Positions 1 through 38,148 of a DNA stretch of 38,148 bases are shown piece by piece. The translations under genes and the position numbers were made by a program. The stretch comes from Macrostomum lignano (lineage: Eukaryota), in NCBI GenBank assembly GCA_002269645.1, contig NIVC01000191.1:1-38148 (forward strand), read 5' to 3'. A model generated the notes under the pieces. That model ran no database searches. It was not told the DNA's origin and saw nothing but the letters and a program-made list of their open reading frames with translations. Numbering within the stretch: the stretch's first letter is position 1; each line of letters opens with the position of its first letter.

Positions 1-1692
1 TTGATTTGGGGTTCCTTGGCGCAATTTGGGATCCTGGCGCCAAATTTAGCTTCCGGCGCCAATTCGAGCTTTCCCGCGCCAATTTGAGCTTTCCAGCGCT
101 AGTTTGAGCTTTCCAGGGCTAGTTTGAGCTTCCTAGGGCTGGTTTGGCCTTCTTGAGTTGATTTGGGGTTCCTGGCGCCAAATTTAGCTTCGGCGCCAAT
201 TCGAGCTTTCCCGCGCCAATTTGAGCTTTCCAGCGCTAGTTTGAGCTTTCCAGGGCTAGTTTGAGCTTCCTAGGGCTGGTTTGGGCCTTCTTGAGTTGAT
301 TTGGGGGCGCCAATTTGGGGATCCTGGCGCCAAATTTAGCTTCCGGCGCCAATTCGAGCTTTCCCGCGCCAATTTGAGCTTTCCAGCGCTAGTTTGAGCT
401 TTCCAGGGCTAGTTTGAGCTTCCTAGGGCTGGTTTGGGCCTTCTTGAGTTGATTTGGGGTTCCTGGCGCCAATTTGGGGATCCTGGCGCCAAATTTAGCT
501 TCCGGCGCCAATTCGAGCTTTCCGCGCCAATTTGAGCTTTCCAGCGCTAGTTTGAGCTTTCCAGGGCTAGTTTGAGCTTCCTAGGCTGGTTTGGGCCTTC
601 TTGAGTTGATTTGGGTTCCTGGCGCCAATTTGGGGATCCTGCGCCAAATTTAGCTTCCGGCGCCAATTCGAGCTTTCCCGCGCCAATTTGAGCTTTCCAG
701 CGCTAGTTTGAGCTTTCCAGGGCTAGTTTGAGCTTCCTAGGGCTGGTTTGGGCCTTCTTGAGTTGATTTGGGGTTCCTGGCGCCAAATTTAGCTTCCGGC
801 GCCAATTCGAGCTTTCCCGCGCCAATTTGAGCTTTCCAGCGCTAGTTTGAGCTTTCCAGGGCTAGTTTGAGCTTCCTAGGGCTGGTTTGGGCCTTCTTGA
901 GTTGATTTGGGGTTCCTGGCGCCAATTTGGGGATCCTGGCGCCAAATTTAGCTTCCGGCGCCAATTCGAGCTTTCCCGCGCCAATTTGAGCTTTCCAGCG
1001 CTAGTTTGAGCTTTCCAGGGCTAGTTTGAGCTTCCTAGGGCTGGTTTGGGCCTTCTTGAGTTGATTTGGGGTTCCTGGCGCCAATTTGGGGATCCTGGCG
1101 CCAAATTTAGCTTCCGGCGCCAATTCGAGCTTTCCCGCGCCAATTTGAGCTTTCCAGCGCTAGTTTGAGCTTTCCAGGGCTAGTTTGAGCTTCCTAGGGC
1201 TGGTTTGGGCCTTCTTGAGTTGATTTGGGGTTCCTGGCGCCAAATTTTTAGCTTCCGGCGCCAATTCGAGCTTTCCCGCGCCAATTTGAGCTTTCCAGCG
1301 CTAGTTTGAGCTTTCCAGGGCTAGTTTGAGCTTCCTAGGGCTGGTTTGGGCCTTCTTGAGTTGATTTGGGGTTCCTGGCGCCAATTTGGGGATCCTGGCG
1401 CCAAATTTAGCTTCCGGCGCCAATTCGAGCTTTCCGCGCCAATTTGAGCTTTCCAGCGCTAGTTTGAGCTTTCCAGGGCTAGTTTGAGCTTCCTAGGGCT
1501 GGTTTGGGCCTTCTTGAGTTGATTTGGGGTTCCTGGCGCCAATTTGGGGATCCTGGCGCCAAATTTAGCTTCCGGCGCCAATTCGAGCTTTCCCGCGCCA
1601 ATTTGAGCTTTCCAGCGCTAGTTTGAGCTTTCCAGGGCTAGTTTGAGCTTCCTAGGGCTGGTTTGGGCCTTCTTGAGTTGATTTGGGGTTCC
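1..1692. repeat. Satellite array, 159-bp higher-order unit (139-bp variant) built of eight diverged ~20-bp monomers; runs off the left edge
   Basis: Unit starts at 897 and 1056 (159 bp); 758 to 897 is 139 bp and lacks one TGGCGCCAATTTGGGGATCC monomer. About 11 units; scattered single-base indels. A degenerate monomer follows at about 1708-1732. Confidence 0.97.
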
Positions 1693-4527
1693 AAGCGTCA
1701 CAAGCGATGATTTAGGGATCGTTGCGCTAGTTATTACACTTGGCTTAGACCACCGGAAATTTATCTGTAGTATAACAAATGTAATAATTTATTGATAAAA
1801 AAAACTGATGCGATCGGTGGGTTCTGTTTTGGAGAAAAAAATACGTTTATTTATTGTATTTGCATTTTATTTTACTAAAACACTTAATATGCCTATCTTA
1901 TGTGAACAAACTAACAGCCGCAAATCTAAAACAGATTTTTCTCGCGCTGCGTCATTAGTTCTCCTAGTGTTTCTTTGTTTACCATAGCTGATGCGTTACA
2001 TCGGCAATAATTTTTTCTTCTAGCTATCATAAAAGCTATGGCTGATGTGTGTGTAGCCACGTATTCGCTAATCGCATAGCTTTTTTGTAATATATTAATT
2101 ATTGTGTAAATATTTGTGTAAATTGTGACGTGTAGTTTGTAATATATGTAATTTTTTGTCATACATCATTGTGTAAATTGTGACGTGTAGTTTGTGTAAA
2201 TATTGATACAATAGTAGTATGTGATGAAACTGACTTGCGAATGACCTGTCGACCTGATTCCTGGCACTTTTTGTGCTGAAATTGAGACGAGAAGGCCTTT
2301 CAAATCTAGATATATATTTGCATGAATTTAGTTATACAACTAGAGCATTATGGACATTCATTCAAGCATACAAACAAACCTTAGAGATTTAGTATATTTA
2401 GATTGTGTAATAATATAATATAGACCTTCAAGTTTGTAGGCAGTGCATAGAGCAAGGGCCAATAACAAAAAATAATATGGTGATCCTGGCTACTTCAAAT
2501 GAATACCTTCTAGAGATTTGAGGGCTTATTTGTGATGAATTAACTGATGAATCTGTGACAGTGACACAGCAACTGTGACCAGAGTATTAAGAATTTTTTA
2601 AACTTAAGCATCTTAGATATGCTTGTCATATGTCAGTGACAGTAGATCTCATTTGTTGCTAGACAGCAGGTTGGTTGAAGTACTACTTCTTAAATAGCTA
2701 GGTAACAGCATTGCTCTTAGGCTACAGTCCCACTTTGTATTTTTCATTGCACACCTTACACTTAAATAATCTTTTTCCTATATGCACCTTGGAGTCAAGA
2801 GTGGAATATATAGTGAGTAGGGCCTATGTCAGGTGGCTCATTCCAGCCAGATAAGATAGACATATTTGGAAAATAGTAAAAAGTCAATATTTTGCTCACC
2901 ATTGCCTTGCTAGCTAATTTTTCTGCCAAATGTTCTTTATGTATAATATAAGCCTATACTAGCATACAATCTAAAAATAAAGGCAATTGTCATTTGTCCA
3001 GTTACTGGATTATGACCATGCTTTCTTATTCATCTAGTTAATACTGGACAAATAGACATTTTGTTATTTGTCCAATTAAATTAATAATGCTAAAAAATCT
3101 ATTTCATAGAAACTACAAGGATAAATATTCCTAGACTTTAAAGACTTCTTATTTGTATCTTGATTATTAGTTTATTATGTTGTTATACTAGTGTGTCTTA
3201 TATACAAAATTATGCCAAATTGAATACATTGCTTTGCTAACAGTATATAAGAAAATATTAATTAATATACAAGAAAAGGTCTTAAAAATTTAGAATATTC
3301 ATCATAAAACAAACAGATACTTGTGTTAGCAATTTAAGCAGACAAATAGCAAAAAGGCTATTTGTCCAGTCATTGGACAAATAACAAATGCCAAAAATGA
3401 ATGGTAAAATGTTGGATTAGTATAATATCAGTTGGCAAAAAGCTATTTTTATAAAAAATTGGACATTTTTTTAAGCAAAAGACATCATTAACTTTGTGTA
3501 CCTTTTGAAAACAAATAAAAAGCTTTGGAAGATTGAAACAAACTATAGATAAAATTATAGTATTTGCATAATTAGATATAAACATTAATGGCCATATAAT
3601 CTATTAAATTTTTAATCTATTGGTAATTCAAAGTTAGTGAATTGACAGAAAAAAGTTAAAACCATAATGTTATGACCATAAGGCTGCCTATTCTTTTGTA
3701 CCTTTGTTGCCTTTAAATAAGTTTAAATATTCTAATAAAAAAGTATGATTTCTTTAGATGTTCTTAGTCAAATTAAAAAACAGAATATCAAAAATGATAA
3801 ATGTTATTTAAGACTTTTATCTATTAGTTTCTATATGTTTCTATATTGTTATCAAGCCTAAGAAGAACTTTTTCAGTGCATGATTCTGTGACTATAAATA
3901 TGTAAATATAATATTCATATAGAATTCTTTTTGTTAGGATAAATAATATATATTTATATATTATAATTTATTGGAATATTCCAAATAAAATAAAACTGAT
4001 AAAAACTTTGTGGGCATTTGTGTTGTGGCTCATTAAACTGCAACTATTAAAACAAAAAATGTATACATCTAAAATTTATAAATTAAAATCAAAGAGCCAC
4101 TATATGCAGGTAGGCCTACCCTTTTTCATAGACATAAGGACCCAGAAAAGACTTGTAAGAAAATACAACAATCAAGAATACAAGATGAAGTGGAAAATTT
4201 AGAAAACATATTCCAAAGCATCCCAATTACACCAAATAATAATTTAAGCTGCTTATTATATACTTATAAACACAACTCAATGCAATATGGCTATGGATAA
4301 CAAATTATAGACTATAAATCTGCTAGATTTTAATCAACTTTAATCAAATCAGCTGATGCTCCAAGCCAGCCACTGCCTGAGCTGCAATGCCTGAGCAGGT
4401 TGCCTTGCAGGTGGCTGAGCAGATGGCTAAGCACCTGCTCTAAAAAGACACTGATATAGATAAACACCTTTTGAGCTTAGCATATGATGTAATATACAAT
4501 TCAGAATGATCCTCACGAATTTCAGCA

Positions 4528-7318
4528 ATGATTTCGTCAAGAAAACTAAATGCGAAATCGAGAAAAAGACAATCTGAAGTAGTACTGATGACTGGCCAAC
4601 GCGGAAGGCCAAGGATATTGCGAACGTCTAATGCGCCTAATGCATTGGAAAGTACTACATCGATTGCCACGGCTTCCTCGTGTTCCACAGTCACTGGCGG
4701 CAGTCTTTCACAAGATCTGGGTGCAGGAAACCATGACTCTATGCCTGAACAGATTAGTAATAAGTTTGAACAGCCGCCTAAATTCACGGAATGGGAAGAC
4801 TACACGGCCATTGTGGAAAGTTACACTGCCGGTTATAAACAGTCATTCGAGTTAAAATGCTGTGTTCGTTGCGACATGCAGCCTGGAGTTTTCCGATGCG
4901 TTCATTGTCAGTACGATGTCTGCAGTGATTGTAAAAAGATAACGCATGGAAATTTTGCTGCTCACAAGTTCCTCCAGTGGAATGTAAGTTGTTTTAAAAT
5001 CTAAATTGCAATTTCTAAGGATATTAGTTTACTGTGAAGAAAACAATGACGCCTATTTGGCAGTATAACGCTGTATTAAATTTGACGTGAAACAAAAGTA
5101 TTTAGAATGCTAATAGCCTTAGTACGGAATAATATTTTTATAACACCGCATACAAAATTTAACCCTTTTTCCTAGGCTCAATCGCTAATGTTTGAAGACA
5201 TTCAAGAAGAAGAGCCTGTCTCTCTATTCTGCTGTAGCGAATCAAGCTTGTCTTCTGAGTTTACAACATCATCCGAAATTCAGATTATTGACATCAACGG
5301 AATTGTTTGCGCCAGAATTTATACGTGCCAATCCTGTGATAAAGTTGATGCCATGCTAGCAAAAGGATACTTTCCTGGAAGCGAGTCACGCGTTGGCGAA
5401 TTGTTAACATTTTTTTCAATTAGCTTTCTATCAACTCTTGACTCCTTGTGCTTTGACGGTCAACTGCCACTGTCTCGTGCAATTACCTGTCTTTTCAAAG
5501 GCTCCGTCGTAGGACAAGGTCGCTGGAACCCTGGTTTAGCCGATCGAGTGTATCAGAGATTGCAGCGTAATGGAGTCCTACTGCGGTTTCGAGAGTTGCA
5601 GAGGTGTTCAGCAAGCTGGCCTGCTAGTTGTCTTTTGTGTCCTGACCAAAATTCAAGTCGGAAGTCTGTAGTTTGTGCTGATGCTCTATTTGGATGGCGA
5701 AGACTACAAAGTATGGGTTCGAAGCAACGTCTAGTGCCAGATTCTGAACGCTCATTGCCGTCACCGCTTATTCATGTAGAACCAGCAACTGTACCGCCTC
5801 CTACGACACAAGTGTCTGCAGAAGGCTGCACTAACTGGAAGGCTGGAACAGAAAAACCCGTGATCAGGGCCAGCAAGCACGATGTCAACGGTTTCTTTGG
5901 CTTATTTTGCCGGCATAACAGGCTTCTGACAGGTTGCAACATTATTACAGCTGGTGAGGGCCTGTGCTATCCAGAACAGACTCTTCGTCATTACCTAATG
6001 ACACAGCCCGTCTCAAAGGATCTCATTTTTATCTATGATGTTGGTGAGTTGATTTTTATCGTGTTTCTATCATGCTGCACTTATTTACACTATACACTTA
6101 TAGTGTGTGCTTACTTATGCTTGTGCTTACTTATGTACGTGCATGCGTACTGCGACACGAAGCTCAATTATTTATTCATTTAAAAACTTTTTCCTAAAAT
6201 CAGGTTGTCGCATTTCCAATCGTGTCAAGTCCATGGTGTCAGCATCTGGTGTACAGCTTAACAGTGTCACGTGCGCTGTGAACGCCTTTCATGTGCTGGG
6301 CCACGAGAGACAATGCCAACTAAAGTACTCCGTGCGGGTAACTCCTGGAGCGGGTCTTTGCGACGGGGAGAATACGGAGCGCGCTTGGTCTGCACTACGA
6401 CCGTTTGGTAAAAGCTTAAAGTACATGCGGTCCGATCGCAGAAGTGCTTGTATGTCTTACATTTTGCATTGCTTCAATGCTAATCAGTTGTTGTACGCCT
6501 CCAATTGGTTTTCTGCTCGATTAAAACTAATAACTCGCACAGCCGCGTCTTGTTCAGCTGAAATGGAGCAATTGCTTCTACAAGCTGGCGATTTGATGCG
6601 GAACAACAAATTAACTATTCCTGCCGGAATCTCTGAGGTAGCCATTTTAAATCTTGCTCAACAATGGCATGCAGAAGCCATAAATCCCAATAGCGACTCT
6701 CCATTGAGCAGGGAACCTTACGCAAAGCTTAAGGCACTTGCTTTGGAACGATTCTATTGGATCCGTCAGAGTGGCTGCTCAGATGGACAAAAAGAAAATC
6801 GAGCATGTCTACGCAAGGTTGCGGCTTTAAATGCAGACATTCGAATGGCCGCCCGCTCGCTTCCGCCAGGCCTTCGCGTGCCCACTATGATTCAGCTTCG
6901 CGACTTCCAGTCAGACTTCTACTTCGGTCTTTCGATCGATGTGTCTGAGAGGTTCAAGCGACGGGTGGTTGACTTGTATCACAAGCTGAATCGTCTAGCG
7001 GAGGAAAAGATCATTATTGTGCAAGAGTGGCGTGACGTTCAAATTAAACTTGAACAGCACTGTGAAACACTCCATCATCAACCTGGATTGCCAGCCCAGT
7101 TTCGATGCCTCTTTCAGACTATTTTAAAGCAACTTCAAGCTCTTCGCTTTGATCACATTGACGCAAGCATTGAAGCTGCTGCTGCTGATGCGCAGCATCC
7201 AAACGACGCTGGTACCAACGTAAATCAGCCAGATGACGTTGAAGCCCCGAGTCATTCAGACGTTGAATCAAGTCGTGAGCAGTCTGAGTCAGATGAAGAA
7301 TGGATTGATAGTATTTAA
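4528..7318 (+). CDS. CxC cysteine-cluster + KDZ (Kyakuja-Dileera-Zisupton) DDE transposase, three exons, 812 aa predicted
   Basis: Exons 4528-4983, 5176-6043, 6204-7318 (2439 nt, in frame; donors GTAAGT and GTGAGT, acceptors CCTAG and ATCAG). N-terminal CVRC..RCVHCQYDVCSDCKKITH..AHKFLQWN cluster. KDZ-type motifs CADALFGWRR, FCRH, GEGLCY, YDVGC (formed across intron 2), FHVLGH..CQ, GAGLCDGENTERAWS. Confidence 0.9.
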
Positions 7319-7481
7319 TTCCGAAACTCGATTACTTGAAACTGTTATCCATAGGATAATCATATTTCGGATGTAAACTAGCTTGTTTACATGAAATTCT
7401 AAACCAGTTTATAAACGTATACCGATTTCTCTTAGAAATTTACTGTAAAGTTTACAGCCTACCAAAGTAAGCAGTATTTCA

Positions 7482-7773
7482 GCTTTCAAAAAGCTGGCCG
7501 CTTTGCATTTCTTGCTGTGGCTTCCCGCTCTTAGTGGCGGGATTGATCCTTAGTTCAATGCTGCAAAAGACCGCTGTGCACTGTTTACTGTGCTGTGGAA
7601 TTTGTTTTGCTCTGCAAAGTGAACTATGGATTAACCCCCTGAACGGTGTTCGGCCTCTTCGTGGCTCAGGGGATCCACGATTCACTTTTAGAATCGGCTA
7701 ACTGAGCACCATTTTTTCTTGTTCATTTTTCTTTTATACTTCTGTTAACAATTTTAGATATTTGCTTCACTGA
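7482..7773 (+). repeat. 292-bp direct repeat, copy 1 (163 bp after the transposase stop)
   Basis: GCTTTCAAAAAGCTGGCCG...GATATTTGCTTCACTGA matches 11462-11753 (offset 3980); no differences found by eye. Confidence 0.97.
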
Positions 7774-8451
7774 TTGAAATTTATAACTACGAGCAACTTT
7801 CTTGAATGTGTTTTATTCTCTCGTTTGTATTACTTAATATTTCATGCATTTATATGCAGTCGCCTGTCGTTGCAGCGAGAGGCGCATATGCGTCTTACTT
7901 TTGTCCCTTTTCGTTGTACTACACTTTGACACTCACTGCAATTTGTCAGTTCTCTTATGTTAGCCTGCGTTTAGACGCCCGCTATGCCAATAGTATATTT
8001 GCATACTGCTTCAAAGATAGCGCGAAAGTATAATAAAAGTGGAACTAGTAATCGTGATATACACATTTTTGTCTTTTACTTTTGTTACGTGTTAACCATA
8101 AGCAATAGCAGTGACCCATCCCGCCATGCACTCATTATCCCATTTATAGCAGCACTTTAGGCTTGGCTGGGGAGATTGAAAATGTAACTGCCCACACTAA
8201 CTAATGGCACCCTGCTTGGCCTGTAGCCTTATTGACTCGGACTCGAGGGTTTCAGTTGAGAGGAAAGGATGTTCATGTTGGAAGATAGACCTGGTTCCGA
8301 TCAGAGGATAGGAGATTCAGATGTGAGATTCAGAATTTTTTATACTCTAAAGCATTTCCTCTCCGTCATTGTCTTAGAATACAAAAATTAAGACTTAATT
8401 TGCCTAACCTCCCTGGAAGCAGTATAATAATAAGCCCACAACGTTTTCCCG

Positions 8452-9069
8452 ATGCTCTTGAATGTCACCCGCGGGACAATGTCTCACATGGTGCAGGTTC
8501 ATACGCAGATTTCCTGTTTGATCTGCAATGCTTGGACAGGACGCGCATCTGGTTTCAAGGTACATTGCAATCGAAAGCACCCTGATGCCACTGAAGAGCA
8601 AATTGATGCCACAATCCGCCTTTTTGGACTTTTAAAGGCAAAGAAGCGAACCGAATCGGGTTACCTCTATCAGTGTCCTGTTTGCAGTGTTATCACTTCG
8701 AATTTACCAAGCCATGTTAGGGTAAAACATGGAAAGCAATCTAAGACAAATGGAAATTCGCAATCTACCTATAACTTAGACGAGGCTAAAGAAAACGCTG
8801 AAGTTTTAATTTCTAAGCTGCAATCACTAGCCGCCAGGAACCCCTCCGAAAAGTGTGCCGATTCACAGCTCTCCGGTCCAAGTGTTTTACGTTCAAACAT
8901 TTTCAATTGCCCTGATAGCCATTGTACATGCCCCTGCCACAGTTGTAGTGTAACTACGTTAGACAATGATTTCAATGGCTTTTTTAATCCAGCTTCTCCC
9001 AGCGTTTCGTTGCAACAAAATGCAAATCCTACAATTTCGAATTCCGTTTCACTACTCGATTTGCTTTAA
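8452..9069 (+). CDS. Double C2H2 zinc-finger protein (205 aa ORF)
   Basis: CLIC..GFKVHCNRKH and CPVCSVITSNLPSHVRVKH; extra CPDSHCTCPCHSC cluster; ATG start and TAA stop. No suitable donor found linking it to the next exon. Confidence 0.7.
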   Translation: MLLNVTRGTMSHMVQVHTQISCLICNAWTGRASGFKVHCNRKHPDATEEQIDATIRLFGLLKAKKRTESGYLYQCPVCSVITSNLPSHVRVKHGKQSKTNGNSQSTYNLDEAKENAEVLISKLQSLAARNPSEKCADSQLSGPSVLRSNIFNCPDSHCTCPCHSCSVTTLDNDFNGFFNPASPSVSLQQNANPTISNSVSLLDLL

Positions 9070-9431
9070 AACTTCAGTGTGACTGGCAACCTAATGCTAC
9101 TATGCAGAAATTCGGGACTGTAATGCGTTATCAAGTCCGTTGTATCGCCCAACCTTTCAAATAAACATTTGATTTGATCTGTTCAGCTGCCTTTTATTAT
9201 TGTCCTGAGACTACGAGCGAGCGGAACATGCCTTCTTTGCTTTCAGTCTGACAGTCTTTAAGAGTGCATTGTAAAGTACCTATTACCAAGATGCCTAGTT
9301 CATTCATCTTTCACCGTAGTTAAAGGTTTCATTTTGATTTTTCCTCATTTTCAGAAAGTTTGCGCGACACGTTTTATCGAGAACTAAATTTTACTCTAAA
9401 CGTTTACGTTGAAAACTTGAATCAATTCAAT

Positions 9432-11393
9432 ATGGACCCTGACCAGTTTATTTGCCCGATGTGTGACTATTCCACCAATCGGTCCGCCACCCTCCTTCGA
9501 CACGCTCGAAGCAAGCATACAGCAAACTACGATCGAGTCGAAGCCTACATTCTCTACAAACGTTGGCATGGCAAAAGAGATTTAAAGCTTTGCCAGCTGT
9601 GCAGCTCATTTGCCGCCTCTAATATGAGACAACACATGCGGCTGTGCCATTTCGGCGAAGCATTTGTTGTCGGCCGTGCAGCCGTAGCTGATGCGAGGGC
9701 AAGGGCATATGACAGAATTGAGGGCCTGCGGTTGTTGGCCTTTTACGGCATCCGGCCTCAACTAAATCTTAATCCAGCCTTGCCGCTTGAAAGCCTGCCG
9801 GAATCTGCCGCCGCTATAACAATGGACGCGGACTTAGCTACCGACGCTGAAATGGCGACCTCCAATGAGGTGTGTTAAACTAAAATTTGTGTCCATGGTT
9901 TTTTGTTGTTAAAACGCTGCGGCCTGTAACCTTGAAAGCATCAGGTCGCGGGTCAGGTCAGGTCGCAACTTTTCTTAAAAAGTTGAATGTTTGGTAAATT
10001 TGAGAAGATGAAAGTGAAAAATGAATAAATAAAAGCTTTTAGATACTTTGCTCAAAAGGAAATATTAGGGATTAACAACAAGGGGTGGGGTCTTTTATGC
10101 TGGCCCATGGTTTATGGTGTAGAGCAATTATCTTACCATCAGCTGGGTTGCATGTATGTTTAATGAAAATAACAAAGGGTTACGTTCATCTTTAATTGCA
10201 TGTTGTAACCATTATGATGTACTTTTTTCTTCACTGTCAGGTTCCCCTTAGCGTTCGGCTCCAAAGAGGAGAAGCCAATAAAGATGGCCTGTCCAATGAT
10301 CCGCCTTTCGAGCCGACTGTGACTTCGCCTGAGGACTCAAATAGCCACGCTGCTGCGGTTGCCCCTCCTGCAATGGCAGCTAATCGCGAGCTTCTGGTCC
10401 CGGAGTCTGCCGCTGCTGCAACTATAGACGTCGCCTTATCTACCGACGCTGTACCGGCGACCTCCAATGAAGTAAGTTGGTCAAACTAAATGAAGTCCAC
10501 AGTTTATTGTGTGAAACAGTGTTCTTAGGAACAATTTTGTTGCATGTTTATTCAATGCAAAGATTAAAGCGTTGGGGTTAATCTGCATTTGTATGCCGTT
10601 ACCACTATGAATCATTTGTCCTCTTCATTTTCTTCACTGTCAGGTTCCCCTTAGCGTTCGGCTCCAAAGAGGAGAAGCCAATAAAGATGGCCTGTCCAAT
10701 GATCCGCCTTTCGAGCCGACTGTGACTTCGCCTGAGGACTCAAATAGCCACGCTGCTGCGGTTGCCCCTCCTGCAATGGCAGCTAATCGCGAGCGTCTAG
10801 TCCCGGACACTATCACAACTCCGGACGGAGCATGCACGCCGCTCCTTCACGTGACGCCTCACGGCCGAGCTAGCCGTGGGAGTCCAGAGCGATCCCTGCC
10901 GACCGAAATGGCGTCTATGAGGCAACTCACTATGGCCGATGTGGTTCGACAGACAATGATTTCTACCGGCAACGTCGTGGTTCAGGCCGGTAGCGTCGAC
11001 GCAGAGGGTCTGGGGGCATTTGCCCGTACGGACCTCCCAAAAGGCACTGTCGTCTGTACTTACGGTGGAGAATTAATCCAAGGACAAAAAGCACGCCTCG
11101 CCCGGGAGGAAGATATTGTAAAGCAAGGGAAGCCATGCTGCTTCTTGTTTTTCTTTTCCTGGCGAGATCAAGCTTATTGCATCGACGCAACCAACACTTT
11201 CCAGTACGTCGGTCGGTACATTAACCATAGCCGGCGAAGAAATAACTTGAAGCCGATTGTTGCTGATGTAAACAATAAACCGCATCTGGTCTTCCAAGCC
11301 ATTCGAGACATTGCTCGAGGCGAGGAGCTACTCTACGATTATGGAGAAAGGCGCTCGGATGTGCTTCGACTGCATCCGTGGCTTAAAGACTGA
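9432..11393 (+). CDS. SETD8-like: Double C2H2 zinc finger fused to a PR-Set7/SETD8 (KMT5A)-like SET domain; three exons, 472 aa from ATG 9432
   Basis: Exons 9432-9869 (acceptor at 9354/9355, frame open upstream), 10241-10471 and 10644-11393, both junctions phase 0. Fingers CPMC..HARSKH and CQLC..SNMRQHMRLCH. SET motifs EGLGAFA, YGGELI, CFLFFF..YCIDAT, GRYINHS, PHLVFQAIRDIARGEELLYDYG, and a C-terminal HPWLKD matching the SETD8 family end. Confidence 0.88.
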
Positions 11394-11461
11394 AAGGCTA
11401 AGTTTATTCTCTGAAACCATCAGCCCCCGTTGCATGGGGAGTTCGCTATAAGATTTTATCG

Positions 11462-22396: not shown

Positions 22397-25300
22397 AGAG
22401 TGTGTCTGTTTTTCTGTCCGTCTGTCTGTCTGTCTGTGTCTGTCAGAGTGTCTGTCCGTCTTTCTGTCTGTCTGTCTGTCTGTCTGTCAAAGTGTCTGTC
22501 TGTCAGAGTGTCTGTCTGTCAGAGTGTCCGTCTGTCTGTCTGTCCGTCTGTCTGTCTCTCTGTGTGTCCGTCTGAATCTGAATCTACGATTCCTGTATAT
22601 CCCATACATTCCACAATTACTTTTAGAATGGACACCTGCCCTCAAGGCTGAATACCAGGCTCTTACGCAGGACGAGAAAAACGCTCTTAGGCAGAGGGCT
22701 AAAGATCGTCCGAGAGATTTTAAAAGCAGCATTCTGGTCGACTTGAAACGAGCTCAAAAATCTTTCTGCGTCGTTATTCCTCCATCCATACCAACAGATA
22801 TGCCCGAATGTTACGTATCTGATGGAGTATCTTCCCGAGTTCAAGAGGAATTAACTGCAGCGGTGAAACAGCTTTCTGATATCATCAAGAAAGGAGAGGA
22901 ATATTATCGAGAAGAAAAAATCGCCTCTCAAGCCCGAATGGAAGCTACGACAGAAGCATCAGTTCGAGCTGAAGCTACCGGACCTTCCAACGCTTTTCGT
23001 GATGTGAAGAAGCTGAGACTGTCAATCCAGGAGAAAGCAACGACTGCTTTCAAGAGAGCTGGAAACAGAGGCCCGATTCCATGGAAGCAAATGGAGAGTG
23101 ACAAGCGAAACAAAACCAGATTTGCACGCGGAAGATTTTCTCTCGATTTCAAGTCACCCCATCATTTAAACAGGGCGGAATGTGTTCAGTTGGTTGAAAA
23201 GTTGGAAAATACGGATCTGGTATTTGTCAATTACCAACATTCTGATCTTATTGAAAGTGCAGGGCATTCGAGCGCCGCTACACCTGCCACGGCCGCTGCA
23301 ACTGCTACACCTGCCACGGCCGCTGCAACTGCTACACCTGCCACGGCCGCTGCAACTGCTACACCTGCCACGGCCGCTGCAACTGCAACACCTGCCACGG
23401 CTACTGCAACACCAGCCACGAGTGCTGAAGTGAACATCCCGGCAGACAAACCTGATGAGTTTGATAACTACGAGCTTGGACCTGGAATCAGTGCTTATCG
23501 AGAATTTTTTCACATGGAAAACAGCAGTGCAACAGTGCAAGCGCAGCCGCAGGGAGCTGCTATTGTACTGACTAACGCCTGCGTCTCAAGTGTTAACAGT
23601 AATCAAACAGGTATGTCTCATTCAGCTATAGAGACGAGAGCCAATCCGACTACTATCAGTTTATTTGGCCGCTCGGCTGCTTTTCGCTATAGTTAAGCAT
23701 GCATCTATTCGAATTAAGAGCCAAAAAACTGTCTGTTTTAAACTTAACTGATGTTATACTCAGTAAAGCAATCCTCAGTCTCTTTGCAAGACTGGCCGCT
23801 TTGCAGAAAATGCTGTGGCAGAAGATCTGGTTCACTGCTGTGACTTTGCCCACTTTGCAAATCAATTCTGTATACTTTGCTGGGGTAATTATTGTCACTT
23901 TGCATACATCCAGATCCCCACTCCTGCGTTGTGATGACCTCTGCGTGGTGCAGGAGAGGCAACAACCCTGTTCACAAAAACACGGTTGGCTAACAATCAC
24001 AGTTAGTATATAGCTAGTTAATTAAATCCCAGATCTCCCCGATTTCAGATCTCAGATTTCATATATCAGATCTCAGATCCCAGATTTCAGATCTCAGATC
24101 CCAGTCTCAGATTTCAGATCCCAGATCCCGGGATTCTAAACTTTTAAATATACAAAATACAACAGTCATTACCTATATTGTGCATATATTCTTAATGTCT
24201 TGTTTTCTCATGAAAATACCTGTGTATTAGAACTCACACGACTCCAACTCCCTCTTCTCTTCTCTGTCTCCTCTTTCTTTCTACTGACTCCCTCCTCTAT
24301 CGTGTATCATCTCTCTCCCATCTCCCAATGCACCCCAGCTCTCACTTCTCTCCCATTTCTTTTCCCTATTCACCCTATAGGTCACTTCTCTCCCATTTTT
24401 CCCTATTCACCCTATCTGTCACTTCTTCCATTTCTCCCATATTTAGTATATAAAAATATAAATTTCGAAAGGATTAGAATTTTATATAATAGAATTTCTG
24501 TAATCATTTGCAGCAATGGCAAAAAGGAATAAAAAGAGGGCCCCAAAAAGGGGCCCTGTTGACTGGGCCGCCGAGTCGGAGGCTGCGGCGGAGGCAGCTC
24601 CGGCGGCGGCGGAGACAGCTCCGGAGGCAGCTCCGGAGGCAGCTCCGGAGGCAGCTCCGGAGGCAGCTCCGGCGGCGGCTCCGGCGGAGGCAGCGCCGGC
24701 AGCTCCGGCGGCGGCTCCGGCGGCTCCGGCGGCGGCTCCGGCGGCGGCTCCGGCGGCGGCTCCGGCTCCGGCGGAGGCGGAGGCAGCACCGGCGGAGGCA
24801 GCACCGGCGGAGGCGGCTGCCAGACGGCGGGCGGGCCGCCGCTGGGCCCGCGTCCGCAAACGAGAGACATTAGTACGTGCATTTGCTGCCTAAATCATTT
24901 CTATATATATCTTTGCTATCTAGATCTCAGATTCCAGATTTCAGGTTCCAGATCCCAGATCTCAGATTCCAGATTTCAGGTTCCAGATCTCAGATTCCAG
25001 ACACAGTCTCAAGTTAGAATAAGCTTTACTGAGCTTTCAGATTGATGGTCATGCACTAGGACATTACATTACACAGAATTAAATTCAGCAAGCTTATTTG
25101 TGTAAATATTAATTTATTTCCAGATGCAAACCGTCGCCCGCCTGCAGCTGCTCCAAGCCCAGCTGCTGGGCCAGCTGGCTGGGTAAGATATTTTTCAAAT
25201 ATTGAATGCTAAAATGTATACTCCTAAATATGCAGTCTAATTTCTTTCATTTACGATTTAAATCGTAACTAGATCGGCTTCGTCTCGGCCCATCAACACA

Positions 25301-26127
25301 GTCCTCAGTATTGTATGTGGTCCAGATAAATCAGTCCATGGGGTGATACCTTATACATATGCAGGCTAGCAAAAGAAGGCTATAGGGCTGCAGGGATCAG
25401 AAGTGAAGCTGCTCGCAGATCGTAGGAGATTTCAGATTTTCAGGTGTAAAATCCCTCCCCCTCTATGCTAAAGACCTCATTAATTCTCAGCACTGTCAAA
25501 CACCTTTTAGATGCCCAGCAGTTCCTTCAGTGGCTGCACTGGCTGGTCCCTCAGGTCCTTCAGTGGGTGCCCCCTCAGATCCTTCAGTGGATGCCCCTTC
25601 AGAACCCAAAATCTAAAATCTAAAATCGACACATTTCGTAGCTGTCTACTTGGAGTAGCTGGTCAGAGAAGGCATCCCCGAATCTCCAGATTTCCTGATT
25701 CTCACATCCTTATCCCTGAATGTCATATCTTCCTATCTGATTTCCTCATGTTAATCTCAGAATAGCCTCATACACAACACAACTATAGTTTATGTATAAC
25801 GTCTCTGTGCATCAAAAGCTGAGCAGTTTAGAGTTAATAAGCAATTTACTATAAATGAAATAAACAACAGTTCTCAGAGTAAAACTTACACTTGTTCTCT
25901 GGTTCTAATGTTCTCGCTATCAGAGACCTTATTCACGTCCCATCCCCGCCCCACCCGAAATATCTTGATAGAACAAATTGCGCGCCTCTCAAAAAAACTT
26001 ACATTGCGACTTTTGAACTTTACAGAAATACTGGATTCGGCTTGCGGGGCGGGCGAGGCGGGGGACGAGGACGAGGGGGACGAGGGCGAGGGGGACGAGG
26101 GCGAGGCGGCCAGCCCTTCCATCATTG
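20472..26127 (+). CDS. Multi-exon gene (ends uncertain): HMG-box-like helical domain, PW-containing domain, ATPATAAAT repeats, Ala/Pro/Glu repeats, RGG box
   Basis: Phase-compatible exons 20472-20560, 22627-23610, 24514-24872, 25124-25182 and 26026-26127, all GT-AG. The junction gives [44 protein letters not shown]; the last exon reads [29 protein letters not shown] 27-nt microexon at 18813-18839 is also phase-compatible. Confidence 0.6.
20610..22565. repeat. (CTGT)n-derived cryptic microsatellite filling an intron, with internal segmental duplication
   Basis: CTGT/CAGA runs; the block TATATATCTTCGTTATCTAGATCTCAGATC..TTCAGGTCTG occurs at about 21146-21205 and again at about 21714-21772. Confidence 0.95.
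21823..22030. mobile_element. 208-bp MITE with 15-bp TIRs and an 8-bp target-site duplication
   Basis: CTGGGTTTTTTTTGT...ACGAAAAAAACCCAG (one mismatch); TTTGTATG at 21815-21822 and 22031-22038; two internal ~60-bp direct repeats. Confidence 0.9.
23277..23420 (+). repeat. 27-bp coding tandem repeat (ATPATAAAT), about 5 copies
   Basis: GCTACACCTGCCACGGCCGCTGCAACT repeated in frame within exon 22627-23610. Confidence 0.9.
24028..24130. repeat. 7-bp AGAT(C/T)(C/T)C tandem family, dispersed through introns (also about 21164-21202, 21731-21768, 24918-25002, 25427-25443)
   Basis: CAGATCTCAGATTTCAGATCCCAG-type runs. Confidence 0.85.
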
Positions 26128-26282
26128 GTAAGTTGCCATAGGACACCATTTGTTTTTCAACACACAAAATTTAATTTTTTTGGACACATACATGTACAGT
26201 CCAGACACCTGTACAGACACACAGAGAGACAGAAAAACACGGAGAAGGACAGATAAACGGGCAGACAGACAGATTCGGCGAT

Positions 26283-26349
26283 CCTGGCGCCAATTTGGGG
26301 ATCCTGGCGCCAAATTTAGCTTCCGGCGCCAATTCGAGCTTTCCCGCGC
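26283..26349 (+). repeat. Isolated fragment (about 3.3 monomers) of the 1-1692 satellite
   Basis: CCTGGCGCCAATTTGGGGATCCTGGCGCCAAATTTAGCTTCCGGCGCCAATTCGAGCTTTCCCGCGC matches the array consensus, same orientation. Confidence 0.95.
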
Positions 26350-27702
26350 TTTTAAAGCTTTTAAAGTTAGTCTGCTTTTCGTCAGCAAGACAGCCACCCT
26401 TCCCCCAGACAAGGATCAGGTGATAGGGATAACTGTGAGGGAAAGTTGAAATAATTTTTTATAGCCTTCTCTGGTAACGTTAAACCATGACAGTACAGTA
26501 AGGAATTCAACTACTGTCCTACTACGAGCTATCTGATTGCGACTTGAGAGTATTCTGTCCCCCCACAATGACAAACTGACCTTCCAAGCACTTGAACTGA
26601 TGAGTCAGCAGATTTGTCTGTCTTGTGTGTCTGACCATACGCTCGTATATATTCTATATGTACTAATATACATTATAAATTCTAATTCTAAATTCTAGTA
26701 TATTATATATAGTCGAATAGTTTTCCCATAAAAGTTTGAACGCTGACTTGCAAGCAGCCTACTAGGAGTTATCGTACATTGAGAGAGGGCCACCGTTCTA
26801 CACCCACCCCAAAACTGAGCACGCGGGCCAATGAGAATTCTCCCACGGTGAGTTAGGCAAGCCAACCCCTCCCTTTGATTAATGAGCCTCTCGCTTTTTG
26901 ATTCAACGACGGCCACCACCCACGGTGTAAGTTAATTTGTGGCTTTATTCACCAGTATCAAGGAGCTTATATAAAGAGCTGGAAAGAAAATTCTATCCTT
27001 GTCTCATTTTAAGCATAGGCCTGCATAGAGTATAAATATTTGAGCGCAAGCTTAACGGCTATACTTGGTTATTTTTAATTTGTCTTTAAATACAGGTAAG
27101 TTCAAGGAATCGAATAATTTTAAAGCGAAAATGCCACTGTTTGAATAATTCTTAGTAAAATTCAGTTTTGCTGCAAGCGCACGATATCAAGTTTTTTCAA
27201 TGGAATATATTAGATTAATCTTTTAACGAGCGTCATAAGACTTGGCGCCACGTTTTTTTGATTGTGATTTTCGCTTGCACAAATTGTGGATGGCATTTTG
27301 AACTTTAAAATTGTTCGACTTCCTAGAGTCTTACTCTGATAATACGCTTCATAATAACCAATATTTGCTTAGTTATAAGCATATATAGTGAGTTTTAAGC
27401 TATGCGCATTTAGTTATAACAGACTTAGACATTTATTATAGGTGGATATTTACAGTTCATAATAAGCTATATATATATATTTAGTAATAAGCTATATATA
27501 GTTATTTCTGTCATATCTGTTATCTATCCTAGTGTCTATCTTAGTGTCTGTCCCAATGTCTTTCTTAGTGTCTGTCTTACTCCACTTCTCTCCCGTTGTC
27601 TCTCCTCTGCTCTCTCTCCCGTCTTCTTTCCTCTCTTAGTACTCTCATGGCTGTTCTCATGCTTTGATCATGTCTTCTTTCTTGCCAATTTGCAGTCCTG
27701 AA

Positions 27703-28411
27703 AGGAATTTGTGTATTTTCATCTCCACTGCAGTCTGCAGCAGTTTAACAACAAAGGAAATACGCATTTCTTAGGAGGAAATTTAAAATTCAAAGTACTT
27801 TTAAGAGAAACCTAAAATTTCCATGGTGTGACTAATTTAGTAGGGTTGTATTGCATTGCATCGCCTTTTCATAAATCTTTCGCTTTTACAAACCATGCTG
27901 AATTCCCTCGATTTGCCATCCACTGTTAAACTGCTGCAGAGTTTGCCAATACAGAGGACAGTGGTTAGAATTTCTCACTAAACTGTCATGGCTAAACGTA
28001 GCCTTTCCACGCGCGGGGTACACAGAAGGCTATTAAAAAGTTATTCTAAAACACGGTACATTTGCTATGTACATTCAGCCCTATCGCCTGACCCTTCGTC
28101 TGGGCTGGGGGAATGAGTGAGTGAGTGGCAAAAACAACAGAAAAAGCAGACAAACTTCACATGCTTACAGTTTCTTTTTCGGTTGAGTTACAGAGTTGAA
28201 ACTTCCTATTTCAACTTGAAATTAAAACTTAAATATTGAAACTAATCAATCAGCAGCCCTAAGAGGAATTTGTGTATCTCCAGCTCCATCACAGTCTGCG
28301 GCAGTGTAACAACCAAGGAAACATGCATTTTTAGGAGGCCATTTAGATTTAAAAAATTACCTTATGCGAATCTTAATGTTAAAATCTTCATGGCGTAACT
28401 AATTTAGTAGG
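27703..28411. repeat. Diverged ~145-bp direct repeat pair (27703-27844 and 28264-28411)
   Basis: Both start AGGAATTTGTGTAT, share CAGTCTGC..CAACMAAGGAAA..TTAGGAGG and end CTAATTTAGTAGG. Confidence 0.8.
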
Positions 28412-28717
28412 ATTACATAGCCATCCACTTTTCTCTTTCCCACCGTTTCTAGTGCTCCCAAAGCACACAAATTTTTCCTATACACAAGCAATATACTGAA
28501 CACAGACCTTTAAATCCAGGAGGTTCACCCTGAGTATCTGAGTGACCTGCGAGACAACTAGGAAGAGTAGGCTACTAAAATTAGTATGAGGAGGACATGT
28601 GCACTATGGTTTCTAGACATACACTAGCATCATGTTTTAAGTGACGCAATTCATCATTATGGTTTCAAGATGGTGCGAAAAATGGTTTTTTTCACTCAAC
28701 TCTGGTTTCTTTTCCAG

Positions 28718-28888
28718 ATGGATCAGGATCAGGATCAAGTGCCACCGCCGCCGGCGCCACCACCGCCGGCGCCACCGCCACCACCACCGGCGCCACCGCC
28801 ACCACCACCGGCGCCACCGCCACCACCGCCGCCGCTGGCTCAGCGCCGCCGCATTCGGCGCCTCCGCAGCAGCGGCCTGCGGCTTTAA
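28718..28888 (+). CDS. Possible short proline-rich exon or ORF (MDQDQDQV-polyP/A-LAQRRRIRRLR)
   Basis: TTTCCAG acceptor directly followed by ATG; GC-rich island in AT-rich DNA; could be only a CCA/CCG repeat. Confidence 0.3.
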   Translation: MDQDQDQVPPPPAPPPPAPPPPPPAPPPPPPAPPPPPPPLAQRRRIRRLRSSGLRL

Positions 28889-28928
28889 AAACTTTGCGTA
28901 AAATTGTAAAATTGTGTAAAATTGCGCT

Positions 28929-29342
28929 GGGTGGGCTGGGCTATCTGATTGTGGGGAGAGTTTTCGGAATTTTTTAACATTTTAACAGACTGACAGGCAG
29001 GCGAACCGATACAGACATACATACAGACACAGACAGACAGACAGACAGGCCGAGAGACAGGCAGACATACAGAAGGACAGACAGACATACAGAAGGAGAG
29101 ACAGGCAGACAGACCGATACAGACAGACATACAGAAGGACAGACAGACTGACAGGCAGGCGAACCGATACAGACATACATACAGACACACAGAAGGACAG
29201 ACAGACAGACAATTCCGAGAACTTTCCCTACAATCAGATATGAACCCTCGGGGCGAAATGGTTTGAAGTGCTTGTTCTTTGTTGTTTTGTTTAGTTTTGC
29301 ATTAAGTAAAATGGTTCGCCCGAGGGTTCTTACCCAGCCCCC
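28929..29342. mobile_element. Foldback/MITE-like element with ~40-bp inverted ends enclosing a (GACA)n tract
   Basis: 28942-28971 is the reverse complement of 29211-29240 (30 bp, 3 transitions); the match continues (CCCAGCCC) beyond a nested 90-bp insertion. No TSD found. Confidence 0.7.
29241..29330. mobile_element. 90-bp MITE with TA target-site duplication (Tc1/mariner-like), nested in the right inverted repeat of the element above
   Basis: GAACCCTCGGGGCGAA...TTCGCCCGAGGGTTC; TA at 29239-29240 and 29331-29332. Confidence 0.75.
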
Positions 29343-30584
29343 TTTTTGGATTAAAAATCTTTGCCTTCAATTTCTTCCTTATTTATTGATCATACCATAG
29401 TATAAGCTTGGCAAGTTGTAATCAGTAAAAAAGCATTGCACACTGTTACGATTTACATTAAAAAAATATTACTTAGGACTGCTGTTCAATGCAACCAATT
29501 AAGTTCAATTCCAGCCCCCAGCAGCCTTGGTTTGGCCACTCGGCTACGTTCTGATACTTGGCGGCACTGCATCCTACCATCCTACGAGTTATTGCATCCT
29601 ACTACAACAGATAAGTACATTCCATCCACAATTGACTCGTTCGTCTTAAGCAAATACCCTCCAGAATCCACCCTGGGTCTTTACCCTCCAGAATCTTCAG
29701 CAATATGTAACGAAGACAAAACTAACCAGTTAAAAACATTTTGCACTCTCACTCAGATTCTGCCCGATCGCTACGAGGGCTTCGAGCGCGCTCTGCCGTT
29801 GCCGGAGCTCTGGGCTGCCGGCTTTTTAATCTAGCCGGACCTGGGGCCCAGGATATTCAACGCCTATGGCCTGGCCGCTGCGATGCCATAGGGGCACCAC
29901 AAATCTGCACCTGGATACCTGGATACTTTTGTCACCATAGCAAAACGAGTTGAAAGTGAGAAGCATATGAATGCTTATTTAAAACCAGTTTAATTATTGG
30001 TTTAGTAACTTTAGTTCAGTGAAAACAGAATTAACTGACTAACATTGACAATTTTAATATCTTCGCTATAGCAACCATAAAGCTCTCTAGTCATGCTACG
30101 CTATAAATTTACACTGAATGTTGACTGTTTACATACGTTACCAATTAATGAGCAATTAACTGATATCCACAGTCACTTATTACTCTGTATCCATGACAAT
30201 ACCTGTAAACTATTTTTTACTACTTAAATCCATCACAATAGTAATCAATATTTTATTGCCTAATAACTGAGATATCTTTTAATTCCATAATGTCAAATCC
30301 TATTTTACAATTCAATACATATCAGTTTTCAAATATCAATTCTCTACTTTTATTCGATTTATTTTATACTGTACTTCGATTTATTTATATTGATGCACTG
30401 CTTTATTACTCGCACACCATTATATACAAACTGTAACCAATACTGTAAAAATATTTGAAATATAATAATACATAGTGGCGTAAGAGCCGGCCAAGCTGAA
30501 GCGCCGGGCATCCTATATATCCTAAAAATGAGTTGCCTGTCGGTATTCTTTTCTAAGGCCAAAATACCAGTGCTTACTTTTAGT

Positions 30585-31263
30585 GCTAAAATGAGTGCCT
30601 GCGGTGCTAAAATGAGTGCCTGTGGCGCTAAAATGAGTGCCTGCAGCGCTAAAATGAGTGCCTGCAGCGCTAAAATGAGTGCCTGCGGTGCTAAAATGAG
30701 TGCCTGCGGCGCTAAAATGAGTGCCTGCGGTGCTAAAATGAGTGCCTGTGGCGCTAAAATGAGTGCCTGCAGCGCTAAAATGAGTGCCTGCGGCGCTAAA
30801 ATGAGTGCCTGCAGCGCTAAAATGAGTGCCTGCAGCGCTAAAATGAGTGCCTGCGGTGCTAAAATGAGTGCCTGTGGCGCTAAAATGAGTGCCTGTGGCG
30901 CTAAAATGAGTGCCTGCGGTGCTAAAATGAGTGCCTGTGGCGCTAAAATGAGTGCCTGTGGCGCTAAAATGAGTGCCTGCGGTGCTAAAATGAGTGCCTG
31001 TGGCGCTAAAATGAGTGTCTGCGGCGCTAAAATGAGTGCCTGCGGTGCTAAAATGAGTGCCTGTGGCGCTAAAATGAGTGCCTGCAGCGCTAAAATGAGT
31101 GCCTGCAGCGCTAAAATGAGTGCCTGCGGTGCTAAAATGAGTGACTGCGGCGCTAAAATGAGTGCCTGTGGTGCTAAAATGAGTGCCTGCGGCGCTAAAA
31201 TGAGTGCCTGCGGCGCTAAAATGAGTGCCTGTGGTGCTAAAATGAGTGCCTGCGGCGCTAAAA
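30585..31263. repeat. 21-bp minisatellite GCTAAAATGAGTGCCTG(C/T)(G/A)G(C/T), 32 full units
   Basis: First GCTAAAA at 30585, last at 31257 (672 bp = 32 x 21). Confidence 0.97.
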
Positions 31264-31968
31264 CTGATTTTGTTGCATTCGGGAATACAACAAATGGCAT
31301 ACTGAAAACATTAAAAAACCTTGCTGCAGTCACTTACATGTACTTACCTAACGATTGCTGTAGTAACTGTATACCACCTGACTGGGACAGAACTTCAGAA
31401 CATACCAGATTGGGGAATTAGAGATATGCGCAGTCTAGATGTATCTACAATTTGTAAAACCTTGCTACGAACATGTACTTCAGGAATACTAACGTACTCA
31501 TTCCTTGCCGCCGTTATTTAGACTAGCATGCCTTTGCAATAAACAACACAGTCTAGACGGACTGCAGAAAGTGCATAAATACTTAAATTGGTTTTCCGTT
31601 AAACTTGCTTTCGAGTTTATCGAGTTTATTCGAGTTCAAAATGGTTTTCGAGGTTGTGAAATTTCGAGTTTATGAAAATAACTGGTTTCGATGTGAAATT
31701 TCGAGCTTGTGAAAGCAACCCACGATACATTGATCTGTGAATACAATCAATACATTAAATAAAAGCAGTCAGATTCAGAGATCCTGTAATTGTTTTAGAG
31801 GCTGATTTCCGTGAAAATACACTGGAGAATATATCATTAACAAAATATATTACCCAAAGCATTTCATTCTGAAGGATGAAGACTACCATTATTTTAATAT
31901 AGCGTGCACAACATGTTACTCTACTTTATTTTATATGCTAATAGTTGCGCGTTAATAAGTTTCATCAT

Positions 31969-34264
31969 CCTAGTTTTCATTTTTAATACACTTATGAATT
32001 TTTTTACTGTTGTGTCCCCTCTTCACACTTTATATGCTACATTATATGTATACTTGTTTCAAGACAAAGCAAAACAAAATATTTCGGCTACTGATACTAA
32101 TGTCACTAGTGAGTATTTATAACCTTTGGCTTGTAAAAATCTAAAAAAGAATTATATCTAAATTATATTCAGATTAAATCTAAATTATATAATCTATATT
32201 AGGCAAAAACTTTTTAAACCCAACAGGCAACATACATGTATATAATACAACAGACTGACATGCTTTGCATCCTAAATTAAAAGAATGGTAGTATTCATTA
32301 ACCGAGATCAAATGCTATCGCTTGATTTTGTGATGCAAAAATGACGCTTTTCCTGTCTCCGCATCCGCACTGTTATTTTTGATGGATATTAGCCTCCAAA
32401 AATTATAAAATTGCACGGCGAATGCCGCGAATGTACTGCCTGAGGTCTTGAGAAAGTGTCTGAATAATTTTACTTTACTCTAGAACTGTATTAAATGCAT
32501 GACAATTCATAATAACAATTAGGCTGCATTCTCATATGAACTTTAAAAATCATAAATTTACGATACATTAAATAAAAAGTAACTGAGTTCTTGTTGTCAA
32601 CAGCTACGGAAAACATTAACAAAACTGAACTTACCTTTCGATTTTTTTACTCGTCCATGATAAAATCAGGGGAGTTTTTAAGTTTTATTGCAATACATAT
32701 AACATTTAAGACTTTTTTACCAGAAAAAATGTATCTAAGGTGGCACAACAGTTGAACTTTCAAATATGGATTCTTTTTTTAATAATTACGATACGTCGAA
32801 ACGGTACCGGTATAATTGATCTTCGACTTCAATGACAATAAATATGACAGGAACTAAATGTGCTTCACCCGAAGTGTTACAAAAGATTACTAAGTGTTCA
32901 ATATTAGCACTGCTAGACTCAAACCGTGCCAAAACAAAAACAAACCAAAAAAACACAGACCATGAGTGATGAGTGCATGACTTCATGAGAGTTACTTAAC
33001 TTTAGGCCTGCAACTGCCACATTAATGGACTGCCACATCGCTAACTTGCAGGCGGTTGAGCTTGCTGCTGATATTGGCAGCAGTGTGAGCTGTGAGCGCG
33101 TGCATGCAAGGAGCCTACCTAGTTTTCATTTTTAATACACTTATGAATTTTTTTACTGTTGTGTCCCTTCTTCACACTTTATATGCTACATTATATATAT
33201 ACTTGTTTCAAGACAAAGCAAAACAAAATATTTCGGCTACTGATACTAATGTCACTAGTGAGTATTTATAACCTTTGGCTTGTAAAAATTTAAAAAAGAA
33301 TTATATCTAAATTATATTCAGATTAAATCTAAATATAATCTATATTAGGCAAAAACTTTTTAAACCCAACAGGCAACATACATGTATATAATACAACAGA
33401 CTGACATGCTTTGCATCCTAAATTAAAAGAATGGTAGTATTCATTAACCGAGATCAAATGCTATCGCTTGATTTTGTGATGCAAAAATGACGCTTTTCCT
33501 GTCTCCGCATCCGCACTGTTATTTTTGATGGATATTAGCCTCCAAAAATTATAAAATTGCACGGCGAATGCCGCGAATGTACTGCCTGAGGTCTTGAGAA
33601 AGTGTCTGAATAATTTTACTTTACTCTAGAACTGTATTAAATGCATGACAATTCATAATAACAATTAGGCTGCATTCTCATATGAACTTTAAAAATCATA
33701 AATTTACGATACATTAAATAAAAAGTAACTGAGTTCTTGTTGTCAACAGCTACGGAAAACATTAACAAAACTGAACTTACCTTTCGATTTTTTTACTCGT
33801 CCATGATAAAAGCAGGGAGTTTTTAAGTTTTATTGCAATACATAAAACATTTAAGACTTTTTTACCAGAAAAAATGTATCTAAGGTGGCACAACAGTTGA
33901 ACTTTCAAATATGGATTCTTTTTTTAATAATTACGATACGTCGAAACGGTACCGGTATAATTGATCTTCGACTTCAATGACAATAAATATGACAGGAACT
34001 AAATGTGCTTCACCCGAAGTGTTACAAAAGATTACTAAGTGTTCAATATTAGCACTGCTAGACTCAAACCGTGCCAAAACAAAAACAAACCAAAAAACAC
34101 AGACCATGAGTGATGAGTGCATGACTTCATGAGAGTTACTTAACTTTAGGCCTGCAACTGCCACATTAATGGACTGCCACATCGCTAACTTGCAGGCGGT
34201 TGAGCTTGCTGCTGATATTGGCAGCAGTGTGAGCTGTGAGCGCGTGCATGCAAGGAGCCTACCT
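31969..34264. repeat. Recent ~1.15-kb tandem duplication (31969-33120 and 33118-34264)
   Basis: Near-identical copies with a few SNPs and indels; CCT microhomology at the junction, 33118-33120. Confidence 0.96.
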
Positions 34265-34671
34265 GTGCTGTGCATCTTAGTATTAGGGCTATTGGCTAAC
34301 CCGATAATATATCAATTTGGCTTATGAGTGGCTCTCCAATGCATTATCACCAGCTTAATCACTTAAATTCTACAAACCCAAAATGAGCTACTGATTTAAA
34401 GTACTATGATTACAGACGAAGTATGAATGCTAATACTAAATTTTAAAAAATCATTTCCACCGTTTTTATTTATGTTCGAATAAATAATACTTTTTACTCT
34501 TTCAATACTACTTTTCTAATCCGCGTATTTTCATCGCTTAAACTTAATAATCCTCTAATTTTAATAGTAATAATCCTTACCATAATTTAATGTTGTTCAC
34601 TTAAATTCTAATTTTTGGTCTTCTGCCTGTTCTGCTTTTTTTACACCCACAATACTTACATCAAGAAAATA

Positions 34672-34745
34672 TTTTGTCTAGCAAGATTCGAACCTCAAAC
34701 CTTCCAATTTCAAGTCAGGCGCACTGGCCACTCGACCAATTTTTA
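34672..34745 (-). other. tRNA-like sequence (tRNA pseudogene or tRNA-derived SINE head)
   Basis: Minus strand has A-box TGGTCGAGTGG (34728-34738) and B-box GGTTCGAATC (34685-34694) at tRNA spacing; anticodon-like loop CTTGAAA with a poorly paired stem; no convincing acceptor stem. Confidence 0.6.
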
Positions 34746-35920
34746 GCGGTGTCTATTTTTAGCACTCAGAATTCCCAGACTTCTCATTCCCGTCCGCGGG
34801 TGCACTCGACCCCAGCCTACACGGACCAATAGCAGCGTTCCTTGGCATATCTAGCGTACTATCACTGTGCGCACTGTGTGGACTCTCTAGGCTAGCCTGT
34901 GTGGGTCCACACGTGGACTCACTGGCTAGCCAGGTATTTTTTGTGTAGTGGATTGTCTGGCTAGCCCACGGCCGTTAGGTGGGCGTTGAGTTTAGTCCGA
35001 TATTAACCAAAAAATCTGGACTAGTTGAATAACTTTTTAAAAAGCCAACAAATGTTACTCAACACAGGGCGCCTCTTCTATGCCCTTCCTACTATAGCTA
35101 TAGTAGCTCGTAGAGTAAATTGTAGAGAATTCCTTGTACAGTGAGAGATTTAGAGTTAGACTTCGAGTGTTCATTGTCCGTATGAGTGTAAACAGATGGA
35201 CAGAATCTATGTGTATTGTAAATTCAGATAGGATGGATGAGATGAATTTCGTTTCGGAAGTATCGGGTTTATAGGGTTTTTGTGTACACTTCCTTCCTTT
35301 ACACAAAGTACGATTAAACTGGCTGTATATACGTACGAGCTTGGTCTCTAAACGGAATGAAGTTATAAAATGACGCTTTGAGACTGGTACGAAGCCTCCG
35401 TGCCGGAGAGGAAGGCGAAGGCCTTTAAAGAAGACCAATTCAGATCTATTTTTGGAAACAATTACAACCGCTGGGGCCAAGACCGGAGTCTAAAATTGGC
35501 AGGCGGAGGAAACCAACGAGCGCAAGTTCTCCTTCGTTTATTTTTCTCTCTCTCTTTTATAGTATTACAGGCAAAAATGGCGTACGTATTAAAACTAATT
35601 AAAGATACAGAATTAGGCTAAAAGCTACTATTGATGCTATTTTACTACTTAACAATACTAAAAACATATATTTATTAGGCACAGAATTCTTCAATCGAAT
35701 ATAAAAAATAGTCGTATTTATAAGGCAATGTATAAGTATAGTAGGCAAGGAATAATGGCTCTTACAATTGGCCTTCCTGGCTTGAAAATTTGAATGAGTA
35801 ATGAGTGAAAATTTTCAAAAAAGTACTAATAAAGCAATAGTGAACAATACACACAAAATTAAAACATAGATTATGGAAACAAAATGATGTACTAAAAGTT
35901 TTACGCATGCAAAATGAATG

Positions 35921-37300
35921 TCAAATGCTACTAAAACATATTAAACTCGCTTGGCAGTTGATTACGATACGGCCAGCCGCACTCCTGGCCGAGCCAGCGA
36001 ATTTCGAGGCCGAGGCTCTGCTCGTTGAAACGTCGAGGGCCGCGCCGAAGGTCCGATAGTGCGTAATGCACAGCGCGCCTCCAGGCAGCGACTGCGTGCA
36101 CGGCTGCAGTTGGCGCAGATTATTTAAAACCGGCCGCAGAGTCTCGCGCTGTGGGAATTCGCGTCCGTCTCGAAACCTTCCAGCCTGAACCAAGTACAGC
36201 TTAATGGCCGTAATCAGGCGGCGGTAGCTGGCACGCTGAGCCTCCGGCAGGCTCTCGACAGCTTGTGTGAAGTTACCGCCGATTTCGCGCAGCGGCTGAT
36301 CCTGCCTGACAAAGCCGGCCATCAGGGGCGGTATGCCAGAATCCAGTGGCTCCATTTTGATCGGCGGAGCGGGGCGGGGACGCGGCTGGTTCATCGGCCG
36401 TACTCCATAATTCGGCGGCGGGTGACAAGAGGTTTCACAGGCTGCTGCTTCGGCGGAGATCGGGAGCGGGGTCGAGACTCTTGTTGCGCTGATGAGGGAC
36501 GGGGTCCAAGTCTCTTGCGGATGGGCGGCGGCGGGGCTTCACTCGTGCTCAAAACGATAGCCGACTTGGTGTTGGGGGGTTGGCGTTGAATGGCGGCCGG
36601 GGAGATAGCAACTGGCACGTCGGCGTGACGCTTGAGCAGTGCTACTCGAGCTTCCGAGATGGATGGCGACGGGCGGGCGTCTGAGGTGGATGGCGGCGGA
36701 CGGGCGTCTGAGGCGGATGACGGTGGGCAGGCGTTTGAGGTGGATGGCGGAGGACGAGTCACAACCGAGGCGATGCGGGGCTTGGGACCGGGCTTACTTG
36801 GTCTCGTAGGCTGGCGCTCGGGACAGGCAAGTCGCTATCTGATTCGTCGTCGAACTCATCAGCGTCAGAATCGCTGAGGCGGAGGTCATCCTCTAATTGC
36901 CTAAGACTCTCCTCGGAGTACATGATTGGGGACTGATTGCTTGATCAGTATAGGGTCTTAAAAATCGCTTGGATAGTAGAAATTTTAAAAGTCGGGCTTG
37001 ACAGTAGTGATTGCGGAGGATTCGGGAATTTCGGAGAGCAGGAGGCTTGGGATCTGATTGTGCAACGGCCTAAAAATGCTTATATTTACTGACTATTGTT
37101 CACAGACCAGGGAGGTCCTCTTGTTTTCGTGACCAACCTCATTTTTCTACGCTCTTTGGGCTCTAGTTTCTTTGTCGATCGATAATTTGAGGGGTCCTTT
37201 GTGCATAGCAAGGGTCTAGTCGAGGGCTCTCTTTGTCTAAAATTTGGGTCTGTTGGGCGAATGGGGACGGCGAGGGAGGGTAGGAAGGTGTAGACGGGCT
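35921..37300 (-). pseudogene. Disrupted extra ORF downstream of pol (Pro/Ser/Arg-rich N-terminal part, helical C-terminal domain)
   Basis: ORFs 36391-36762 and 35921-36394 overlap by a frameshift in a GC-rich, codon-like stretch; upstream part has several stops; no family recognised. Confidence 0.45.
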
Positions 37301-37386
37301 AAAATTCTAAGTTGCGCAAGAGGTTTAGTGTTAATAGTAGTCTGTCTAGATGACAGTTGCAACGCTGTTTATTTTGGGTGGGGGCC

Positions 37387-38148
37387 TTAAATTGTAGGGT
37401 GACGGCGCGGGGTTCGGATCTCGCGGGCAGAGAGAGGGGGTTGGGGCTGAGGGATCTCTTCGTTTGGGGCCTCACTCTCTGACTCATCGGTCATTTCATT
37501 CTCTTCCTCTGTTTGGGCTTCACTCCATTCTTCTGGCTGGATTTCATTGTTTTCTTCTTCTAACTCTTCGTTCTCTGCTTCTCTAATTTGGCATCTCCAA
37601 TTAATTTCTTCTTCATCGGATTCTTCTTCAGATTCAACTGGTTCGGGCAAGATTAATTTTTGGGAATTTCGGCTGGGTTGGCCTTCCTTAATTACAGGTT
37701 GTCTCTTAGGTTTAGCGGAAGTGGGGTGGGAACAGGGGCGGAATCAGGGGCATCTCGCTGGCCTTCCTTAGTGATTTGTTCTGGGGTTGAGTTCGGGACT
37801 GGAGTTAGGTTATCTCGATGCACGAGCATTTCTTTCCCTACTAATTCTCCTTCTTCTTCTTTCTGGACTTTGAAAACCACTTCTGATAGTTGGGCTAAAA
37901 CTCTAAAGGCGGATCTCTTCTTTCGGTGGAACTTGTGGGATTCTTCGCTATCTAGCTGGGGTTATTAATCAGTGCAAGGCAACCTATAGGGATTCTAGGG
38001 GGTAACTTGTTAGTTTAAGCGGCGACTTGTCTTTTCTCTACTACTTTTTCCAACTTCTTCTTGACTATCCTATGAGCTTCCTCTATCTTTCGCATGCTTA
38101 GTAATGTAGGCGGGATAATCAGCGTGTTCTGCTGTACTTCTGATCTGA
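37387..38148 (-). mobile_element. Decayed Gypsy/Ty3-type pol C-terminus (integrase C-terminal region and acidic tail); continues beyond the window
   Basis: Minus-strand reading IEEAHRIVKKKLEKVVEKRQVAA*TNKLPPRIPIGCLALINNP / frameshift / HKFHRKKRSAFRVLAQLSEVVFKVQ..EMLVHRDNLTPV, then an E-rich tail ending SAREIRTPRRHP, as expected for the post-catalytic integrase region. Confidence 0.65.

Follow-up and report, generated by a model that had tools for sequence, protein, structure and literature searches.

Gene content of the locus

The window analyzed here is a whole stretch of 38,148 nucleotides of Macrostomum lignano DNA, and corresponds to positions 1-38148 of its source contig (NIVC01000191.1:1-38148); locus L010 was identical to it in sequence comparison. 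The features identified are given below with their positions in the window and strand.

24..1692, no strand assigned: satellite on the left side of the unit, with 20-nt subunits in a 159-bp higher-order unit; the 20-mer is GCGCCAATTTGAGCTTTCCA
4528..7318, plus: KDZ (Kyakuja-Dileera-Zisupton) transposase gene with B-box, CxC1 and KDZ domains; introns 4984-5175 and 6044-6203; 812 aa
7479..7773, plus: 295-bp segment, copy 1, 3' of the transposase stop
8452..9069, plus: finger-only ORF, 205 aa, paralogous to the two fingers at the N-terminus of the SET protein
9432..9869, plus: exon 1 of the finger-SET gene, 146 codons; two-finger module, helix and start of the linker; GT donor, phase 0
9453..9518, plus: finger 1, C8-x2-C11-x12-H24-x4-H29, with canonical C2H2 spacing
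9591..9650, plus: finger 2, C54-x2-C57-x10-H68-x4-H73, shortened and C2H2-like
10241..10471, plus: cassette exon 2 of the finger-SET gene, 77 codons, in frame, phase 0
10644..11393, plus: exon 3 (SET exon); remainder of the linker, N-flanking helix, SET domain, HPWLKD and stop; AG acceptor, phase 0
11007-11345, plus: SET domain within exon 3
11459..11753, plus: 295-bp segment, copy 2, 66 nt past the SET stop codon
11891-12083 and 12628-12820 (at 11.9 and 12.7 kb): 28-nt repeat arrays with core GTCCTCAWWTGACCC
13025..13601, plus: small spliced gene for a 98-aa acidic protein (P0039), part of the repeated unit and of the transcript cluster

The transposase gave Pfam KDZ matches with E=1.2e-18 and 6.8e-8 and weak matches to CxC1 and B-box; fungal KDZ proteins are only 26% identical to it. 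It is annotated at 4528-7318 as an 812-aa product, and we prefer this model because of its GTGAGT/CAG splice sites, the restored YDVGC motif and the length annotated at the window locus. The 830-aa model, with the length annotated for the L001 copy (P0033), reads through an intron and was rejected. The SET gene begins 2 kb downstream of the transposase on the same strand, with the finger-only ORF between them. A SET-transposase fusion of the SETMAR type was also considered and rejected, as the transcript-based annotation has two genes with 2 kb between them. The predicted 1347-aa 'fusion' in UniProt (P0034) reads through downstream ORFs as well.

The two 295-bp segments, 99.7% identical to each other and present in every copy of the unit, possibly represent a shared 3' processing region. 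L001, L011 and the diverged subfamily L007 have the same satellite 5' of the transposase. The gene annotation is based on RNA-seq reads assembled with the genome as guide and then cut at trans-splice and poly(A) sites, and genes whose names begin with a common prefix come from a single cluster of transcriptional units (PMC5730564). Such a prefix, either Mlig004599 or Mlig022522, is common to the transposase, the SET gene and the gene of the 98-aa protein.

The finger-SET gene runs from the ATG at 9432 to the stop codon at 11391-11393. The original prediction of a spliced gene at 9432-11393 thus stands, with the correction that there are three exons, the additional one being the in-frame cassette at 10241-10471. 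This model agrees with the annotated proteins P0041 (497 aa, at the window locus), P0040 and P0042 (486 aa) and P0001 (409 aa). The cassette is kept in P0040, P0041 and P0042 and skipped in P0001, the DNA of whose locus is identical. The start of exon 3 and the end of exon 1 are both represented in it, as a chimeric tandem duplicate (10225-10404 and 10628-10807 are 99% identical, 10400-10478 and 9798-9876 80%), and its only effect is a longer disordered linker. The protein (472 aa in our model) consists of two N-terminal zinc fingers, a disordered linker of about 120-200 residues and a C-terminal SET domain.

The original prediction had been made to depend on transcripts joining the finger exon to the SET exon. 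The two are spliced together in the RNA-seq-based GenBank models P0041, P0040 and P0001, with or without the cassette, and on the basis of these transcript-based gene models the finger-SET gene is real and expressed. Since the copies are near-identical and the transcript models come from short reads, the expressed copies cannot be told apart. The annotated partial CDS begins at 9357, 3 nt past a polypyrimidine-CAG at 9337-9354, which is a possible candidate for a spliced-leader trans-splice acceptor.

The SET domain and the zinc-finger module

In sequence and predicted fold, the SET domain is closest to SET8/KMT5A. It matches the Pfam SET family with E=1e-19, and in a phmmer search of PDB its best structure relatives were all human KMT5A/SETD8 (E=2.6e-27), with EZH2, EHMT and MLL at E=1e-13 or weaker. 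The domain was modeled by AlphaFold2 with pLDDT above 90, and the top 16 Foldseek matches of the model were all human SET8 (target-normalised TM 0.80-0.88), the tightest superpositions having an rmsd of 1.5-2.1 A over about 150 residues. The predicted model can be superposed on SET8 structures solved with H4 peptide or nucleosome over the entire SET8 fold, from the N-flanking helix through to the C-flank. Structure prediction and alignment to SETD8, which had been proposed as a check, gave human SET8 as the best fold match with invariant motifs, and the architecture of fingers followed by a SETD8-type SET domain was supported.

The motifs shared with KMT5A/SETD8/PR-Set7 are located in the 472-aa model as follows: YGGEL at 363-367, CIDAT at 402-406, NHS at 417-419, ELLYDYG (ELxYDYG) at 451-457 and HPWLKD at 467-472. 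The residues for AdoMet binding and catalysis correspond, in human SET8 numbering, to GxG at 345-349, Y245 at 363, N298-H299 at 417-418, Y334 at 454 and Y336 at 456. In the alignment with canonical KMT5A proteins G-x-G, Y363, C-x-D-A-T, NHS, ELLYDYG and W-L are invariant, and the catalytic motifs are also invariant in the finger-SET protein of the second subfamily (P0052). As in KMT5A, the SET domain is C-terminal and its flank ends in HPWL(K), with no post-SET zinc/cysteine cluster. The claim that the catalytic motifs are intact, including the tyrosine of ELLYDY, thus agrees with the alignment, in which this residue is the equivalent of SET8 Y334 at the Phe/Tyr switch; SET8 variants Y334F and Y245F are found in PDB as 3F9W-Z. 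The tyrosine at the switch suggests that the finger-SET protein is probably an active lysine monomethyltransferase, and its preferred substrate is plausibly H4K20 or another SET8-type target.

The choice of substrate may not be the same in all members. P0041 keeps the equivalents of E259, C270, H347 and W349, whereas in P0052 the equivalents of C270 and H347 are replaced by Ala and Phe. These two residues are presumed to line the pocket for H4 His18 in the SET8-H4 structure, so that H4K20 specificity cannot be taken for granted across the family.

No PIP box or PIP degron was detected, either in the proteins P0041 and P0052 or in a six-frame scan of 9300-11450, by regular expressions and alignment, and on this point the original prediction was right. 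In the canonical KMT5A proteins from Pocillopora, Hydra, Bulinus and Trichinella, the SET domain is preceded at a distance of about 35 residues by a degron or PIP-like motif, [ST]-x-[YH]-[FY]-x-[VL]-R-[RK]-S. The candidate GLRLLAFYGIRP (P0041 residues 126-137) fits only a very relaxed PIP pattern and was rejected as a degron, since it has no Q, TD or basic residue at +4 and is absent from P0052.

The two fingers, claimed as C2H2 fingers, differ in how well they satisfy the classical definition by spacing and beta-beta-alpha fold. Finger 1 is canonical and is modeled as beta-beta-alpha with pLDDT 81-89, whereas finger 2 is a shortened, C2H2-like variant (middle spacing x10 here and x9 in the paralogues), also modeled as beta-beta-alpha, with pLDDT about 70-75. 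All Pfam finger matches lie just under the curated cut-offs: 23.9 against 27 in the first scan, and at best 26.8 bits against 27 for zf-H2C2_5 and 21.3 against 25.2 for zf-C2H2. A profile of the four paralogous modules, those of both finger-SET proteins and both finger-only ORFs, matches CTCF fingers (E=1.3e-6, finger 1), and all eight zinc ligands are invariant in the four. The finger-only ORF of the window is collinear with the N-terminus of the SET protein (27% identity, E=4e-5 by BLASTP); no protein corresponding to 8452-9069 was found in the annotation. In an exhaustive protein search the two-finger module was seen only in M. lignano proteins. The 15-nt core of the 28-nt arrays, GTCCTCAWWTGACCC, was considered as a conserved finger target and rejected, being absent from the second subfamily (L007).

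By homology, H4K20me1 specificity and sequence targeting are reasonable inferences for the product. A quite unlikely alternative is that the enzyme methylates a non-histone protein, such as the transposase of the element, PCNA or a host protein involved in silencing or repair, and that the fingers serve as a protein or RNA adaptor. SET8 itself has such substrates, PCNA and p53, the fingers are atypical (two only, 25 residues apart, the second shortened), and the His18-pocket equivalents vary in the second subfamily. What speaks against it is indirect, namely the superposition of the N-flanking helix and the SET8 fold on SET8 bound to H4 peptide or nucleosome, and the match of finger 1 to the DNA-binding fingers of CTCF.

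Copies of the unit and a second KDZ subfamily

Six loci (the window with its identical L010, L001, L009, L011, L013 and L015) were compared, and in all six the SET gene follows a KDZ transposase on the same strand at a distance of 2 kb, with the order KDZ, SET, small downstream gene and equal spacing. The transposase copies (P0033, P0044-48) are near-identical and the ORF is intact in every one; for the SET gene, five loci, the window among them, have the same DNA sequence (100% identity), and the sixth is 99.9% identical. According to the protein accession lists, the SET protein is present on about nine contigs and the transposase on at least eight. The block common to the copies extends from window position 1 to at least 24021 (>24 kb).

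The left boundary of the unit is a sharp common junction at L001:360 and L007:616, 245 bp before the satellite, beyond which the DNA is unrelated. The putative left end, GGCTGTGGAAAAGCAGACGCC, occurs only at these two positions and has no inverted copy in the window, even at 3 mismatches. Scans of window positions 1-16000 for terminal inverted repeats gave short, chance-level pairs only, and no target-site duplication of the unit was found. On the right, the homology of L015 ends at window position 24021, at TTAA, where both an element end and a nested insertion would fit. The unit may extend further, as a 160-bp piece and a 21-nt minisatellite at 28.6-31.3 kb of the window are also present in L007.

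M. lignano is neopolyploid, and its assembly contains 180-312 Mb of duplicated sequence in blocks of at least 95% identity (PMC5730564), so that part of the copy number could reflect homeologous or redundantly assembled sequence and not transposition. It is conceivable in this light, though in our opinion unlikely, that the locus is a host gene cluster (perhaps once a transposon), multi-copy only through this redundancy, and that the SET protein is a host chromatin regulator. The share of duplicated blocks, the conservation of more than 24 kb in the same order and the missing terminal repeats and target-site duplications agree with such a cluster. However, about nine contigs in the accession lists exceed the expectation from ploidy alone, and no copy has a disrupted transposase ORF. 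A nested 3.3-kb insertion with its ACTAG(T) target-site duplication distinguishes some copies from the others, and in one copy the sequence on the left is different. A length above 24 kb is, moreover, normal for KDZ elements, which are giant (10 to >30 kb) and contain accessory genes and nested insertions (PMC12477816).

The host cluster is further at odds with a second KDZ subfamily (L007), in which the same trio of genes and the same left junction are found in unrelated flanking DNA. Its transposase is 48% identical to that of the window, and its SET gene (P0052) lies 0.7 kb downstream of the transposase on the same strand. P0052 and the SET protein of the window are 40% identical in the fingers (E=5e-12) and 35% in the SET domain (E=4e-21), and the finger-only ORF of L007 (15185-16057) is 31% identical to its counterpart (E=1e-9). 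Retention of the gene trio, the zinc ligands and the catalytic motifs at such divergence argues for purifying selection. A third KDZ lineage (L008), 33% identical, has no SET or finger gene within 10 kb, and no KDZ neighbour was found near the closest non-flatworm SET matches (L002-L006, from Logan, ENA and TARA contigs) or in Schistosoma mattheei (L017), although these neighbourhoods have no bearing on the linkage.

The second subfamily also bears on the origin of the SET gene. The original prediction had described a canonical SETD8 whose regulatory N-terminus was swapped for fingers, yielding a targeted H4K20me1 writer that escapes degradation in S phase. The fingers, the SET8-like domain and the missing PIP degron fit this description, but the gene turned out to lie, with two others in the same orientation, in a multi-copy KDZ unit, its SET domain is only 33-38% identical to that of human SET8 (35-46% to canonical KMT5A or any other outside protein), and the same architecture recurs beside a transposase only 48% identical, so that the fusion belongs to the element lineage. 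We consider a rewired host gene very improbable. In view of the transposase linkage, the many copies and the second subfamily, the finger-SET gene is probably a transposon accessory gene and not a rewired host SETD8. The PIP degron would then be lacking because the gene never was a cell-cycle-regulated host gene, and not through removal of the degron.

An accessory gene could still be a passenger, a captured fragment of a host gene without a role. DNA transposons do capture such fragments, and the near-identical copies say nothing about selection. Nevertheless, the full ORF, splice sites, catalytic residues and eight zinc ligands are retained between subfamilies 35-48% identical, and the gene is transcribed and spliced in the transcript-based models; we regard a functionless passenger as highly unlikely.

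Proposed role and relation to known systems

Taken together, it appears fairly probable that the finger-SET gene is an expressed accessory gene of a giant KDZ transposon, and that it encodes a finger-targeted lysine monomethyltransferase acting on H4K20 or another SET8-type target. The element would carry on one strand the B-box/CxC1/KDZ transposase, a small two-finger protein and the finger-SET protein. The fingers may bring the SET protein to a DNA motif or partner that is also recognized by the finger-only paralogue, and the most economical target would be sequences of the element itself, such as the satellite or subterminal repeats. In this way the element could write a mark on its own chromatin or at sites of excision and integration. 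Replication licensing, chromatin compaction and 53BP1-dependent break repair are all linked to H4K20me1. The mark might counter silencing, serve self-regulation, or act in break repair of the 53BP1 type, as has been suggested for SET8 and SETMAR.

We tentatively extend this proposal to a broader idea: a giant KDZ element of an animal would encode its own sequence-targeted SET8-type writer, directed by private fingers to its own repeats or ends, with the finger-only paralogue as partner or competitor, so that the histone state of its copies, or the repair of breaks in them, would be under its own control; a transposon origin could likewise lie behind the large, non-canonical KMT5A-like gene families that have expanded in hydrozoans and echinoderms. 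The idea is directly testable in M. lignano, for which RNAi, transgenesis and transcript-based annotation of the genome are available.

Transposon accessory genes that act on chromatin are rare, an example being VANC of VANDAL elements. Transposon-borne SET genes as such are already known in other superfamilies, namely HarbingerS, MuDR, Helentron and Plavaka (PMC12730594; PMC4067079; bioRxiv 10.1101/2025.02.11.637652). As in HarbingerS and MuDR of Phytophthora, proto-Helentron, and Plavaka PAG2 of red algae, the M. lignano SET protein is encoded beside a transposase. It differs from them in the KDZ superfamily and animal host, in the clade of the SET domain (SET8-type, as opposed to Clr4-like in proto-Helentron and a DNA-methylase fusion in Plavaka PAG2), and in a dedicated, putative two-finger targeting module that is also encoded separately. 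The basidiomycete KDZ elements with a TET/JBP dioxygenase belong to the same superfamily, are likewise giant and carry an accessory enzyme that modifies chromatin or DNA (PMC12730594; PMC12477816); there, however, the enzyme is a DNA-base dioxygenase, whereas here it is a predicted protein lysine methyltransferase in a flatworm host.

In SETMAR/Metnase, too, a SET domain and a DNA-transposase lineage come together, and the protein has been proposed to act at DNA breaks, but it is a single host fusion with another type of SET domain and a mariner transposase, whereas the M. lignano genes are separate and belong to an apparently live element. The SETMAR structure (PDB 3BO5) matches the M. lignano SET domain weakly (E=6.5e-6). 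KMT5A/SETD8, in turn, is a single host gene, whereas the M. lignano protein has no PIP degron, has a two-finger N-terminus, and is multi-copy and linked to a transposase.

A full-text literature search, with coverage that excluded the KDZ paper of Iyer et al. 2014 (PNAS), returned no report of a SET-linked KDZ element or of KDZ in Macrostomum. If the proposal is true, its new parts are the animal example, the KDZ superfamily, the SET8-type enzyme and the dedicated finger module that is also encoded alone. Chromatin-acting accessory genes such as VANC, TET/JBP of fungal KDZ and Plavaka, and the SET genes of oomycetes and red algae inform on the arms race between transposons and host silencing. 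For annotation, we recommend that the loci now labelled 'hypothetical protein' or, in UniProt, fused into a 'B box-type domain-containing protein' of 1347 aa be recorded as genes of a transposon.

In Hydractinia, Hydra and sea urchin, SETD8-type SET genes are numerous and divergent, and their architectures depart from the canonical one (PMC10368294). No transposon link was drawn for these expansions in that paper, and in the exhaustive search the two-finger module was confined to M. lignano proteins. Counts of invertebrate 'KMT5A-like' genes should be checked for transposon origin. Among our own matches, arrays of SETD8-type SET domains were observed in Holothuria (P0051) and Phyllopteryx (P0050).

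Structure and transcripts of the finger-SET gene

The product of the finger-SET gene combines a two-finger module with a disordered linker and a SET domain of the SET8 type, and the gene belongs to a multi-copy unit around an intact transposase of the Kyakuja-Dileera-Zisupton (KDZ) superfamily, with the linkage kept between diverged subfamilies. In the window it is a spliced eukaryotic gene with three exons, every junction being in phase 0.

Exons and GenBank annotation of the finger-SET gene
9432-9869, + strand: exon 1, from the ATG start to a GT donor at its end
10241-10471, + strand: exon 2, a cassette with an AG acceptor and a GT donor
10644-11393, + strand: exon 3, from an AG acceptor to the stop codon
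9357-11393, GenBank annotation: finger-SET protein P0041, 497 aa, 5'-partial, exon 2 included

The predicted product is 472 aa long, or 395 aa when exon 2 is skipped. This exon is a chimeric tandem duplicate of two source segments, the start of exon 3 (10225-10404 versus 10628-10807, 99%) and the end of exon 1 (10400-10478 versus 9798-9876, 80%). The original prediction described two exons; its finger exon and SET exon are both present, but the cassette between them had been missed. Among the annotated finger-SET proteins, P0040, P0041 and P0042 include the cassette and P0001 skips it, the DNA of the P0001 locus being identical.

The M. lignano assembly was annotated from a genome-guided RNA-seq transcriptome (PMC5730564), and it is therefore transcript models that link the finger exon with the SET exon, a junction on which the original prediction depended. 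The gene is expressed and spliced according to these short-read models, which do not assign expression to particular near-identical copies. The partial CDS of P0041 begins 3 nt past a polypyrimidine-CAG at 9337-9354, which, judged by its sequence, would resemble a spliced-leader acceptor. In this annotation the gene borders within "transcriptional units" were set at trans-splice and poly(A) sites that had been mapped by experiment, and a name prefix is common to transcripts clustering at 95% identity (PMC5730564). One prefix is carried by the transposase, the SET gene and a downstream small gene (Mlig004599 g6/g8 at the window locus, Mlig022522 g1/g3 at another), which under the naming rule implies a single transcriptional unit spanning all three. 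The GenBank label of these sequences is "hypothetical protein", and in UniProt an over-extended prediction of 1347 aa (P0034) runs from the transposase through the SET protein into downstream ORFs, including those at 12068-12400 and 12812-13204.

The repeated KDZ unit

Three further genes accompany the finger-SET gene.

Neighbours of the finger-SET gene
4528-7318, + strand: KDZ transposase, three exons, 812 aa in GenBank, with a B-box-like zinc domain, a CxC1 cysteine cluster and a KDZ domain
8452-9069, + strand: finger-only ORF, intact, 205 aa, between the transposase and the SET gene
13025-13601, + strand: spliced, GenBank-annotated gene of a 98-aa acidic protein (P0039), downstream of the SET gene

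In the transposase, the KDZ domain is detected as two halves, with E=6.8e-8 and E=1.2e-18. The finger-only ORF aligns collinearly, over its two fingers, with the SET protein's N-terminus (27% identity, E=4e-5). One GenBank gene number is skipped between transposase and SET gene at each locus (g1/g3, g2/g4, g6/g8), which hints at a transcript-defined gene without a deposited protein where this ORF sits. P0039 gave no Pfam match; its gene is annotated in every copy examined (84 aa in loci L012 and L013).

Transposases at least 90% identical to that of the window are annotated on at least eight contigs and the finger-SET protein on about nine (P0040 on four, P0041 on three, P0042 and P0001 on one each), counts that taken alone are weak evidence of transposition, since the M. 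lignano genome is neopolyploid and its assembly redundant (PMC5730564). Accession numbers run consecutively through small gene, SET gene and transposase. The window corresponds to 1-38148 of M. lignano contig NIVC01000191.1, and locus L010, taken from this contig, is identical to window 1-21393; in five further fetched loci gene order and spacing are the same, and the 2,037-bp SET gene is 100% identical to that of the window in four and 99.9% in the fifth. Homology to the window runs from position 1 to ~17.3 kb in L001; in L015 it extends from 3187, the limit of the sequence fetched there, to 24021, at 97-99.7%. The copies are not simple duplicates of one locus: L013 diverges leftward of 2569, and L009 and L015 carry at window ~3190 a 3.3-kb insertion between duplicated ACTAG(T) (L009 467-3797) that is absent from the window.

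A second KDZ subfamily is represented by locus L007 on contig NIVC01001431.1, whose transposase (P0035) is only 48% identical to that of the window. A SET gene lies 0.7 kb downstream on the same strand, and its 300-aa product P0052 has the same finger-SET design: the two fingers are 40% identical over ~80 residues (E=5e-12), the SET domain is 35% identical (E=4e-21), and the C-terminus reads ELLYDYGER...FPWLNS. The finger-only ORF of L007 (15185-16057; 31% identity to that of the window, E=1e-9) follows the SET gene there and precedes it in the window. No SET or finger gene was found within 10 kb in L008, a third KDZ lineage (33% identical).

Upstream of the L007 transposase lie 6.4 kb of the satellite present at window 24-1692 (~78% identity). 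Its 20-nt subunits (GCGCCAATTTGAGCTTTCCA) are organised in a higher-order unit of 159 bp, and it occurs at L007 862-7319, L001 604-2306 and L011 1-2112. The 245 bp ahead of the satellite are shared by L007 (from 616) and L001 (from 360) at 92% identity, and farther out the loci are unrelated, which makes a discrete left boundary common to two different genomic places. The distance from the satellite to the start of the transposase downstream of it is ~2.8 kb in both subfamilies, and the satellite could represent either a subterminal array belonging to the element or a favoured landing site.

KDZ giants of 10 to >30 kb, with accessory genes and with nested insertions common to copies, are on record (PMC12477816), and it is quite likely that the present unit is a giant KDZ transposon with the finger-SET gene as its accessory gene. 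No terminal inverted repeats, target-site duplications or empty site of the unit were found, and its right end was not located. The homology between L015 and the window stops at window 24021 / L015 20087, exactly at ...GCTAGTTAA, past which the window reads TTAAATCCCAGATC and L015 reads ATCTAGGGGGCGACCC; this breakpoint marks either where the unit ends on its right or where one of the two loci received a TTAA-targeted nested insertion. Farther on, a 160-bp segment (83% identity) at window 28566-28722 and a 21-nt minisatellite, GCTAAAATGAGTGCCTGCGGC, with ~32 copies at window 30585-31263, both recur in L007 (17406-17565, 17799-17937, 21822-21981 and 22211-22348). This would allow for an element reaching past 31 kb, unless these segments are dispersed repeats.

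Several other repeats were observed within the unit. A 295-bp direct repeat (7479-7773 / 11459-11753, 99.7%) stands just past the transposase stop and the SET stop in every copy, and may serve both genes in 3'-end processing or have arisen by recent duplication within the unit. Arrays of 28-29 nt at 11891-12083 and 12628-12820, with the core GTCCTCAWWTGACCC (7 matches, 0 expected by chance), bracket a GC-rich stretch past the SET gene in all subfamily-1 copies (those near-identical to the window) and are absent from L007. A ~585-bp tandem repeat with units ending in (TATTC)n occupies 15071-17331, its unit number varying, with more in L001, L009 and L015. The last two loci also share a 1-kb purine-only, GA-rich satellite (18972-20029, GC skew 0.95) and, after it, ~2 kb of degenerate (TGTC)n (20608-22574), repeats that give rise to long spurious ORFs. 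A long ORF has 348 unique codons at its C-terminal end (22650-23696); they carry a 27-nt coding repeat (ATPATAAAT...), lie inside the block that the window has in common with L015 and had no significant Pfam match.

SET domain, fingers and PIP degron

Every SET motif named in the original prediction was located in the 472-aa model (YGGEL 363-367, CIDAT 402-406, NHS 417-419, ELLYDYG 451-457, HPWLKD 467-472), and Pfam SET matches with E=1e-19. The best 14 matches among all PDB sequences are human KMT5A/SETD8 (E=2.6e-27 to 1e-22), followed by Cryptosporidium SET8 (E=2.5e-17) and by EZH2, EHMT and MLL (E=1e-13 or weaker). In the AlphaFold2 model (30 sequences) pLDDT exceeds 90 at residues 270-395 of the 395-aa isoform. 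The best 16 Foldseek matches are human SET8 only, including complexes with H4 peptide and nucleosome, with TM 0.80-0.88 (target-normalised) and the tightest rmsd 1.5-2.1 A over ~150 residues.

The protein was aligned with human SET8 and canonical KMT5A of Pocillopora, Hydra, Bulinus and Trichinella. Invariant columns include GxG, the Y245 equivalent, R-E, C-x-D-A-T, G-R-x-x-N-H-S, E-L-x-Y-D-Y-G-x-R and W-L, and SET8 Y334, the Phe/Tyr-switch residue, aligns with the first Tyr of ELLYDYG; Y334F and Y245F variants have been solved with H4K20 in different methylation states (PDB 3F9W-Z). Judged by its homology to SET8, with the invariant motifs and the Y334-equivalent tyrosine, the SET domain looks competent for catalysis and like a monomethylase. 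The predicted enzyme is probably active and would monomethylate lysine; that its substrate would be H4K20 is a nearly balanced proposition, leaning slightly towards doubt. In the second subfamily the equivalents of C270 and H347, SET8 residues that contact H4 His18, are replaced by A and F.

The predicted two-finger N-terminus is borne out as well. Finger 1 (C8-x2-C11-x12-H24-x4-H29) has canonical C2H2 spacing, with Pfam C2H2-type models just under their curated cut-offs (26.8 bits versus 27), and finger 2 (C54-x2-C57-x10-H68-x4-H73) is shortened; a profile from four paralogous finger modules matches CTCF fingers (E=1.3e-6). AlphaFold2 gives two beta-beta-alpha units linked by a helix (pLDDT ~70-89), a further helix after them, and a linker with pLDDT <50 at residues 105-222. 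None of the eight zinc ligands varies among the four modules, and none of the SET catalytic motifs varies among the two SET proteins and canonical KMT5A; their retention at such divergence argues for function. That the predicted fingers direct the enzyme to the element's own DNA, the finger-only paralogue having the same target, is a tentative and rather doubtful idea.

Canonical KMT5A orthologues have a PIP degron (e.g. QTEVSEYFPVRRSGRK) ~35 residues ahead of the SET domain, and the stretch of the finger-SET protein aligned to it is VTPHGRASRGSPER. Regular-expression scans for Q-x-x-[ILMV]-x-x-[FYW][FYW] and [ILMV][ST][DE][FYW][FYW] found neither in the protein or in six frames of 9300-11450. 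The absence of the degron had been noticed originally and is confirmed; its interpretation as a host enzyme released from S-phase destruction, and so freed from cell-cycle control, is not upheld, the degron-less state being best read as ancestral to the element-borne lineage.

Transposon-borne SET genes and distribution of the architecture

Transposon-borne SET genes as such are already known. They are reported in HarbingerS and MuDR elements of Phytophthora, as cited in PMC12730594, in a proto-Helentron (PMC4067079) and in Plavaka elements of a red alga (bioRxiv 10.1101/2025.02.11.637652); fungal KDZ elements carry TET/JBP genes (PMC12730594). The proto-Helentron gene is Clr4-like and the Plavaka gene is fused to a DNA methylase, whereas that of the M. 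lignano unit is SET8-type. Our literature search, with the original KDZ description outside it, returned no report of a SET gene on a KDZ element, of a SET8-type transposon gene or of such a Macrostomum element; what would be new here is a SET8-type gene on a KDZ element. By analogy with SET8/53BP1 and SETMAR, one might speculate that its biological pay-off would be anti-silencing, self-limitation, or aid in double-strand-break repair after excision and integration.

HMMER, run exhaustively against 1.84 billion representative proteins (E<=0.001), gave 2,829 matches. Among the matches listed, besides P0001, which is near-identical to the query, only P0049 (a 78%-identical fragment) and P0052 (matched in two stretches) reach the finger region or the linker; P0001 and P0052 are from M. 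lignano. All others listed cover the C-terminal part of the query, mostly 260-395, with a few alignments from as far back as 140, at 29-49% identity, and the best named outside matches are canonical KMT5A/set-1 of corals, Hydra, a snail and Trichinella. For Hydractinia, Hydra and sea urchin, large and unexplained expansions of KMT5A-like genes of non-canonical type are described, with no transposon link drawn (PMC10368294). SET8-like repeat arrays were seen in the sea cucumber Holothuria leucospilota (P0051, 8 matched stretches) and the seadragon Phyllopteryx taeniolatus (P0050, 5 in 4152 aa), and another non-canonical SET8-like architecture, an Ulp1-protease and SET protein, in a Logan contig (P0013); these three may be further mobile or expanding SET8-like genes.
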